DNA from: a bacterium
GTDB taxonomy: Bacteria; Krumholzibacteriota; Krumholzibacteriia; G020349025
Length of the DNA stretch: 64,000 bases
Reading direction: 5' to 3'
NCBI GenBank assembly: GCA_031362565.1
Contig: JANLSU010000062.1
Span: forward strand, 1-64,000
The position numbers were made by a program, and so were the translations under genes. Within the stretch, counting starts at the first letter, position 1. Every line of letters starts with the position of its first letter. The notes under the pieces were generated by a model, which worked only from the letters and a program-made list of their open reading frames with translations, had not been told where the DNA came from and ran no database searches. Shown here piece by piece: positions 1 to 64,000 of this stretch.

Positions 1-282
1 TCGTCGTGGCGCGAAAGCGGTTTGTCGTTGCGGGCGTTTGCGCAAGGTCAGGGTCTGAGTTTGTCGCGGCTGGCTCGTTGGAAGGCGCGCCTTCGCGCCG
101 GCGGGCAGCCGGTACAATTCCACCGCGTTGAGTTGGTGGAGCCAGCGGCGGCGCTGCAGACCATTGCCGGAAAACGTGTCGATGTCGTGCTGCGCGGTGG
201 TCGTCGGATCCGCGTTCGGCGTGGATTCGACGCTTCCTTGCTGGAAGCGGTCGCTCGCGCGGTGGAATCGTGGTCATGCTGA
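1..282 (+). CDS. tnpA: IS66 accessory protein TnpA (5'-partial)
   Basis: Frame open from base 1: WRESGLSLRAFAQGQGLSLSRLARW (HTH-like); overlaps tnpB. Confidence 0.85.
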   Translation, partial: SSWRESGLSLRAFAQGQGLSLSRLARWKARLRAGGQPVQFHRVELVEPAAALQTIAGKRVDVVLRGGRRIRVRRGFDASLLEAVARAVESWSC

Positions 283-656
283 CGCTGCCGTCCGCGGTAC
301 GGATCTACATGGCGTCCGAGCCGGTCGACTTGCGTCGCGGCTTCGACGGCTTGTCGGCCGCGACGCGTCACATCATTCGCGAGAATCCACTCTCGGGCCA
401 TTTGTTTGTCTTTGTGAATCGGCGCAGCAATCGGCTGAAGGTGCTCTTGTGGCAGCCGAGCGGCTTTCTGTTGCTGTACAAACGGCTCGAGCGCGGGACC
501 TTCAAGCGGCCTCGAGCGCCATCGCTGGGCGCGCGTCACATCGAAATGGACTCTGCCGAGCTCGCATTGATGATCGAAGGTATCGATCTCCGCGATGCGC
601 GGCGACGTACGCGATGGATTCCGCAGAATGCAGTTGCATCGGGTGTCGCGATGTGA
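276..656 (+). CDS. tnpB: IS66 accessory protein TnpB
   Basis: PVDLRRGFDGL, HLFVFVNRR, LLYKRLERGTF motifs. Confidence 0.95.
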   Translation: MLTLPSAVRIYMASEPVDLRRGFDGLSAATRHIIRENPLSGHLFVFVNRRSNRLKVLLWQPSGFLLLYKRLERGTFKRPRAPSLGARHIEMDSAELALMIEGIDLRDARRRTRWIPQNAVASGVAM

Positions 657-668
657 TTTAAGAGAGGT

Positions 669-2276
669 ATGCACACCGCAACACCAAAACCCGACGATCT
701 CGAAGCCGTCCGCGAAATGCTGAAGGCTCTCGTTGCCGAGAATCGTGGCGACGAGGCGGTCGAGGCCGCGGTCGCGATGCTCGGGAAACTGCGGTCGATC
801 AACACGGAGCTCATGCTCAAACTGGCCGCTCTGCGCCGCGAGCAGAGCGGCCGGCGGAGCGAGAAGATCGACCCGGCGCAGCTCTCGCTTCTGCTCCAGC
901 AGTGCAACGAGGCAATCGACGCGGAGCCGGAAGAAGAGGACGAGTCGACGCCGTCGGAGCATCCGGATGGCGAAGTGATCGACGAGGCGCCTCGGGAACG
1001 AAAGAAGAGACGCGGGAAGCGTATTGCGCCGACTATCCCGCGCGATGTCGTCCGTCATGAGTTGAATCCCGGAGAGCGTGCTTGTACCGGCTGCGGCGAG
1101 TCGATGCCACACATCGGCGACGACGTGAGCGAGATTTTGGAACTGGTGCCGGCACAATTTCGCGTGCAGGAGCATCACCGCGCCAAGTACGCATGCCCGA
1201 CGTGCAAGGAAACCGTCAAGACCGCTCCGGGCCCAGTGAAGCTGATCGAAAAAGGATTGCCGGGCCCGGGACTCTTGGCGCACGTCGTGCAGAGCAAGTA
1301 CGAGGATGCGTTGCCGCTCCAGCGGCTTCGGAAGATTTACCTGCGGGCCGGCGTCGATGTCTCGGTGTCGACGATGTGCGACTGGGTGGCGGCTGTCGCG
1401 GAGCAGCTGCGGCCGCTCGTCGACCGATTCTGGGATCTCACACTCGCGTCACACGTGCTGCAGATGGACGGCACGGGATTGAAGGTCCTGGACCGGGACG
1501 ACCCCGAGCACATTCGCAAAGGAACGATGTGGTGCCACGTGGGGGATCGCCGGTACGTCGTCTTCAAGTATTCGCCGACGGGCCGCGGTGACGATGGTCC
1601 GTGGACGAACCTCGCGGGGCGTGAGGGGTTAGTGCAGACGGACGCTGCGAATATCTTCGATCGGCTGCACAACGGCAAACGCGCCCATGCGATCGAGGTC
1701 GGATGTATGGCGCACGCACGACGGAAATTCTATCCGCTCCAGGATACCGATCCTCGAGTGGCCTATCCGCTCCAACTGATTGGCAAGCTCTACCAAGTCG
1801 AGCACGTTGCCGATCGACAGGGATTGTCGCCGGACCAGCGGGTCCAGATGCGACACCAGAAGTCGAAAACGATCCTCGAACGATTGCATCACTGGCTGGT
1901 CCGCACCGCGGCGAAGGAGCCACCGGAAGGCGTGCTCCACAAGGCTTGCGCGTATAGTGTGAATCATTGGGTGGCGCTGACACGCTTTCTCGAGGATGGC
2001 CGTCTCACACCCGACAACAACCTCTGCGAACTGCAGATTCGAAGTCTGGCGATTGGTCGCAAAAATTTCTTATTCGCCGGCTCCGATGCCGGCGCGGAGC
2101 ACGCGGCCATCCTCTACAGCTTCTTCCGCACCTGTGCGTTGCACGGCGTCGACGGCTACACGTACCTCATCGATGTCCTCGAGAAATTCGCGACTGGCTG
2201 GCCGGCGTCACGCATCGACGAACTCCTGCCCGACAACTGGCAGCAGGCTCGCGCTGAAGCCTCCACCACCAACTGA
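669..2276 (+). CDS. tnpC: IS66 transposase TnpC
   Basis: Leucine zipper + GRRSEK, zinc finger CTGC...CPTC, GCMAHARRKF, DNNLCE...GRKNFLF, terminal IDELLP. Confidence 0.96.
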   Translation: MHTATPKPDDLEAVREMLKALVAENRGDEAVEAAVAMLGKLRSINTELMLKLAALRREQSGRRSEKIDPAQLSLLLQQCNEAIDAEPEEEDESTPSEHPDGEVIDEAPRERKKRRGKRIAPTIPRDVVRHELNPGERACTGCGESMPHIGDDVSEILELVPAQFRVQEHHRAKYACPTCKETVKTAPGPVKLIEKGLPGPGLLAHVVQSKYEDALPLQRLRKIYLRAGVDVSVSTMCDWVAAVAEQLRPLVDRFWDLTLASHVLQMDGTGLKVLDRDDPEHIRKGTMWCHVGDRRYVVFKYSPTGRGDDGPWTNLAGREGLVQTDAANIFDRLHNGKRAHAIEVGCMAHARRKFYPLQDTDPRVAYPLQLIGKLYQVEHVADRQGLSPDQRVQMRHQKSKTILERLHHWLVRTAAKEPPEGVLHKACAYSVNHWVALTRFLEDGRLTPDNNLCELQIRSLAIGRKNFLFAGSDAGAEHAAILYSFFRTCALHGVDGYTYLIDVLEKFATGWPASRIDELLPDNWQQARAEASTTN

Positions 2277-2348
2277 CCCACCCGTTTGCACCCGGTCATA
2301 TTGCGCCGCGACCTCGACCACGCTACCCTGGGATTGTCGGACGGATAC

Positions 2349-2661
2349 GCATCAATCAGCCGTGGTCATCGCGATCCCCGCCTCGCTGCAGAACGCCATC
2401 TGGCTCTGACCGCTGACATCGAACCGTTCCAGAATCGTCCGCCACTCCGTCTCGCTCCGATGCGCGTACTTCTGGTCCTTCATCTTCGACTCCTACAGGG
2501 TGAAATAAAAAAACCGACTCACGTGCTCCTTCTTACACCGCACGATCGGGCCGTGGCTATGCCTCGCAAACTAGCCGCTTACGCCGCGAGCCCTCTACGG
2601 GCCGACGTCGACCGGAGCACGCTTCAAGCCGAGACGCTGACGGCGTAAAATAGCCGCTTAC
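2349..2661 (-). mobile_element. Remnant left end of a second IS66 element in opposite orientation
   Basis: The minus strand starts GTAAGCGGCTA at 2661 (IS66-type terminus) and contains a truncated tnpA. Confidence 0.7.
2352..2483 (-). pseudogene. tnpA: Truncated IS66 TnpA
   Basis: AGGAG RBS, then MKDQKYAHRSETEWRTILERFDVSGQSQMAFCSEAGIAMTTAD*, matching the TnpA N-terminal pattern W..I.E....SG.S..AFC...GI. Confidence 0.7.
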
Positions 2662-2780
2662 GTACGGAGAGCATCGACGACGTGCAGAAGAACTACGACA
2701 AGGTTGCCGCGGAGCTCTACTGAAGCACACCGGCCACGAGCGGTCAAGCGCGTCACTTATTTCGCCTGCGAGTGGAAGAA

Positions 2781-3347
2781 CTACCTATAAAGCTGTTTAA
2801 CGTGTCCCCACTCCACTGCTTGTGTAGATGACGCTTGGGTGATTCGCACACAAGCGAGGCTCACGCTCCGCGCTTCGATCGCGTGAGCGTGGGCCGGCGT
2901 TGCAAAGAACAAGGCCTGGACTCGGTATCCGCTTCCGACTGGCACCCCGTGCCTGACCAAGTCTAGCGGGCCTATCGTTTCCCAGATGCCTTCGCACTGT
3001 CTGGTGCCAAATCCAACGAGAACGGTCGATGTACCAACGGGTACGACAGATGAGCACGAGTCCGAAGAACCACTCGGAACCTGCACGATCGAGATATAGA
3101 CAGGGAACGGCTGAGACACGTCGCGCCGGTGAGTCAGAATTGAGACTGTTACTGGACCGTTGTTTTGTAGCAATGGGAAGGACACGCGTCCCACGTGCGA
3201 ATAGAACACTTGTCCACAGGACGAATCTACCCAAGCATCCGCGGATTCTACACAAACAGGCGTAGAACCCAGGCACATGTCTATTGACGAGAGTGCTTCC
3301 GCTCTCGCCCACGACAAAAGAACCACTATAGTTACAAGCCATCTCAT
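2781..3347 (-). CDS. Secreted Cys-rich hypothetical protein with C-terminal WGHVKQLYR tail
   Basis: Signal peptide MRWLVTIVVLLSWARAEA; ATGA overlap with the upstream gene; paralog of 3344..3994. Confidence 0.8.
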   Translation of the reverse strand: MRWLVTIVVLLSWARAEALSSIDMCLGSTPVCVESADAWVDSSCGQVFYSHVGRVSFPLLQNNGPVTVSILTHRRDVSQPFPVYISIVQVPSGSSDSCSSVVPVGTSTVLVGFGTRQCEGIWETIGPLDLVRHGVPVGSGYRVQALFFATPAHAHAIEARSVSLACVRITQASSTQAVEWGHVKQLYR

Positions 3348-3994
3348 CGAAAGAGCGCCTTCACCTGGCCCCAGCTGCTTGGCACAACAGCACTCACGGG
3401 GTGCGATACCACGCTTACACAACCAAGCCCTGGGCTGCCTTCTATTTCACCGGAAGTATCAAAGGCAGTGAGTTGCAATGCGTAATTGCTGCCCAGCGGC
3501 ACGAATTGTGTGATGTCAATGTCTATATATTCCCAGTAGTCGCAGTTCAAACTACCGCGCGCTACCATCACCACTTTGCCGGGATAGGCTGTGGGGCAGG
3601 CACCGCTCGGCCTACCGTCCATAGGTACGATCTCAACATACAGTGGGAAACGATCGCTGAAAGTTGCCAAGGCATTCACACCGACAGTAATCGGACCAAC
3701 ACAGCGAAGCGGATACCAGGCCATGCGACCCACAAAGAGCGTGTAACGTCTCGGACAGTCAAGATGAATGAGCCCACCTACAATTGCGTCGCGGCAGTAG
3801 GCGTCGCCGGGGCACGCCGCCAGATTCGCGGGCTGCCCAACCGCCGGTAGGGGCCACCACGCGACGAATCCAGCCAGACAAAGCACCCAACACACGCTGC
3901 TCGGTGCCGGGGTTCGTCGCGTGGTGTATCTCTCGGTATCAAGGGCCTGAAAAATTTCAGTCGCTACCTGTACCGAGTCTTGACTTGTCCCCAT
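3344..3994 (-). CDS. Secreted Cys-rich hypothetical protein with C-terminal WGQVKALFR tail (start uncertain)
   Basis: Hydrophobic signal-like segment; shares GP[IV]TV...FP[LV]Y[IV].IV with its neighbour. Confidence 0.75.
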   Translation of the reverse strand: MGTSQDSVQVATEIFQALDTERYTTRRTPAPSSVCWVLCLAGFVAWWPLPAVGQPANLAACPGDAYCRDAIVGGLIHLDCPRRYTLFVGRMAWYPLRCVGPITVGVNALATFSDRFPLYVEIVPMDGRPSGACPTAYPGKVVMVARGSLNCDYWEYIDIDITQFVPLGSNYALQLTAFDTSGEIEGSPGLGCVSVVSHPVSAVVPSSWGQVKALFR

Positions 3995-5187
3995 GTCACT
4001 CCACGGCTAGCATTGACTCGCGCCAGGTATCCAAAAGGGTCCGCGAGCCCTCGAGCACGCTGTGCAGCATCAACCAAGTCCCATTCTGGTATGAGTGTAC
4101 CTTGTGAATCGATCGGAACAAATCGTCCGGTACGCGCAAGACCAAACCATTGCAGTATGGCGTCAGCCTGATTTCGTTCTCCGGCCTTGCTTGCTTGGCA
4201 GTAGTCCCCGAGGTACCACGCCATCGTGCTCAGATCGTAAGAGTCGATCGTATTCAACGAAGTTCCGAATGGGTTGATATTGAATTTAAAGTTATGCCCG
4301 GATCCCAGAACGCCTGCATGCCCACTGAAACCCCAGTTCACCGGAGTAGAGGGACTCAAGAGAGGCACCAATGCGACGAGATCGGAAGTATCGACAAATC
4401 CTGGGCTTGCAGGCAGAAAGTCAGGGGTGGAGAAGTTTGTGATCAGCGTGGGCAAATTGCAGAAGGCCTCCGAGCCATTCGTCGCGACGAATCTTTGTTT
4501 CACATTGACTGTCTGACCGGGCGTATAGTTCCCGATAACGTCGGTCGTGGCCTCCTTATAGGTTCCCGGGTGATCCCAGCCGAACATGAGTATGAGGTGC
4601 CCCGCCGGTCCACCACTGTTGTTCATCCGCAACAACACCGTGGTTCCTTCCATGGCACCGCCGAAGATGTCTTTTACGTGGATATTGTTGTTACTGCTGA
4701 TCGGCCACGAGTTGTTTGTAGGCGCCTCAATCCGCGATCCGCAGTTGTAGTAAAGATTCGACGAATCATCTTCCTCGTCAATGGCTGGCGTTCCGGGGTC
4801 CAGATAGTAATCTAAAGCCCAAGTCCAGCCCGCGTATGGGCCCGGAGTTTCAAAGAGGGGCACAACCTCCTTGAGCAATTTGGGCGGGTTGAATGAGACC
4901 ATGCCGTCGTTTGGGCCGCCCTGGACTTCCGTTTTCCACGCAACATAGACTGGGAAGCTGCCGTCGAGCTGTTCCCACCAGTTAGCTGTATTGCCTTGGT
5001 AGGTAGGAGAGAGCTTTCCTTGAGCGGAAGGACCCGGGAAATCCACCCAACCCGGGGTCAACGTACATCCTAAGATGACGTACGTGTGCTGCGCAGAATC
5101 TAGAGGGAAGTCTAGATTGATGGACCCGCCGGCGTTGGCGGATGAGACAAAACACAGCAACATTAGTGTGGCGGTTAGGGTCCGCAT
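3964..5187 (-). CDS. Secreted hypothetical protein with dockerin/EF-hand-like repeats and C-terminal WGQVKTRYR tail
   Basis: Signal peptide MRTLTATLMLLCFVSSANA; repeats DFLPASPGFVDTSDL and NINPFGTSLNTIDSYDL. Confidence 0.8.
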   Translation of the reverse strand: MRTLTATLMLLCFVSSANAGGSINLDFPLDSAQHTYVILGCTLTPGWVDFPGPSAQGKLSPTYQGNTANWWEQLDGSFPVYVAWKTEVQGGPNDGMVSFNPPKLLKEVVPLFETPGPYAGWTWALDYYLDPGTPAIDEEDDSSNLYYNCGSRIEAPTNNSWPISSNNNIHVKDIFGGAMEGTTVLLRMNNSGGPAGHLILMFGWDHPGTYKEATTDVIGNYTPGQTVNVKQRFVATNGSEAFCNLPTLITNFSTPDFLPASPGFVDTSDLVALVPLLSPSTPVNWGFSGHAGVLGSGHNFKFNINPFGTSLNTIDSYDLSTMAWYLGDYCQASKAGERNQADAILQWFGLARTGRFVPIDSQGTLIPEWDLVDAAQRARGLADPFGYLARVNASRGVTWGQVKTRYR

Positions 5188-5401
5188 GGCGATACCTGCC
5201 ATTCGTCGAAAACTGTGACGATCGCCGCTCCGGACGGAACAACGCGTCAGCGCTTTGCCGGAGCCGCTCAAACCGTTTGTGCAGCATGACCCACATGAAC
5301 ACAAGTTTCAATCTCAGACCTCTGCTGGCCGTTCCACGACTTGGCGCTGGATCGACCCTGAAATCGTCCCGGAAGGCTTGTTGAGCAGCGTGCCCCTCTA
5401 T

Positions 5402-5435
5402 GACAGGCTCTTGGAAACGGGAGCTGTCTTTTTTT
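5402..5435 (+). terminator. Intrinsic terminator-like hairpin with T-tract
   Basis: GACAG(G)CTCT...GGAGCTGTC followed by 7 T. Confidence 0.6.
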
Positions 5436-5670
5436 GGCACACCCGCGAATTCCTTGCAGCTCGAAACGAACGCCGGCACCCAGTCGCCAAGGGGCGCGCC
5501 GTCATCACGCGAAAATAATCTCAGCCGCCGAGACTCCGCGTGACCGGCCACGCGAGCACGCAATCGAGGCCCCGGCCCCGCAACGTTTGCGCGGATCTGT
5601 TCAGTTCTGCAGGACCTGACACGCTAAAGGGTCTCGAAAGCGACACTTGGTGGCCCGGAACCAGGGCGAC

Positions 5671-5746
5671 TGAATAGTTAATTTATTAATAATCAGCTAA
5701 TTAGCTAGACTGGTGCCCCGTCGTTCCTCGTTGGTACGCGTGATGC
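5671..5746 (+). promoter_or_regulatory. sigma54-type promoter with upstream IHF-like site
   Basis: TGGTACGCGTGATGC (GG-N10-GC, 5732-5746); AATCAGCTAATTA (5691-5703, fits WATCARNNNNTTR) inside an AT-rich tract. Confidence 0.7.
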
Positions 5747-5812
5747 CTTACCACTCCCTCAGATTGCCGAGCGGGTCTAAACCAGATCCCCGGCGCAAAA
5801 GGAGGTGCCGAC

Positions 5813-6004
5813 ATGCAAGCAACAGTCATCGCAAACCAAGTGCAGGCCCAAGTGGCCGTCGACGAGTACCTGGGATTCAGCATCCAACAGAACAGCGGCT
5901 CCTACATCGCGAGCCCCACGGGATGGCAGGGAGAAGTCCTCCTCGCCGAGAGCATGCCGGTCCTGCGCCGCAAGATCTGGCGTTGGTGGCATCAGGTCCA
6001 GTGA
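5813..6004 (+). CDS. 63-aa small protein, paralog 1 (LRRxIxRWW family)
   Basis: AGGAGG RBS; clear similarity to 6388..6579. Confidence 0.85.
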   Translation: MQATVIANQVQAQVAVDEYLGFSIQQNSGSYIASPTGWQGEVLLAESMPVLRRKIWRWWHQVQ

Positions 6005-6300
6005 CTCTGATCCTCGGGCGTGTGGGACTCCCAGCGGGGAACCTCGCCAGTCCCAGCGCCCGGGGCCGTTCGCAGACCGAGTTTGGTTCGTCCCATCAAA
6101 AATCTGCCCGTTGCCGCACCCGGCCCGGTCAGCGCCACGACTTGGACAAGTTGTCGCGCCGACCGGGCCCCGCCTCTTTCGGGGCCGAATCGGACCGGCG
6201 CCGGACGTGGTGGAACTGTCGGACGCGCCGGCAGCACGCCCAAACGCGCTCTCACGGCCGCGCCGCGCGTGTCGCCGGCGCATTCGCGCTCTACCGGCGC

Positions 6301-6316
6301 GGGCATGCATCGTGCG
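6301..6316 (+). promoter_or_regulatory. sigma54-type promoter
   Basis: GGGCATGCATCGTGCG (GG-N10-GC) about 70 nt upstream of paralog 2. Confidence 0.5.
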
Positions 6317-6387
6317 AGTGCAACGAGTGATTCGGGTTGTCCTAATTGCCCCGGACAGCGAATCGCCCACGCGCGAGGGGGACCGCC

Positions 6388-6579
6388 GTGGCATCGAAAC
6401 GTCTACCGCAAGCTGCGACCGAGGACCTGTTTCTCGGTTACCGCATTCGCAAGCTCGGCGATGTGTATGTCGCAACGCCGCAGGAATGGGCGCAGGGGCG
6501 CGCGCAACTGCTTGCCGCCGCCAATCTGCCGGAACTGCGGCGCGAGATCGAACGCTGGTGGTACGAAGTCGGCGCCTGA
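6388..6579 (+). CDS. 63-aa small protein, paralog 2 (LRRxIxRWW family)
   Basis: GAGGGGG RBS, GTG start; DLFLGYRI...YVATPQEW...LPELRREIERWW aligns with paralog 1. Confidence 0.85.
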   Translation: MASKRLPQAATEDLFLGYRIRKLGDVYVATPQEWAQGRAQLLAAANLPELRREIERWWYEVGA

Positions 6580-6643
6580 TGCAGCGCCGATTCGGTTGGC
6601 ACTCGTGGCGGCGATCGCGCCGCGCACCAACGGCGCTTCGTAA

Positions 6644-6697
6644 TGACAAGTTGTCGCGGCGGGCCCGCGACGCCGCACCGGACGCGACAAGTTGACA
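6644..6697. promoter_or_regulatory. Paired palindromic GACAAGTTG(T/A)C motifs (candidate enhancer sites)
   Basis: TGACAAGTTGTCGCG (6644-6658) and CGCGACAAGTTGACA (6683-6697); the same GACAAGTTGTCGCG occurs at 6145-6158. Confidence 0.55.
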
Positions 6698-6797
6698 GGC
6701 CGCAAACCCGCCCCCAGAGCCATCGACAGACCGCGGCCGCGGTTCCAACACCGCCGCAGAACGCGACTTCCGAGATCCGAGTCACTGGGCAACAGGT

Positions 6798-6813
6798 TTG
6801 GTACGCGATGTGC
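6798..6813 (+). promoter_or_regulatory. sigma54-type promoter
   Basis: TTGGTACGCGATGTGC; the first 10 nt are identical to the promoter at 5731. Confidence 0.65.
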
Positions 6814-6824
6814 GGAGAGAGATG

Positions 6825-6917
6825 AATCTGCATGGACGACGGTGGTGGGGGTTCGCAGTGGTGAAACTGGTTGTGTGGGGGCGCACGCTAGTTTCGCGAC
6901 CCCCCCACCGCGTTCTT
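6825..6917 (+). ncRNA. Candidate sigma54-dependent small RNA (long imperfect hairpin)
   Basis: Starts about 12 nt after the -12 element; arms 6844-6856/6896-6909 and 6863-6870/6888-6895 pair; no convincing protein ORF. Confidence 0.4.
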
Positions 6918-6967
6918 GCAGGAACAGATCGAGCCGCGCGCCGAGATCCCCGCCACAAGCAGCGTTC

Positions 6968-7540
6968 TCACCGATCGAAAAGATCCGCGTGATAGAACGG
7001 CGCCAACGCCGCGACAACCGCCATCTCGAATGCCGTCGCCCGTGACAAGAGGCCGCGCGTCACATGCCCCCAGGTGCCGCCTTGGCTGCGGACGTCGGTC
7101 GCCTTCGCGACTCGATCAATCACTTCCCCCAAATCTTCGCCGGCACGCACCGGAACCGCGATGCAAGCCGGCAGCGCGACGCTCGGACCACACCCGAACG
7201 CACCGCGCCGGCCATCCCAGGCATAGCACCAACTTCGTAGCCACGCCGTGTCCGTGCCCTGGGGAGCATGCACGCCACCCTCGAGTCCGAGATACAAAGC
7301 CGCGTCCTGTCCTTCGGCTTCGAGCTCGGACTGCAGGGTCAGGGCGCGTTGCTCGGCACCGCGTTGCAACTCGTCGTCCGAAAGGGGCGTCGCGGCAACC
7401 CCGGAAAGAGTCGCCCGGAGTACGAGTTCGACGCCCGACCAGCGGGCCGGATCGAGCTCCGCCAAACGCTCGAGTACGGCACGCACCGCTTGGACCTTCG
7501 GCTCGCGCCGGGACGCGAGTGCGACACGTGGCGGTTGCAA
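6968..7540 (-). CDS. yjjX: Inosine/xanthosine triphosphatase (DUF84/NTPase_I-T family)
   Basis: VALAS...PKVQAV, GAEQRA, GLEGG, GEDLG, G..G..TRGLLSR motifs. Confidence 0.85.
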   Translation of the reverse strand: MQPPRVALASRREPKVQAVRAVLERLAELDPARWSGVELVLRATLSGVAATPLSDDELQRGAEQRALTLQSELEAEGQDAALYLGLEGGVHAPQGTDTAWLRSWCYAWDGRRGAFGCGPSVALPACIAVPVRAGEDLGEVIDRVAKATDVRSQGGTWGHVTRGLLSRATAFEMAVVAALAPFYHADLFDR

Positions 7541-7547
7541 CCGCGCC

Positions 7548-9320
7548 TCACTCCCCGGTGTAGATCAGCGTCGCTGCCGTGTAATCCTCGAGTAACTGGG
7601 GCAGGAAATCGTGCCGGAGCCGGAAGCAAATCCGTCCGGCCGCTTCGTCGTAGAACTTTGGACCGCCGGCCGGCGTAAAGCCCGTCGCATGGCAGGCCAA
7701 CAGCACATCGCGCCGGTAGTCCCAAAGCCGCACCTCGTCGGGTGTGATGAACAGCCCGAAGAGATCCCCGGCATAGCGATGCTTGGTGAATTGCTTCAGG
7801 AAGAGCGGACTCTCGTACGCCTCGGGTTCGCTATAGACGCGTTCGCGAATGAGGATGGCAAGTTGTGGCGGGTCGCCCGCCGGGCGTGGGCGCGCGACCC
7901 GCGGTGCGACGGTTTCGCCCCGCGCCCGGGCCAATGAATCGACGAGCGCCTGGGTCCACACCGGCATCGGTCCCTGGTACGGGCCGACGGAAACGACATA
8001 CTCGTCGCCCTCGTCATACATCTCGAAGGTCCATTTTTCCTGCGCATCGCGCCAACGCATCACCGGCTGATGGCCACGCGTTTCGGCGGGGACCACCTTG
8101 CATCCTGGGTTCATGGGCGCCGGTACGGCAGCGGCGCGGACGCGGACCCATTCCGTCAGCGCCGGGCCACTTTTCCCGGTCGCAACTTCGACGGCTTGGC
8201 GCATCGCTGCCGCATCGAATGCGGCGGCGCGCGCCGCTGAAGCGGAGAACTTGGCGTAGAAAGCCGGGAATTTTTCGCCCGTCATCTGGTCGAGCACCGC
8301 GCCGGCCCACGCCGCTGCGAGCGGTACAGCATTTTCAGGTTTCATGGCCGCAAAGGCTCGGGCATCGAGTACCGCGTCCAAATCGCCGGCCTTGGCGCCG
8401 AGCGCCGCGCCGCGCTGCAGAACGACGGTCTCTGCCCAATCGCCCCAGCCGCCCAGAACCGCGGCAGTGCCCTCCTCGAGCCAGGGCGCGGCATTCGGTC
8501 CGACGTTCCGCAGCGAAGCATGCAAGACCGCGCGCGCCACGCCGTTCAGATCCGCGTTGGCGAGTGACACGACGCGTTCACCGGCGAGCTGGTAGCCGGC
8601 CGGCCGCGAGCCCACCAGGGCGTGGACGTCTCCCGGCGTGTGACACAAGTAGTATTCGATCTTCAAGCGCTCGAGCCTGAGGCGGACGAGATCCGGCGTC
8701 GCGAGCCGCTTGAACATCTGCTCGACGCCCGCATCCAGCGACTCCACCGCATTCCGATTCACGTCGCGCAAGCGCATCGCATGCACGCGCACATAGCGGC
8801 CTTCCCGCAACGACCAATTGGCGGCGACTTTTTCGTACGGCGACGATACGCGCCAGCCATCGGGGGTTTTCGCTACGACGTAGGCCAGGCTGTCGGTCCG
8901 GGTGGTCTTGGCATTCGGCAGAAGCACCGTGTAATGCGCCCACGTCGCGTCGATGCTGCTATCGGCCACGGCAGGCGCCGTCTTGGGCGCGGCCGCGCGG
9001 TCTTCGGCGCTCCAGAGCAAGTTGTCGTCGAAACGCGCTTCGATGCCTTCGTACGTCGTGCCGAGCGCCGTACTGCGCCGCAGGTCGCCGGCATCCCAAA
9101 GCGCCTCGGCCGCGGTCACATCGCCGCGCCAGCGCGCTTCGAGGTAACGCCGCAGGACGTCGCGGGGCGCATCGGCGGCGGCCGCCGGGGAAACGAACTG
9201 CGTTCCCAGCGCCAAGCCCAAACCGCAACACCACAACGCGGCCGACGCAGTGAGCTTGCTATACTTCGCGCGCCGCACCGCGGCGGCCTGACCGGAATCA
9301 ATGCGACTCGACAAAACCAT
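7548..9320 (-). CDS. Secreted hypothetical protein with degenerate peptidase-MA-like region (start uncertain, 9314-9356)
   Basis: Signal peptide ...LALGTQFVSPAAAA; PWLEEGTA motif but no HExxH. Confidence 0.7.
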   Translation of the reverse strand: MVLSSRIDSGQAAAVRRAKYSKLTASAALWCCGLGLALGTQFVSPAAAADAPRDVLRRYLEARWRGDVTAAEALWDAGDLRRSTALGTTYEGIEARFDDNLLWSAEDRAAAPKTAPAVADSSIDATWAHYTVLLPNAKTTRTDSLAYVVAKTPDGWRVSSPYEKVAANWSLREGRYVRVHAMRLRDVNRNAVESLDAGVEQMFKRLATPDLVRLRLERLKIEYYLCHTPGDVHALVGSRPAGYQLAGERVVSLANADLNGVARAVLHASLRNVGPNAAPWLEEGTAAVLGGWGDWAETVVLQRGAALGAKAGDLDAVLDARAFAAMKPENAVPLAAAWAGAVLDQMTGEKFPAFYAKFSASAARAAAFDAAAMRQAVEVATGKSGPALTEWVRVRAAAVPAPMNPGCKVVPAETRGHQPVMRWRDAQEKWTFEMYDEGDEYVVSVGPYQGPMPVWTQALVDSLARARGETVAPRVARPRPAGDPPQLAILIRERVYSEPEAYESPLFLKQFTKHRYAGDLFGLFITPDEVRLWDYRRDVLLACHATGFTPAGGPKFYDEAAGRICFRLRHDFLPQLLEDYTAATLIYTGE

Positions 9321-9412
9321 CCTCCGGGAAACAGTGACCGGGCGACACGTTAACATGCCTTCTTGGTTCGTGACCACGCACCGGACGCGAACCAACGGTT
9401 GGAGCCACGGCG

Positions 9413-10216
9413 ATGCTCACCGACACCCACGTGCATCTCCAGAGCCCGCAATTTGCGGGCGACGGCGATGCCGTGTTGGAGCGGGCGCGCGCCGCCGGCG
9501 TCGGGCGCTTTCTCTGCGCCGGTTACGACCTGGAGTCGAGCCGGGCGGCGCTCGATTTCGCCGCCCGCCACACCGACGTGCTGGCAGCGGTGGGTGTGCA
9601 TCCCCACGATGCCAAGACCTGGGACGCGGCACTCGAAACCGAAGTCGACGCCGCGCTTGCCAGCCGCCGCGCGGTGGCGGCGGGTGAGATGGGCCTCGAC
9701 TACTACTACGACCACTCGCCGCGCGACGTGCAACGCGACGTCTTGTGCCGCCAGCTGCGCCTCGCGCGCCGTCATGGCGTGCCGGCTGTGCTGCACAACC
9801 GGGACTCCGACGACGACATGGCGGCGATCTTGGAGGCCGAAGCCCCGGGGCTCACTGCCGTCCTGCACGCCTTCAACGGTGCACCGCGCCTCATCGAGAC
9901 CGGAATCCGCATGGGGTTGTTCTTCGGCATCGGCGGTTTCCTGACATTCAAAAATCATCCTCTGGCGGCCTGTGTGCGCGACCTGCCGCGTGCTTCATTG
10001 CTGCTTGAAACCGACGCGCCGTATTTGGCGCCGCATCCTTTACGCGGTAAGCGCAACGAATCCGCCTTCATCCCGCACATCGCCGCACGGCTCGCCACGC
10101 TCCTCGAAACGAGCCCCGAGGATGTCGCGGCATTCACCACCCGCAACTTCGAACGCTTCCTGGGCGAAAACCAACCAGCGCCGCCGCCGGGTCGAGACCT
10201 GCCGCGCACCGGCTGA
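9413..10216 (+). CDS. tatD: TatD family hydrolase
   Basis: DTHVH, GVHPH, GEMGLDYY, ETDAPYL motifs. Confidence 0.95.
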   Translation: MLTDTHVHLQSPQFAGDGDAVLERARAAGVGRFLCAGYDLESSRAALDFAARHTDVLAAVGVHPHDAKTWDAALETEVDAALASRRAVAAGEMGLDYYYDHSPRDVQRDVLCRQLRLARRHGVPAVLHNRDSDDDMAAILEAEAPGLTAVLHAFNGAPRLIETGIRMGLFFGIGGFLTFKNHPLAACVRDLPRASLLLETDAPYLAPHPLRGKRNESAFIPHIAARLATLLETSPEDVAAFTTRNFERFLGENQPAPPPGRDLPRTG

Positions 10217-10400
10217 CTGCCGTCGCGCCGGCCCACGGTTCGCCGCCCGCTGCGGGGGCGCGATTGACCCCCTTAGGGCCCCGGTGATACCTTGAAGACA
10301 CGCCTGCGTACACGGAGGTTCCCCTCCTCTGCTGCTCGCGCCGTCCGACGTTTCGCAAACGGCCCCGCGATTGCCGGCTGTGGCTCGGCACGGACATCTC

Positions 10401-11273
10401 ATGATGAATCCCGTCCTCGAGCGCTTGCAGCGCTACGCGCTGCGGCCTCGCAAGGAACTCGGGCAGCATTTCCTCGTCGAGCCGCATACGCTCGAGCGGC
10501 TGGCGGATGCCATTGGCGCCGGTGCGGGCGACACGGTGCTGGAATTCGGTGCCGGGGTGGGGGTCCTGACCGAACTGTTGCTCATGCGCGGCGCGCGTGT
10601 CGTGGCCGTCGAGCTCGACGATGCGCTGGCGGACCTCTTGCAGCAGGAACTCGGCGGGTACGCCGGATTCCGGCTCATCCGCGGCGACCTGACGCAGGTT
10701 TCGGCACCGGCGCTGTGTGCGGAACTCGGCATCTCACGGTTGAAGCTCGCCGGCAATTTGCCGTACCAGCTCACCAGCCACGTCCTTTTTTCGGTGCTCG
10801 ATTTGGAAGAGGGGCTTGCCGATGCGACATTCATGGTGCAGCGCGAGGTTGCCGAGCGCATCGTGTCGCCGCCGGGATCGCGCGACTACGGCATCTTGAG
10901 CGTGTTGTTGCACGCCTACCACGATGTCGAACTGGTGCTGCGAGTGAAGGCCGGTGCCTTCGTGCCACCGCCGCGCGTCGAATCGGCGGTGCTGCACATC
11001 GTGCCGCGGCGGCAAGGCCCGGCGCTCGGCTGGAGTGAACGCCCGGCGCTGGTGCGCTTGGTGAAGAGCACGTTCAACGAACGGCGCAAGGTGTTGCGGA
11101 ATACGCTCAAGAAATTCTATGGGCTCGATGCGGCGGCGGTGACGGCGCTCGAAAGTGCCAGCCGTCTCGATCTCGGGCGGCGGCCCGAAACACTCTCGGT
11201 CGACGAATTCGTCCGGTTGCTGCACGCGATGCCCCCGGTCGCGTTGCAGCCGAACCGCGAGGTCGGGCAATGA
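10401..11273 (+). CDS. rsmA: 16S rRNA (A1518/A1519) dimethyltransferase
   Basis: LGQHFL, LEFGAGVGVLT, GNLPY, MVQREVAERI, F.PPPRVESAV. Confidence 0.95.
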   Translation: MMNPVLERLQRYALRPRKELGQHFLVEPHTLERLADAIGAGAGDTVLEFGAGVGVLTELLLMRGARVVAVELDDALADLLQQELGGYAGFRLIRGDLTQVSAPALCAELGISRLKLAGNLPYQLTSHVLFSVLDLEEGLADATFMVQREVAERIVSPPGSRDYGILSVLLHAYHDVELVLRVKAGAFVPPPRVESAVLHIVPRRQGPALGWSERPALVRLVKSTFNERRKVLRNTLKKFYGLDAAAVTALESASRLDLGRRPETLSVDEFVRLLHAMPPVALQPNREVGQ

Positions 11274-13705
11274 GGGCACGCAGTGCAGCCCGTGGTGTGA
11301 TGTGGGCGCTCGTGCTTTGCGTGACCGCGAAGCCGGCAGCGGGTTTCTGGCCGCTGACGAGCGAGTTCGTGCCGGCAACACGCGATACGGCTGCCGACAC
11401 GCGGCTCGACAAGCGATTCCATTTGTTCGAGGCCGGCAAGCCCGAGCAACAGTTCGTGCCATTCGCGGCGCCCACCGCTCCAATGCGCTCGTCAGCGGGC
11501 GTCGGAGCCCCAGCGAGTGCGGACAGCACGACACGCGCTGCAAATTCCGACAGCACGCGGCTGGCGGCACCCACTGATAGCACTGCGGTGGCTGCAAGCG
11601 TGGACAGCGTCACACAGGCCGCCAGAGACAGCTTGGCGAACGCCAGCACGACGCCGGGCTCGAATGGCACGGGTGGAACTGTCGGCACGGGTACGGGCAC
11701 TGGCGCTGGCACCCCGGGCGCCGGCGTGGCCGCGAGCGCCGCGGCTGCTGCTGCCGCTCAGATGATGGCCCAGCGTGGTTATGCGCCGGATTTTACTTCC
11801 AGCATCACGATGTCGAACGACCGTCAGACGCTCAATTCCAACCTCACGTCGGGTTTCACCGACGCGTCGGGGGTCGTGCTCAGTAACAGTCTCGGCTACG
11901 ACGACGACGTCACGCGCACGCAAAAGATCGAAACCCAGACCTATCGCATGACCAACAATCTGTCGGTGCCGCTCAAAAGGCGTGGCTTGAGTGCGAATGC
12001 CTCGACGATGAACCTCCGGTCGAATACCACCGGCCAGAAGGCGATCAACGGCAACCCGTTGTCGGTTCATGGAGAGATCAAGAGCGCCGTCGCGGGGCTC
12101 GTGTTGTCGCGCCGTCTCACGACTCTGCCCGGTGGGCGGGCGCTACGGCCGCTTTTCCTGGGGTGGTCGGCCAACACCGGCTACAACCGCTCCGCGGATG
12201 TGAATGCCACGAATCGCACCACGACGAATGTCGCCGGTTCGAGCCGGACGAAACACCGCGGCCAAAGCGACAACTGGGGCGTCGGCGTGTCGTTCGACCG
12301 CTGGAACTGGATGACCGCCTCGAGCCGCTATGGCAACCTGCGCCGCGCCAACAAGGACCAAATCGTCAACTTCGTGCGCGCCGACAGCGCCGACGTACTC
12401 GACCAAAACTCGACGTCCAAGGGCGACACCGCGACCGTCGACGTGTCGATGACGAAGCTGGGTGGCTGGGCGCAGTCGGTGACCTTGAACTTCCGCAGCG
12501 CCAACGGCAGCGACACGCATCCGGATCAAGCCCGGACGTCGTCGGGGGCGCAAACGGGTGCACTCTACACTTTTGAAACCGTGACCACTTTCAGCCAGTC
12601 GTTCAACGCCAAGGCGCAACTCACGCCCTGGACCCGCTATAGCGCGACCGTGACGGTGAACGCTTCGCGCGATTCGACGACCTACGCGACGCGCTCGCTA
12701 GGCTTCAACGACACGAAACGCGCCGGCTGGAAGCTCGAATCGAAGCTCCTGCTTTGGAAAGACACGTCGCTGAGCATGAACTACGAGTCGAACGCGACGG
12801 ACGCGAACCTGGACGGTATCGAACGCACCGGCCCCGACACCGGCCGGCGGAAGATCAACACGACAACCCGCGGCGAGGAGGGCCGCAAGCTCTATACCGA
12901 GTTCAATACCATCTTCACGCCGACCATGCGCATCCGCGCCTTCGCGGAGATTCAGCTCGACCAGTCGTTCTACAAACACCCGGTGGTCGGCCAGGGGCTC
13001 GGCGATGCCGATCTATTCCGCACCCGCGCCGGGATCGATTTAACCGGTAACATGTCGAAGACGGTCATGGCACAGGTTACCGCCTATGTCCGCACGTACG
13101 ACCAGGCGTTCATCGACCCGTTGCGCTCGGCGAGCACCACCAACGAGATCGAGTACGTCGTCTGGCCGGGCTACACCTGGCAGTTGGATCCCCGGGTCGG
13201 AATCGAGCAACGGTTTGGGCTGTCTTCGAAGGTCCTGGACAACGTTTTCGACCCGTCGCGCAGCACCTTGAACCGCAATCATTTCATGAAGACGTACATG
13301 CGGACCCAAATGACCAAACGCTTGCATCTCGACTTGAGCTACGAATACGGCCTGCAAGACAACGGCTCGTACACGAGCCTCGACGGGGTGGGGCCGCGGT
13401 TGTTCGGTGCCCAGGCGCGCACGAAGACCGACCAGATCGGGGTCGCCATGCGCTACGATCTCATCAGCGGCGACAAGCTGTCGTTCGTCTCGGACCAGTA
13501 TTCGCGCCGCACCTACCGTTTTGGGTTCAACGGCCGGCCACCGGAGATCACCGAGGCGGGCAATCTCGCGCTCGGCGTGCGGTCGAAGTTGCAGATCGGC
13601 GGCTTGTCACTGGACAGCAGCATCAAGCGCAACCAGAACAAAGGGTTCGCGGGGAACGACAAGGTGTTTTACAATGCCGACACCAAACTTTCGTATACGT
13701 TCTGA
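11270..13705 (+). CDS. Large outer-membrane beta-barrel-like protein
   Basis: Signal peptide, low-complexity Ala/Thr/Gly linker, alternating beta-strand pattern, C-terminal KLSYTF; ATGA overlap with rsmA. Confidence 0.75.
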   Translation: MRARSAARGVMWALVLCVTAKPAAGFWPLTSEFVPATRDTAADTRLDKRFHLFEAGKPEQQFVPFAAPTAPMRSSAGVGAPASADSTTRAANSDSTRLAAPTDSTAVAASVDSVTQAARDSLANASTTPGSNGTGGTVGTGTGTGAGTPGAGVAASAAAAAAAQMMAQRGYAPDFTSSITMSNDRQTLNSNLTSGFTDASGVVLSNSLGYDDDVTRTQKIETQTYRMTNNLSVPLKRRGLSANASTMNLRSNTTGQKAINGNPLSVHGEIKSAVAGLVLSRRLTTLPGGRALRPLFLGWSANTGYNRSADVNATNRTTTNVAGSSRTKHRGQSDNWGVGVSFDRWNWMTASSRYGNLRRANKDQIVNFVRADSADVLDQNSTSKGDTATVDVSMTKLGGWAQSVTLNFRSANGSDTHPDQARTSSGAQTGALYTFETVTTFSQSFNAKAQLTPWTRYSATVTVNASRDSTTYATRSLGFNDTKRAGWKLESKLLLWKDTSLSMNYESNATDANLDGIERTGPDTGRRKINTTTRGEEGRKLYTEFNTIFTPTMRIRAFAEIQLDQSFYKHPVVGQGLGDADLFRTRAGIDLTGNMSKTVMAQVTAYVRTYDQAFIDPLRSASTTNEIEYVVWPGYTWQLDPRVGIEQRFGLSSKVLDNVFDPSRSTLNRNHFMKTYMRTQMTKRLHLDLSYEYGLQDNGSYTSLDGVGPRLFGAQARTKTDQIGVAMRYDLISGDKLSFVSDQYSRRTYRFGFNGRPPEITEAGNLALGVRSKLQIGGLSLDSSIKRNQNKGFAGNDKVFYNADTKLSYTF

Positions 13706-14369
13706 CGGCCAAGCGCAGCGCAACGCGTTTGGGCCGCTCGGACGGTGGATTCTGGGGCTCGCGTGCGGGGCCGTGATCGTCGCGCTCGGTTGCCCGTTTA
13801 CGCCGCGCGACGCCCCGCCGCCGATCGTAGTCGACCCCTTGTGTAGCGGCGGCTTTACGGTGGCACTCTCCGACTCGCTGCTGCGCGACAACATCAAGCG
13901 CGCCTTCAACTGCCGGCTCATCAGCCAGGACTACCAGCCGAGTCTGGCGGCGGATTTTAGTTACCTGGGCGACCCGACGGTGGACCCGAGCGCCTTCGTC
14001 GGCTGGGGCGTGGATCAGGAGGTCTTGGCGTTCCAGAACGCGCTCAACGAAGTGCCACGGCCTACCAGTGTTTCCATGCGGTTCGACCGCTTTCACAGCA
14101 CCGGGCACGCTGGAACCGACCCCGAAACGACGCGATATGAAGTACAATATGTGATGCAGTTGGGGTTCGCCGACCACACGGAGCGATACGGCGGCTGCGC
14201 GAACTGGGACTTGGCAGGGATTTCGCAGAATGCCGTGACGTTGAAGCGTTGGGAGGACGTCGCCCGGCTGGGTGACGGGACGTGCCCCGCATCGGTCAAC
14301 GGCCCGATCGACGGGTCTCTCGCCCAACTGCGCTTCAATCGAAGGGGGTTCGCAAAGGCCACTCGGTAA
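13674..14369 (+). CDS. Putative lipoprotein (NTF2-like; start uncertain)
   Basis: Lipobox ALGC followed by PFTPRD; WG..QE and WED motifs shared with the next gene. Confidence 0.7.
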   Translation: MPTPNFRIRSDGQAQRNAFGPLGRWILGLACGAVIVALGCPFTPRDAPPPIVVDPLCSGGFTVALSDSLLRDNIKRAFNCRLISQDYQPSLAADFSYLGDPTVDPSAFVGWGVDQEVLAFQNALNEVPRPTSVSMRFDRFHSTGHAGTDPETTRYEVQYVMQLGFADHTERYGGCANWDLAGISQNAVTLKRWEDVARLGDGTCPASVNGPIDGSLAQLRFNRRGFAKATR

Positions 14370-14473
14370 CGCGCCCATCCCGTCTGGAGCCACCGTGAAT
14401 CGTGGAACTCCAAAAAGGGCAATCATTTAGGAGCTGTCCGTGCCGGGCGCCCTCGGGTCCTTTCCCGAGGTTC

Positions 14474-14489
14474 TGGCCTGTGCTATGCT
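14474..14489 (+). promoter_or_regulatory. sigma54-type promoter
   Basis: TGGCCTGTGCTATGCT (GG-N10-GC). Confidence 0.5.
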
Positions 14490-14526
14490 TATTAGAGCCC
14501 GTTTCCGCTCCTGGAGGAGATTGCCC

Positions 14527-15183
14527 ATGTCCCGCTTGCGGAGTTCACTCACCCCCGTGATTCTTACAGTTGCCGTGCTCGGCACCGCACTCTCCGGGTG
14601 TATTTTCAGTCCGGACCCGAAGACTACGCCACAGGACCCCGGTTACACGCCGGCGAAGAGTGAGGCCGAACTGATCGGCCAGCTGAAGACCGCGTACCAG
14701 AAACGCGACTTCGACACCTTCACGAAACTCTTCCACCCAGACTATCAATTCTTCCTGAACGTCGCCCAGCCAGACGGCACCACGAGTTGGGGTTTGACGG
14801 AAGAGCTGCGCATTCACCGCCGCATGTTCCGTCCGGAAGACGTACAGCCGGGGGAGACTCCGGTGACGCAGGACCTGTACCTCGTGAGCGTCGACATCAC
14901 GCTTACGGCGCGCGACGCGTTCCAGGATGCCGGGGTGTACTACTTGAACCCCTCGAATCCGACGGGCTTCCCGCGCGAGAACTTCACCGTGACGCAGACC
15001 GACTACGCTGCGTCGGTGTTCTTCCAGACCCAAGGTGAAACGCAGTACCGCGTCGACGGTGCAGCCAATTTCGTGGTCGTGAACGACCTCTCGAAGACGG
15101 TCGGCCAAGACGGCAAGTTCCTCATCTATCGCTGGGAAGACCTGGGCGGTCCAACCGCGAAGCCGAGCGTTCCGGCGCTCTGA
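14527..15183 (+). CDS. Putative lipoprotein (NTF2-like)
   Basis: GGAGG RBS; lipobox LSGC; YQKRDFDTFTKLFHPDYQF...WGLTEE...YRWED. Confidence 0.8.
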   Translation: MSRLRSSLTPVILTVAVLGTALSGCIFSPDPKTTPQDPGYTPAKSEAELIGQLKTAYQKRDFDTFTKLFHPDYQFFLNVAQPDGTTSWGLTEELRIHRRMFRPEDVQPGETPVTQDLYLVSVDITLTARDAFQDAGVYYLNPSNPTGFPRENFTVTQTDYAASVFFQTQGETQYRVDGAANFVVVNDLSKTVGQDGKFLIYRWEDLGGPTAKPSVPAL

Positions 15184-15276
15184 CCCGCATCGAGCGTTGA
15201 CAAGCCTCCTCCGCGGAGCGAATCTCCGCGCACCGGCCACGCCACGAGCGTGGCCGGTCGCGTCTAGGAGGGTCGG

Positions 15277-16473
15277 GTGGCGGCTCGGAGGAAAGCACGG
15301 TCCGGCGCCGTGGGATCCCGCGGTTTCTGGTTCGTGGTCGTACTGCTCGCCGCCACCACCGTGGCTCTCCGGCTTTGGACGTCCGACCGCGGGCAAGCCT
15401 TCATGGTGCAGCGAGGGATCACCCGCCATTTCCTGCCGGAGCTCGGCACCCGGCTCGACGTAGCGCTGGCGCGCTCGTTCATCGACATGGGGCTCTTGCG
15501 CGGCGACTTGAAGGCGCGCGTCGTCACCGAAGGCAAGCAGCGCGTCCGCGAGTACGTCTTTACGGCGCCAGGGCATCTGACGCCGACGCAATGCCAGCTC
15601 GAGCTGCGGCGCGCGGCCGCAGGCGTCAACGGCGGCATCGTGCGCGCCGAGCAACGCCACGAAAAAGGCGAACAGCTGGTGCTCTTGCTGGGCTTCGGGC
15701 GCGCCATCACCCACCGCGTCGTCATTCGCCCCGCGCCGCCGCCGCGCGTCGCGCAAGTCCGCGGCCACGGACCGCGCATCGCGCTCATCATCGACGATCT
15801 CGGCAACAACATGAACGACACGGCGCGCGGCTTCCTGGACTTGCAAGTGCCGGTGACGCTGGCCGTCTTGCCCGATGTGTCGAAGAGCGACGAGATGTTC
15901 GAAGCCGCGGCAAAACACGAGATTCCGACTCTCCTGCACCTGCCGATGGAGCCGGAGGGCGGCCAGGATCCCGGCAAACACGCGATTCGCGTCGGTATGT
16001 CCGCCGAGGACATCGACGACGTCGTCGACCATCACCTGCGGCGCTACAAGACCTTCATCGGCGTTAACAATCATATGGGTTCGCGCGCCACCGCCGACCG
16101 CACCACGATGCGCGGTCTCATGAATGCGCTGCACAAACGCGATCTGGTGTTCGTGGACAGCCAGACCACACCGCACAGTGTGGGCCGCGAAACCGGGCGC
16201 GCCGCCGAGGTGTGGTGTCTCGCCAACGACCTCTTTCTGGACGACAAGGCGGAGCCCGCCGACGTCGTGTCGGCCAACCTGCTGCGGCTCGCCGGCCTGG
16301 CGCGGAAACGCGGCCTCGCGGTCGGCATCGCCCATCCGCACCCCGAGACCCTCAAGGCGCTCCAGGCGCTTCTGCCACGGCTGGCCGCCGAGGGCATCGA
16401 GTTCGTGACCATCGATGCGCTCCGGCCACACGGCAAGACGACGGCGGAAGCGGCCTCGACCCCGCCCCGGTGA
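15277..16473 (+). CDS. Divergent polysaccharide deacetylase family protein (YibQ-like)
   Basis: IALIIDDLG, LLHLPMEP, GVNNHMGS, FVDSQT, GIAHPHPET. Confidence 0.92.
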   Translation: MAARRKARSGAVGSRGFWFVVVLLAATTVALRLWTSDRGQAFMVQRGITRHFLPELGTRLDVALARSFIDMGLLRGDLKARVVTEGKQRVREYVFTAPGHLTPTQCQLELRRAAAGVNGGIVRAEQRHEKGEQLVLLLGFGRAITHRVVIRPAPPPRVAQVRGHGPRIALIIDDLGNNMNDTARGFLDLQVPVTLAVLPDVSKSDEMFEAAAKHEIPTLLHLPMEPEGGQDPGKHAIRVGMSAEDIDDVVDHHLRRYKTFIGVNNHMGSRATADRTTMRGLMNALHKRDLVFVDSQTTPHSVGRETGRAAEVWCLANDLFLDDKAEPADVVSANLLRLAGLARKRGLAVGIAHPHPETLKALQALLPRLAAEGIEFVTIDALRPHGKTTAEAASTPPR

Positions 16474-16553
16474 CCGGGCCGCCGGAGGCTCGGCCCGGCG
16501 CCTGGGTCAGGCCTGCTGCAAGGCTGGATCCGGCCGCGGACGTGCCCCTCGGC

Positions 16554-16581
16554 TTGACACCCCGGCGCCACGGTCTATAAT
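16554..16581 (+). promoter_or_regulatory. Consensus sigma70 promoter upstream of secD
   Basis: TTGACA-N16-TATAAT. Confidence 0.75.
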
Positions 16582-16753
16582 CGGCGTCCTTGTGGTTTCT
16601 GGCCGGGCGCGCAGACAAGCGATGCGGAACTTTGGATGTTCCGCTCCTGCCTCTCTTCGACCCACGCGACGACGGCAAATCCACGTTGATCCGGCCACCG
16701 GGCCGTGGTGAACCGGCCCGGCTCTTCGGTGCGCGCCGGCTTGGAAAGGGATC

Positions 16754-18454
16754 ATGGACCGCAACTTGTGGATCCGCTTCGGGGTCATCGCCGCCGTCAT
16801 CGTCGTTTGTGCCTATCTGCTGGCGCCGTCCTACACCTACTTCAAGAAGTACCAGAAGCTGACCGCGCAGCAGGTCGCCAAGCTCCCGGAAGCGGAGCAT
16901 CGCGAGTACCAGGGCCTGCTCGACAAATCGATCAAGCTCGGCCTCGACCTGCAGGGCGGCATGCACGTCGTCTTGGAAATGGACACGCTCCAAGGCCACG
17001 CCAAGATCGAGAACAAGCGCGACGCTCAGGACCGGGTGTTGCAAGTTCTCACGACCCGCGTCGACAAGTTCGGCGTCACCGAACCGACGATCTCCAAGCA
17101 GGGCGAAAACCGCATCATGCTGCAATTGCCGGGCGTCGATGACCCGGCGCGCGTCCGCAAGATCATCCAGGAAACGGCGCAGTTGCAATTCCGCATGGTC
17201 GATGACCAGTCGGAAGTCGAGACCGTTCTCAAGAAGATCGACGAACTCGTGAAGGCGAATCCGGGGACCGCGGCGACACCGGTCACGCCGCCGGGCACGA
17301 CCGCTGCGGCCGCCGATTCGACGGCGCACGCCAATGGCGATTCGTTGTTCCCCGAGCTTTCGGCACCCAAACCGGAGGCCGCGACCGGCAATCCCGACGC
17401 GCCGTTCAGCAGCCAATTCGTCGCTTTCCAGAACGGCGCCCTGTACCTGCCGAATGACCCGGTGCGCTTGGCGCGCATCAACGAAATTCTGGCCCGCACC
17501 GACGTCAAGGAGCGCGCCATGGGCGCCTCGGAATTCCTCTGGAGCAGCGAGGCAGGCCCGCACACGCAGGACGGGCTCGCGACCAAGCCACTCTTCCTCG
17601 TGAAGAAGAAGGTCGAACTGGCTGGCGACCGGCTCGAAGACGCGCACGTGTCGCCGGATCCCGACCGTCCCAACGGCCAGCAAATCGCTTTCCGGCTCGA
17701 CCGCCGCGGCGCCCGCCAGTTCGCCAAGGTCACCGAGGCGAACGTCGGCCACCTGATGGCGATCGTGCTCGATGACGTGGTCAAGTCGGCGCCCAACATC
17801 AAGGGCAAGATTCCGGGCGGCGAAGGTGTCATTCAGGGCACCTTCACCGACAAGGAAGCGCGCGACCTTGCCATCGTGCTGCGCGCCGGCGCCCTGCCGG
17901 TCAAGCTCAACTTCATCGAGGAACGCACCGTGGGCCCGACGCTGGGGGCCGACTCGCTGCATCGCGGCGTCATGGCGGGCCTCATCGGCTTGGGTATTTC
18001 GGTGCTGTTCTTGATCGTCTACTACAAGGCCTCGGGTGCGCTTGCGGCACTCGGTCTGACGCTCAACATGTTCATCGTGCTGGCGGCGATGGCGACGCTC
18101 GGGGCCGCGATGTCGCTGCCCGGCATTGCCGGACTGGTGCTCTCGGTGGCCATGGCGGTGGATGCCAACGTGCTTATTTTCGAGCGCATCCGCGAAGAAT
18201 TGCGCAAGAACAAGACGGTCAGTTCGTCGATCGAGGCCGGCTACAAGAATGCGTTTTCGGCCATTCTCGATTCCAACATGACCACCATGTTTTCCGGCAT
18301 CGTCTTGCTGTATTTCGGAACCGGGCCCGTGAAGGGTTTCGCCGTGACGCTGTGCATCGGTATCACGGCGTCCATGTTCACGGCATTGTTCTGCACCCGG
18401 TTCGTGTACGACGCGCTGTCACGCCACCGGAAGATGGCCACGCTGAGCATCTGA
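16754..18454 (+). CDS. secD: Protein translocase subunit SecD
   Basis: LGLDLQGG, RVDKFGVTEP, LRAGALP, VGPTLG, VDANVLIFERIREE. Confidence 0.97.
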   Translation: MDRNLWIRFGVIAAVIVVCAYLLAPSYTYFKKYQKLTAQQVAKLPEAEHREYQGLLDKSIKLGLDLQGGMHVVLEMDTLQGHAKIENKRDAQDRVLQVLTTRVDKFGVTEPTISKQGENRIMLQLPGVDDPARVRKIIQETAQLQFRMVDDQSEVETVLKKIDELVKANPGTAATPVTPPGTTAAAADSTAHANGDSLFPELSAPKPEAATGNPDAPFSSQFVAFQNGALYLPNDPVRLARINEILARTDVKERAMGASEFLWSSEAGPHTQDGLATKPLFLVKKKVELAGDRLEDAHVSPDPDRPNGQQIAFRLDRRGARQFAKVTEANVGHLMAIVLDDVVKSAPNIKGKIPGGEGVIQGTFTDKEARDLAIVLRAGALPVKLNFIEERTVGPTLGADSLHRGVMAGLIGLGISVLFLIVYYKASGALAALGLTLNMFIVLAAMATLGAAMSLPGIAGLVLSVAMAVDANVLIFERIREELRKNKTVSSSIEAGYKNAFSAILDSNMTTMFSGIVLLYFGTGPVKGFAVTLCIGITASMFTALFCTRFVYDALSRHRKMATLSI

Positions 18455-18529
18455 CCAAGCGGCGCGGCCAGATGGCCGTGCGGCGCGGGCGCGATCAAGC
18501 GCCGTCGTAAGGAAAGGATCCCAGAGCCC

Positions 18530-19510
18530 ATGCGCCTCTTGCGGGACACGAACTTCGACTTCATGTCCAAGCGCTACTATGCGTTTGCGTTCTCGCTCGC
18601 GATCATCGTGCCGGGTCTGATCTCGATGGTCGCCCGTGGCGGCCTCAACTTGGGCGTCGACTTCACGGGCGGCGTGCAAGTCGAAGTGCAACTGCTGTCG
18701 AAGTCGGGAACGGAAACCGAAGCGGCGATCGAAGGTGTGCGCGGCGCGGTGGCGGAAGCCGGCTACGACAACCGTTCCATCCAGAAGGCCGGCGGCGGCG
18801 AGATCAACGACTTCTTGATTCACGTGCAGGGTGAAAAGGCCTCCGCCACGGCCAACGTCAATGACGTGAGCGGCAGCAAGCACATCTCGGAAGCGATCAT
18901 GGAGAAGCTCCAAGCGCGCTTCCCGGAATTCAACGTACAGTTGCGGCAGGTCCAGGAAGTCGGCCCCAAGGTCGGCGCGGAACTGCGCTTTGCGGCTCTG
19001 CAGGCCGTATTGCTGTCGATTCTGCTGGTCATGGTTTATGTGGCCTGGCGGTTCGAATTCCGTTTTGGCGTCACGACGATCATCGCGGCGGCACACGACG
19101 TGTTCTTCGTGCTCGGACTGTTCTCGCTCTTGCACAAGGAAATGACCCTGACGGTCATCGCGGCGTTCCTGACCCTAGTGGGTTACTCGGTCAACGACAC
19201 CATCGTAGTGTTCGACCGGATCCGCGAGGAACTCAAGGCGAAGCAAAAACGCGAGCCGTACGAGAAGATCTTCAACGACGCCATCAACAAGACGCTGTCG
19301 CGGACGATCCTGACCGGTGTCACGACGTTGATCGTGCTCGCGTCCCTGTACTTCGCCGGCGGCGACGTCATTCATGACTTCGCCTGGGTGCTCCTGGTGG
19401 GTATTTTCGTCGGCACCTATTCATCGATCTTCGTGGCGGCGCCACTGGTCGTCGAGTGGAACAAGCGCGCCGAGGCCCGCGAGCTGGCCAAGACGCAACG
19501 CGCCGCGTGA
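18530..19510 (+). CDS. secF: Protein translocase subunit SecF
   Basis: GVDFTGG, VGPKVG, GYSVNDTIVVFDRIRE, GTYSSIF. Confidence 0.97.
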   Translation: MRLLRDTNFDFMSKRYYAFAFSLAIIVPGLISMVARGGLNLGVDFTGGVQVEVQLLSKSGTETEAAIEGVRGAVAEAGYDNRSIQKAGGGEINDFLIHVQGEKASATANVNDVSGSKHISEAIMEKLQARFPEFNVQLRQVQEVGPKVGAELRFAALQAVLLSILLVMVYVAWRFEFRFGVTTIIAAAHDVFFVLGLFSLLHKEMTLTVIAAFLTLVGYSVNDTIVVFDRIREELKAKQKREPYEKIFNDAINKTLSRTILTGVTTLIVLASLYFAGGDVIHDFAWVLLVGIFVGTYSSIFVAAPLVVEWNKRAEARELAKTQRAA

Positions 19511-19541
19511 CGCGACGCCGGGTCTTTTCCGGAGGTCGAGC

Positions 19542-20069
19542 ATGACCCCCGAAGAGATGATTGGATTCGCGGGACGCGCCGCCATTCTCGCCTTCGGCGG
19601 AGCGTCGCTACTCCTCAATACCCTCGGACTGCCCGGCAACTGGATCTTGCTCGCGCTCACCATTGGTTATGCCTTCCTCACCCACTTCGAGCGTGTTGGC
19701 TGGGGCACCTTGGGTGTCATGGCGGGGCTCGCCGTGCTGGCCGAAATTCTCGAACTCGTCGTCGGGCTCGCATGGACGGCGAAGCGTGGCGTCACCCGCC
19801 GCGGCACCCTCGGCGCCTTCCTGGGCGGGTTGGTAGGCGCCATCGTCCTAGCGGAATTCCTGCCGCCGCTGGGTGCATTGCTGGGTGCGTTCGCCGGCAC
19901 GTTCGCCGGCGCCTACTTGCTCGAGTACTCCAGCGAGCGCAAAAAGGACGTGGCCCTGCGCGCCGGCCGCGCCGCATTCGTGGGGCGCATCGTGGCGGCC
20001 AGCATCAAGACTCTGTGCGGCTTCTGGATGTGGTGCATTCTCGCCTGGCGGTTGCTGGCGCCGCGCTGA
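19542..20069 (+). CDS. DUF456 family membrane protein
   Basis: LPGNW, Gly-rich TM helices, K..RAG.AAF.G; GGAGG RBS. Confidence 0.8.
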   Translation: MTPEEMIGFAGRAAILAFGGASLLLNTLGLPGNWILLALTIGYAFLTHFERVGWGTLGVMAGLAVLAEILELVVGLAWTAKRGVTRRGTLGAFLGGLVGAIVLAEFLPPLGALLGAFAGTFAGAYLLEYSSERKKDVALRAGRAAFVGRIVAASIKTLCGFWMWCILAWRLLAPR

Positions 20070-20084
20070 GACGGCCGGCTTGCG

Positions 20085-21449
20085 TCAGGCGCCGCGGCCG
20101 CTCCGGCGGACCCGGCGCGATACGGCGACCAAGCTCCGCGCGCACCACGGACAGTGCTCCCAATACGTCGCCGCCACCGACGCCTTGCACCCCGTGCAGC
20201 GGCCGGCGAGGGCACGGCTGCGCCACGGACGCAGCTTGGCGTTGCACCAGGCGCAATGCCGCATGTGCGGCAAGAGGCGCGTCTCCTTGCAGCGTGGATT
20301 CGGGCACTTGCCGCCGTAGCGCCGATCGCGGCTCTGCAATCGCGACACGTCGCGGAATCCCGGCCCGTAGCACCAGGGACAGAATTTCCAATCATCGTGC
20401 ACGCCGTGTTCACACTCGCGGCACACGTCCGGGAACGTCGCAATGCCGAAGAAGGAGTTGCCGCGGAACCCGCACCATGGGCAGGCCATCATGAACTCCG
20501 ACACCGGGCCCGAACAGCGGTTGCAGCGGTAGTCGAGTCCCAACCGCCGCCCATAGCGCTGCTCGAACTCACGCTGGCGGTATGCCTGCCAGGGAAGGCG
20601 CCGGCCGTTGGCGTGCGGCGCTGCGTGCGGCTGCGGCGCGAGTTCGGGAAGCGCCCGCTCGAAGGCGTGCAGCATGGCGCCGGCGGTGGTGAAGCGGCGC
20701 CCCAGATCGAAACTGGCGGCGCGGCGGATGACCGGTACGATCGCCGCCGGCACGCGCTCTTCGAACATCTTGGAGCGCTCGAAGGGCCAGCGGAACGGCC
20801 ACGTGGGCAATTGGCGGGTCACCATTTCATAGAACACCACTGCGATACCGAACACGTCGGACGCGAACTCCGGGCGGCCATAGGCTTGTTCGGGAGCGCG
20901 ATAACTTGGCGTGCCGGTCACCGTCGTATGCGTTGACGGTTCGGCGAAACGCGACACACCGAAGTCGGCGAGCTTCACCTGTCCATCGCGCCACACGAGA
21001 ATGTTCTCGGGTTTGATGTCGCGATGAATGATGCCGCGCTCGTGCGCGTGAGCGAGGCCACGCAGTACGCCGCGCAACACGTGTAGGGCGAAGCGCGTCG
21101 AACGCTGCCGCACGAGAAGATCGGCGAGCGTGGCGTCGCCCAACTCCGATACCAGGACCAAGCGTCCGTCGATCACTTCGGCGGTCTTCAAACGCACGAT
21201 ATTGGGATGGTCGAGGTACGCGGCGATGCGCGCCTCGTGCAGAAACACATTTTGCGTCGTGAGGTTGCGGTGCGTGAACACCTTGAGCGCGACGCGCACG
21301 TGTTCCACCGTGTCGAAGGCGCGATAGACGGTGGCGAAGTGGCCTTCGCCAAGGCGCTTTTCGAGGCGGTACTTGTGCAGCATCGTGCCGCGTTGGAGTG
21401 CTGCGGCGCCGTGCCGCGCTGGACGCGCGCCGTGTGGAGTTCTTGGCAT
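20085..21449 (-). CDS. Ser/Thr protein kinase with C-terminal multi-zinc-ribbon domain
   Basis: GEGHFATVY, VALK, HRDIKPEN, DFG, APE; eight Cys pairs (CxxC/CxxxxC) at the C-terminus. Confidence 0.9.
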   Translation of the reverse strand: MPRTPHGARPARHGAAALQRGTMLHKYRLEKRLGEGHFATVYRAFDTVEHVRVALKVFTHRNLTTQNVFLHEARIAAYLDHPNIVRLKTAEVIDGRLVLVSELGDATLADLLVRQRSTRFALHVLRGVLRGLAHAHERGIIHRDIKPENILVWRDGQVKLADFGVSRFAEPSTHTTVTGTPSYRAPEQAYGRPEFASDVFGIAVVFYEMVTRQLPTWPFRWPFERSKMFEERVPAAIVPVIRRAASFDLGRRFTTAGAMLHAFERALPELAPQPHAAPHANGRRLPWQAYRQREFEQRYGRRLGLDYRCNRCSGPVSEFMMACPWCGFRGNSFFGIATFPDVCRECEHGVHDDWKFCPWCYGPGFRDVSRLQSRDRRYGGKCPNPRCKETRLLPHMRHCAWCNAKLRPWRSRALAGRCTGCKASVAATYWEHCPWCARSLVAVSRRVRRSGRGA

Positions 21450-21609
21450 TTGTGCCGCAGCCTCACCAAAGGGAGAACGAGTCCCAAGATCATACCAAGC
21501 CGTAAACGGATCCGCCCAGGTGTCGCCGGAAGGGGACAAGGTGTCCTCCCGCGAGGCCGAAATGCGGGGCCGGGAAGTGCCATCCGCGGTCTGGGTGCCA
21601 TTTGGTGCG

Positions 21610-21625
21610 CGGCACAGCGGTTGCA
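21610..21625 (+). promoter_or_regulatory. sigma54-type promoter
   Basis: CGGCACAGCGGTTGCA, close to consensus TGGCAC-N5-TTGC. Confidence 0.65.
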
Positions 21626-21682
21626 GCCTCTCTAGTCCTTGCCTCGCCCGCCCTTTGGGCCCGAGTTGTTCAGGGAGCCCCA

Positions 21683-22186
21683 ATGGTGACGTTTCGCCCT
21701 GGTTCGAGAGCCCTTCGAAGCACCGTGCTGGCCGCGGTTGGCGGCGCATTGCTCGGGCTCGGGGCATGGGCGTCGAACGCCGGGGCGCAGGATGGCTCCG
21801 ATTCGAGTCCCACCGGCGACGCGCCCGCACCGATTTTTGCGAGCATCGAGCGCGCTTGGGTCGTCGGTTCCGCCGACGCGGTGCTGGAGCATTTTGGCAA
21901 GCGCAAGGTGTTCATTTCGCTGCCCGAGGGTGGTCCGGATGGCGGCACGTATTCGCGCGCCCAAAGCTACTTCATCTTCAAGGAACTGTTCGACGCCACG
22001 CGTACCGAGGAGTTCTCCTTTGTTTCCATTCGGCAACCCGAGGAGCAACCGCAAACCGCCGTCGGGCGCGCCGAACGAACGTTTCGTTTTCGCGACAGCA
22101 GCCGCACGCAGCGGGACCGCATCTTTGTTTCATTGGTGCGCGAAGGTGACCGCTGGGTCATTGCCGAGATCAAGTCGGTGCGCTGA
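21683..22186 (+). CDS. DUF4783-like secreted protein
   Basis: Signal peptide; GSADAVLEHF...YSRAQSYFIFKELF pattern. Confidence 0.65.
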   Translation: MVTFRPGSRALRSTVLAAVGGALLGLGAWASNAGAQDGSDSSPTGDAPAPIFASIERAWVVGSADAVLEHFGKRKVFISLPEGGPDGGTYSRAQSYFIFKELFDATRTEEFSFVSIRQPEEQPQTAVGRAERTFRFRDSSRTQRDRIFVSLVREGDRWVIAEIKSVR

Positions 22187-22204
22187 TCGCATGCACGCGA
22201 CCGA

Positions 22205-25200
22205 ATGCCGCCGTTGATGCACCGATTCCAATTGATCTTCGGGCTCGCGCTGGCGGGCCTCGGCCTTCTCGGACGCGCCGCGGCGCCCGACGGCTGGGCG
22301 TTGCCGCCGGCCGGAGTGGCGCTCCTGGGACTTGTTCTCGCGGCGGGTGCGGTCGTGGCGTGGACCCAGCGTGCCCGGCCCGGTGCGCGTGTCTTGGCCG
22401 GGTGTTTGGCGGTGCTCGCCGGTTGCGCCGTGCTCGCTTTAGCGCCGCAGCGCACGAACCCGACCGCCTGGCAGGCGAGTGAGGACGCGCGCCTGCAGCG
22501 CCGTTTTGCAACTGCCCGCATCAAAGTGCAGGCGCTCGAGTCCCAGGCGCGCCGTATCGCACGCGCGGCGCGCGCCGAACTCGACACCCTCTCGACTCCG
22601 GGCCTTGCGAGTGTGGCGCTGCCCGGCGCCGTGGGTCTGGGCGCGCGGTCCGAAGACCGCGCCGCGCTGTTTCAAGCCCTCGATGCCGTGGTGGCGCGCA
22701 ATGCTCCAACTGCGGCGCCCGACGGCGCCGAAACGGGCCCCGGTGTGCAAGTCTTCGACACCAACAACGCCTTAGTGGCTTGGTCCGGCGCGTCCCACCC
22801 GCTCGATCCGGATTCACGTCTGACGCGCTTCGGCGACGGAACGCAGCCGCTCTATTTTCGCCGCAGCGGCGTTTATACCCTGCTGTCGTTCGAAGTGCGC
22901 GACGCGCCGCGGGCGCCGGCGCCGGCGCGCGGTCCGCTGCGGGTTCTCGTCGATGTCCCGGTGGAAGTGCGCTACCGCATCAGCAACCGGTTTCTGCGTT
23001 CGCACAGTGTCGCAACGGATCTCTCCGGCGATGGGATCGAAACCGATCTCATTTACGATACACCCAACGTGCCGCCTTATCTGGCGCACGAAGACTTGGA
23101 AGTGCACGGCGACGAGATGCATGGGCGCGAAGCCATGGGTGTGGTCCGGGACTCGAGCGGTACGGCGCTCGTTCTCGTCCGTCTGAAGGGATTATCGGCC
23201 GCCGATACCGTGGAGCATGTACGCCAGGAACGCGACGCCGTCCTGCGTTGGCTCCTGGTGGTGGCGCTCGCGCTCTGGTTCGTGGCCGCAGGCCAGGCGA
23301 TCGGTGCGTCGCGGTTCGCGCCGTCCGGCACCGGGAGGGCCGGCGCCGCGGGGGTGGCCGGCGTCATTGTGGCGATTGGCGTCCTGCGTTGGATGCTGGC
23401 GTGGCTCGGATTGCCTTCGAACCGCATCGGCTCGAGCTTGCTGAATCCCGCGACGTTCGCGATGGTGGGTTTCGGCGGCATATTGCGTTCACCCATCGAT
23501 CTCGTGCTGACGGCGGTCGCAATTGCCGCTGCGGCGTTTCTGGTGGCGGTGTTTTGGGCCCGCGCCATCGCCCGCGCGCCGGCCGCGCCGCCGGGCGTCG
23601 CCGGTTGGCGTGCATTCGCCGGTCCGTTTGCCGGCGCGGCCGTCATTGGCGCCGTCGTCTTGGGTGCGATCGTCTTCGTGGGCCGGGTCGCCGGCGATTC
23701 CAACCCCTACTTGCTTGGCGCCCAGCTCGATCTCTTGTCTCCGGGCGCTGCGTGTTTGCACTTTGGACTCTTGCTTGGAGTGGGGGGCGGGCTCGTTCTG
23801 GGCGTACTCGCGAGTAGTGCGTTGTGTGGAGCACGTGCCGGCCGCCTGGCGGGCGGGCTCGCCTTGGCATTGCTCGGCGCGGTGCTTTGGCTGTGTGCCG
23901 GCGCGCTCGGCGCCGCCGTGGGCGGCATCGCGTTCGTTGCGTCGATGCGCGTGCAGAGCCTGCTCCGTGACGCGCGCTTTACGAGCCTCGGCTTGACGAG
24001 TTTCGCGCTCGCGGCACTCGTCGCGACGCTCAACAGCGATGCCATTCACGGCGAGTATTTCCGCGCCACCCAGGCACGCGTGCAAGAGGCCATGGGGCAA
24101 TTGCTCGAGCGCAGCGACGATGTGCGGCGCTTTGCCGTCGAAGACGTGTTGGCGCGGGCGCAGCAGGATGCCGACCTGCGGCGCTCCCTCGCGGCCGATC
24201 GCACCAGCAATCGCGCCGCTCTGGCGTTCGAGCTTTGGGCGCAGGGCGCCCTCAGCAATCTCGGCTATGCCTGCGAGGTCACCGTGTACGATGTGTACGG
24301 GACGCGGGCGAGCCAGTTCGCGGTCGACATGCCGGCCGGGCACGAGACCTCGCATCGGGAACTCTTGTCGCAAGCGCTTGCCGACAGCATGCCCGTCGTG
24401 CGCAGCGACTCCACCGGCCAAGTGTCGAACGAAATGCGCTTCTACCGGGGTGCGGTAAGCGTGCGCACCGGCGGCACCACGGGCGTGCCGCTCGGCGCCG
24501 TCGTCGTCGAACTGCCGTTCGCGCCCTCCAGCTTGGATTTGGCCGCCAACCCGCGCGACCGGACGCCGGAGCTCTTGCGCAATCTGCAGGATGAGGGGAT
24601 CGGCCCACGCGTCGTCGAGTCCGAACGCATGCTGCTCGCATGGATCGACCATGGTTCGGTGGTCGAGTCCTCGACGCCGTATCTCGAAGTCGGCCAGCCG
24701 TTGCGCAGCGCGTTGCCGCGCGTTGGTGCTTGGCAACGGTTGCGATTGGTGAACGGTGACTATTGGGTGACGCGCACTTCGGCGCAGAATCGCGACCTGC
24801 TTGCCGGCTTTCGCCACACGACGCCGCTCGACCGGGTTCTGGAATGGACCCAGCTTGGGTCGTTCAGTTTCGCCGCCACGGCACTCCTCCTCCTCTTGCT
24901 GGCCGGCGCGGGACGGGTGCGCCGCCTGGCACGCGGGTTTCCGCCGCTCTTCGTGCCCAAGCGCCTGGGCTTCCAGCAGAAACTCATGACGGCGTTCTTG
25001 GTCGTGTCGCTGTTGCCGAGTGCGGTGTTGTCGATTGCGACCCGCGACATCATGCGGGACCGTAGCTTGAGCCGCAATCGCGATGCGGCACTCGCCAAAG
25101 CCCGCGCCGCGGAGGCCGCCCTCGCGGACCTCATTCGCCGCGACCTGCAGGCGGTGCGCGAGAGCGAGTACGTGTTGAACGTGTTGCGCGCGCCGACCGT

Positions 25201-27118
25201 GCCGCCGGTGCGCGATCTGCCCGAGTTCGGCAAGATCATGCTGTTTCACGGCGATGGGCAACTCATTCTGGACGAGACGCTCAGCAATCTGACGGACGAA
25301 CAGGCCCGGCATCTGGTGTCGTCGGCGCCGCACGGCGTGTTTGCAGCGCGCGACGGCAAGGAACTGTGCTTGGCGGCGCTCGAGAAACTGTGGCTGTCGC
25401 CGAACGAGGGATTGAACGAGGCCGCCCCGGATGCGCAGCCTTACTACGTCTACTACCAGCGGCGTTTGACCGATGATCTGCTACGCAATCTGGCGCCGAT
25501 TCTCTCGACCGATCTGAGCGCATTCTTGGGGCCGCAGCTCGTGGTGTCGAGCCAGCGGAGCCTGGCGACCGCCGGCCTTCTGCCGTCGCTCTTGCCGCCG
25601 CAGGCCTTCACGCACGTGCAGTTGCGCCGCAACCGTTCGGTCGTGCTCGAGGAACACGCCGGGCGGCAGCGTTATTTTGCCGGGTACGTGCCGCTCGAAG
25701 ACGTGTCGGGCCAGCGCATCGGGACGCTGTCGGTGTCGCAGCTCTTGCAGGCCGACGAATTCGCGATTGAAGTCGAACGGACCCGCGAGTTGGTCTTGGG
25801 GTTGTCGACTCTCATGTTCGTGCTGACCCTCGTTCTTGGCGTGGTGTTTGCGGCGCGCATCTTCGATCCGGTGCGGAATCTCATCGACGGCACGCGCCGG
25901 ATTGCCGGCGGCGACTTGGGATTCCGGTTGCAGGCACGCGCCAGCGATGAGATTGGCGAGCTCGAGCGCTCGTTCAACGACATGTCGGCGCGGGTGCAAT
26001 CGGCGCGCTGGGCCTTGGAAGAGCGCCGCCGCTACTTGGAAGCAGTGCTCGGACACATCGCTTCGGGGGTCATCGCGACCGACGGCGAGGGGCGGATCAC
26101 CGCCGCCAATCCGGCGGCCTATCGCATCCTGGGATTGGCCCCTGGAACTCTGGAGGGTCAGTCGTGCCGCGAACTCGCAGCGAACGACGACCGCGCCCGG
26201 ACCCGATTCTGGGGCCACCTGGGCGACGCCACCGATGGTGACGTCGACGAAATTCCGGTGCATTCGGGCGACGCACAGTCGGCGGTAGCGCCGGCCGGCG
26301 CCATCGAGCGGCTGACGTTGCGTGTTGTCGTCACCGATCTCGTGCCGGAGTCGAATGCGCGGCTCGGGCGCGTGGCGATCTTCGAAGACGTGACCGACCT
26401 CATTCAATCCAAGAAACTATCGGCCTGGGCCGAGATGGCGCGCCAGGTGGCGCACGAAATCAAGAATCCGCTCACCCCCATGAAGCTCTCGGCGCAGTTC
26501 ATGGATCAGGCGTTCCGTGACGGCAGCGACAAGTTTCCACAAATCTTTCGCGAAGGCATGGCGACGATCATCGAGCAAGTGGAATCGTTGCGCCGCATCG
26601 CGACCGAGTTTTCGAACTTTGGCCGGGTCCAAAAGCTGGAGCCGCACCCGATGGATCTCGGCACCCTCGTGCACGGCGTTGCGGCCGCGTACGCGACGAT
26701 CGACGGACTAGAGTTGTCGTTCGTGAACGGTGCCGGCGATGCGCCGGCGGGCGCCGCGGGTGACGTCGCAAACGCCGCGAGGGTGCGAGTCTTGGGCGAT
26801 GACGAGGGGTTGCGGCGCGTGTTCCGCAATGTGTTCGAAAACGCCCGCGAGGCCATGGGTGGCCGCGGCCAAATCACGGTGCGGATCGAGCCGCCGCGCG
26901 GCGACCGGGTGCGCGTCCGGATTACCGATACGGGCCCTGGCGTTTCAGCCGCCGCGGCCACGCGCCTGTTCGAACCGTACTTCTCCACCAAGAACACCGG
27001 CACCGGCCTTGGCCTCGCGATCTCGAAGAGCATCATCGAAGAACTCGGTGGCACGATCGTGCTCGCCAACCGTCCCGAAGGCGGCGCCGAGGCGACGATC
27101 ACCCTGGTGGTATGCTAA
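22205..27118 (+). CDS. Very large membrane sensor histidine kinase (HAMP-PAS-HisKA-HATPase, NtrY-like)
   Basis: DEIGELERSFNDM (HAMP), ARQVAHEIKNPLTP (H-box), DTGPG, FEPYFSTK, GTGLGL; many TM segments. Confidence 0.92.
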   Translation: MPPLMHRFQLIFGLALAGLGLLGRAAAPDGWALPPAGVALLGLVLAAGAVVAWTQRARPGARVLAGCLAVLAGCAVLALAPQRTNPTAWQASEDARLQRRFATARIKVQALESQARRIARAARAELDTLSTPGLASVALPGAVGLGARSEDRAALFQALDAVVARNAPTAAPDGAETGPGVQVFDTNNALVAWSGASHPLDPDSRLTRFGDGTQPLYFRRSGVYTLLSFEVRDAPRAPAPARGPLRVLVDVPVEVRYRISNRFLRSHSVATDLSGDGIETDLIYDTPNVPPYLAHEDLEVHGDEMHGREAMGVVRDSSGTALVLVRLKGLSAADTVEHVRQERDAVLRWLLVVALALWFVAAGQAIGASRFAPSGTGRAGAAGVAGVIVAIGVLRWMLAWLGLPSNRIGSSLLNPATFAMVGFGGILRSPIDLVLTAVAIAAAAFLVAVFWARAIARAPAAPPGVAGWRAFAGPFAGAAVIGAVVLGAIVFVGRVAGDSNPYLLGAQLDLLSPGAACLHFGLLLGVGGGLVLGVLASSALCGARAGRLAGGLALALLGAVLWLCAGALGAAVGGIAFVASMRVQSLLRDARFTSLGLTSFALAALVATLNSDAIHGEYFRATQARVQEAMGQLLERSDDVRRFAVEDVLARAQQDADLRRSLAADRTSNRAALAFELWAQGALSNLGYACEVTVYDVYGTRASQFAVDMPAGHETSHRELLSQALADSMPVVRSDSTGQVSNEMRFYRGAVSVRTGGTTGVPLGAVVVELPFAPSSLDLAANPRDRTPELLRNLQDEGIGPRVVESERMLLAWIDHGSVVESSTPYLEVGQPLRSALPRVGAWQRLRLVNGDYWVTRTSAQNRDLLAGFRHTTPLDRVLEWTQLGSFSFAATALLLLLLAGAGRVRRLARGFPPLFVPKRLGFQQKLMTAFLVVSLLPSAVLSIATRDIMRDRSLSRNRDAALAKARAAEAALADLIRRDLQAVRESEYVLNVLRAPTVPPVRDLPEFGKIMLFHGDGQLILDETLSNLTDEQARHLVSSAPHGVFAARDGKELCLAALEKLWLSPNEGLNEAAPDAQPYYVYYQRRLTDDLLRNLAPILSTDLSAFLGPQLVVSSQRSLATAGLLPSLLPPQAFTHVQLRRNRSVVLEEHAGRQRYFAGYVPLEDVSGQRIGTLSVSQLLQADEFAIEVERTRELVLGLSTLMFVLTLVLGVVFAARIFDPVRNLIDGTRRIAGGDLGFRLQARASDEIGELERSFNDMSARVQSARWALEERRRYLEAVLGHIASGVIATDGEGRITAANPAAYRILGLAPGTLEGQSCRELAANDDRARTRFWGHLGDATDGDVDEIPVHSGDAQSAVAPAGAIERLTLRVVVTDLVPESNARLGRVAIFEDVTDLIQSKKLSAWAEMARQVAHEIKNPLTPMKLSAQFMDQAFRDGSDKFPQIFREGMATIIEQVESLRRIATEFSNFGRVQKLEPHPMDLGTLVHGVAAAYATIDGLELSFVNGAGDAPAGAAGDVANAARVRVLGDDEGLRRVFRNVFENAREAMGGRGQITVRIEPPRGDRVRVRITDTGPGVSAAAATRLFEPYFSTKNTGTGLGLAISKSIIEELGGTIVLANRPEGGAEATITLVVC

Positions 27119-27184
27119 GGCGGCGCCGGTGTTCACACCCTTCGGGGCGGGCCGCCACGAACGTACTTCGAGCAGGAGAGCGAC

Positions 27185-27823
27185 ATGAAGATTGGGATTC
27201 TGGGTTCCGGCACGGTGGCGCAGACACTCGCCGCTGGTTTCATGAAGCATGATCACGAGGTGATGTTGGGAACGCGCGATGCGGCCAAACTGACGGCTTG
27301 GAAAGCGCAGAATGCGGTCAGCCAGGTCGGGAGCTTCGCCGAAGCGGCGCAGTTCGGCGCCGCGGTGGTGCTCGCGGTCAAAGGCACCGTTGCACTCGAG
27401 GCGCTGCGCGCTGCCGGCAAGGCGAATCTCGCCGGCAAGACCGTCATCGACGCCACCAATCCGATCGCCGAAGCGCCGCCCACGAACGGCGTTCTGAAGT
27501 TCTTCACCAATCTCGACGAATCGCTCATGGAGCGCTTGCAGCGCGACTTCGCCGATGTGCACTTCGTGAAAGCGTTCAACTCGGTCGGCAACGGCCGCAT
27601 GGTGAACCCACAGTTCCAGGGCGGCAAGCCCACCATGTTCATCTGCGGCAACGACGACACCGCGAAGCAAACCGTAACCCGCATCCTGGATCAATTCGGC
27701 TGGGAGACGGCCGACATGGGCAAGGCCGAGGCGGCGCGCGCCATCGAACCGCTCTGCATGTTGTGGTGCATTCCAGGTCTCTTGCGGCAAGAGTGGAGTC
27801 ACGCGTTCAAGTTGCTGCGTTGA
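27185..27823 (+). CDS. NADP-dependent oxidoreductase (F420_oxidored family)
   Basis: MKIGILGSGTV, IDATNP, VKAFNS, DMG...AARAIEP. Confidence 0.88.
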   Translation: MKIGILGSGTVAQTLAAGFMKHDHEVMLGTRDAAKLTAWKAQNAVSQVGSFAEAAQFGAAVVLAVKGTVALEALRAAGKANLAGKTVIDATNPIAEAPPTNGVLKFFTNLDESLMERLQRDFADVHFVKAFNSVGNGRMVNPQFQGGKPTMFICGNDDTAKQTVTRILDQFGWETADMGKAEAARAIEPLCMLWCIPGLLRQEWSHAFKLLR

Positions 27824-27837
27824 AGCGACCAGCGTCG

Positions 27838-30129
27838 ATGCGGGCTCGGCACTGTCTGCACGGAATGTTCGAACGGCCGGTTGCCGGCCGGCTCGTGGCG
27901 CTGTGTGTGGCGTGGGTGGGATTGCCGTGTGGCGCCCAAGCAGCGTCGATCTCCGGCCTCGTGCGTGATGCCGAGCGCGGCAATCCGCTGCCATTTGCTT
28001 CCATTGTGCTGCATCGCAACGCGGCGCCCGACTCGCTCGCCTACGAAGGCGGCAAGATGGGCGGGCGCGACGGCCGCTACCGTTTCGACGGTATTCCGGC
28101 CGGGGCCTACGAAATACGTGTCGCCTATGTCGCCTACCGGGCGCGCGTCGACACCGTGCAGGTCGGCGAGGGTGCGGATGCCGTTCACGACATCGCCTTG
28201 ACGCCCGCTCCGATCGGCGTCGAGAAAATCGTCGTCGATGCCGACCGGCTTGGCCGCGAAAAGAGCGCTCAAACCAGCGTCGTCAATCTGGACATGAAAC
28301 GTCTTGCCGCCGTGCCGTCGATCGGCGAGGCCGATCCGATTCGCGCCCTGCAGTTGCTGCCTGGCGTTCAGGCAGCGTCGGATGTTTCGAGCGGGCTCTA
28401 TATTCGCGGTGGCGGTCCGGATCAGACGCTCGTTCTGCTCGACGACATCACGATGTACAACCCCACCCACGCATTCGGATTCTTTTCGACCTTCAACCCG
28501 GATGTCGTCGACCGGGTGACGTTGTACAAGGGCGCCTATCCCGCCGACCAAGGGGGAAGACTGGGCGCGGTCGTCGACATCAAGACGCGCACCCCAGCCG
28601 CCTCGAAGGTGCAAGGCGCGGGATCGATCAGCACGATCGCGTCGCGGCTGACGCTCGACGGTCCGATCGGTCGCGACCATTGGCTGTTGAGCGGCCGGCG
28701 CAGCTATCTCGAGCCCATTCTGTCGGGCCTGCGCCGAAGCACCCCGGAAGTGCCGTTCTACAATTTCTATGACTTCAACGCCAAGTATGCGATGCGCCGC
28801 GACAACAATTGGGTGGATACCGAAATCTACAAAGGCCGTGACAATCTGCGTATCGAGCCGGACCGCGACACACGCCTGACGATTCGCTGGGGGAATACCG
28901 CCGGCGCGGTGGTGTTCAGCCGGGTGCTCTCCAAGGACGCGCTGCTGAAGAGCACGATTTCCGGCAGCGAGTACGAAAGCCTGACCGACGCCAACCTGTT
29001 CAACACCGCCTTCAACGTCACGAACAGCTTGCGCGATCTCACGGCGCGCACCGAGTTGCATCTGGAGCGTGCCACCCACGCTCTGGGCGTCGGCGGCCAG
29101 GTGTCGTTGTACGATTTCAAGTTCAGCCAGTCGTTCAATCGCGACAAGCCGGTGGGTTTTCGGAGCCAGCCGGCGGAAATCGCCGCCTATGTCGACGACC
29201 AGTGGACGCCGCAGGCGGTGACGACCATCCGCACCGGATTGCGAACGCGGTACATCAGCGACGGCAAGCGGCTCCTGCTCGAGCCACGATTGTCGGTGAG
29301 CCGGGCGCTCGGCGACAAGCTGCGCTTGAAATTCGGCAGCGGCGTGTACAACCAATACCTCCAGCTCGTGACGACCGAGGGCTTTTCAGCCGGCGATCTG
29401 TACGTCCCCATCGACGCTTCGACCCAGCCGGGGCGGTCTTTGCAAGCCGTCTTTGGCGCCGAATACGAGACGTCGCCCCGATATCGGTTCTCCGCCGAGA
29501 CGTATTACACGCGCCTCACGCACCTCGTCGAGTTCACGACCAAGACGGTCGCCGATCGTGATAATTTCACGGCGCGCGACTTGTTCGACACCGGCGGCAC
29601 GGGCTACGCGACCGGATTGGAGCTTTTTGCCGAGCGCCGTGCCGGTCGCGTGACGGGCTGGCTCGGGTACGCTCTCGGTTGGTCGCGGCGCCGGTTCGAT
29701 GCCTTGAATGGCGGCAAGACGTACCCGCCCAAGTACGATCGCCGCCACGACCTGAAAGCAGTTCTTGCCTATCAGCGATCGCCCTGGTCGTACAGTGCCT
29801 CGTTCCTGTTCGCGACCGGGCAAGCTTTCACACCCGCCTCGGCACGCTATCAAGTCGATGACCCGGCGCTCGGCGATCTGACACCGGGTTCGCGCGTCTT
29901 GGCGGGCGATCGCAACAGCTCCAGGCTCCTGCCGTACCACCGGATGGACTTCAGTGTGACGCGCGACTTCGCGCTCTGGGGGCGTTCGGGGCAGTGGTTC
30001 GTGCAATTCTTCAATCTTTATTCGCGCCGCAACGAATGGTTCGTGCAGTTCGACGACCAGGAGCCGAAGGTGGATGTCGTGCGGATGTTGCCGATCATTC
30101 CGAGCTTTGGCGCCAGTTTCAAATTCTGA
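27838..30129 (+). CDS. TonB-dependent receptor with carboxypeptidase-regulatory-like N-domain
   Basis: GEAD.IRALQLLPGV, YIRGGGPDQ plug motifs; NLYSRRN; terminal FKF. Confidence 0.92.
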   Translation: MRARHCLHGMFERPVAGRLVALCVAWVGLPCGAQAASISGLVRDAERGNPLPFASIVLHRNAAPDSLAYEGGKMGGRDGRYRFDGIPAGAYEIRVAYVAYRARVDTVQVGEGADAVHDIALTPAPIGVEKIVVDADRLGREKSAQTSVVNLDMKRLAAVPSIGEADPIRALQLLPGVQAASDVSSGLYIRGGGPDQTLVLLDDITMYNPTHAFGFFSTFNPDVVDRVTLYKGAYPADQGGRLGAVVDIKTRTPAASKVQGAGSISTIASRLTLDGPIGRDHWLLSGRRSYLEPILSGLRRSTPEVPFYNFYDFNAKYAMRRDNNWVDTEIYKGRDNLRIEPDRDTRLTIRWGNTAGAVVFSRVLSKDALLKSTISGSEYESLTDANLFNTAFNVTNSLRDLTARTELHLERATHALGVGGQVSLYDFKFSQSFNRDKPVGFRSQPAEIAAYVDDQWTPQAVTTIRTGLRTRYISDGKRLLLEPRLSVSRALGDKLRLKFGSGVYNQYLQLVTTEGFSAGDLYVPIDASTQPGRSLQAVFGAEYETSPRYRFSAETYYTRLTHLVEFTTKTVADRDNFTARDLFDTGGTGYATGLELFAERRAGRVTGWLGYALGWSRRRFDALNGGKTYPPKYDRRHDLKAVLAYQRSPWSYSASFLFATGQAFTPASARYQVDDPALGDLTPGSRVLAGDRNSSRLLPYHRMDFSVTRDFALWGRSGQWFVQFFNLYSRRNEWFVQFDDQEPKVDVVRMLPIIPSFGASFKF

Positions 30130-30142
30130 CGGGGACGGTGCG

Positions 30143-31108
30143 ATGAGAAACAGGAATGCTAACCAGGGTCGAATGCAGCGGCGCAGAATTCAAGCCGGGC
30201 TCGCGACCGCTTTCGTGTTGAGCCTGGGCTGCGCCACGAAACACGATCCGAACGACTTCTTCGCGCCCGGCGATGTGGGAACCCTGGTAGTCAACGCTTT
30301 GTTGCAGGTCGGCCGCAGTCTGCCGCCAGTGATCGTGAGCCGTGCCGTGTCACCGGGCGTCGAATACTCACCGCTTGCCGCCGCCGAGCTTCAAGCGACG
30401 GTGCGGGTGCGAGAACTGCTGCGCGACATCACCGTGACCTACGTGGAAACGACACCGCCCGGAACCTACGTCGCTTCGGCACCGGTCCAGGTGCTGCCTT
30501 CGACCACCTATGAGCTCGAGGTCGTCACCGCGGCCGGTGAGACGCTGCGCAGCCAAACGACGACGCCCTCCCGCCTGTTGGTCGATCGCTGGGTTCTCTT
30601 GGACGCGCAAGGCCAAACCGTGCAGCGCGAGTTAGAGACCTTCGCGACAGCCGGTGACAGCGTGTACCAGGCCAACCGCCTCGTGTACGCCGACGGCCTT
30701 CTCGAAGCGCGCTTCAGGCGCCCGGACGTCGAAGCGTTTCAACTCGGGCTCTTCAGCATCGACCCCGGATCGGACTTCGTGATTCGGCCCGAATTCTTCA
30801 GTGACGAAGATCTCGCCAACCTCGACCGCCAAACCTCTTCGCCGCCAATCGAGGGCCGTGACGGCACTCTGCGCATTCCATGGTTTGCGTTCTTTTTCCA
30901 GGGCCGCCACCAGCTCAATGTCCTGGCGCTCGACCACAACGCCTTCGACTTCCTGCGCTCGGTGCCACAAGACAATGGCGGCATCGCCTTCGGTGGCACC
31001 TCCGGCAGCGCTTTCGACCGTCCGATCTTCCACGTCGAAGGCGGCATTGGTCTCTTCGGTTCGGCGAGCATCGATTCGGTGGGAATTTTCGTCCTGCCCC
31101 GGCCCTGA
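30143..31108 (+). CDS. DUF4249-like lipoprotein
   Basis: Lipobox SLGC; C-terminal HVEGGIGLFGS; directly follows the TonB receptor. Confidence 0.75.
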   Translation: MRNRNANQGRMQRRRIQAGLATAFVLSLGCATKHDPNDFFAPGDVGTLVVNALLQVGRSLPPVIVSRAVSPGVEYSPLAAAELQATVRVRELLRDITVTYVETTPPGTYVASAPVQVLPSTTYELEVVTAAGETLRSQTTTPSRLLVDRWVLLDAQGQTVQRELETFATAGDSVYQANRLVYADGLLEARFRRPDVEAFQLGLFSIDPGSDFVIRPEFFSDEDLANLDRQTSSPPIEGRDGTLRIPWFAFFFQGRHQLNVLALDHNAFDFLRSVPQDNGGIAFGGTSGSAFDRPIFHVEGGIGLFGSASIDSVGIFVLPRP

Positions 31109-31154
31109 GGTGCCCGCGCTACAATGGAAGGCGACTCCAGCAGGAGGCACAGCC

Positions 31155-32984
31155 ATGCGAGACGATAGACGGGCCGCGTTGAACCGGCGGCGGCACGGCC
31201 CGACGAATGCGATTGCCACGCTCCGAATCCTTGCGCCGGCCATGGTGGCCATGGTCCTGGCGGCTTCGTCGCGTGTGTGCGGTGCGGCGGCCGCAGCTTC
31301 GCCGGTGCATCTGCGCACCAGCGGTCTGACACCTCTCGAAGACCTCGGAACCGGGACCTACCTTGGATTCGAAGGCGGCCTCTACGCCGGCGGCGCCAAC
31401 GTGCCGCCCGCGCAGCATCTCGCGGCGGCGCTGCAAAAGGCCGGACAAGTCGTGCCGCGCAACGCCGCCGGCGCGCCGGATCCAAATGGATGGATCGTCA
31501 TGGTCGCGATCGGCATGTCGAACACGACGCACGAATTCGGGGCATTCGAGCGCCTCGAGGACGCCGATACCGGGCGCAACGCGCACGTCATTCTCATGGA
31601 CACGGCTCTTGGCGGCCAGACCGCCGCAACGATCGCCAATCCGGCCGCCGGGTACTGGACGGTCCTGCAGCAGCGATTGACGGCGATGGGGCTCACGGCG
31701 GCGCAGGTGCAAGTCGCCTGGCTCAAGGAAGCCGACGCGCAACCAGCCAACAACTTCCCGGTGCACGCGCAGACGCTGCGCGACGAGTTGCGCACCATCG
31801 CCGGCAATCTGCACGACAAATTTGCAAACCTGCAGTTGTGCTATCTCTCGAGCCGCATCTATGGCGGCTACGCGGCACAGGGTTCACTCAATCCCGAACC
31901 GCAGGCGTACGAATCCGGCTTCGCCGCGAAGTGGCTCATTCAGAATCAGATCGATGGCGACGTCAATCTGAACTACGGCCAGTTGCCCGGCGCCGTGCGC
32001 GCGCCGCTCTTGCTGTGGGGACCGTACCTGTGGGCGGATGGGACGAACCCGCGATCCGACGGCCTCGTCTGGCTGCAAACGGATCTCGAAGGCGACGCGA
32101 CGCACCCGAGCCCCTCCGGTGAGCAAAAGGTTGCCGGTCTACTGACGGCTTTCTTCGCCGCCGACCCGACCGCTGCCGCATGGTGGCCGGCACAGCCTGG
32201 AACGGCGCTCGTGACGCTCGATGCGTTGCACGACACCTATGTGAGTGCCGCGGCTTCGTCCACGAACTTTGGCGCCGCGCTCGCATTGCTCGAACAAGGC
32301 GGCGCGGCGCCGATCCGCACCTATCTGCGCTTCGATCTCGGTGGCATCACGGCGCCGGTGCTTTTGGCAAAACTCAGCCTGCGGGTCACCACCACCGATG
32401 TCGGCGGCGGCACGGTGGCACTCGTGAGCGACACGCAGTGGACTGAAAACGCCGTGACCTGGAATACCGCACCGGCGCTCGGATTGCCGCTCGTTCAGAT
32501 GCCGCAATCGTCGCGCGACGGAACGATTGCCGCCAATGTCACACCGACCGTGCAGAACGACCCCGACCGACAAGTGGCGTTCGCACTCACGACCCCAGCG
32601 GCCGGCCTGGGCGGCTATCACAGCAAGGAAGATGGGCAGCCACCGCGGTTGGTCCTCGTGGTCGAGTCTGCACCCACGGATGCCGCCGTGCCGACGGCCG
32701 GTGCGATGACGTTGGAACTCCAGCGGGGCCTTCCGAACCCCTTCAACCCGGCGACATCACTCGTCTACACGCTGCCGACCGGCGGCCGTGCGTTGCTCAC
32801 CGTGCATGACGTCCAGGGCCACCGCATTGCGACGCTGGTGAATGCGCTGCAGAATCCGGGGTCGCATCGGGCCGCCTGGGACGGCCGTGGCACGGACGGC
32901 GCAATGCTCGCTTCCGGCGTTTACCTCGTGCGGCTCGCCTTCAATGGCAACACGCGCACCAAGAAGATCGTGCTGGCCCGGTAG
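31155..32984 (+). CDS. Secreted SGNH-like hydrolase + DNRLRE/CBM96-like domain + FlgD-Ig C-terminal domain
   Basis: AGGAGG RBS; IGMSNT and DATHPS; DTYV...YLRFDL...WTENAVTWNTAP...SKE...P.L; PNPFNP...WDG...SGVY. Confidence 0.75.
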   Translation: MRDDRRAALNRRRHGPTNAIATLRILAPAMVAMVLAASSRVCGAAAAASPVHLRTSGLTPLEDLGTGTYLGFEGGLYAGGANVPPAQHLAAALQKAGQVVPRNAAGAPDPNGWIVMVAIGMSNTTHEFGAFERLEDADTGRNAHVILMDTALGGQTAATIANPAAGYWTVLQQRLTAMGLTAAQVQVAWLKEADAQPANNFPVHAQTLRDELRTIAGNLHDKFANLQLCYLSSRIYGGYAAQGSLNPEPQAYESGFAAKWLIQNQIDGDVNLNYGQLPGAVRAPLLLWGPYLWADGTNPRSDGLVWLQTDLEGDATHPSPSGEQKVAGLLTAFFAADPTAAAWWPAQPGTALVTLDALHDTYVSAAASSTNFGAALALLEQGGAAPIRTYLRFDLGGITAPVLLAKLSLRVTTTDVGGGTVALVSDTQWTENAVTWNTAPALGLPLVQMPQSSRDGTIAANVTPTVQNDPDRQVAFALTTPAAGLGGYHSKEDGQPPRLVLVVESAPTDAAVPTAGAMTLELQRGLPNPFNPATSLVYTLPTGGRALLTVHDVQGHRIATLVNALQNPGSHRAAWDGRGTDGAMLASGVYLVRLAFNGNTRTKKIVLAR

Positions 32985-33062
32985 CCACATGGGCCCCCGC
33001 CTTGCAAAACCCGCCGCCGCATGGGTAAGGTGGTTCGCGTTTCGATCCAGAATGGAGAGTGA

Positions 33063-33866
33063 ATGGCCACGTCGTTGTCGAGCGTGAAGCCGATGCCAGC
33101 CGGCCGCACCGCGCGCCAGGGCGCCTGGTGGGCGCAATCCGCCGCGACGTTCGCCGGCCTCACGACGTTCGCCATCTACGCGACTTGGGCGGCGTTCCAG
33201 GGCAAGCACTATCACTTCGGCCCGTATCTTTCGCCGTTCTATTCGCCGGAGATTTTCGGGGATTCGCCGCACGCCCTGCTCGGCCCCAAGCCAGGCTGGT
33301 GGCCCACCTGGATGCCATTCTCGCCGGCGCTCTTGATTCTCTGGGCGCCGGGCGGCTTTCGATTCACGTGCTACTACTATCGTGGCGCGTACTACAAAGC
33401 GTTCGTCCAGCATCCGGCGGCATGCGCGGTGCGGGAAGTGCACCGCAAGTATCGCGGCGAAACAGCCTTCCCGCTCGTCCTCCAGAATTTGCACCGGTAT
33501 TTTCTGTACGTGGCATTGCCGTTCATCGTCATCCTGGCGATCGACGTATGGAAGGCGCTGTGGTTCGAAGATCCGGCAACCGGCGCCAAGCACTTCGGCC
33601 TCGGACTCGGCACGCTGATCCTCGCCGCCAATGTCGTGCTTCTGAGCTGCTATGTTTTCAGCTGCCATTCGTTGCGGCATCTGGTGGGCGGCCGGCTCGA
33701 CCGGCTGGCGCGCATGCCGGTCCGCAAGCGCGCCTACGACTGCGTCAGTTGTCTCAACACGAATCACATGAAATTCGCGTGGCTCAGCTTGTTCTCGGTC
33801 GGCTTCTCGGACTTGTACGTCCGTCTTTGTTCCATGGGGATCTGGTCGGACTGGAGAATCCTGTGA
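33063..33866 (+). CDS. Succinate dehydrogenase membrane anchor, mycobacterial Sdh1 (Rv0249c)-like
   Basis: YLSPFYSP, FRFTCYYYRGAYY, QNLHRYF, SCHSLRH, HM.FAW; precedes the flavoprotein. Confidence 0.85.
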   Translation: MATSLSSVKPMPAGRTARQGAWWAQSAATFAGLTTFAIYATWAAFQGKHYHFGPYLSPFYSPEIFGDSPHALLGPKPGWWPTWMPFSPALLILWAPGGFRFTCYYYRGAYYKAFVQHPAACAVREVHRKYRGETAFPLVLQNLHRYFLYVALPFIVILAIDVWKALWFEDPATGAKHFGLGLGTLILAANVVLLSCYVFSCHSLRHLVGGRLDRLARMPVRKRAYDCVSCLNTNHMKFAWLSLFSVGFSDLYVRLCSMGIWSDWRIL

Positions 33867-35683
33867 GCGACCGCTTCGAGACGCACGAGTACGACGTGTT
33901 GGTCGTAGGAGCCGGCGGCGCGGGGCTACGGGCCGCGATCGAAGCCGCATCCGGCAAAGCCCGCGTCGGGTTGGTGTGCAAGTCACTCCTCGGCAAAGCC
34001 CACACGGTAATGGCGGAGGGCGGCATTGCCGCGGCGCTTTCGAATGTCGATTCGCGCGACAACTGGCGGGTGCATTTCGCCGATACCATGCGCGGCGGAC
34101 AGTATATGAACAACGCGCGTATGGCCGAGCTGCATGCCCAAGAAGCGCCCGACCGGGTGCGTGAACTCGAAGCGTGGGGTGCACTCTTCGACCGCACCCC
34201 GGACGGCCAGATCCTGCAACGCAACTTCGGCGGCCACCGCTATCCGCGCTTGGCGCACGTTGGCGATCGCACCGGCCTCGAGATGATCCGCACCCTCCAG
34301 GATCACGCCATTCACTGCGGGATGGAAGTGCACATGGAGCACACCGTCCTGGCGCTCTTGACCGACAGCGGGCGCATCGCGGGCGCGCTGGCCTACGAGC
34401 GCGAGCGCGGGCGGTTCAAGGTGTACCGCGCCGGCGCGGTGGTGCTGGCGACGGGCGGCATCGGGCGCGCGTATTCCGTGACCAGCAATAGTTGGGAATA
34501 CACCGGCGACGGCCAGTCGCTCGCCTACCGCGTCGGTGCCGAACTCATGGATATGGAGTTCGTGCAGTTTCATCCCACCGGAATGGTCTGGCCGCCGAGT
34601 GTGCGCGGCATTCTCGTGACCGAAGGCGTGCGCGGCGAAGGCGGCATCCTACGCAACAAGGATGGCCGGCGCTTCATGTTCGACGACATCCCCGAGGCGT
34701 ACAAAACGCAAACGGCGGACACGGAAGAGGAAGGCTGGCGCTACACGCAGGGCGACAAGAATGCCCGGCGTCCGCCGGAGCTTCTGACCCGCGATCATGT
34801 CGCGCGCTGCATCGTGCGCGAGGTGCGCGAAGGCCGCGGCAGCCCGCATGGCGGCGTATTCCTCGACATTGCGTGGATCAAGGAACGGCTGCCGAAGGCC
34901 GCCGAACACATTCGCCGCAAACTGCCGAGCATGTACCACCAGTTCAAGGAACTGGCCGACATCGACATCACCAAGGAACCGATGGAAGTTGGTCCGACGA
35001 CTCACTACACGATGGGCGGCGTGCGCGTCGACGCGGAGACACAAATGTCGAATGTGCCCGGGCTCTTCGCGGCGGGTGAATGCGCCGCCGGACTGCACGG
35101 CGCCAACCGTCTGGGTGGGAATTCGCTGTCGGATCTGCTCGTCTTCGGCAAGCGCGCCGGCGAATTCGCGGCGCAGTTCGCCGGCAAGAACGGCCGCGCG
35201 ACGGTCGATGAACGCCAAGTCGATGCGGCGATGCAGAACGCGCTCGGCTTCTTTGAACGCACCGGCAAGCAAGCGGCGGAGGCCTATCAGATTCAAGCCG
35301 ATCTGCAGTCCATGATGCAGGACTTGGTCGGCATCGTGCGAGTGGAGGCCGAGATGGCGCGGGCGCTCGACGGGCTGGGCGCATTGCGGGCCCGGGCGGA
35401 ACAGGTTTCGGTCGTGGGCAACCGGGAGTACAACCCCGGCTGGCACACGGCAATTGATCTCGACAACATGCTCAATGTTTCGGAAGCCATCACGCGTGCG
35501 GCGATCGAACGGCGCGAGAGCCGCGGGGCGCAGTTCCGCGCCGACTTCACGGAGAAGAGCGCCGAGATGGGTTCCTTCAACATTGTTGTCAAGAAGGATG
35601 GCAGTGGCGGCATGAACCTCCGGCGCGAGCCGGTACGGCCGCTGCCGGCGGAACTCGCCCAAATCGTCGAGGAGATGCGATGA
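33863..35683 (+). CDS. sdhA: Succinate dehydrogenase/fumarate reductase flavoprotein subunit
   Basis: VGAGGAGLRAA, AHTVMAEGG (FAD-binding His), QFHPTG, HYTMGG, HGANRLGGNSL; GTG start overlaps the upstream stop. Confidence 0.95.
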   Translation: MSDRFETHEYDVLVVGAGGAGLRAAIEAASGKARVGLVCKSLLGKAHTVMAEGGIAAALSNVDSRDNWRVHFADTMRGGQYMNNARMAELHAQEAPDRVRELEAWGALFDRTPDGQILQRNFGGHRYPRLAHVGDRTGLEMIRTLQDHAIHCGMEVHMEHTVLALLTDSGRIAGALAYERERGRFKVYRAGAVVLATGGIGRAYSVTSNSWEYTGDGQSLAYRVGAELMDMEFVQFHPTGMVWPPSVRGILVTEGVRGEGGILRNKDGRRFMFDDIPEAYKTQTADTEEEGWRYTQGDKNARRPPELLTRDHVARCIVREVREGRGSPHGGVFLDIAWIKERLPKAAEHIRRKLPSMYHQFKELADIDITKEPMEVGPTTHYTMGGVRVDAETQMSNVPGLFAAGECAAGLHGANRLGGNSLSDLLVFGKRAGEFAAQFAGKNGRATVDERQVDAAMQNALGFFERTGKQAAEAYQIQADLQSMMQDLVGIVRVEAEMARALDGLGALRARAEQVSVVGNREYNPGWHTAIDLDNMLNVSEAITRAAIERRESRGAQFRADFTEKSAEMGSFNIVVKKDGSGGMNLRREPVRPLPAELAQIVEEMR

Positions 35684-36426
35684 GCACGGCCACCTTCAGC
35701 GTCTGGCGTGGCGATGCAGCGGGCGGTGCGTTCCGCGACTATACGACCGAGGTGTCGGAAGGCATGGTGGTCCTGGACGCGATGCATCGCATCCAAGCCG
35801 ACCAAGCCAACGACCTCGCCCTGCGATGGAACTGCAAAGCGGGCAAGTGCGGTTCCTGCTCGGCGGAAGTAAACGGCGTGCCGCGTCTCATGTGCATGAC
35901 GCGCCTGAACGACCTCGAGCTCGACCGGCCGGTGGTCGTCGAACCGATGCGGGCGTTTCCGTCCATTCGCGACTTGGTCACCGACGTGTCGTGGAACTAT
36001 CGGGTCAAGATGTCGATCCGCAAGTTTGCCCCGCGCCCTCCGGATGCCGCCGACGGCACGTGGCGCATGGCCCAAGCCGACGCGGACCGCGTGCAGGAGT
36101 TTCGCAAGTGCATCGAGTGCTTCCTTTGTCAGGACGTCTGTCACGTGGTGCGTGACCACCAACTGCAGGACAAGTTCATCGGCCCACGTTTTCTCGTCTA
36201 CGCCGCGGCGCTCGAAATGCACCCGCTGGACAACGAGAACCGTACCGGCGACCTACGGACCCAGCACGGCATCGGCTATTGCAATATCACCAAGTGCTGT
36301 ACGACCGTTTGTCCCGAGAACATTCATATCACGGACAACGCCATCATTCCGCTCAAGGAACGCGTCGCCGATGAAGCGTACGACCCTCTGAAGAAGGTGT
36401 GGCGCATTCTGACGCGCAGCCAGTAA
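35680..36426 (+). CDS. sdhB: Succinate dehydrogenase/fumarate reductase Fe-S subunit
   Basis: CKAGKCGSC, CIECFLCQDVC, CNITKCCTTVCP. Confidence 0.95.
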   Translation: MSTATFSVWRGDAAGGAFRDYTTEVSEGMVVLDAMHRIQADQANDLALRWNCKAGKCGSCSAEVNGVPRLMCMTRLNDLELDRPVVVEPMRAFPSIRDLVTDVSWNYRVKMSIRKFAPRPPDAADGTWRMAQADADRVQEFRKCIECFLCQDVCHVVRDHQLQDKFIGPRFLVYAAALEMHPLDNENRTGDLRTQHGIGYCNITKCCTTVCPENIHITDNAIIPLKERVADEAYDPLKKVWRILTRSQ

Positions 36427-36457
36427 TCTTGGAGCCGGCGGGCCAAAAGGGGCACCC

Positions 36458-36955
36458 GTGTTCGAGCTGAAGCCGTTGTCGAAAGGCGCCGTTCCCGCGG
36501 CGCTCGAAAAAGCCGAACGCTACCGGCTTTTGAACGAAGCTGCCGAGGCAGAGAGCATCTGCCGCGATGTGCTGCGAGTCGAATCCGAATCCCAACCCGC
36601 GCTCATCTTGCTCTTGCTGGCTCTCACCGATCAATTCGGACGCGGCCTGCCGCATGTCACCGCCCAAGCCCTGGCGCTGGTTCCGCAGTTGAAGAGCGAG
36701 TACGACCGCGCCTACTATGCGGGCATCATTTGCGAACGCCGCGCCAAAGCCCAGCTCCGCCATGGCGGTCCCGGGACGAGCGCCTACGCGTATCACGAAC
36801 TACGCGAAGCGATGCAAGCCTTTGAGCGCGCCGAAGCCATTCGTCCGCCCGGCCACGACGACGCAATTCTGCGCTGGAACACCTGTGCCCGGCTCATCCT
36901 CGACCGGCATCTCGAGCCGGCTTTCGATGACGGTTCTGAGCCGACGCTCGAATAG
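36458..36955 (+). CDS. Helical/TPR-like hypothetical protein downstream of sdh
   Basis: ALEKAERYRLLNE...AESIC, YYAGIICERRAKA, DDAILRWNTC; genome-typical codon usage. Confidence 0.8.
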   Translation: MFELKPLSKGAVPAALEKAERYRLLNEAAEAESICRDVLRVESESQPALILLLLALTDQFGRGLPHVTAQALALVPQLKSEYDRAYYAGIICERRAKAQLRHGGPGTSAYAYHELREAMQAFERAEAIRPPGHDDAILRWNTCARLILDRHLEPAFDDGSEPTLE

Positions 36956-37095
36956 CGCCGCCGATTGCGGGATCCACAGCCGACCTGAGACGTCCGGATC
37001 CACTGTGTCCTTTGGATGCAGGTTCGGCGCCGGCACAACTTCGGCATTGCAGCAGTAGTTGCAACGACGCGAACGACTTGCGCTCGCCTGGACGG

Positions 37096-37111
37096 TGGCA
37101 TGGCCGCTGCA
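37096..37111 (+). promoter_or_regulatory. sigma54-type promoter upstream of qNor
   Basis: TGGCATGGCCGCTGCA (GG-N10-GC). Confidence 0.65.
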
Positions 37112-37156
37112 ATGGCGACGCAGGCGTAGATTCTTCGGGACCAAAGGAGACCGACC

Positions 37157-39388
37157 ATGAAGCGGCTCTGGATCGCGTTGCTTGTCGTCGCCGTGTTCGG
37201 ATTCGCCGTGCTCGGTTGGTTGGGCACCCGCATCTATCAAGAAATGCCACCGATCCCAGAGCGTGTCGTGTCCAGCGACGGCCGGGTGGTCTTTGCGGAC
37301 GGTGAAATCGCCCGCGGTCAAAACGTTTGGCAGACGATGGGCGGCATGGAGGTTGGATCGATTTGGGGCCATGGCGCCTACGTCGCACCCGATTGGACGG
37401 CAGATTGGCTGCACCGCGAGTGCCTGCACGTTCTTGACACGTGGTCCATGGCGGAGGCTTCGAAAGCCTACGACGCCATCGGCCCCGAAGAGCAGGCGGC
37501 GTTACGCGAGCGGCTGCGCCGCGTCATGCGTACCAACCAATACGATCCGGGGACCAAAACCCTGACGATCGATGCCGCGCGGGCCGCGGCCTTCGATGCG
37601 AATGAGGCCTACTACGCCGGTATTTTCAGTGCCGGCAACGCCGCATACGCGATCCCTGCAGGCGCGCTGACCGATCCAGCGCGCTTGCGGCAATTGAGCG
37701 CCTTCTTCTTTTGGACCGCCTGGGCTTCGGCGGCGAATCGTACGAACGCCACGATCAGCTACACCAGCAACTGGCCGCACGAGCCACTCGTCGGCAACAC
37801 GCCGACCGGCGAGGCGGTGGTCTGGACCGGCGTCAGCATCCTGATGCTCTTGGCGAGCATCGGTGCGTTCGTCTGGTACTACGCCGCCCAACCCCCCGAG
37901 GCCCCGATGGCGATGGTGCCAGCCACCGATCCCATCCTCGGCTGGAAGGCCACCGCCTCTCAGGCCGCGACGCTCAAGTACTTCGTCGTCGTCGCGGGGC
38001 TCTTCTTGCTGCAGATCTTGACCGGCGCGATCACGGCGCATTACGGCGTCGAAGGCGATGCGCTCTACGGGATTCCATTGTCGCGCTGGTTGCCGTACAG
38101 CGTCACCCGCACCTGGCATTTGCAACTTGGCCTGTTCTGGATCGCCACATCCTGGCTCGCCGCCGGGTTGTTCATCGGTCCGCTCGTGAGCGGCAAGGAG
38201 CCGCGCGGGCAGCGCTTCGGGGTGAACGCGCTGTTCGTGGCGCTCGTGCTGGTGGTCGTCGGGTCGCTGACGGGCGAATACCTCAGCATTCACAACCGGA
38301 TGTCGGATGCGACGGCTTTTTACTTGGGCCATCAGGGTTACGAGTACGTCGACCTCGGAAGAGTCTGGCAAATCGGTCTCTTCGTCGGGCTCCTGCTCTG
38401 GCTCTTCCTCATGTTGCGGGCGATTGGCCCGGCGCTCCGCGAACGGGGCGACCACCGGCAACTCGTGCTCATCTTCACGCTGTCGGCGGGCGCGATCGCG
38501 CTCTTCTACGGCGCCGGCCTCATGTGGGGGCGGCACACGCATCTCAGCATGGTCGAGTACTGGCGTTGGTGGGTCGTGCATCTGTGGGTAGAAGGCTTCT
38601 TCGAGGTCTTCGCGACCGTCGTCATCGCCTTCTTGTTCGCCAAGTTGCAGCTCATCCGGCCAAAGCTCGCGGCCGAGACGTCGCTCATGGCGGCGGTCAT
38701 CTATTTGGGCGGTGGAATCATCGGCACGAACCATCACCTGTATTTCTCGGGTACGCCGACCGCGGTATTGGCCTGGGGTGCGACGTTCAGCGCCCTCGAA
38801 GTGGTGCCGCTCGTGCTCGTCGGCTATGCGGCGATGAAGGACCTGCGGACCTCGCGTGCGGCGAGTTGGGCCGTCAAGTACAAGTGGCCGGTCTATTTCT
38901 TCATCGCGGTGGCGTTCTGGAACCTGGTTGGCGCGGGACTGTTCGGTTTCATGATCAACCCGCCGATCGCGCTCTACTACATGCAAGGCTTGAACACGAC
39001 TCCGGTGCACGCGCACGGTGCCTTGTTCGGCGTCTACGGCATGCTGGGGCTCGGACTCACACTCATGTGCCTGCGGGCGCTCATGGCCGATCGAGATTGG
39101 AAGGAAGGGCTGCTCAAATTCTCCTTCTGGGCCATGAACATCGGCCTCATGTTGCAGATCCTCCTGAGCCTCCTGCCGGTTGGGTTGCTGCAAACGTGGG
39201 CTTCGGTGCAGAAGGGTTACTGGTATGCTCGCAGCCCGGAGTTCCTGGGCACGCCCCTTTTGCAGACGTTGCGGTGGCTGCGGGTCCCCGGCGACACCGT
39301 GTTTGCGATCGGCGCGATCGCGATCGTCCTGTTCATCTTCGGGCTCAAGTTCGGGTTCTCGGTCACGAAGCGGGACGCAGCGCGATAG
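37157..39388 (+). CDS. norZ: Quinol-dependent nitric oxide reductase (qNor)
   Basis: GSIWGHGAY.APDWTAD, WVVHLWVEGFFEVF, GTNHHLYF, VHAHGAL; long single-subunit form. Confidence 0.95.
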   Translation: MKRLWIALLVVAVFGFAVLGWLGTRIYQEMPPIPERVVSSDGRVVFADGEIARGQNVWQTMGGMEVGSIWGHGAYVAPDWTADWLHRECLHVLDTWSMAEASKAYDAIGPEEQAALRERLRRVMRTNQYDPGTKTLTIDAARAAAFDANEAYYAGIFSAGNAAYAIPAGALTDPARLRQLSAFFFWTAWASAANRTNATISYTSNWPHEPLVGNTPTGEAVVWTGVSILMLLASIGAFVWYYAAQPPEAPMAMVPATDPILGWKATASQAATLKYFVVVAGLFLLQILTGAITAHYGVEGDALYGIPLSRWLPYSVTRTWHLQLGLFWIATSWLAAGLFIGPLVSGKEPRGQRFGVNALFVALVLVVVGSLTGEYLSIHNRMSDATAFYLGHQGYEYVDLGRVWQIGLFVGLLLWLFLMLRAIGPALRERGDHRQLVLIFTLSAGAIALFYGAGLMWGRHTHLSMVEYWRWWVVHLWVEGFFEVFATVVIAFLFAKLQLIRPKLAAETSLMAAVIYLGGGIIGTNHHLYFSGTPTAVLAWGATFSALEVVPLVLVGYAAMKDLRTSRAASWAVKYKWPVYFFIAVAFWNLVGAGLFGFMINPPIALYYMQGLNTTPVHAHGALFGVYGMLGLGLTLMCLRALMADRDWKEGLLKFSFWAMNIGLMLQILLSLLPVGLLQTWASVQKGYWYARSPEFLGTPLLQTLRWLRVPGDTVFAIGAIAIVLFIFGLKFGFSVTKRDAAR

Positions 39389-39445
39389 CGAACGGCGACG
39401 GCACCGCCGCATCATGATGCGGGCCGGTCAACAAGGAGGCGGCAG

Positions 39446-39928
39446 ATGAATCGAGAAATACGCGCCTACGACTATGTGAATCATCGCTACGCCCTCGTGC
39501 GCGACATCCTGAGCGCCGATCCGGAGGGCGTGTTGCGGGCCGCCACCATGGCGGCGACGTCGCGGGCTCAGGCCGTGGCGGCGAAGCTGCGCGTCGATGT
39601 CGGTGGACTGCAAGTTGGGGCCGAGATCGCACCGTCGATCGGCGAAATCGAAGAATCGGGATCCGGGAACAACGACCTCGTGACACGAATCCCGATCGCG
39701 TGGGGGGCCGCTCATCAGGCGCGACTGTTCCCATTCATGAGCGCCGTCCTATCGATCTATCCACTCACCGCAACGGAAACCCAGTTGGACTTCCAAGGCA
39801 CCTACGAACCGCCACTGGGCCTGGTCGGCGCCGCCATCGACTCGATGCTCGGCCATCGAATCGCGGAAGCCTCAGTGCACACGTTCATCGCCGACGTGGC
39901 GCAGTACCTGCGGACGGAGTTGGCCTGA
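39446..39928 (+). CDS. Hypothetical protein (possible SRPBCC/START-like fold)
   Basis: AGGAGG RBS; LFP.M...G.YEPPLG.VG..ID...GHRIAEAS. Confidence 0.75.
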   Translation: MNREIRAYDYVNHRYALVRDILSADPEGVLRAATMAATSRAQAVAAKLRVDVGGLQVGAEIAPSIGEIEESGSGNNDLVTRIPIAWGAAHQARLFPFMSAVLSIYPLTATETQLDFQGTYEPPLGLVGAAIDSMLGHRIAEASVHTFIADVAQYLRTELA

Positions 39929-39934
39929 AACCCG

Positions 39935-39970
39935 GATCGGAACGATCGCTGGGCTGCCCCAGAACGTCAT
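39935..39970 (-). pseudogene. N-terminal remnant of a VapC/PIN toxin
   Basis: ATGA-coupled to the antitoxin; [12 protein letters not shown] resembles the PIN start M.FWDSSAIVPL. Confidence 0.5.
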
Positions 39971-40266
39971 CGACTCGACTCGCGCTCTTCGAGAAGGGCC
40001 GCGAGGACGCCGGCGCCCGTGCCTGGCGGGGCGATGTTCAGCAGTTCCCGTGGCAATGGGCGGCTCGGCCCACGCACGACCTCGTCCCTCTGGAGTGCCG
40101 CCAGCCGCTCGCCGTCGGGACCCGCGCCACCGCCGCCGGTCTTCACTGGGATGATCTCGGCGATTGGTTTGTCGCGATCAAGCACTAGAACGTGCCCGCC
40201 AGCACGGACATGGTCGAGAAATTCGCTCAGCCGATTTCGCAGTTGGGACATCACGGTTTTTTTCAT
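39967..40266 (-). CDS. Phd/YefM family antitoxin
   Basis: [40 protein letters not shown]; upstream TTGGCA-N17-CATAAT ends 6 nt before the ATG (leaderless). Confidence 0.88.
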
Positions 40267-40334
40267 ATAACCATTATGGCGTCATCGAGGATGGGTGCCA
40301 AGTGCGGCGGCGTTTTGGGGAGGTACCGGAATCC

Positions 40335-41414
40335 ATGGATCTGTCCAACATCGCGCGGGCTCGAATCATGGAACACAAGATGGCCGCGGATCCGACGTAC
40401 CGGAAGCGGGTCACGGCGAGCGGCCGGCCGACTCTCTCGAAAATTCGACAGCTTGCCGACGAAGAGCTCGTCGAGACTCTGTCGAAGCTCGGCCTGGAGT
40501 TCCGCAGAGAGGACTTTGGTCGGCTCGCAAGCTCGTTCGCGTCGGCGGAGGAACTGGCCGAGCAGATGTTCCGGACGCACCTTCCCGACCTTCGGGACTG
40601 GGGCCAAGACAGGCTTTGGATGGGTCTCGCGGTCCTCTGGGAGCGCTGGCTCCCCCAACGACCGTCGTTCGAGATGATCGAAGAGTGGATGTATGCGGGC
40701 CGTGTGCTCGCGGGAAAAGGCCGCGACCCCGTTGGTGCATGCGAGAAGTGGCTCGGCGTGTGGTCGGCGGTTCAGCAGATCATGGATTCACAGCGCATGG
40801 GTTCGATCGAGGAATTCGACGAGAAATACCGCGGAACAGACTGCGTTATCGACTGCCTACAAGACTTAGAAGCTGAGCTGTGGAACGCCGGGCTCGACGA
40901 CAATCGCTACTGGGAGCGAGGGATCGAATTCGCGACGCAGTATCTAGCGCGTTTCGTCGACGCGGACCGTCTCATCACAGAGAATATGCGGCGGGCCCTC
41001 GCCACTTTCCACGCGGCTCTCGGTCGCCGGGAGCGGACGGACGCACTCTTCCGTCAGTGGCTGCAGTTAGACCCCAGTTGGGGATGGGGATGGATCGGTT
41101 GGTCCGACTGCTACTCCTTCGCCCGAGAAGATCGCGATCCCGCAAAGGCGGAGCGAATCCTTCTCGACGGGCTCGGCGTGACCGATGTCCAGGACCGGGT
41201 CGAGCTTCTCGATCGGCTTGTGAGCCTCTACATGGACCAGGGTCGCGAACGGGAAGCTGCGGAAGTGCACTCGCAGACGCATGCACTTCAACGCCGGAGC
41301 GACCGCGAGGCGTTTCGACGAACTACACCGGCACAGAGCACGAAGGTCGGTCGGAACGTGCCCTGTCCGTGCGGAAGCGGGAAGAAGTACAAAAAGTGCT
41401 GCGGGTCCGTGTAG
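40335..41414 (+). CDS. SEC-C motif-containing helical (TPR-like) protein (start uncertain)
   Basis: C-terminal [21 protein letters not shown]. Confidence 0.85.
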
Positions 41415-41561
41415 TAGAGGAGGCCTCGGAATATGGCCCCGGGGGCAGCCGACGATGCCCTAGACGCCCCGTTCCGTGGAGCTCGGCAGCCGTCATGCGG
41501 GACGATAGAGAACGTTGAGACACGCTTGGGGCTCGCCGCGGAACCGGGGCTCGCGTCCTGA

Positions 41562-41612
41562 TTGACAGCAGCTTCGTGGAGTCATATTATATGACTAGTC
41601 ATATTTTATGAC
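41562..41612 (+). promoter_or_regulatory. TA promoter with two tandem palindromic operators
   Basis: TTGACA at 41562; GTCATA-N3-TATGAC at 41581-41595 and 41598-41612. Confidence 0.8.
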
Positions 41613-41625
41613 CTAAGGAGTCTCC

Positions 41626-41850
41626 ATGAAGAGAATCGGCGCCGCGGAGTTCAAGGCCCACTGCCTTTCGCTGTTGGAAAAGTTGACTCCCGAGGGCCTC
41701 ATCGTTACCAAACATGGGAAACCGGTGGCGCGCGTGATCCCCTACCCGACCCCGTCGGGCCAGCTCATCGGATCGCTGCGGGAGAAAATCGAAATCCACG
41801 GGGACATCCTCTCGACGGGAGTCGCTTGGGATGCCGATGCTCAATCTTGA
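41626..41850 (+). CDS. Phd/YefM family antitoxin
   Basis: IGAAEFKAHCLSLLE...IVTKHGKPVARVIP; AAGGAG RBS. Confidence 0.92.
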   Translation: MKRIGAAEFKAHCLSLLEKLTPEGLIVTKHGKPVARVIPYPTPSGQLIGSLREKIEIHGDILSTGVAWDADAQS

Positions 41851-42199
41851 CACACACATCCTGATTCACGCGCTCAAGGGCGAAGTGAGCGCGCGCGAGC
41901 GCGCCCTTCTCGCCGCAGGCTCGTGGGGTGTCGCCGCCATCGCTCTGTGGGAGATCGCCAAGCTGATCCAACTGGGACGGATCACTCTCGACCTCGATGA
42001 CCCAGAAGTCTCCCGCACTCTGGCCGGTATTCACGTTTGGCCGCTGGATCTGGCTGTGGCGCGAGCGTCGACGCGTCTTGATTTCCGTGGAGATCCTGCC
42101 GATGAAATGATCGCCGCAACCAGCCTCGTCCATGCCGTTCCACTGCTGACCCGGGATCGGCGTATTCGGCGTTCGAAAATCGTCCCCCTCGCGAAGTGA
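41837..42199 (+). CDS. vapC: VapC/PIN domain toxin
   Basis: LDTHILI, WEIA, DPADEMIAAT, LLTRD. Confidence 0.92.
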   Translation: MLNLDTHILIHALKGEVSARERALLAAGSWGVAAIALWEIAKLIQLGRITLDLDDPEVSRTLAGIHVWPLDLAVARASTRLDFRGDPADEMIAATSLVHAVPLLTRDRRIRRSKIVPLAK

Positions 42200-42247
42200 T
42201 GCCGCGCCCGGCGGCTCGCGCCCGGCGCCATACTGGCGTTATCGTGT

Positions 42248-42499
42248 TCACTCGCGCTCCTGCTCAAGCGCCGGATCTTTATACTTATCGCCCGGCTCGA
42301 TGCGGATGCGGATGCGTTTTGGCGAGTAGCGCGAGGTCTGCGGACCATAGTGCATGAGCACAAGGTCGAGGAACTCGGCGAAGGCGGCAATTTCACCGTC
42401 CTCCTTCTCCTGGTAGACGATTTCTTCCGCAGGCTCCTCGTCGCCTGGTTCGACGCGCAGGATGACGCCATTGCTTGCATATCGTATTTCGAACTTCAT
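42248..42499 (-). CDS. Small acidic hypothetical protein
   Basis: GGAGG RBS; MKFEIRYASNGVIL...YGPQTSRYSPKRIRIRIEPGDKY. Confidence 0.7.
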   Translation of the reverse strand: MKFEIRYASNGVILRVEPGDEEPAEEIVYQEKEDGEIAAFAEFLDLVLMHYGPQTSRYSPKRIRIRIEPGDKYKDPALEQERE

Positions 42500-42593
42500 C
42501 GAGCGGCCCTCCCCCGGAGGTTCGCAATCTTGGCACCGTGTTGACAGGAGATCCGGTAAGGCGTAACGAAGTAAACTAGGAAAGGGGGTCCCT

Positions 42594-43346
42594 ATGCCAG
42601 CGAATACCATTGAAATGCCGCGACCGGCGTCCCCTTCGATCATGGAGGCGCTCTCGGTCTTTCTCATCGATCAACGGCGGCGACTCTCACGCCGAACATC
42701 CAATGAATACGATGCCGTGATCGAGGAATACTGCATGTATCTATACGGCTACGGCTCTGCGACGCTGTCCAGCGCAGAAAAAGCCTTGGCGTCAAACCGG
42801 CTCCTGCCCTGTGGTTGTGTCGAGAACGACTACCTCAATCTGTCCGCCCCGGTGCATCTGCTCCGCAACTTGGACGCCTTTCTGGAGCAGCATCGCGGCC
42901 CGACCCGCATGGCGGACAAGCGGCGAGTCATGATGACCCACAGGGTGGCTCGCAAGCTGCGCGCCTGGCTTCTGGAGGGCGGATGGCATGACTCGAATGC
43001 CCCACGACCACCGGGCAGCCTGTTGACGCGTCTCGACTTCGAGCAAGGTCGCCACGTTGCGAAAATCCTGGCGACGGCGATCGAGGCCCGCGGCCTCGAC
43101 TTCGAAGAAGTAGACAGCGACGAGGATTTCCTCGACTGCGGACTTTCTGACGTCAGCAGGATCGAGGCGGATGACCTGTGGCTCGACTACTGGACCGAAG
43201 AGGGGAATATACAGAAGGACGTGGGTCCAGTGCATTTCCCGGCCGCAGCACAGGTCTTGAAACCGGGATGGGTCGTAGGCTGTACGTTGGGACGAGTCCG
43301 CGGTGACTGGTGCATGCTCGCAGCCTCGAGTGTATATACGCTGTAG
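42594..43346 (+). CDS. Hypothetical protein
   Basis: 250-aa ORF with G-rich RBS and plausible globular composition; no family recognised. Confidence 0.7.
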   Translation: MPANTIEMPRPASPSIMEALSVFLIDQRRRLSRRTSNEYDAVIEEYCMYLYGYGSATLSSAEKALASNRLLPCGCVENDYLNLSAPVHLLRNLDAFLEQHRGPTRMADKRRVMMTHRVARKLRAWLLEGGWHDSNAPRPPGSLLTRLDFEQGRHVAKILATAIEARGLDFEEVDSDEDFLDCGLSDVSRIEADDLWLDYWTEEGNIQKDVGPVHFPAAAQVLKPGWVVGCTLGRVRGDWCMLAASSVYTL

Positions 43347-43382
43347 GACTGCCGTGTCGTCGTTCTCCATTGGAGTCAGCAG

Positions 43383-45071
43383 ATGCGGCGGGGATTGCGG
43401 GAGTTGTACCGCCACGAGTTCGGCGGTTACGGCGCGGCCGGGCTGCGCGCCGACGTGCTCGCGGGGCTCACGGTAGCGGCGGTGGCGCTCCCACTCGCGC
43501 TGGCGTTCGGCGTCGCTTCGGGAGCGACGGCGGCTGCCGGGCTCGTGACCGCGATCGTCGGTGGGTTCGTCATTGGGGCGCTGTCCGGTGCGCCGTACCA
43601 GATCTCCGGACCCACCGGTGCGATGAGTGCGGTGCTGATCGTTCTGGCGCAAAAGTATGGGCTGCCGGGTGTCTGGGTCGCGGGGCTTTTTGCCGGCGTG
43701 GTGCTCCTCGCGGTTGGCGCTCTGGGTCTAGGCCGCTTCATCAGTTTCGTGCCCGCTCCGGTCATCAGTGGGTTCACCTCCGGCATCGCGCTCATCATCG
43801 TCATCGGCCAGTTGGATAATCTACTCGGCGTGCATACCCCTGCCGCGATGTCGGCAGCGCGGAAGCTGTGGGGCTACACGCACGGCGGCTTCATGCCGGA
43901 TGCGCGGGCCTTTGGAGTTGGCGGGCTCACCATCGCGACGATGTTCGCGTGGCCGCGGCGTTGGAATGCGCGGGTGCCCGCGTCGCTGGTCGGGATCGTG
44001 ATCGCGACCGCGGTAAGCGTCGTGCTCGGCGGGCATATCGCCGTCATTGGGGCGATTCCGCAGGCTCTGGTACTGAGCGACCGCCTGCGCCTCGACACGA
44101 TTCCCTGGTCACATCTGCGCGAATTGACCGCGCCCATCCTGACCATCGCCGGACTTGGAGCCATCGAGAGCCTGCTCTGTGGTGCGGTTTGCAGCAACAT
44201 GACCGGCATTCGCCTGGCGGCGAACCAGGAGCTGATCGCTCAGGGCGTCGGCAATATGTTGTTGCCCTTCGTGGGTGGAGTGCCGGCGACTGCTGCGATC
44301 GCGCGCTCGAGCGTCGGAATCAAATCCGGCGGCCGGACCCGGCTCGTGAGTGTGACGCAGTCACTGGTGCTTCTGGCCTCGATGTTCATTCTCGCCCCGG
44401 TCATGTCGCGTGTTCCGCTCGCCGCGCTGGCCGGCGTGCTCATCGTCACCGCCTGGCGCATGAATGAATGGGAGTCGATCCGGTTCATCTTCGGTCACCG
44501 CTTCAAGACCGCGATGCTGACCTTCACCCTGACAATGGTGGCCACGGCGGCACTCGACCTCACAGAAGCCATTCTCGTCGGTGCGATCGTGTCGGCCTTG
44601 GTCTTCCTGAGTCAGATCGCCAGCATTCGTATCAACATCGATACGGTCGACACGGGCAAGCTGCGGGCGCGCGGCATCGAACTGCGAGGCGATTGCCGCG
44701 ATGTCCGCGTCGCCTATCTCACCGGCCCAATCTTCTTTGCCGCGGTCGGCAATTTCAACGAGGCCTTCGCACGCACCCAGAATGTGCGCTGGCTCATTCT
44801 GTCGATGCATGGGGTGCCGCTGCTCGACACGTCGGGGCTGCAGGCCATGCAGCGGCTCCAGCAGCGCATGCAAGCGGAAGGCGGCAGTCTGCTGCTGGCG
44901 GGGCTTCAGCCCGCCGTGCAAGCGATGATGGAGCGTGGCGGGTTGTTGCAGCATGTCGGCAGTGAGAATGTCTTTGCGAGCGCGGACCAGGCGATTGTGG
45001 CGGCGGATCACCGCTCGGCACACGCCCCCGTACGGTTGCCGAGAACCAATCGCGACTCAGCTCCAAGTTGA
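43383..45071 (+). CDS. SulP/SLC26 anion permease with STAS domain
   Basis: AGLTVAAVALPLALAF, QISGPTGAM, NQELIAQG.GN, GGRTR, GPIFF, DTSG. Confidence 0.95.
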   Translation: MRRGLRELYRHEFGGYGAAGLRADVLAGLTVAAVALPLALAFGVASGATAAAGLVTAIVGGFVIGALSGAPYQISGPTGAMSAVLIVLAQKYGLPGVWVAGLFAGVVLLAVGALGLGRFISFVPAPVISGFTSGIALIIVIGQLDNLLGVHTPAAMSAARKLWGYTHGGFMPDARAFGVGGLTIATMFAWPRRWNARVPASLVGIVIATAVSVVLGGHIAVIGAIPQALVLSDRLRLDTIPWSHLRELTAPILTIAGLGAIESLLCGAVCSNMTGIRLAANQELIAQGVGNMLLPFVGGVPATAAIARSSVGIKSGGRTRLVSVTQSLVLLASMFILAPVMSRVPLAALAGVLIVTAWRMNEWESIRFIFGHRFKTAMLTFTLTMVATAALDLTEAILVGAIVSALVFLSQIASIRINIDTVDTGKLRARGIELRGDCRDVRVAYLTGPIFFAAVGNFNEAFARTQNVRWLILSMHGVPLLDTSGLQAMQRLQQRMQAEGGSLLLAGLQPAVQAMMERGGLLQHVGSENVFASADQAIVAADHRSAHAPVRLPRTNRDSAPS

Positions 45072-45194
45072 AACAGTCGTCAAGGCGTGTCGGTTCAACG
45101 TTGTCGTTCGGCGACAAGCGTGAATTGCATAGGAGGCAAAGGGATCAAGCGTTCGTCGACTTCAGTGCCCCGGCCCTCAAGGGCACGGCGGTGC

Positions 45195-45223
45195 TTGAAA
45201 CAACCAATCGTGTTGACTACAAT
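45195..45223 (+). promoter_or_regulatory. sigma70-type promoter
   Basis: TTGAAA-N17-TACAAT. Confidence 0.55.
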
Positions 45224-45276
45224 GGAGCGTGTGCTCAGTAGAAGCGTTGAAATCACCATCAGCAAGGAATCGGCGA

Positions 45277-46421
45277 ATGCGCGGGCGCGGTCTGGTCCTT
45301 TGCGCGCTGGTCGGCGCGGGGCTCCTCTTCCTATCCTGCGCGGGAGCACAGCCTCCGGCGATAACCGCCTGGCGCCCGTGGTACCGCGTCTTGACCGACA
45401 GTCTGCCTGCGGTGCCTGCGGGCGCCCGAATTTCTATCGACGTTACCGGCGGGACCGAGCCTCTTGGCGGCGATGAGTCGTTGTATGGCGCTGACCTTCG
45501 TCGCACCGTGGAGGGGCTGCTTACGAGACGCGGCTATGCCGTCGTTGCTGACTCTGCCGAGTTTCACGCCAAGGTTGTCTATCACACAAGGGAGCAGCAG
45601 AGCCTGGACGTTGAAACCACCAGTTCGACTGTGAGCGGCATGTCTTCCGCTACTTATGCTACCCAGAGCCGTTCATGGCTGGGGGTCGCCATTGCAAGCG
45701 CGATGTACTCAGCATCTATGTCTCACGCCGCGACTACGACCGCGACACGAATACAGAACCGAGGTGCGTATGTTCACGCCCTATCCACAGAGATCGGTAA
45801 TCGCTCTGGTCGGTTGGTGTGGAAGGGCGAATCGACTTGGCGCTCGACGAACATTGACGGACGGAGCGGGTTCCAAACCTCCCTCCAGATGACGCTGAGC
45901 TCGCTGCCAAAGTCGTCAGCGGCGATTCCAGCGGTCAAGACGGTTCGTGCTTCACATGTAGAAAACTATAAGCGCATCTACTGCGAGAATCGTTGGTTTG
46001 ACTGTCCAGCGCTTCCATACCGGATTGCGTTCACGTTCATGTCGGTACCCGCGAAGCGACCTGCCGCCTGGGGCAATACCCAGCGCGACGCGCCCACGAT
46101 CGTAGCCTTCGACCACTCCGAGGCAATAGCGGCGTATGTTGATTTGGTGCAGACAGCCGAGAACGCACTGCCCTGGGAAGCAAGGACTGGCGGGATCCGC
46201 TGCGGCCGGCAATTTGGGGCCGTGTAATGCTGGCGGGGCGATATCGCCTCGAGCCCGATGGAACGGTTGTGGCGGTCGGCGTGCGTCTTGAAGGCAGCCT
46301 GGATGGGTACATCATTCGTGAATGCCGAGTGCTCACCGACGCCGAATTCCACCAATTCGAGATTGATCTTGAAGCGTGGAATAGCGCACTGCGCGAGTAC
46401 TACGCCGTCTATTCAGACTAG
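45277..46421 (+). pseudogene. Lipoprotein (DUF4136-like N-part), probably frameshifted near 46170
   Basis: Lipobox FLSC; ORFs 45277..46227 and 46227..46421 join into one plausible protein if one base is added at CTGCCCTGGGAAGC. Confidence 0.5.
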
Positions 46422-46551
46422 GTGCCTCGCTAGGATGGTTGAGTCTGCCTGGGCACGGCCCAATACGCGCATCCGCCTCGGGGCTGTGTCAGCGGGAACG
46501 CCTGGCCGGTCCGGAGGTCCACGTTCTTCGGAGGTTCGGAGGCGTGTAGCA

Positions 46552-48354
46552 TCACCCGATATGCGGGAACCCAGGGGCGACCCGATGGACACGCCTCGAC
46601 ATCCACGCGCCGACACCGGCCATACCGGTTGCGGCGGCTAGTAGAGCGACCGAAAGAGCAGCCGGTAACGGTGATCCCGATTGTGTGAATCGGTAGCTCG
46701 CGACCTCAGCACGCGCATTTGTGGTTCCGGTGCCATCGCCCAGGAAGAGCTTGGCGGCGATGTCCCTGGAATGACCGCTTGTCACTGTCTTTAGGGCACC
46801 GTCAACGAAGAAGCGCGCCGTTCCACTTGGCAACATTTCAATGCGATAGTCGTGAAACACGGTAGTGTCCAGGAAGACGATGTCGTGGCTGATCGGACAA
46901 TCGTCTCGGATACGATCCGGCATCATTCCGAATTGGTAGAGATGTTTCCCTGTGCAAAGCCCGAAATTGAAACCATACCCGTAGCACCCATTCGATTCAT
47001 AGCCCTCGATGTTGGTCAGACGGGCTCGGATCTCAAGCACCATTGGTTCGGCCTCGTTGAGAACCACGGGACGGGCACACTGGATCTCGCCGTGTCCGAA
47101 GCCCTGCCCCATCGAGTCCTGCACCAACACCCCATCCGAAACGGTGAACACAGATGCTTCGGGCGTTCCCACATCTACTCCGGTCGTCGAGTACGCCCAG
47201 CCCTGTCGTGACGGCAGTGAGTCGAGGCTGAGCGAGACGCTTGCACCCCTCGAGTTCAGCACCCAAGTCAACGCCGCGAGTGCCAGCGTCCCCGCGGCGA
47301 GCAACCAGAGCGCCGTCGCGGCACGACTGCGAGCTGTAGAGCGCTGAAGGACCTTCTCTAGATCGCCGACCTGGGGGTAACGAGCTTCAGGATCTGCTGA
47401 CAAGCATCGCGCAATGCAGCGAGCCAACTGCTGTGGGATGTCGGCTCGCAATACCCGCAGGCTTGGGAATCTACTGTCTGCGAGATCTTCAGTGTCGGTT
47501 CGGAGAACGCGGTCCGCGTGTGCGTGCTTTAGTGTTTCGATTGCATCGGCTTCAACGGGATGGCGACCCGTTAGTGCGTAGAAGAGCAACACCCCGAGAC
47601 TATACACATCCGAACGCTCGGTCAGCCGCCCGAGTGTCAGCGTCTCAGGAGCCATAAAAAACGGGGTACCAGTGTGGTGTGTTCCAGGCACATTGGGAGT
47701 CACGATGCGACCGGCTCCGAAGTCTACAAGACAGTAGCGTCCGTCAGCGAGGCAGAGAACATTGCTCGGTTTGATGTCTCCGTGGAGGACACCCGCCGAG
47801 TGGGCAGCCTCCAGTGCGCGGCACATCGCAACGCCGAGTTCGGCCACTTGTCGCGGTCCGAGAATGTGGCTTCTCTCCAGTAGCTGGGCAAGATTTTCGC
47901 CTTCGACCAGGTCCATCCAGAACCCAACTCGACCGTGATCGACATCGAAGCCGTGAATGCGCACCACGTTTTCGTGGCGGATGCGGGCCAATGCTCGAGC
48001 CTCTGCGATGACCTCTGGAAGTGAGCCGATATCGCTAGAGTCTGCATGGTAGAGCTTAAGGGCAACCGCTTGATGGAGTGTCTCATCGTAGGCGCGAAAA
48101 ACCTCTCCGAATCGACCCGAGCCAATGCGTGCGAGAAGGCGTAGGTGGCGCCAGGTGGGGAACGGCACTTCCTCGGGATTGGAGCGTAACCTGCGGTTCG
48201 CATCCGCAATGTACGCGATCAGTGCGAGCTGGCGGATTACCCGTGCTTCGTTCGTGCCCGTTGCGGCGCGCTCTTCAGCAACCCAGTCGACCTCCCGCCC
48301 CTCGGAGATCGCGCCAATCAGATCCTCGATGTATTCACCCTCTCGACTCATCAT
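46552..48354 (-). CDS. Membrane Ser/Thr protein kinase with extracellular beta-sandwich domain
   Basis: GSGRFGEVF, VALK, HGDIKPSN, DFG, GTPFFMAPE, TM segment; start overlaps the ECF sigma stop. Confidence 0.88.
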   Translation of the reverse strand: MMSREGEYIEDLIGAISEGREVDWVAEERAATGTNEARVIRQLALIAYIADANRRLRSNPEEVPFPTWRHLRLLARIGSGRFGEVFRAYDETLHQAVALKLYHADSSDIGSLPEVIAEARALARIRHENVVRIHGFDVDHGRVGFWMDLVEGENLAQLLERSHILGPRQVAELGVAMCRALEAAHSAGVLHGDIKPSNVLCLADGRYCLVDFGAGRIVTPNVPGTHHTGTPFFMAPETLTLGRLTERSDVYSLGVLLFYALTGRHPVEADAIETLKHAHADRVLRTDTEDLADSRFPSLRVLRADIPQQLARCIARCLSADPEARYPQVGDLEKVLQRSTARSRAATALWLLAAGTLALAALTWVLNSRGASVSLSLDSLPSRQGWAYSTTGVDVGTPEASVFTVSDGVLVQDSMGQGFGHGEIQCARPVVLNEAEPMVLEIRARLTNIEGYESNGCYGYGFNFGLCTGKHLYQFGMMPDRIRDDCPISHDIVFLDTTVFHDYRIEMLPSGTARFFVDGALKTVTSGHSRDIAAKLFLGDGTGTTNARAEVASYRFTQSGSPLPAALSVALLAAATGMAGVGAWMSRRVHRVAPGFPHIG

Positions 48355-48943
48355 CCGCAAGAGACTCCGCGAGCCTTCGAAGGGCCCGTTTGAATGACAT
48401 GCGCGCGGCGTCGCCGGAAGGCTTGCCGGTGTGCAACGCAAGCTCTTGAAAGCTCATGTCGAGCTCAAGGCGTCCGATGATCAGGTCCTGTTGATCGTCG
48501 GAGAGTTTCGCCAGCCCATGGCGGTATCGATCCTCCGACTCGCGGGCGATTAGGTTGTCGATCGGAGATGGCTCGCCTCCGGGAAGATCTTCGTCCAATT
48601 CGCTGCGCAGGGGCCGTCGCCCTACTCGCCGAATCTCGTTGCGCGCCCGATTCAACACACTCGCACACAAGTAGGAGAGCAATCCGCCCCCCTCTTGCTT
48701 AAACCCCTGGAGGTTCGATAGCGAACCCAGGAGAGCTTCTTGAACGATGTCCTCCGTTTCGCTGAGGTCGCGCGCATATGTGGGTAGCCTGCCGTGGCTC
48801 CAGCGGAGGAGACGAGGCCGCAGGCGCTCGTAGATCGCCCGGATTGCTTCGTCGTTACCCCGGGACGCCCGGTCAACGAGCGACTGGGTCGTCATGGCTT
48901 CCATCGCCGTTCGGGAGCCAGGACCGCCATCACTCGCCGCCAC
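48335..48943 (-). CDS. ECF RNA polymerase sigma factor
   Basis: ETEDIVQEAL (region 2), LSDDQQDLI...MSFQELA (region 4); GGAGG RBS before the GTG. Confidence 0.9.
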   Translation of the reverse strand: MAASDGGPGSRTAMEAMTTQSLVDRASRGNDEAIRAIYERLRPRLLRWSHGRLPTYARDLSETEDIVQEALLGSLSNLQGFKQEGGGLLSYLCASVLNRARNEIRRVGRRPLRSELDEDLPGGEPSPIDNLIARESEDRYRHGLAKLSDDQQDLIIGRLELDMSFQELALHTGKPSGDAARMSFKRALRRLAESLADDESRG

Positions 48944-49163
48944 AGCTTCCTCCGGGGGCCTAACCTATTGAAAAACTAGGAGTTGAAATTCTATCACACA
49001 GCGAACCAGGTGATCCACTGCCGCCAGCGTTCGGTTCGGCGAGGTCCGGGGTTTCCCCAGGTGAGGCGTCGTTGGGAGCGGCGGTCGGTCGGCCCACGGC
49101 AGCGTGGCCGCTTGTCTAATTCGCATTGTCATGTGTGGTGTCGTTTCGAGGAGGCATTTCTAC

Positions 49164-50375
49164 ATGGGCATCAGACCGAGAACTTTTGAACTCCGTTGCG
49201 CAACGGACGCCAAATGGCAGGTCCCTTCAAGTTGGGTTGAAAAGTTGGATATCTGGTGGTGGAATCGCTTCTTGACACCCCGGCTCAGCCTGGTCGCGGC
49301 AGTCCTTTTGACTTGTCTTTCGGCCCTTCCTGGAGCTCCTGCGCGCGCTGCGTTTCTCTACAGCGTAGACAATGTCTCCGACGAGCTAGTTTGTGTCGAT
49401 AGTGACTCCGGGACCGTCGTCGCCATCGGTCCCATTGGAACGCACGTGGAGGATTGTGATCTCGCGCTCTTCCGAGGCAAGGTGTTCCTCCTTGACACTG
49501 TCTGGGAAGTCGGAAGCCGGCTCATGCGGCTTGACCCGCGGACAGGCGCCGCACTCTGGGTTGTTCCAGTGACGTTTCAAGGAAACCCTGTCTTGCTCGC
49601 CGAGGGGTTGGCTGCGGATAGTAACGGACTTCTCGTCTCATTCAGGACCGCGGCGGCTTTCAATGCGGCCTGCTCCAATGCCCTTGGTCGGCTGGACAGC
49701 TTGGGCGCCATTAGTGGTGTCAATGATTTTGCGCTCTCGCAAGACTCGCGCGCTGATGCCGACGGACTTGGGATTGGTCTCATCGATCCCCACGTGTTCT
49801 GGATCGACGCCTCGATACCGCCAACCAACAACATTCGGCTGCTTGATGTCACGCTGAACCCACCAGCCATGTCAATCATTTCCCAGAGCCAGCCGTATAG
49901 AGCCATCAACGACCTGGCGCTCGCCGCCGGCGTACTCCTAGGAATGAATTCGTCAACGCACGAACTCGTGCGTATCGATCCCGAATCGGGCGCGATCTTG
50001 GCGGTCACGGCGATTCGGCAGCAACAAAGGAACCTTTTTGGACTCGCGCCGGCGCTTGCACCCGTGTGCACAGATGTCATTCCGCTGGTCAGCCCGATGG
50101 CGTTGGAACTCCGGCCTGGGCTTCCAAACCCATTCAATCCGGCGACGTCGTTCGCGTACGTGCTCCCGTCCGACGGCCTTGTGTTGCTTACCGTGCACGA
50201 CGTTCGAGGCCGCCAGATTGTGACGCTCGTGAATACAGTACAGCCATCGGGCTTGCACGCGGCATCCTGGGACGGTCGCGATGCGGGCGGCGCCACGCTC
50301 AGCTCCGGCATCTACTTCGTGCGACTCGCTTCCGGGGGCAAGGCCCGGACCAGGAAGATCGTGCTCGCGCGGTAG
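49164..50375 (+). CDS. Secreted beta-propeller-like protein with FlgD-Ig C-terminal domain
   Basis: GAGGAGG RBS; signal-like segment; repeated L..ID..SG blades; PNPFNP...WDGRD...SGIY. Confidence 0.75.
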   Translation: MGIRPRTFELRCATDAKWQVPSSWVEKLDIWWWNRFLTPRLSLVAAVLLTCLSALPGAPARAAFLYSVDNVSDELVCVDSDSGTVVAIGPIGTHVEDCDLALFRGKVFLLDTVWEVGSRLMRLDPRTGAALWVVPVTFQGNPVLLAEGLAADSNGLLVSFRTAAAFNAACSNALGRLDSLGAISGVNDFALSQDSRADADGLGIGLIDPHVFWIDASIPPTNNIRLLDVTLNPPAMSIISQSQPYRAINDLALAAGVLLGMNSSTHELVRIDPESGAILAVTAIRQQQRNLFGLAPALAPVCTDVIPLVSPMALELRPGLPNPFNPATSFAYVLPSDGLVLLTVHDVRGRQIVTLVNTVQPSGLHAASWDGRDAGGATLSSGIYFVRLASGGKARTRKIVLAR

Positions 50376-50505
50376 CCGGGGTCGCGGCCCAGCGCGGGGA
50401 TCTCATAGTCGATCGTTGAAAGAGGTGCTCGTTTTCGCGTGTGCCGGCTGCGCAGTCCAAGTCAAATGGTCGTTTCCGGGCACACCAACCGAGTCCGCCG
50501 ACACT

Positions 50506-51303
50506 CTATCGAGCGTTTAGTGCCTCCAGAAGTCTTCGCAAGTCTGAATCGTTGGGTTGCACCCCGAGGCCGCGCTGCACGACGGCGATGGCTTGATCGC
50601 GGTGGCCTTGTTCGGCGAACACGCGGGCCAGGAAGACGTAGCCGCGGGGGTCGGTCGGGCGTTGTTGCAAGAAGGTCTGCAGCTCGGTGGCGGCGCCCTC
50701 CAGGTCATGGCGCGCCGCGAGTGCCGTCGCGAGTTCGAGGCGCGCTTCGGTCAGATTCGGTTCGAGTTCCAGCGCTTCACGATACGATCGCAACGCGCCG
50801 TCCAGATCGCCGCGGCCGCGCAGCGCGCTCGCTCGCGCCCATGCGAGCTTGGGACGCACTCCCCGGATCTGTGGGTCGATCGCTACCGCCGCTTCGAAGG
50901 CCTCCGTCGCGGCGCCCAGATTCCCGGCCGCGGCATACGTGTTGCCGAGCTCGACCTGCACTTGCGCATCGCGTGGCGCGAGCACCGCTGCGCGTCGCAA
51001 TTCCACCATCGCACCCTCGAGATCGCCGGCCCGTGCCAATGCTTGTCCGAGCGCCAGGCGCGCCGGCCCCTCGGCCAGCGTTTGATCGAGCTTCAACGCC
51101 AACCGCATCTGTGCCGCCGCACGCACGTAGTCGCCATGCGCCATGAGTTCGCGGACCTCTGGCCCGTAGTCGAGCGAAATTCCCGGCGGACGGTGATCGC
51201 GCCACAACGCGACCCCGACGCCGACGACCAATGCCGCTGCAAAGAGCACCTTGCCGACGAGATAGGGGGCGCGATAGAGCGCGATGCGATCAGGCTGTTG
51301 CAT
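50506..51303 (-). CDS. Membrane-anchored TPR protein
   Basis: N-terminal TM and multiple LG..L...G....A repeats. Confidence 0.85.
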   Translation of the reverse strand: MQQPDRIALYRAPYLVGKVLFAAALVVGVGVALWRDHRPPGISLDYGPEVRELMAHGDYVRAAAQMRLALKLDQTLAEGPARLALGQALARAGDLEGAMVELRRAAVLAPRDAQVQVELGNTYAAAGNLGAATEAFEAAVAIDPQIRGVRPKLAWARASALRGRGDLDGALRSYREALELEPNLTEARLELATALAARHDLEGAATELQTFLQQRPTDPRGYVFLARVFAEQGHRDQAIAVVQRGLGVQPNDSDLRRLLEALNAR

Positions 51304-52402
51304 AGGTTGGCGCCGGCGCCGGTGTACCAGGCGTACCCGACTCGACGACGCGGCGGTTGCTGTCGCCTTGGCGCAACTTCCAGATGAAGCCGTCGACCAC
51401 GAAGTGGTGCACGTTGATTGCGGCGATCACCAGCAACATGCTTTCGACGCGGCCGAAGCCAGCGGCGGCGAACGCCAAGGGCAGCGCATGGAAGAGCCCA
51501 TAGCCAAGCGCCAAACACACGCCGTAGAAGCGCAGCACGAGCCCCGCAACACTCTGTCGGTTGCCGGGCAGCTGCAGGCGCTCACGGACGTGGAACACCA
51601 GCACGATGACCAAGTATTGCAAGCCATGGAACACCGTCGCCCAAAAGAAGGCCTGCATCGCCGTCAGCGTGAACCACCAGACGCCGTTGGCGAGAATCGT
51701 CAGCACGCTGATGAGCGGCATCGGCCCGCTCGGTGACCGCCACACTTTCAAGAACAGAAGCACGGGTGCCGAGAACCCGATGACAGGCAGCGCGACGCTC
51801 GCCGCATGGAGCGTCGCCGCAACGCTCGGGACGGACTGCACCTGCTCTTTCGAGACGAACCAAAAGAGTCCGGTCCCGGGTGCTGAAATGAATGCATACA
51901 CAAAGGGCACGAGGGCCGTCGCCCGCAACAATCGCTTGTCCGTCACCGACAACTTGCAGCCCGAGCGGTACGAGTAGAGCACCGCCAACCCATAGGCCTG
52001 CGCCGCGTAGTGATACGGCGACCAGGTGAGATATAGCGCCTGCAAGTGCCGCCCGAGCGATGCCGGCATCGCGACACACACCGTCAAGACGGCGAGTGCC
52101 ACGAGCGGGAACGCCATCGTCAGGAAAGGCCACGTACGCTGTGCATCCGGCTTCGAATACAAGCGCACGGTGGACGACGCGAAGTGTGCACTGTTGCTCG
52201 CCAAGAGCACGGTCGCGAGTGCCGTCCCCGTGTAGGCCACCGGGTGATACGGCCCAAAGCGCAGGAACGCCGTCGCCAGCAGGCTCAGGCCGCCACCCAC
52301 CAGCAAGTACTCGGCGGCCGGGTTGAAGAACGTGCGCCCGACGAGCGCCTGGCCAAGGCTGCGATTCGCGCCCGGGGTGGTTCTGGAAACAGCGTCCGGC
52401 AC
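51290..52402 (-). CDS. Polytopic membrane protein with conserved His motifs
   Basis: [32 protein letters not shown]; about 9-10 TM segments. Confidence 0.8.
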
Positions 52403-52522
52403 GTCATCTCCGAGCAGCGGGCCCCGGCTCGCGGGCCGCGTTTGGGGTTGGGCCCAAGGCTAGCACAGGAGATGCTACAATGGGTCCGCGGCGCCCGTCG
52501 CGCTCGCTCCCAGGAGGGTCCG

Positions 52523-56224
<3,702 letters not shown>

Positions 56225-56414
56225 TTGCGGCAAACAATGCCTCGTGCGAATGCAGGAAGCGGGCGCGCGTGCGCCTGGCGGCCGCATGCAGCCGCACTCC
56301 GCGCGCTGTAGCACCGCCAAGCGGTGTGCACGGTTCTTGTTGTGGGTCTGTCTGGGCACCCATGTTCGGGTGTGGGCACGGAAGCCGGTGCGGATGCGGT
56401 GGGGAGGGGCACGC

Positions 56415-57440
56415 GTGGTGGCAGCAAGGAAGCAGTCGCGACGGTGGTTGTGGGTCGCAGGCGGAATTGCCGCCGTGGGGTTCGGACTCACGGCGCAGGC
56501 TTCAGCGCCCATCGCTGGAGCGCCCGCCGGTTCCCCCGCGACCCAAGCGCCGCCGCCGCGTGCTGTTGCGCGGCCGGCCAGCGCCACGACAGCCCGCACT
56601 CCGGCTGCGACCAAAACCGTCCGCCACGTTGCCGCCCGTGCGCCAGCACCCAACCGCGTCCGGGTTCGGATCCTCGCTCCGGCGTCGGTTCCGGCCGCCG
56701 CATTCAAAGGCGCAATCGCCGGCGCGCCGCCCACGAACCCGGCCGCTGCCGCCGCCGCTTCCGCTGCCGCTGCTGCCAAGGCCGCGCTCGAGGACCCGTG
56801 TGGCCGGCGTATTTACGAATCCACCGCGCCGCCGCTGCCCGAATTGCCGGTGCAATCGCCGGACGAAGCGCTAAACCGGCTCATCACCGGCAATGACCGA
56901 TTCATGGACGACCGCCCCCAGGGCGTCAATCGTTCACACCTTCGTCGCGACAACGTCGCCAAGACGCAAGCGCCATTCGCGATTGTCTTGGGTTGCGTCG
57001 ATTCACGGGTGCCGCCGGAAATCATCTTCGATCGCGGCCTCGGCGACTTGTTCGTCATCCGCACCGCGGGCCATGTGGTGGACGACGCGGCCCTCGGCAG
57101 CATCGAGTTCGGCACCGAGGAACTGCACATTCAGCTCGTCGTGGTCCTGGGTCACGAACGCTGCGGCGCCGTCAAAGCCACGATGGATATCACCGCGGCC
57201 GGCACTCAAGCGCCCGACGAAATCAACACGATCGTGAACGGCGTGCGGCCGGCGATCTTAAAGGCGCTGGGCTCGAAGGGCGATGCACTCGACGCCGTGG
57301 TGAAGGCAAACGTGCAACTAACGGTGAACCGCTTGCGGCGCGTCCCACTGCTCGCTGAGGCCATTGCCAAGGGACGTTTGAAGATTGTCGGGGCACGGTA
57401 CGACCTCGACACCGGCGGTGTCGAGGTCATCACACCGTGA
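56415..57440 (+). CDS. Beta-class carbonic anhydrase with export signal and Ala/Pro-rich linker
   Basis: CVDSRV and GHERCGAV zinc ligands; N-terminal SRRWLW followed by a hydrophobic stretch. Confidence 0.92.
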   Translation: MVAARKQSRRWLWVAGGIAAVGFGLTAQASAPIAGAPAGSPATQAPPPRAVARPASATTARTPAATKTVRHVAARAPAPNRVRVRILAPASVPAAAFKGAIAGAPPTNPAAAAAASAAAAAKAALEDPCGRRIYESTAPPLPELPVQSPDEALNRLITGNDRFMDDRPQGVNRSHLRRDNVAKTQAPFAIVLGCVDSRVPPEIIFDRGLGDLFVIRTAGHVVDDAALGSIEFGTEELHIQLVVVLGHERCGAVKATMDITAAGTQAPDEINTIVNGVRPAILKALGSKGDALDAVVKANVQLTVNRLRRVPLLAEAIAKGRLKIVGARYDLDTGGVEVITP

Positions 57441-57444
57441 GTGC

Positions 57445-58278
57445 TCAGCGATAGAAGCCCTTGATGGCGCTCCAGGTCGCGGTCGTCACGCCCACCACTT
57501 CGGATTCGATGATCTGGCTGCTCATGCCCGGGTCGCCACCCAGCTTGAGAGGGTCGCCGACTTCGCCGCGCGCCCCATCGCCGGGCTCGCTGCAGACCAA
57601 AGACGTCGACAGGGTGGTTTCGACTTCCGGCCCGCTGCCTGGATCGAAGAAACCCAACGACAGCGCGCCGTCGAACGGTGAGAAGTCGTAGCCGAAAGTG
57701 TGCGTGACGGGGTTGCTGAAGAATCTCCCACCGAGATCGGTACCGGTCTCTTGCAACACGAACGAATGGCTGCCGCCGGTCAGAGTGGCGCTGGCGGCAA
57801 ACAGCGTCTGACTACCGAACTGAACGTTGATGGTCCACGTCACCGTCGCCGCCGCCGCTCCCAACGCATTCAGTTCGTAGAGCGTCAATTTCGGTGCTGT
57901 GATGTGGAACTCATACAGGTATTCGATCGGGTGATCGCTCTGGTTCGTCTTTGAGCCGTGCCAGCGGGTCGAGCTTTGCATGCTCAAGCGCTCGTGGCCA
58001 TTGCAGGCACCGTCAACGCGCACCGCCGCAAACCCCAGATCGTCTTGGGCCGCGAGCGCCGCTGCGGGCCCACCGCCGCCGATCAGGGTGGTGCCAGCGA
58101 ACGTGCTCGACGCGAACAGGGAGCCGCTGGCCGCGGGGCCTTGGTCGTCTTGCTGTGTGTTGGCGCCTGCCTGACCCTGGCTGTGGGCCTCGATTTCCAG
58201 CGCGTGCGCTGAAGTGGCCAGCAGGCTGAGGGATGAAAGGCAGGCCGCGGCGAAATGTCGCCGCGCTCGAAAGGACAT
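57445..58278 (-). CDS. Secreted hypothetical protein with C-terminal WSAIKGFYR tail
   Basis: GGGAG RBS; signal peptide ...LSLLATSAHA; beta-rich. Confidence 0.8.
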   Translation of the reverse strand: MSFRARRHFAAACLSSLSLLATSAHALEIEAHSQGQAGANTQQDDQGPAASGSLFASSTFAGTTLIGGGGPAAALAAQDDLGFAAVRVDGACNGHERLSMQSSTRWHGSKTNQSDHPIEYLYEFHITAPKLTLYELNALGAAAATVTWTINVQFGSQTLFAASATLTGGSHSFVLQETGTDLGGRFFSNPVTHTFGYDFSPFDGALSLGFFDPGSGPEVETTLSTSLVCSEPGDGARGEVGDPLKLGGDPGMSSQIIESEVVGVTTATWSAIKGFYR

Positions 58279-58390
58279 CGTGGCACTCCCTTGCTGAACT
58301 TCGGAGTCCTGGGGCTTGGACAGGTGTAATGATACGCCGGTCGGCGCGGGTGGAACAAGGACGTTGGTCGAAGTGCGGGCTCGGGCCGGC

Positions 58391-61255
58391 TTACGGTGGG
58401 GACGCGCTGGCCCCGACCGCACGGCGCGTGTCCGCCAGGAGCGCCGCGCCCGTGGCGTCAGGGGAGGGCCAGAGGGCAGTGAGGGCCGCGAGGTGGGCGC
58501 GCGCCGCGTCGGCATGGCCGCTCCGGGCTTCCACCCGCGCCATTTCGCGGCGCGCGAACGGTTCCACGAACGCGAACCACGTCCAAACGTCCAGGTGCAG
58601 GCGGCGCGGTGAACAGACGGAGTCCCAGGCGGCGACGGCCTCCGGGAGACGGCCGCCGTGATCGAAGGCCTGGGCCACGAGCCACCGGCTCGGGACGCGC
58701 CCCGTGACCCAGGGTCCGCGGCCGCTGGTGCGGGCGCCGTCCAACAGGCGCACGATCTCCTGGGGGCGGTTCGTCGCTGCGGCAATCCAGCCGTCGAGCA
58801 CGGTTGCGTCACCCGCGTGTCGGCGCTGCTCGGAGCCCGGGCCGGCGGCGACGGCGCTGCGGCAGTGGCGGGCGGCCGTGGAATCACCGTGGGCGGCGGC
58901 CACCATCCCGCGGACGATCCAGCCTGTGACCGTGGTGTCGGCAGCGACGCCGAGTTGGGCGGGGTCGGGCACATTGCCGGTCGCGACTCCCAACTGCAGG
59001 AGTGCCACCTGGGCCAGCGATGCGTAGAAGGCGCCCGGCGCCTCCGCCATGAGCGCGCGCAACCCTTTGGCGGCCGCATCGAGGTGGCCGCGGCGCGCTT
59101 CCAGCGACCATTGGGTGAGTGTCGCCATGTACCTCTGACTCTTGTTCGCCGTGCTGCCTTGCACCGCTGCAACGAGCGTGTCGGCGCGGGCCCATTGGCC
59201 ACTGCAGACGGCGATTTCGAGTCCGGAGAGAAGCTGCGAGGGGCCGATCATCTTGGCGGCGGCGGCGCGCGCTTCGGCTACGCGCCCGACCTGTAGGAGC
59301 ATGTGCACCCGGTTCACCAGCTGGAGAGATGAAACGCCGAACGGACTGACGCTCGGCTCGTCGAGATGCAAGTGCGCCTCGATTGCCTCCTCGTAACGCC
59401 CGAGATCGAAAACGATCGCGGCGCGATTTCCCCAGCGGTCGGCAGGGCCCTTGGTTTGCTGCATGATCGCATCCGAGACTTGTAAAGCGGTGTCGAGGTC
59501 GTAGCGCAACGCATACTCCTGGAACCATTGCAACGCGAGGCGATCCAAGTCCGTGAGCCGATCCGGCTTCTCCAAGGCCAACTTGACGGCGATCTGCGCC
59601 GAGTCCAAGAAACTTTGGTTGTAATAATTGATGGCCATCTGTTGGCGCGCGGCGGCGAAATCAGGGTCGAGCCGGAGCGCTTGCCGCAGCGCTTCGTTGC
59701 TGCCGGCGTACTTCGTTTCGCGCTGCAAAGCGATCGCATGCAAATAGTTGCTGAAGGCATCGAAAGATGGGGTGATCGCTTCGCGAAGCGGTGTCGTGGC
59801 GCGCAACGCGTCGCGGCGCTCGCCGAGCTGTTCGCGCAGGTCGTGCCCGAGCTTATCGAGCGTCGCGATCAACTCGTCTTCGCTGTTGGCGACACGGCTC
59901 AGTGTCAGGAGCGTCTCGCGGGTGTCCGAGAGGACGACATCCAGGACGACCGAATAGCGATTCAAGATGCCGTCGATCCGGCCCTCGATATAGGCCTGCG
60001 CCGTACCGCGTTTCGCAAGCTCAGAGGCGACCTCGCCCGTGATGCGGGTCGAATCCGGCTTCTGTGCTTGCTTGAGGGCGCGCTGCAATTGGGCACGCGA
60101 GAACGGTGTGACGAGCGTCGACTGGGCGAGCGATGCCAGAACCAGTTCACGAGTTGCGACCAGCAATTCCGGTTTGACGCCGACGCCTTGGAAATCGGCC
60201 ACCAGAATGAAACTCGGGCGTTCCGGCGTCGCGCCGGAGGCGGCTTGCGCGGCCCTGCCTGTACGTTGATGCCACGGTTGCCACCAAGCGAGCGCGGCGC
60301 CGGCCGCGAGCACCGCGGCGGCGATCGGCACCGCCGGGCGCCGCACCAAGCGGCGCATCTTCCACAGCGCGAGACTCGCGGCCGACGGCGGGTGCAGCTC
60401 GATGCGGCGCAGCTCGGTGACGAGATCGCGCGTCGAATCCCAGCGGCCCTGCGGGTCCTTGCTCAAGCAGCGCAACACGATGCGGTCGAGTTGCGGCGGC
60501 AGCGACGCGTCGCGCGTGTTGAGCGACACTGGGTGCGCGTTCAGCACTGCCGAAAGCGTGTCCACCGTGGTCGGGCCGGTAAACGGCGCCTCACCGGTCA
60601 GGAGTTCGTACGACAGCACGCCGAATGCGAACTGATCGGTGCGGAAGTCGACTTCCAGTCCACGCGCTTGTTCGGGCGACATGTAGGCGGGAGTGCCCAT
60701 GATTTGGCCGTGCTGCGTCAGGCCGGCAATGGCGGTGGCGGTGGCGCCGCCGGCGAGCGTCTCGTTGCCGGCGTTCGACTGTTCGGCGAGCACTTTGGCA
60801 AGCCCGAAGTCGAGGATCTTGGCGGTGCCATCCCGCGCCACGAGGACGTTTTCCGGCTTGAGGTCGCGATGCACGACGCGCTGCTCATGGGCGTGCGCGA
60901 GTCCGGAGGCGACGTCGATCGCGATTCGGAGCGCCCGGTCGTGGGGCAAAGGCGCCTCGAGGAGCGTCCGCAAGGACGCCCCTTCGATGAACTCCATGGC
61001 GATGAACATCGTGCCATCGACTTCGTTGGCTTCGAAGATCGTCGCGATGTTGGGGTGCGACAGCGACGCCGCGGAGCGCGCTTCCTGCAGAAAGCGGGCG
61101 CGGTACGCCGGTTGTTCGCCGAGCAAGTCGGCCCGCATCACCTTGAGCGCCACGGTGCGCTCGAGCACCGTGTCCTGCGCCTTGTAGACGACACCCATGC
61201 CGCCGCGGCCGAGTTCGCTGAGAATGCGATAATGCGAGAACGTAGTGCCGATCAT
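58391..61255 (-). CDS. Ser/Thr protein kinase with TM and TPR region
   Basis: LGRGGMGVVY, HRDLKPEN, DFG, GTPAYMSPEQ; TM segment; TPR-like helices. Confidence 0.93.
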   Translation of the reverse strand: MIGTTFSHYRILSELGRGGMGVVYKAQDTVLERTVALKVMRADLLGEQPAYRARFLQEARSAASLSHPNIATIFEANEVDGTMFIAMEFIEGASLRTLLEAPLPHDRALRIAIDVASGLAHAHEQRVVHRDLKPENVLVARDGTAKILDFGLAKVLAEQSNAGNETLAGGATATAIAGLTQHGQIMGTPAYMSPEQARGLEVDFRTDQFAFGVLSYELLTGEAPFTGPTTVDTLSAVLNAHPVSLNTRDASLPPQLDRIVLRCLSKDPQGRWDSTRDLVTELRRIELHPPSAASLALWKMRRLVRRPAVPIAAAVLAAGAALAWWQPWHQRTGRAAQAASGATPERPSFILVADFQGVGVKPELLVATRELVLASLAQSTLVTPFSRAQLQRALKQAQKPDSTRITGEVASELAKRGTAQAYIEGRIDGILNRYSVVLDVVLSDTRETLLTLSRVANSEDELIATLDKLGHDLREQLGERRDALRATTPLREAITPSFDAFSNYLHAIALQRETKYAGSNEALRQALRLDPDFAAARQQMAINYYNQSFLDSAQIAVKLALEKPDRLTDLDRLALQWFQEYALRYDLDTALQVSDAIMQQTKGPADRWGNRAAIVFDLGRYEEAIEAHLHLDEPSVSPFGVSSLQLVNRVHMLLQVGRVAEARAAAAKMIGPSQLLSGLEIAVCSGQWARADTLVAAVQGSTANKSQRYMATLTQWSLEARRGHLDAAAKGLRALMAEAPGAFYASLAQVALLQLGVATGNVPDPAQLGVAADTTVTGWIVRGMVAAAHGDSTAARHCRSAVAAGPGSEQRRHAGDATVLDGWIAAATNRPQEIVRLLDGARTSGRGPWVTGRVPSRWLVAQAFDHGGRLPEAVAAWDSVCSPRRLHLDVWTWFAFVEPFARREMARVEARSGHADAARAHLAALTALWPSPDATGAALLADTRRAVGASASPP

Positions 61256-61523
61256 GGGAGGCGCTGCCCGAACTTGCGTGGGGCAGAGGGGCCAACCCGT
61301 GTGGCGCGAATGCACGGAACGAGGGTGCGCACGGCGCGGAGTCTACGGGTCCACCCGGCACGTCGTCTATCAATGTACGCCGGGCCGGGAGGCTAGCCGC
61401 CCGGCCCCGCCCGGACCGGCCACTGCTCCTTGGGTGCGCCCGGCACAGCTCCGAACGCCAACGATCCGAACGTTCGCACGAACCCCAGCGCGGCGCGGGC
61501 ACAGCGGTGTCAGCCCCAATCGC

Positions 61524-61763
61524 CTACTCGGAGTAGAGCAGGCGATACCGAAACACAAAAACCTCACGCACGAACGGATTTCCGAGTTCGGCCACCACTC
61601 GACCGCGCTCCGACAGCGTCTCCAGCCCCGATGCGGCAGCAACGGCCTGGCTCAAGACCGCACGGGCGCCGTCGACGGAATCTTGTGCGATGTAGTCCAG
61701 CGCTTCGCCGAGCGCGAGCTGCGCTTGAGCGGTCCAAATTACCCGGCGGTGCCGCTGAGCCAT
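61524..61763 (-). CDS. ParE/RelE family toxin (possibly C-terminally truncated)
   Basis: VIWTAQAQLAL...YIAQDS...GRVVAE...RE...YRLLY; stops before the usual final strands. Confidence 0.75.
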   Translation of the reverse strand: MAQRHRRVIWTAQAQLALGEALDYIAQDSVDGARAVLSQAVAAASGLETLSERGRVVAELGNPFVREVFVFRYRLLYSE

Positions 61764-61936
61764 TTTTTGCGCAATTGTTGGGCGACTTCGTCATGGGACA
61801 CCATGCGGCCATTTGCGACGTCCTGTTGGCCGAGCTGAACGGCTTGAACCACATAGAGATGGTAGAGGACGTCGTCGAGGGTACAGTCGTCCGGCAGGCG
61901 CTCTAGGAGCTCACGGACCGTTTTCTTGACTTCCAC
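61739..61936 (-). CDS. Putative antitoxin partner of ParE
   Basis: GGAGG RBS + GTG; LERLPDDCTLDDVLYHLYV...G..D...GR.VSHDEV; overlaps the toxin start. Confidence 0.8.
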   Translation of the reverse strand: MEVKKTVRELLERLPDDCTLDDVLYHLYVVQAVQLGQQDVANGRMVSHDEVAQQLRKKWLSGTAG

Positions 61937-62251
61937 GAAGCCTCCCCATGGCGCGAGTCCGCAGTCAGCATACACCCCTCCCGTTTGTGTCGCGACCCGA
62001 CAAAGCATTCCGATCCGTCGTCGCTCGACGGTGCCGAGAGATCCACGGTCGAATCGCTCTTCGCAATCGACGGGCCATGCAGGCTGCCCTCGGGAGGTGG
62101 CTCTGCGGGCCGGTTCTTGAGCGCGTCGTTGCGTGTCGTTCGTCAACGGGAGTTGCGGTGATGTGTCGATGGCGTTGACACTCGAGCAGGGCACCGAGAG
62201 GATCGAAACGGACAGTCGAGGCCGGATTGGAAATTTCCTTTTTGACCGCTC

Positions 62252-62280
62252 TTGACATCAAGACGCGCGTCTTTTATGAT
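62252..62280 (+). promoter_or_regulatory. lexA promoter containing a perfect 14-bp palindrome (candidate LexA box)
   Basis: TTGACA-N17-TATGAT with AAGACGCGCGTCTT (62260-62273) in the spacer. Confidence 0.75.
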
Positions 62281-62286
62281 TCCGGC

Positions 62287-62949
62287 ATGGGACGCCCGAC
62301 TCAAGAAGCATCCGAAGCCACCCGCGAGCGAATCTTCGAATTCGTGCGTCGGCGTGTGCTGGAAGGCCTGCCGCCCACGGTTCGCGAGGTGCAGCAGGCG
62401 GTCGGCTTCAAGGCTGTGCAACCCGCGAACGTGCATCTGCAGGCGCTCATCGACTCGGGCCGGCTGATCAAGCTTCCGGGGAAAGCTCGCGGGTTCGCTC
62501 TTCCCGAAAGTCCACGTGGTTTGCAGCCGTCGGTTCTGGTGCCCCTGGTGGGGCGCGTTCAGGCCGGAGTGCTCACCACGGCGGTCGAGGATCCCGAGGG
62601 CTATATCCCCGTCGAATCGCGCCGCGCGACGGCCAAGTCGAAGACGGAAATGCTGGTGGCGTTGCGAGTGCGCGGCGACAGCATGAGTGGTGCGGGGATC
62701 TTCGATGGCGACATCGTGATCGTGCAGCGGCAGCCCATGGCCCAGGACGGCGACATCGTTGTTGCGCTGGTCGAGGACGAAGCCACGGTCAAACGGTTAC
62801 GCATCAAAAAGAACACCGTTGAACTCGTGCCTGAGAACGACGCCTTCCAACCGATCGCGGTGCGACCCGATCGGGTGATTCTGTACGGCAAAGTGATCGA
62901 AATCCGCAGGTATTTGGACGATTTCCGAAAGGTGACATCGCGACGGTGA
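62287..62949 (+). CDS. lexA: LexA repressor
   Basis: PPTVRE, VGRVQAG (Ala-Gly cleavage site), RVRGDSM (Ser), ATVKRL (Lys). Confidence 0.95.
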   Translation: MGRPTQEASEATRERIFEFVRRRVLEGLPPTVREVQQAVGFKAVQPANVHLQALIDSGRLIKLPGKARGFALPESPRGLQPSVLVPLVGRVQAGVLTTAVEDPEGYIPVESRRATAKSKTEMLVALRVRGDSMSGAGIFDGDIVIVQRQPMAQDGDIVVALVEDEATVKRLRIKKNTVELVPENDAFQPIAVRPDRVILYGKVIEIRRYLDDFRKVTSRR

Positions 62950-63158
62950 TGTCCTCGCGTCAGAGTCCTTGCGAGAGCGATTTCGAAGCAATCCCCCGAG
63001 TGCGCTCCGAAGACCGGCTCCATGTCGAAAAACTGATGCAACGACATGTGCCGTGTCCTCTGACGGTTCACGCCTGTCGTTGACAGACGCGTGCGTGCCT
63101 GTGCCGGCACCGCATGTCCAAAACGGCCCGTGAGGGCTTGGTGGGGAGTCTTTGTCTC

Positions 63159-64000
63159 ATGCGCAGCTCAGAAGCACGCCGCGTGCTCGTACTCGGGCGC
63201 TACGACGCCCCCACGACCGAAGACGACTTCGACGCCTTTGGCATCGATGACGTCCCAACGCTCGAACGCGGCGATGGAATCGAAGCCGCCACTGTCCCGA
63301 CGTTATCCGTCCAACCCCCGGTCATGTCAGTCATGACATCTTCCGGCCGGCGCGAACCCACCACTGTCCCGACGTTATCCGTCGCCGGTGCAGTGTCGTT
63401 GGATGCATGGCGGGCGGCAGAGCGCGGGCTCACGCGTGGGATCGAGACCGAAGCGGCGCCGGCTTGGAGCTGGGCGACTTTGGCGGGGCGAGTGGTCGAG
63501 CTTTGTGGCGGCCGCGCTTCGGCCGTGCTGACGAGCGCCTTTGGCCTCGTGCTCGATGCGCAACGGCAAGGCGAGCCGGCGGTGTGGATCACATTGCAAC
63601 ACACGCATTTTTTTCCACCCGATGTGGCCGCGAACGGCGTTGATTTGGATTCGCTTGTCATCGTGCGCGTCAAGGAACCCGAACAGGTGCCGCGCGCCGC
63701 CGATCAATTGGCGCGCTCGGGAGCCTTCGGGCTCTTGGTGTTGGACTTGGGCGCCGAGCCGCGCGTGCCGACACCGCTTTTATCGCGGTTGCTGGGCTTG
63801 GCCCAAAAACACGAATCGGCGGTCGTGTGCCTGAGTGCCAAACCACCGGATTCGCCGTCCCTCGATTCACTGGTGTCGCTGCGCGCAGATGTTTTCCGTG
63901 TGCGGCGCGCCCCGGGTGTTTTCGATTGCGTCTTGAGAGTCGCGAAGGACAAACGGCATGCGCCGGGATGGCGGCACGTCGACACGTGCCGCGGGCCGGC
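63159..64000 (+). CDS. imuA: RecA-like ImuA/SulA-type protein (3'-partial)
   Basis: Translated by hand: LAGRVVELCG...LVLDAQRQGEPAVWI...FFPPDVAANGVDLDSLVIVR...ADQLARSGAFGLLVLDLG; directly follows lexA. Confidence 0.8.
   Translation, partial: MRSSEARRVLVLGRYDAPTTEDDFDAFGIDDVPTLERGDGIEAATVPTLSVQPPVMSVMTSSGRREPTTVPTLSVAGAVSLDAWRAAERGLTRGIETEAAPAWSWATLAGRVVELCGGRASAVLTSAFGLVLDAQRQGEPAVWITLQHTHFFPPDVAANGVDLDSLVIVRVKEPEQVPRAADQLARSGAFGLLVLDLGAEPRVPTPLLSRLLGLAQKHESAVVCLSAKPPDSPSLDSLVSLRADVFRVRRAPGVFDCVLRVAKDKRHAPGWRHVDTCRGP
63289..63383 (+). repeat. 23-bp exact direct repeat (72-bp period) inside the imuA 5' region
   Basis: CCACTGTCCCGACGTTATCCGTC at 63289-63311 and 63361-63383. Confidence 0.9.

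Follow-up and report, generated by a model that had tools for sequence, protein, structure and literature searches.

A candidate sigma-54-controlled module of two paralogous small proteins and a structured RNA in a family of Candidatus Krumholzibacteriia

The locus described here probably represents a regulatory output module specific to one family of Candidatus Krumholzibacteriia, in which two paralogous small-protein genes and a structured RNA are each served by a separate sigma-54 promoter (Table 1). It lies in a 64,000-nucleotide stretch of DNA (the window) from an uncultured sediment bacterium with a genome of 5.4 Mb. To our knowledge, no member of the Krumholzibacteriia has been cultured, and their gene regulation is almost entirely uncharted; a literature search restricted to the pairing of Krumholzibacteria with sigma-54 returned no paper. 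The use of sigma-54, the involvement of two activators and the positions of the transcript starts are inferred here from comparative sequence analysis.

Table 1. Positions in the window of the promoters, candidate regulatory sites, genes and RNA elements of the module.
Feature	Position	Strand	Details
CCGCAACGTTTGCGC, candidate upstream activator site of unit 1	5578..5592	+	1 mismatch to GCGCA-N5-TGCGC; 154 nt before P1
IHF-like site AATCAGCTAATTA	5691..5703	+	Perfect match to WATCARNNNNTTR, in A+T-rich tract
P1, sigma-54-type promoter TGGTACGCGTGATGCC	5732..5747	+	GG 5733-5734, GC 5745-5746; predicted start ~5757
ORF A, 63 aa, unnamed family	5813..6004	+	Shine-Dalgarno AAGGAGGTG at 5798-5806
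3' UTR of gene A, containing hairpin 6012-6065	6005..6119	+	9 differences in 115 nt vs L072
Palindrome GACAAGTTGTC, candidate activator site for P2	6145..6155	.	Starts 156 nt before P2's first base
P2, sigma-54-type promoter GGGCATGCATCGTGCG	6301..6316	+	GG 6302-6303, GC 6314-6315; predicted start ~6326
ORF B, 63 aa, paralogue of ORF A	6388..6579	+	GTG start 6388
Palindrome GACAAGTTGTC (PAL2), candidate activator site for P3	6645..6655	.	Starts 154 nt before P3's first base
Near-palindrome GACAAGTTGAC, second site upstream of P3	6686..6696	.	0 differences/11 nt vs L072
P3, sigma-54-type promoter TGGTACGCGATGTGCG	6799..6814	+	GG 6800-6801, GC 6812-6813; predicted start ~6824
Structured RNA, short type	6825..6921	+	One long hairpin 6828-6919; apex GUGUG-GGGG-CGCAC at 6873-6886

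An initial sequence-only reading of this DNA had proposed three GG-N10-GC promoters, and all three were confirmed in place, its third coordinate (6798) being the T that precedes P3 (6799); the string said to be shared exactly by P1 and P3 is likewise present in both (TTGGTACGCG). The textbook elements of sigma-54 promoters are TGGCAC and TTGC, and the GG-N10-GC spacing with a TGGCAC/TTGC-like context fits all three sites; no sigma-70-like promoter was found in 5400-7100. GG-N10-GC counterparts of all three sites occur at the same place in 6/6 genomes of the bacterial family and in 22 metagenome loci; the orthologous loci thus retain the motif, its spacing and its placement. In the five relatives with the tandem gene pair on one stretch, gene A is preceded at 70-96 nt, and gene B at 75-90 nt, by a TGGTAY-type site, and the third site precedes a non-coding stretch; this layout is also found in most of the 22 metagenome loci. 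The promoter sites listed number 59, of which the 56 distinct ones give the consensus TGGTAYG-N3-YGTGC. Since these sites were chosen with a matrix demanding both GG and GC, the invariance of those bases holds by construction; elsewhere in the consensus, the T before GC is kept in 56/56 sites, and T1, T4, A5 and G7 in 54, 53, 54 and 51 of them, respectively. P2 carries GGCAT and shares the variant GGGCAYGC with one other locus (L052).

Genome-wide, neither the canonical promoter pattern TGGCAYR-N4-TTGC (15 instances at the right spacing vs 5-15 at other spacings) nor the local pattern TGGTAYR-N3-YGTGC (3 vs 0-5) is enriched, and the same applies to the palindrome GACA-N3-TGTC found upstream (72 vs 25-81). 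Among the genome hits listed for a promoter matrix built from the relatives, P3 ranks 11th and P1 26th, and because 63 genome positions score at least 12 bits, this matrix alone does not discriminate. It is only the combination of palindrome and promoter that is unique to the locus within the genome: a promoter-matrix hit lies 40-260 nt away from 2 of the 72 palindromes, both in the module, at distances of 150 and 152 nt by the scan's own measure. The proposal of three sigma-54 units is also supported by the gene content of the genome, which encodes rpoN, searched for by profile (PF04552 match, 213 bits), 22 full enhancer-binding proteins (22 of the 26 PF00158 matches exceed 200 bits) and five matches to the HU/IHF family. 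No enhancer-binding protein gene was detected by PF00158 profile matches on the contig carrying the module, nor adjoining the module in the four relatives checked; the Pfam-named neighbors are an NTPase_I-T gene in the window and holB, metG, NHL-repeat and TatD genes in relatives. Contig C66, where both site types occur near an activator gene, was considered as a lead to the activator and rejected, as the sites fall inside long ORFs. One of these long ORFs resembles, in our impression, polyphosphate kinase.

The near-palindrome described in the sequence-only reading upstream of promoters 2 and 3 was recovered at 6145, 6645 and 6686 and is conserved at gene B and RNA promoters. Perfect GACA-N3-TGTC instances precede 9/14 gene B and 16/20 RNA promoters, but 0/22 gene A promoters, and with at most one mismatch the palindrome is present at 20/20 RNA promoters; these sites lie 118-156 nt upstream of the gene B and RNA promoters, with one at -182. 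The form GACAAGTTG[TA]C occurs eight times in the genome, three of them in the locus. A different palindrome, GCGCA-N5-TGCGC, is found with at most two mismatches at 15/22 gene A, 0/14 gene B and 4/20 RNA promoters, mostly at -151 to -156 at gene A promoters and scattered at RNA promoters. Because unit 1 lacks GACA-N3-TGTC and carries this other palindrome instead, the co-regulation that had been proposed for the entire module can be claimed as shown for units 2 and 3 alone. The IHF-like site reported near P1, in the most A+T-rich tract, proved to be a perfect match, the tract having 54% A+T vs 23% at P2 and 34% at P3. Across the 56 promoters the best IHF-like matches cluster 40-56 nt upstream, and matches with at most two mismatches are present at 32/56 promoters vs 35/108 control windows.

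As judged from sequence comparison, the RNA of the third unit, which had been suggested as a probable small RNA, is structured and under strong selection. Its hairpin folds with -62.2 kcal/mol (z -6.68), a value equalled by 0/200 shuffles. Each unit had been described as ending in a long hairpin, and the three differ in this respect: the third is exceptional, the first (6012-6065) is real but ordinary at such G+C content (z -1.70, 11/200 shuffles), and the second (6583-6637) does not rise above shuffles (z +0.62, 149/200) and shows 15 differences in 65 nt against the relative L072. Over the whole comparison with L072 there are 210 differences in 1517 columns, and none in the RNA (97 nt), in P3 (16 nt) or in the three GACA sites (11 nt each); the protein-coding genes beside the RNA differ by 8-17%, and the three spacers that separate ORF B from P3 by 23-37%. 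An RNA unchanged over 97 nt amid diverged genes bears the usual mark of an important molecular interaction. In the alignment of short-type sequences, 11 of the 32 predicted pairs show compensatory changes, 95% of cells form pairs vs 38-52% when the partners are slid, and the observed pairing values are reached by 0/500 shuffles on 4/5 measures. A MAFFT alignment of all RNA variants left the helices out of register, RNAalifold recovering only three pairs, and the claim of covariation is therefore limited to the short type.

An RNA model built from the relatives only has its best match in 5 kb at 6836-6921 (19.6 bits; next best 9.2). At genome scale, a relatives-built model gave no hit in the genome (G000) at E≤1, the number of candidates scored being 150 of 2029, and BLAST and nhmmer revealed no second copy; these searches hence did not find the RNA's long form in the genome. 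The longer variants have two to five hairpins whose loops carry GGGGCGC or UGGGGGCA. A search of eight relatives for the apex pattern of the short RNA produced a single site, in G002; as neither a promoter nor a palindrome nor a family gene lay close to it, it was taken as chance. Rfam gave no match near its cut-off in the window, the sole hit being rpfG at 19.7 bits (gathering 75.9; E 0.32) inside ORF B, and no match in five related loci.

The two 63-aa proteins are paralogues, as had been proposed, sharing 22 of 65 aligned residues (E 8e-14). An alternative TTG start of ORF B at 6346 would give 77 aa; the orthologues of ORF B begin M-A-[ST]-[KR]. The start MQAT is likewise conserved, together with its Shine-Dalgarno. 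Comparative sequence data show coding selection on both ORFs: ORF B differs from L072 at 16 sites, 10 of them third codon positions, and by our count 9/12 variable sites of ORF A in metatranscriptome contigs fall at third positions, one variable site being an AGC-to-TCC serine switch. These four contigs, assembled from 4 RNA libraries in 3 studies, span the 3' part of gene A from 5850 or 5931 to their ends at 6108-6119; as contigs they carry no readable strand or starts, may include DNA carry-over, and cover unit 1 only, being uninformative on the expression of units 2 and 3. The products had been expected to be largely missed by automatic annotation; ORF A is already called as a protein (P0001) in a public collection, and annotation hence does not miss everything. 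The protein family has 72 representatives at E≤0.001 among 1.84 billion, from which P0015, a repeat protein of 756 residues, was rejected as a low-complexity false match. It is present in 7/208 genomes of the phylum, all within this bacterial family; the counts are 6/6 for genomes of the same family and 0/201 for those of other families. Genomes hold three to four copies. Two further paralogues are encoded in this genome, on C97 and C34; sigma-54 control is not claimed for them, the GG-N10-GC candidates not being conserved before the orthologues in relatives.

No match above or near curated cut-offs was found for the proteins in Pfam, NCBIfam, PHROGs or PADLOC, and a Pfam search with 69 family members hit seven families, each matched by 1/69 (E 0.005-0.23). 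A PDB profile search returned only an unrelated cytolysin (E 0.94). Both proteins are predicted to be cytoplasmic and to consist of three or four strands and then a C-terminal helix that is basic and rich in tryptophan; in the model, residues 20-63 account for three strands plus the helix. In the fold search the best-scoring match is an unrelated chain, MmoD (6d7k_H, Z 6.0, rmsd 3.6). Modeled residues 20-63 also superpose, with rmsd 1.4-2.0 Å over 42-45 residues, on HicB N-terminal/UPF0150-like chains (3k6q_A, 6g1c_V, 6g1n_A, 4p78_A, 2yzt_A, 1wv8_A, 2dsy_A) and on double-stranded RNA-binding domains (5cff_E, 4x8w_A, 9kby_A), matches that are weak in both cases (Z 3.2-4.2, a level common for unrelated chains). 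In one comparison of folds 3k6q_A ranks third (E 1.7), and the HicB-like chains score Z 3.3-4.1 with rmsd 1.5-2.0 over 43-45 residues, the three Thermus entries among them being presumably HicB-like. Unlike HicB/UPF0150 proteins, 0/69 family members match the corresponding Pfam models at E≤10, and no HicA-like partner gene was seen among the Pfam-named neighbors.

Several known systems offer partial parallels. Vibrio Qrr, Pseudomonas CrcZ and Myxococcus Pxr are sigma-54-dependent small RNAs (for CbrB, see PMC6296734), and the module would likewise have a small RNA as the output of an enhancer-binding protein. It differs from them in having no Rfam match and in its RNA family, proteins and host lineage. 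CsrB and RsmZ are small RNAs in which a repeated loop motif sequesters CsrA; the long RNA variants similarly repeat a G-rich loop motif, and next to the RNA lies a gene for a protein some 60 residues long. In contrast to CsrB/RsmZ, however, the loop motif is not GGA and the short RNA of the window has a single loop, and the proteins show no likeness to CsrA in Pfam, PDB sequence or fold searches. The glmY and glmZ small-RNA genes of Enterobacteriaceae are two related units with sigma-54 promoters under one activator, GlrR/QseF, and IHF, with TGTC/GACA half-site activator sites more than 100 bp upstream and IHF sites between these and the promoter (PMC3045617). The module has similar components, namely a sigma-54-type small-RNA promoter, TGTC/GACA half-sites more than 100 bp upstream, an IHF-like site between and two units sharing a site. 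It departs from the arrangement given there in having GACA-N3-TGTC rather than TGTC-N10-GACA and in extending the shared control to a small-protein gene (PMC3045617). It also belongs to an unrelated lineage, and its RNA bears no sequence or Rfam likeness to glmY/glmZ.

In the mechanism we propose, each promoter would require an enhancer-binding protein bound upstream, with the DNA probably bent by an IHF-like protein. One activator acting on GACA-N3-TGTC, about 120-155 nt upstream, would turn on gene B and the RNA jointly. Gene A would answer to the GCGCA-N5-TGCGC-like site near -153 and, being under a different upstream site, is therefore probably controlled by a second activator. The products would be two 63-residue paralogues and a roughly 95-nt hairpin RNA whose apical loop is G-rich and invariant, and our best guess is that the module constitutes a protein-RNA regulatory output; the sequence-only reading had raised a possible RNA/protein regulatory switch or a stress or developmental output. 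A ribonucleoprotein switch, in which the hairpin RNA would be the target or the partner of the small proteins through a hypothetical protein-RNA binding, is a tentative suggestion that we consider possible but doubtful. The fuller version, in which the proteins of a new switch would recognize the hairpin or its GGGG loop, two activators would set the ratio of protein to RNA and titration would control a lineage-specific response, is somewhat less likely still.

Part of this proposal could be explained otherwise. The third unit could belong to the gene B transcript as its terminator or as a conserved 3' element, perhaps serving the convergent NTPase gene too, with P3 redundant or non-functional. 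This unlikely reading draws on the metagenome loci L054, L063, L064 and L067, where the short RNA hairpin lies 10-110 nt past the gene B stop with no palindrome or promoter between, and on the proximity in the window of the hairpin to the convergent gene, which has its stop at 6968 (47 nt away). It does not sit well with the lack of any difference from L072 in P3, PAL2 and the near-palindrome amid spacers differing by 27-37%, or with the recurrence of the palindrome-promoter-hairpin unit at L056:3510, L072:836 and L055, no gene B having been found on the examined stretch of L056. The apical loop, invariant in 7/7 short-type sequences, is conserved beyond what termination alone requires; moreover, the G+C-rich hairpin is followed merely by GCGUUCUUGC, a weak U tract, and a terminator scan called no terminator-like site between 5700 and 7100.

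The boxes themselves might serve a different factor, for instance an ECF sigma factor or a repressor, as its promoters or operators, given that TGGTAC and GTGC depart from the textbook elements and that the boxes are not enriched genome-wide at the right spacing. We regard this as very improbable in view of the exact GG-N10-GC register with TGC at -14 to -12 in 56/56 sites, the presence of GGCAY in P2 and L052, the classic enhancer layout, in which the palindromes lie between -118 and -156 and the IHF-like sites between -40 and -56, and a genome with rpoN and 22 activators. The products could also work separately, the small proteins by exerting feedback on the activators or on sigma-54 without ever touching the RNA, in the manner of PspA on PspF or HrpV and HrpG on HrpS, and the RNA by base-pairing with mRNAs. 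Enhancer-binding proteins often have regulators whose own expression comes from promoters under their control; a pair of paralogues responding to separate inputs would be in keeping with an inhibitor matched by a counter-inhibitor, and the G-rich loop could be a pairing seed. Yet no search revealed sequence or fold likeness to PspA, HrpV or HrpG, and the RNA apex is not consistently complementary to gene A 5' leaders (z -1.2 to +1.2, 13 loci) or to those of gene B, where z of -1.8 to -2.3 in 3/8 loci is not a consistent signal; we hold such a division of labor to be quite unlikely.

Read as a sigma-54-controlled output module, the locus offers an initial, self-consistent view of how sigma-54 may operate in the Krumholzibacteriia, with a consensus for the local promoters, two candidate sites for activators and one IHF-like site. 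It also reveals three products present in no library, namely a small-protein family and two forms of a structured RNA. Because these elements are short and well defined, tests of the promoters, of the activators and of RNA binding would be practical in a heterologous host.

The region 5671-6917 carries three tandem units, comprising gene A, gene B and a hairpin RNA headed by the sigma-54-type promoters P1, P2 and P3, respectively, and every feature that the sequence-only reading had listed there was located where it had been placed (P3 at 6799). The genome (5.4 Mb, G+C 65%) encodes rpoN (213 bits) and five HU/IHF-family genes; the sigma-54 activator domain has 26 matches in it, of which 22 exceed 200 bits and none lies on the module's own contig. 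A scan of 5400-7100 detected no sigma-70-like promoter. The module is flanked by the gene for a 446-residue protein without a known family (no Pfam match) and by NTPase_I-T and TatD genes; in four relatives, holB and metG lie upstream and NHL-repeat, NTPase_I-T and TatD genes downstream, and no activator or kinase gene adjoins the module. On the minus strand of 2781-5304, three consecutive ORFs (213, 216 and 446 aa) have hydrophobic N-termini and the common C-terminal motif W-G-[QH]-V-K-x-[LR]-[FY]-R, which may act as a sorting or anchoring signal particular to this lineage. Across 5400-7100, only one terminator-like site (5406-5435, plus strand) has a clear T run; it lies between P1 and the divergent 446-aa gene, and no gene was identified for it to end.

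The promoters recur across relatives. Five relatives have both genes of the tandem pair on a single stretch; in each of them gene A is preceded at 70-96 nt, and gene B at 75-90 nt, by a GG-N10-GC site of the TGGTAY type, and a third site is found between the genes, ahead of approximately 190 nt of non-coding DNA; the same units occur, in varying order, in 22 metagenome loci. The promoter set (59 sites listed, 56 distinct) yields the consensus TGGTAYG-N3-YGTGC followed by S-T-T, in which T1 (54 of the 56), T4 (53), A5 (54), G7 (51) and the T before GC (56) are kept, and in which GG and GC are invariant by construction, as both were demanded in site selection. Upstream sites differ by promoter class. 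A perfect GACA-N3-TGTC is present at 9/14 gene B and 16/20 RNA promoters, at an upstream distance of 118-156 nt (in one case at -182), and at none of the 22 gene A promoters; allowing at most one mismatch, it is present at all 20 RNA promoters. A GCGCA-N5-TGCGC-like site with at most two mismatches precedes 15 of the 22 gene A promoters, mostly at -151 to -156, versus 0/14 gene B and 4/20 RNA promoters. This class-specific distribution indicates a common predicted input for units 2 and 3, and unit 1 probably has a separate one. The best IHF-like matches of the 56 promoters cluster 40-56 nt upstream, with modest enrichment (at most two mismatches in 32/56 promoters vs 35/108 control windows). 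In one related locus of differing order (L013, G002:C168, 362-1470), a long RNA is followed by a promoter with a gene of the B type and, 167 nt beyond it, by a third family gene without a promoter of its own.

None of these patterns is enriched genome-wide on its own, be it TGGCAYR-N4-TTGC (15 at the correct spacing vs 5-15 at other spacings), TGGTAYR-N3-YGTGC (3 vs 0-5) or GACA-N3-TGTC (72 vs 25-81). Among the genome matches listed for a promoter matrix derived from sites of the relatives, P3 comes 11th and P1 26th, and 63 genome positions score at least 12 bits; hence, the matrix alone is not selective. Only two of the 72 palindromes, both at this locus and at nearly equal distances, have a promoter-matrix match 40-260 nt away, and the combination of palindrome and promoter is selective, unlike either pattern singly. 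Elsewhere in the genome, a TGGCACGGCTCGTGC site (G000:C77:4069, plus strand) is flanked on both sides by DNA lacking codon periodicity, and so may head another sigma-54-driven non-coding transcript.

Aligned over 1517 columns, the window and the related locus L072 show 210 differences, which avoid the proposed elements, as detailed in the table.

Features of the module and differences from the related locus L072 (differences/positions)
Feature	Sequence or remark	Position	Differences vs L072
IHF-like site before P1	WATCARNNNNTTR, perfect	5691-5703	
P1	TGGTACGCGTGATGCC	5732	
ORF A		5813-6004	
Palindrome	GACAAGTTGTC	6145 and 6645	
Spacer, palindrome at 6145 to P2			19/145
P2	GGGCATGCATCGTGCG	6301	2/16 (Y position and one N position)
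ORF B	start codon GTG	6388-6579	16/192 (10 at third codon positions)
Near-palindrome	GACAAGTTGAC	6686	
Each of three GACA sites			0/11
Spacers, ORF B to P3			15/65, 11/30, 28/102
P3	TGGTACGCGATGTGCG	6799	0/16
RNA		6825-6921	0/97
Neighbouring NTPase gene			89/533

ORF A and ORF B encode paralogues (22/65 aligned residues identical, E 8e-14) of a small-protein family found in all six other genomes of the same taxonomic family, with three to four copies per relative, in none of 54 genomes from other families of the class, and phylum-wide in 7/208 genomes, all seven in that one taxonomic family. A strong Shine-Dalgarno sequence precedes ORF A, the MQAT start of which is conserved in 22 loci. Among 1.84 billion proteins, 72 representatives of the family reach E<=0.001, one of which was rejected as a low-complexity false match. 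Searches of Pfam, NCBIfam, PHROGs and PADLOC gave no matching model for the family, and no solved structure was matched to it by sequence. The AlphaFold model (pLDDT 80.4, pTM 0.60) has strands at 15-19, 22-27, 30-35 and 43-45 and a helix at 48-62; Foldseek returned no match at E<=0.001. A wider structural search placed MmoD (6d7k_H) at the top (Z 6.0), above many three-strand-plus-helix domains (Z 3.2-4.2, rmsd 1.4-2.0 A), including HicB antitoxins, small Thermus proteins, dsRBDs and release-factor domains, which provide only a lead to the fold class. Two further paralogues in the genome lie at G000:C97:58343-58540 and G000:C34:36819-36995, both on the minus strand, and no sigma-54-type site is conserved before their orthologues; the former adjoins a tRNA gene on the opposite strand.

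Four RNA libraries from three studies provided one contig each (189-267 nt, 6 to 15 mismatches, 92.5-97% of aligned positions identical, with one, X20, slightly below 95%), starting at 5850-5931 and ending at 6108, 6108, 6116 and 6119. They are uninformative on transcript starts, strand and units 2 and 3, and hint weakly at natural transcription of gene A, with a transcript end at about 6110-6119, past the hairpin at 6012-6065. Over ORF A, the third codon position accounts for 9 of 12 variable sites by our count, and one codon changes from AGC to TCC, serine both ways; this variation supports the predicted coding in frame A.

Downstream of P3, the sequence folds as a single long hairpin (-62.2 kcal/mol, z -6.68; 0/200 shuffles as stable), and this short form also occurs in seven related loci (L054, L055, L056, L063, L064, L067 and L072). 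For seven distinct sequences, RNAalifold predicted 32 pairs, 11 with compensatory changes; 95% of alignment cells are paired vs 38-52% with partners slid, in all of 500 shuffles the pairing, the compensatory counts and the covariation score stayed below the observed values, and the apex GUGUG-GGGG-CGCAC does not vary. Genomes of the same taxonomic family have instead a longer RNA of approximately 190 nt, the terminal hairpin of which, with an outer stem of GUGGCGUGG with CCACGCCAC and the apex CUG-GGGGCG-CAG, is related to the short form. Neither form matches Rfam. A model built from five long-form sequences finds one copy in each of the six relatives; in a 5-kb scan of the window its top match was 6836-6921 (19.6 bits, E 9e-5; next 9.2 bits), a score that alone is not significant at whole-genome scale, long hairpins attracting such models, so that the proposed relation of the two forms rests on shared motifs and context. 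The long form was not found in the genome of the window. In longer metagenome variants, two to five hairpin loops display G-rich motifs (GGGGCGC, UGGGGGCA), and both forms are present in L056, where two tandem RNA units (2997-3640; also in L055 and L061), each with its own palindrome and promoter, comprise first a long form (about 260 nt, several G-loop hairpins) and then a short form.

In four loci the short form lies directly 3' of gene B without a promoter of its own; together with P3, this suggests that it can be made by two routes, either at the 3' end of gene B's transcript or, in the window, from its own copy of this promoter and palindrome. That the RNA is purely a terminator or 3' element seems unlikely. 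A first guess, somewhat less doubtful, is that the small proteins would work on or with the hairpin RNA. The gene B leaders of three relatives (G001, G005 and G006) carry UCCCCGCCCCGGGGA immediately before the start codon, which might fold back onto the G-rich region of ribosome binding; in a duplex test against the RNA apex that included G001 and G005, the leaders of these two gave the sole notable scores (z approximately -2.2 to -2.3). Feedback of the small proteins on the activators is the least likely of these possibilities. The closest documented layout is that of glmY/glmZ, where sigma-54 is combined with IHF sites and with TGTC-N10-GACA sites for GlrR at more than 100 bp upstream (PMC3045617), and from which the present module differs in site geometry, RNAs, proteins and lineage. 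Most probably, the three units form a sigma-54 output module that receives its input from two activators.

Follow-up and report, generated by a model that had tools for sequence, protein, structure and literature searches.

ORFs A and B, two short reading frames of 192 nt each, are real genes of a conserved family of small proteins. Among the 201 genomes of the phylum that were sampled, this family is confined to a single family of Krumholzibacteriia, and the best explanation of its members is that they are vertically inherited, cytoplasmic proteins of ~62 residues that fall into four paralogous types. The family is without a definition in the libraries searched; its fold class itself is known. 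The DNA under study, called the window throughout, is a stretch of 64,000 nucleotides from a Krumholzibacteriota bacterium (positions 1 to 64,000 of contig JANLSU010000062.1, assembly GCA_031362565.1), and all coordinates refer to it.

Two paralogous genes and their family

ORF A (5813..6004, forward strand) starts with ATG and encodes a type A protein of 63 aa that ends in ...LRRKIWRWWHQVQ. Its strong, purine-rich Shine-Dalgarno site, AAGGAGGTG (5799..5807, forward strand), lies 5 nt upstream of the ATG and is kept in the A-type genes of metagenome contigs, where its in-frame reading is K-E-V-P-x-M. ORF B (6388..6579, forward strand) starts with GTG, encodes a type B protein of the same length that ends in ...LRREIERWWYEVGA, and is preceded by a purine-rich, Shine-Dalgarno-like site, GAGGGGGA (6375..6382, forward strand), 5-6 nt before the GTG at 6388. 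The listing of open reading frames also offers a longer ORF B of 77 aa with a TTG start (6346..6579), but the 192-nt GTG form is the likely one, because B-type relatives begin, with M-A-[ST]-[KR], at the position that aligns with this GTG. By BLASTP, 19 of 49 residues are identical between A and B (E 5e-13), which makes the two proteins paralogs. Thus, two statements of the preliminary description, that both 192-nt frames have good ribosome-binding sites and that both proteins share the C-terminal ending P-x-L-R-R-x-I-x-R-W-W, hold for both genes.

The family extends well beyond this pair. In a word-index search of 5.8 billion proteins all 13 candidates matched (E <= 7e-16, 62-106 aa), one of them being the window's own protein, and a profile search of 1.84 billion representatives, a library without taxon names, returned 72 clusters at E <= 1e-3, including 41 at E <= 1e-10. 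One cluster, P0017, was dropped because it is a junk ORF of 756 aa made of tandem repeats; the remaining clusters are 44-137 aa long and no fused forms were seen among them, lengths from which it follows that the domain stands alone. An alignment of 74 sequences was assembled from the four copies in the window's genome, five word-index matches and 65 of the 72 profile clusters (P0017, P0019, P0072, P0076, P0077, P0083 and P0085 were left out). At least 90% of the 74 members keep the same residue at seven positions (L20, G21, A33, R52, I55, W58, W59), and the family signature reads Y-L-G-[FY]-x-I ... A-x-P-x-G-W ... P-x-L-R-[KR]-[KR]-I-W-R-W-W.

Estimates of dN/dS over the folded core (Nei-Gojobori) range from 0.06 to 0.41 in 15 pairs of type A orthologs and from 0 to 0.32 in 15 pairs of type B orthologs, below 1 in all 30 pairs; these values are rough because synonymous sites are near saturation. 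Together with the 72 clusters, they bear out the purifying selection that had been proposed from the divergence between the two genes. One could still suppose that the two frames arose by chance in GC-rich DNA and that the conserved feature is non-coding, since the region is crowded with overlapping spurious ORFs and its flanks are highly structured. However, the protein sequence is conserved despite near-saturated synonymous sites, with dN/dS at most 0.41 in every one of the 30 pairs, the start, the stop and the Shine-Dalgarno sites are all conserved, the residue pattern is common to four diverged paralogs in each genome, and both A and B yield confident AlphaFold models, so that a chance origin is scarcely credible. 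A 238-nt contig from a metatranscriptome library spans 5871-6108, and all three of its differences within ORF A fall at third codon positions. It comes from the sole RNA-library run that holds part of the region and, because the evidence is a contig within an RNA library, which cannot show transcription, it amounts to a weak hint of expression; the stretches outside its cover carry no meaning.

Seven of the 201 sampled genomes carry the family, namely the window's genome and all six others of its taxonomic family, with three to four copies per genome. None of the 194 genomes from the other eight families of the phylum has a copy, and a smaller sample agrees. The window's genome holds four copies: besides A and B, contigs C97 and C34 carry one each, so that the contigs bearing the four paralogs are C89, C97 and C34. 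Across the seven genomes, four orthologous types, A to D, can be told apart by their C-termini: ...WWHQVQ or similar in type A, ...RRWW[YF]QVG in type B, ...WW[HF]..L.D in type C, and a variable end in type D.

The library searches gave the family no name. Neither A nor B has a Pfam match at E <= 10, and for the 74 members Pfam, NCBIfam, PHROGs and PADLOC returned nothing beyond single-member chance matches, with best E-values of 0.0048, 0.036, 0.0062 and 0.046, respectively. The family profile has no match at E <= 10 among the chain sequences of the PDB, which include 6D7K, and the best score in the ESM Atlas, 0.87, is to unnamed clusters. Thus the early impression that this is no recognised family survives in Pfam, NCBIfam, PHROGs, PADLOC and PDB sequences. 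Of the general small-protein papers listed in a full-text literature search, none mentions Krumholzibacteria. A RiPP precursor or leader peptide was considered and rejected, given the confident predicted fold, the lack of nearby modifying enzymes and the concentration of conservation in the C-terminal two thirds.

Genomic setting

A and B form a tandem just downstream of metG, inside a metG...tatD-ksgA housekeeping cluster. Pfam annotation of 130 ORFs around family copies in four relatives gives the order FtsEX, peptidase M23, HolB, MetRS, A, B, a convergent gene (for an NTPase_I-T or an NHL-repeat protein), then TatD and KsgA. The succession MetRS, A, B is found in G001, G003, G005 and G006, and of 22 metagenome loci 16 have MetRS upstream of A, the other six having little or no upstream flank. 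Downstream of B the window carries the convergent gene in its NTPase_I-T form (PF01931, YjjX-like; 6968..7540, reverse strand; Pfam E 3e-31), and tblastn with the G003 protein finds NTPase_I-T downstream of B in G003 and in the metagenome locus L080 as well.

The MetRS gene of the window's genome lies at the end of another contig, C113, whose last 92 nt are identical to positions 1-92 of the window, and similarity to the relatives resumes near 5722 (the contigs from related strains part from the window upstream of 5724-5732). From this overlap and the point of resumed similarity, ~6 kb of DNA (1..5720, with no strand assigned) is inserted between metG and ORF A. The insertion holds an IS66-family transposase gene (669-2276), identified by its IS66 domains, and three reverse-strand ORFs without Pfam matches. 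It is the sole mobile element seen near the family copies.

In the relatives, A, B and C are likewise syntenic with housekeeping genes. Type C stands divergently beside a tRNA-Met(CAT) gene in all five C loci examined, with enolase nearby in G000, G001 and G003, and type D shows no conservation of context. Three of the 53 tRNAs in the window's genome have a CAT anticodon. In the one beside C, position 1:72 is unpaired and the anticodon stem contains three G-C pairs, features that mark an initiator tRNA. No conserved operon partner was found for the family genes. A promoter scan of 5300-7000 found no sigma-70-like sites, and the two terminator-like sites in the same interval lie upstream, at 5406-5490, with no excess over shuffles.

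Hairpins, a conserved RNA and a palindrome

The spacers after both genes are unusually structured. A 54-nt hairpin (6012..6065, forward strand), taken from the minimum-free-energy fold of 6005-6387, follows directly after the stop codon of ORF A and is a putative terminator; the spacer 6005-6387 as a whole folds with z -2.93, and 1 of 100 shuffles is as stable. Downstream of B, the fold of 6580-6967 contains a long imperfect hairpin (6833..6920, forward strand; inverted repeat I7), and this spacer too is more stable than shuffles (z -2.40).

The six other genomes of the taxonomic family share a further element, a hairpin of ~100 nt with a T-rich run. It lies between A and B in five of them; in G002, where the contig starts inside the spacer, it lies just upstream of the B-type copy. 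This RNA is 90-99% identical between genera, against 70-85% for the flanking genes. A covariance model, R1, finds one copy per genome in each of the six and none in the 34 genomes of other families that were searched, so that its distribution matches that of the proteins. The window's genome is without it, the best match in the window scoring 9.6 bits (E 0.72). Among the 22 metagenome loci there are strong R1 matches in five, and long hairpins after A or B, similar to the one at 6833..6920, give weak matches of 17-27 bits. These weak matches are to be read as long hairpins of a generic kind, since true matches score equally on their reverse strand. Rfam returned nothing real on 5200-7100, where the sub-threshold rpfG reached 19.7 bits against a gathering score of 75.9, and it returned no match on the hairpin region of the relatives. 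The identification of the hairpin RNA as a tRNA or an SRP RNA was rejected, since ARAGORN and Rfam are negative and the window's genome does without the RNA.

Finally, a near-palindromic motif recurs around the two genes. The 14-mer GACAAGTTGTCGCG stands at 6145-6158 within a hairpin with 23-bp arms (6122..6169, forward strand; inverted repeat I1, 87% complementary), and a second full copy (6645-6658) and a partial third (6686-6694) stand within a hairpin after ORF B (6644..6697, forward strand; repeat family D1, inverted repeat I3). The two full copies are exactly those of the whole 5.4-Mb genome, both thus at the A-B locus. The 11-mer core of the motif occurs six times genome-wide with both orientations counted, against ~0.5 expected per strand, and the 9-mer core, ACAA[CG]TTGT, has 11 occurrences within the 85.5 kb covered by A-B loci of several genera, against 27 in the complete 5.4-Mb genome. 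The loci that carry the 9-mer are G000 (twice), G003, G002, L068, L071, L073 and L080 (twice), with weaker forms in L061 and L062, and the orientation of the motif is inverted in the lineage of G000 and L080.

Predicted fold and surface

AlphaFold2, run with the family alignment, predicts a four-stranded antiparallel sheet packed on one long C-terminal helix, in the order beta-beta-beta-beta-alpha. The model of ORF A (pLDDT 79.1, pTM 0.56) has strands at 15-19, 22-27, 30-35 and 43-45 and a helix at 48-62, and that of ORF B (pLDDT 77.4, pTM 0.58) has the same topology. The preliminary description had proposed beta-beta-beta-alpha; a sheet followed by one C-terminal helix is indeed what the models contain, but the strands number four rather than three. 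It had also described a basic/aromatic helix, and the basic character applies to the helix alone: basic residues occupy positions 52-54 and 57, and 57 of the 74 members have Trp at position 56. For the folded core, the medians over the 74 members are 0 for net charge and 6.8 for pI, and the sheet positions 17, 18, 23, 26, 28, 41, 44 and 46 are mostly acidic. A neutral core and an acidic sheet weaken a simple nucleic-acid-binding reading.

Judged from helical periodicity rather than from measured coordinates, L51, I55, W58, W59 and V62 probably face the sheet and R53, W56, R57 and H60 the solvent. The combination of overall neutrality, an acidic sheet and one exposed helix face rich in Arg, Trp and His would suit protein docking better than the reading of DNA by the sheet, although a contact of the helix with nucleic acid is conceivable. 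A prediction of A and B as a complex (ipSAE 0.01 and 0.01), in which the fold of a partner was uncertain in at least one run, gives no answer either way. Foldseek found no match at E <= 1e-3 in the PDB or in BFVD, a set of viral models, and the best BFVD match is an uncharacterised phage protein (E 0.016). Groups named in the fold comparison include HicB/UPF0150, YegP-like, double-stranded-RNA-binding, AP2/integrase arm-binding and release-factor domains.

What the proteins might do

I tentatively suggest, as the most likely role though one that falls short of an even chance, that the family proteins are small docking or modulator proteins that bind a partner through their Arg/Trp/His helix. 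In this proposal the helix would be held against the sheet by L51, I55, W58/W59 and V62, and the face formed by R52/R53/K54, W56, R57 and H60 would, together with the edge of strand 4, provide the surface for a larger cellular partner. Such docking would resemble that of MmoD, a small protein discussed below, on its hydroxylase, and types A to D would serve different partners or conditions.

The conserved palindrome and the RNA hairpins that adjoin the genes could equally point to nucleic-acid binding. One form of this idea makes A and B dimeric DNA-binding autoregulators, AP2/GCC-box- or integrase-arm-like, that read the GCGACAACTTGTC palindrome and control their own transcription. The crowding of the 9-mer core into the A-B loci and the placement of both genomic copies of the 14-mer at this locus speak for it, and an orientation that depends on lineage suits a site at the level of DNA. 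However, the A-B loci of the three genomes of genus g2 (G001, G005, G006) have kept both genes without the motif, nor did the loci retrieved for paralogs C and D yield it. The acidic sheet and neutral core fit such a role poorly, no Pfam AP2 match was found in A, B or the 74 members, and gel-shift assays with MmoD, the closest structure, are reported to have shown no DNA binding (PMC6774732). Autoregulation through the palindrome is therefore unlikely, if worth keeping in mind. In another form, the proteins would bind RNA, with their beta-beta-beta-alpha part working like a double-stranded-RNA-binding domain, either on their own hairpin-rich untranslated regions or on the ~100-nt hairpin RNA. 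This RNA is more conserved than the genes that flank it and shares the distribution of the proteins, and both window spacers are more stable than shuffles (z -2.9 and -2.4), but the window's genome has all four proteins without the hairpin RNA, the core is not basic, and a hairpin with a U-run may simply terminate gene A. RNA binding of this kind thus seems rather improbable.

The resemblance of the strand pattern to HicB-like domains raises a different alternative, in which the proteins would be orphan N-domains of HicB-like (UPF0150-type) antitoxins and would neutralise HicA-type toxins whose genes lie elsewhere. The hhalign comparisons do return the same strand-strand-helix register, and the window's genome has three HicA-like matches. 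Yet the hhalign values are not significant, neither with the genome's own HicB-like protein as a single sequence (E 0.71) nor profile against profile with a PF15919 alignment (E 0.49; 13 sequences from the window's genome, its relatives and database matches), and none of the 74 members matches PF15919 or any HicB model at E <= 1. The HicA matches (PF07927) are on C77, C63 and C108 only, away from all four paralogs. Moreover, the family occupies fixed housekeeping positions, unlike mobile toxin-antitoxin pairs, and HicB-like genes are sporadic (4 of 61 genomes of the class) whereas the family is present in all seven genomes of its lineage. An antitoxin role is accordingly very improbable.

To return to docking, the translation machinery is a candidate partner, if weakly so, from the positions of the genes beside metG and the initiator tRNA. 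This adjacency says little about function, because synteny within one bacterial family is inherited. Nevertheless, that metG stands beside A and an initiator-like tRNA beside C is a striking coincidence, and it motivates the reading of a link to translation initiation. Taken furthest, the paralogs, the palindrome and, in most relatives, the hairpin RNA would be a single regulatory module at the metG and initiator-tRNA loci, in which MmoD-fold proteins tune the supply of methionyl-tRNA or translation initiation by docking on MetRS, initiation factors or RNA. I regard this as a long shot.

If this last reading were true, these would be small-protein regulators of a new class, linked to translation. 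The family would also give the first sign that the MmoD fold of four strands and a helix exists beyond methane/hydrocarbon monooxygenase operons, here in a phylum of sediments and soils that is uncultured and of almost unknown biology. The positions at metG and at the single initiator-like tRNA, the hairpin RNA and the palindrome translate into concrete, cheap hypotheses for the bench. If instead these are only structural small proteins without a known role, the family is one more lineage-specific orphan, useful for annotation and unsurprising. Having no entry in the searched copies of Pfam, NCBIfam, PHROGs and PADLOC, these proteins could be put forward for a family definition of their own, which could draw on the 72 representative clusters, the four subtypes of orthologs and a signature that is clear.

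Comparison with known systems

AP2/GCC-box and integrase arm-type DNA-binding domains consist of a three-stranded sheet and a helix, and AP2-type domains contact DNA through basic residues of their sheet. The sheets of AP2 (PF00847) and integrase arm domains are basic, whereas that of the family is acidic, and the family proteins stand alone rather than being attached to an integrase or nuclease. A search for AP2 found none in 151 genomes including the family carriers, with the control genomes silent too. On HicB-like/UPF0150 proteins (PF15919; TTHA1013, 1WV8), the beta-beta-beta-alpha core superposes with an rmsd of 1.5-2.2 over 43-46 residues, both groups include small stand-alone proteins of similar length, and the hhalign register brings out a similar G-x-aromatic-x-A-x-P strand pattern. 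In HicB, a further strand follows the helix; the family is without it and has instead an extra strand at its N-terminus.

The closest structure to the family models is MmoD (orfY), the inhibitory/auxiliary subunit of soluble methane monooxygenase (6D7K chain H). PMC6774732 describes its core (residues 8-71) as four antiparallel strands together with a long C-terminal helix, and its contacts with the hydroxylase as made through strand 4, a loop and the long helix. The family models share this core layout, the strands coming first and the long helix last, and the match is reproducible in two paralogs and covers almost the whole domain. It is best read as shared topology rather than shown homology, because best scores of 7-8 in the structure comparison are common for models without a true match. 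Structural alignments give 6-9% identity with no detectable sequence similarity, and no NCBIfam or Pfam match is common to MmoD and the 74 family members scanned. A search of the window's genome for the diiron hydroxylase PF02332 gave no match, but its controls were silent too, so that the result does not amount to absence of the enzyme. Finally, MmoD belongs to an mmoXYBZDC operon, whereas the family resides beside metG/yjjX and tRNA-Met, occurs as four paralogs per genome and carries a Trp-rich helix motif of its own, R-[KR]-x-I-W-R-W-W.

An insertion separates metG from ORF A

About 6 kb of DNA (window 1-5720) is inserted between metG, which encodes MetRS, and ORF A in the window's genome. 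I base this on contig C113, which runs on for only 356 nt past the MetRS gene (final stretch C113:14908-15264) and whose final 92 nt are identical to window 1-92; similarity between the window and its relatives picks up again near 5722. On the insert, an IS66-family transposase (669-2276) is preceded by an IS66 accessory-like ORF, and three minus-strand ORFs lie within 2781-5304; these three have no Pfam match, and one of them starts with a signal-peptide-like segment. Right at the insert's inner boundary, roughly 100 nt upstream of ORF A, lies an AT-rich patch (5670-5715) amid DNA of 65% GC, and within this patch is a perfect 12-nt palindrome, AGCTAATTAGCT, at 5695-5706. The patch with its palindrome may represent either the end of an element or a promoter/operator.

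Conserved non-coding elements of the A-B locus

A long, roughly 100-nt hairpin followed by a T-rich tail was found in the A-B locus of all six other genomes from the same taxonomic family. Five of these carry it in the spacer between A and B (L036:7522-7632, plus strand; L034:6761-6871, L039:6401-6511, L041:7231-7346 and L005:871-983, all minus strand), and the sixth, G002, carries it directly upstream of the B-type copy (G002:C168:360-470), on a contig that begins within the spacer. Identity across genera is 90-99%, making the hairpin more conserved than the genes that flank it. It has no match in Rfam and was found neither in 34 genomes from other families nor in the window's own genome. The hairpin of the relatives may be a novel small RNA or else a terminator with unusually strong conservation.

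A near-palindromic motif, GCGACAACTTGTC, also recurs in A-B loci from several lineages. Its orientation is reversed in the window's lineage, such that it reads there as the reverse complement GACAAGTTGTCGC, with copies at window 6145-6158 and 6645-6658 and a partial one at 6686-6694; it is also present in the genomes G003 and G002 and the loci L068, L071, L073 and L080. The 9-mer core occurs 11 times in 85.5 kb of A-B loci versus 27 times in the whole 5.4-Mb genome, and the motif can be regarded as a putative operator for some dimeric DNA-binding protein.

Neighbouring and related genes

Two large ORFs, of 615 aa (7548-9395, minus strand) and 811 aa (11270-13705, plus strand), flank TatD/KsgA in the window, and neither matches Pfam at E <= 1e-3. 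Since the corresponding place in G003 is occupied by an ORF of comparable length (613 aa), likewise without a Pfam match, both may be conserved lineage-specific proteins.

Paralogue C (L032, ~6338-6541, minus strand) is divergent from a tRNA-Met-type tRNA with a CAT anticodon (G000:C97:58788-58864, equivalent to L032:6789-6865), some 250 nt away, an adjacency that held in 5/5 genomes checked. This is the only one of the three CAT-anticodon tRNAs in the window's genome with initiator-like features: its positions 1 and 72 do not pair, and its anticodon stem is GGG/CCC, both of which mark an initiator tRNA. With C beside an initiator-like tRNA and A beside metG, the pairing is a curious, Met-related one.

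The same genome also encodes a canonical 87-aa HicB-like protein (PF15919), which has more than 1400 close metagenome relatives; its gene (G000:C77:760-1023, minus strand) shares contig C77 with a non-adjacent HicA-like gene about 3 kb away (C77:4183-4341, plus strand).
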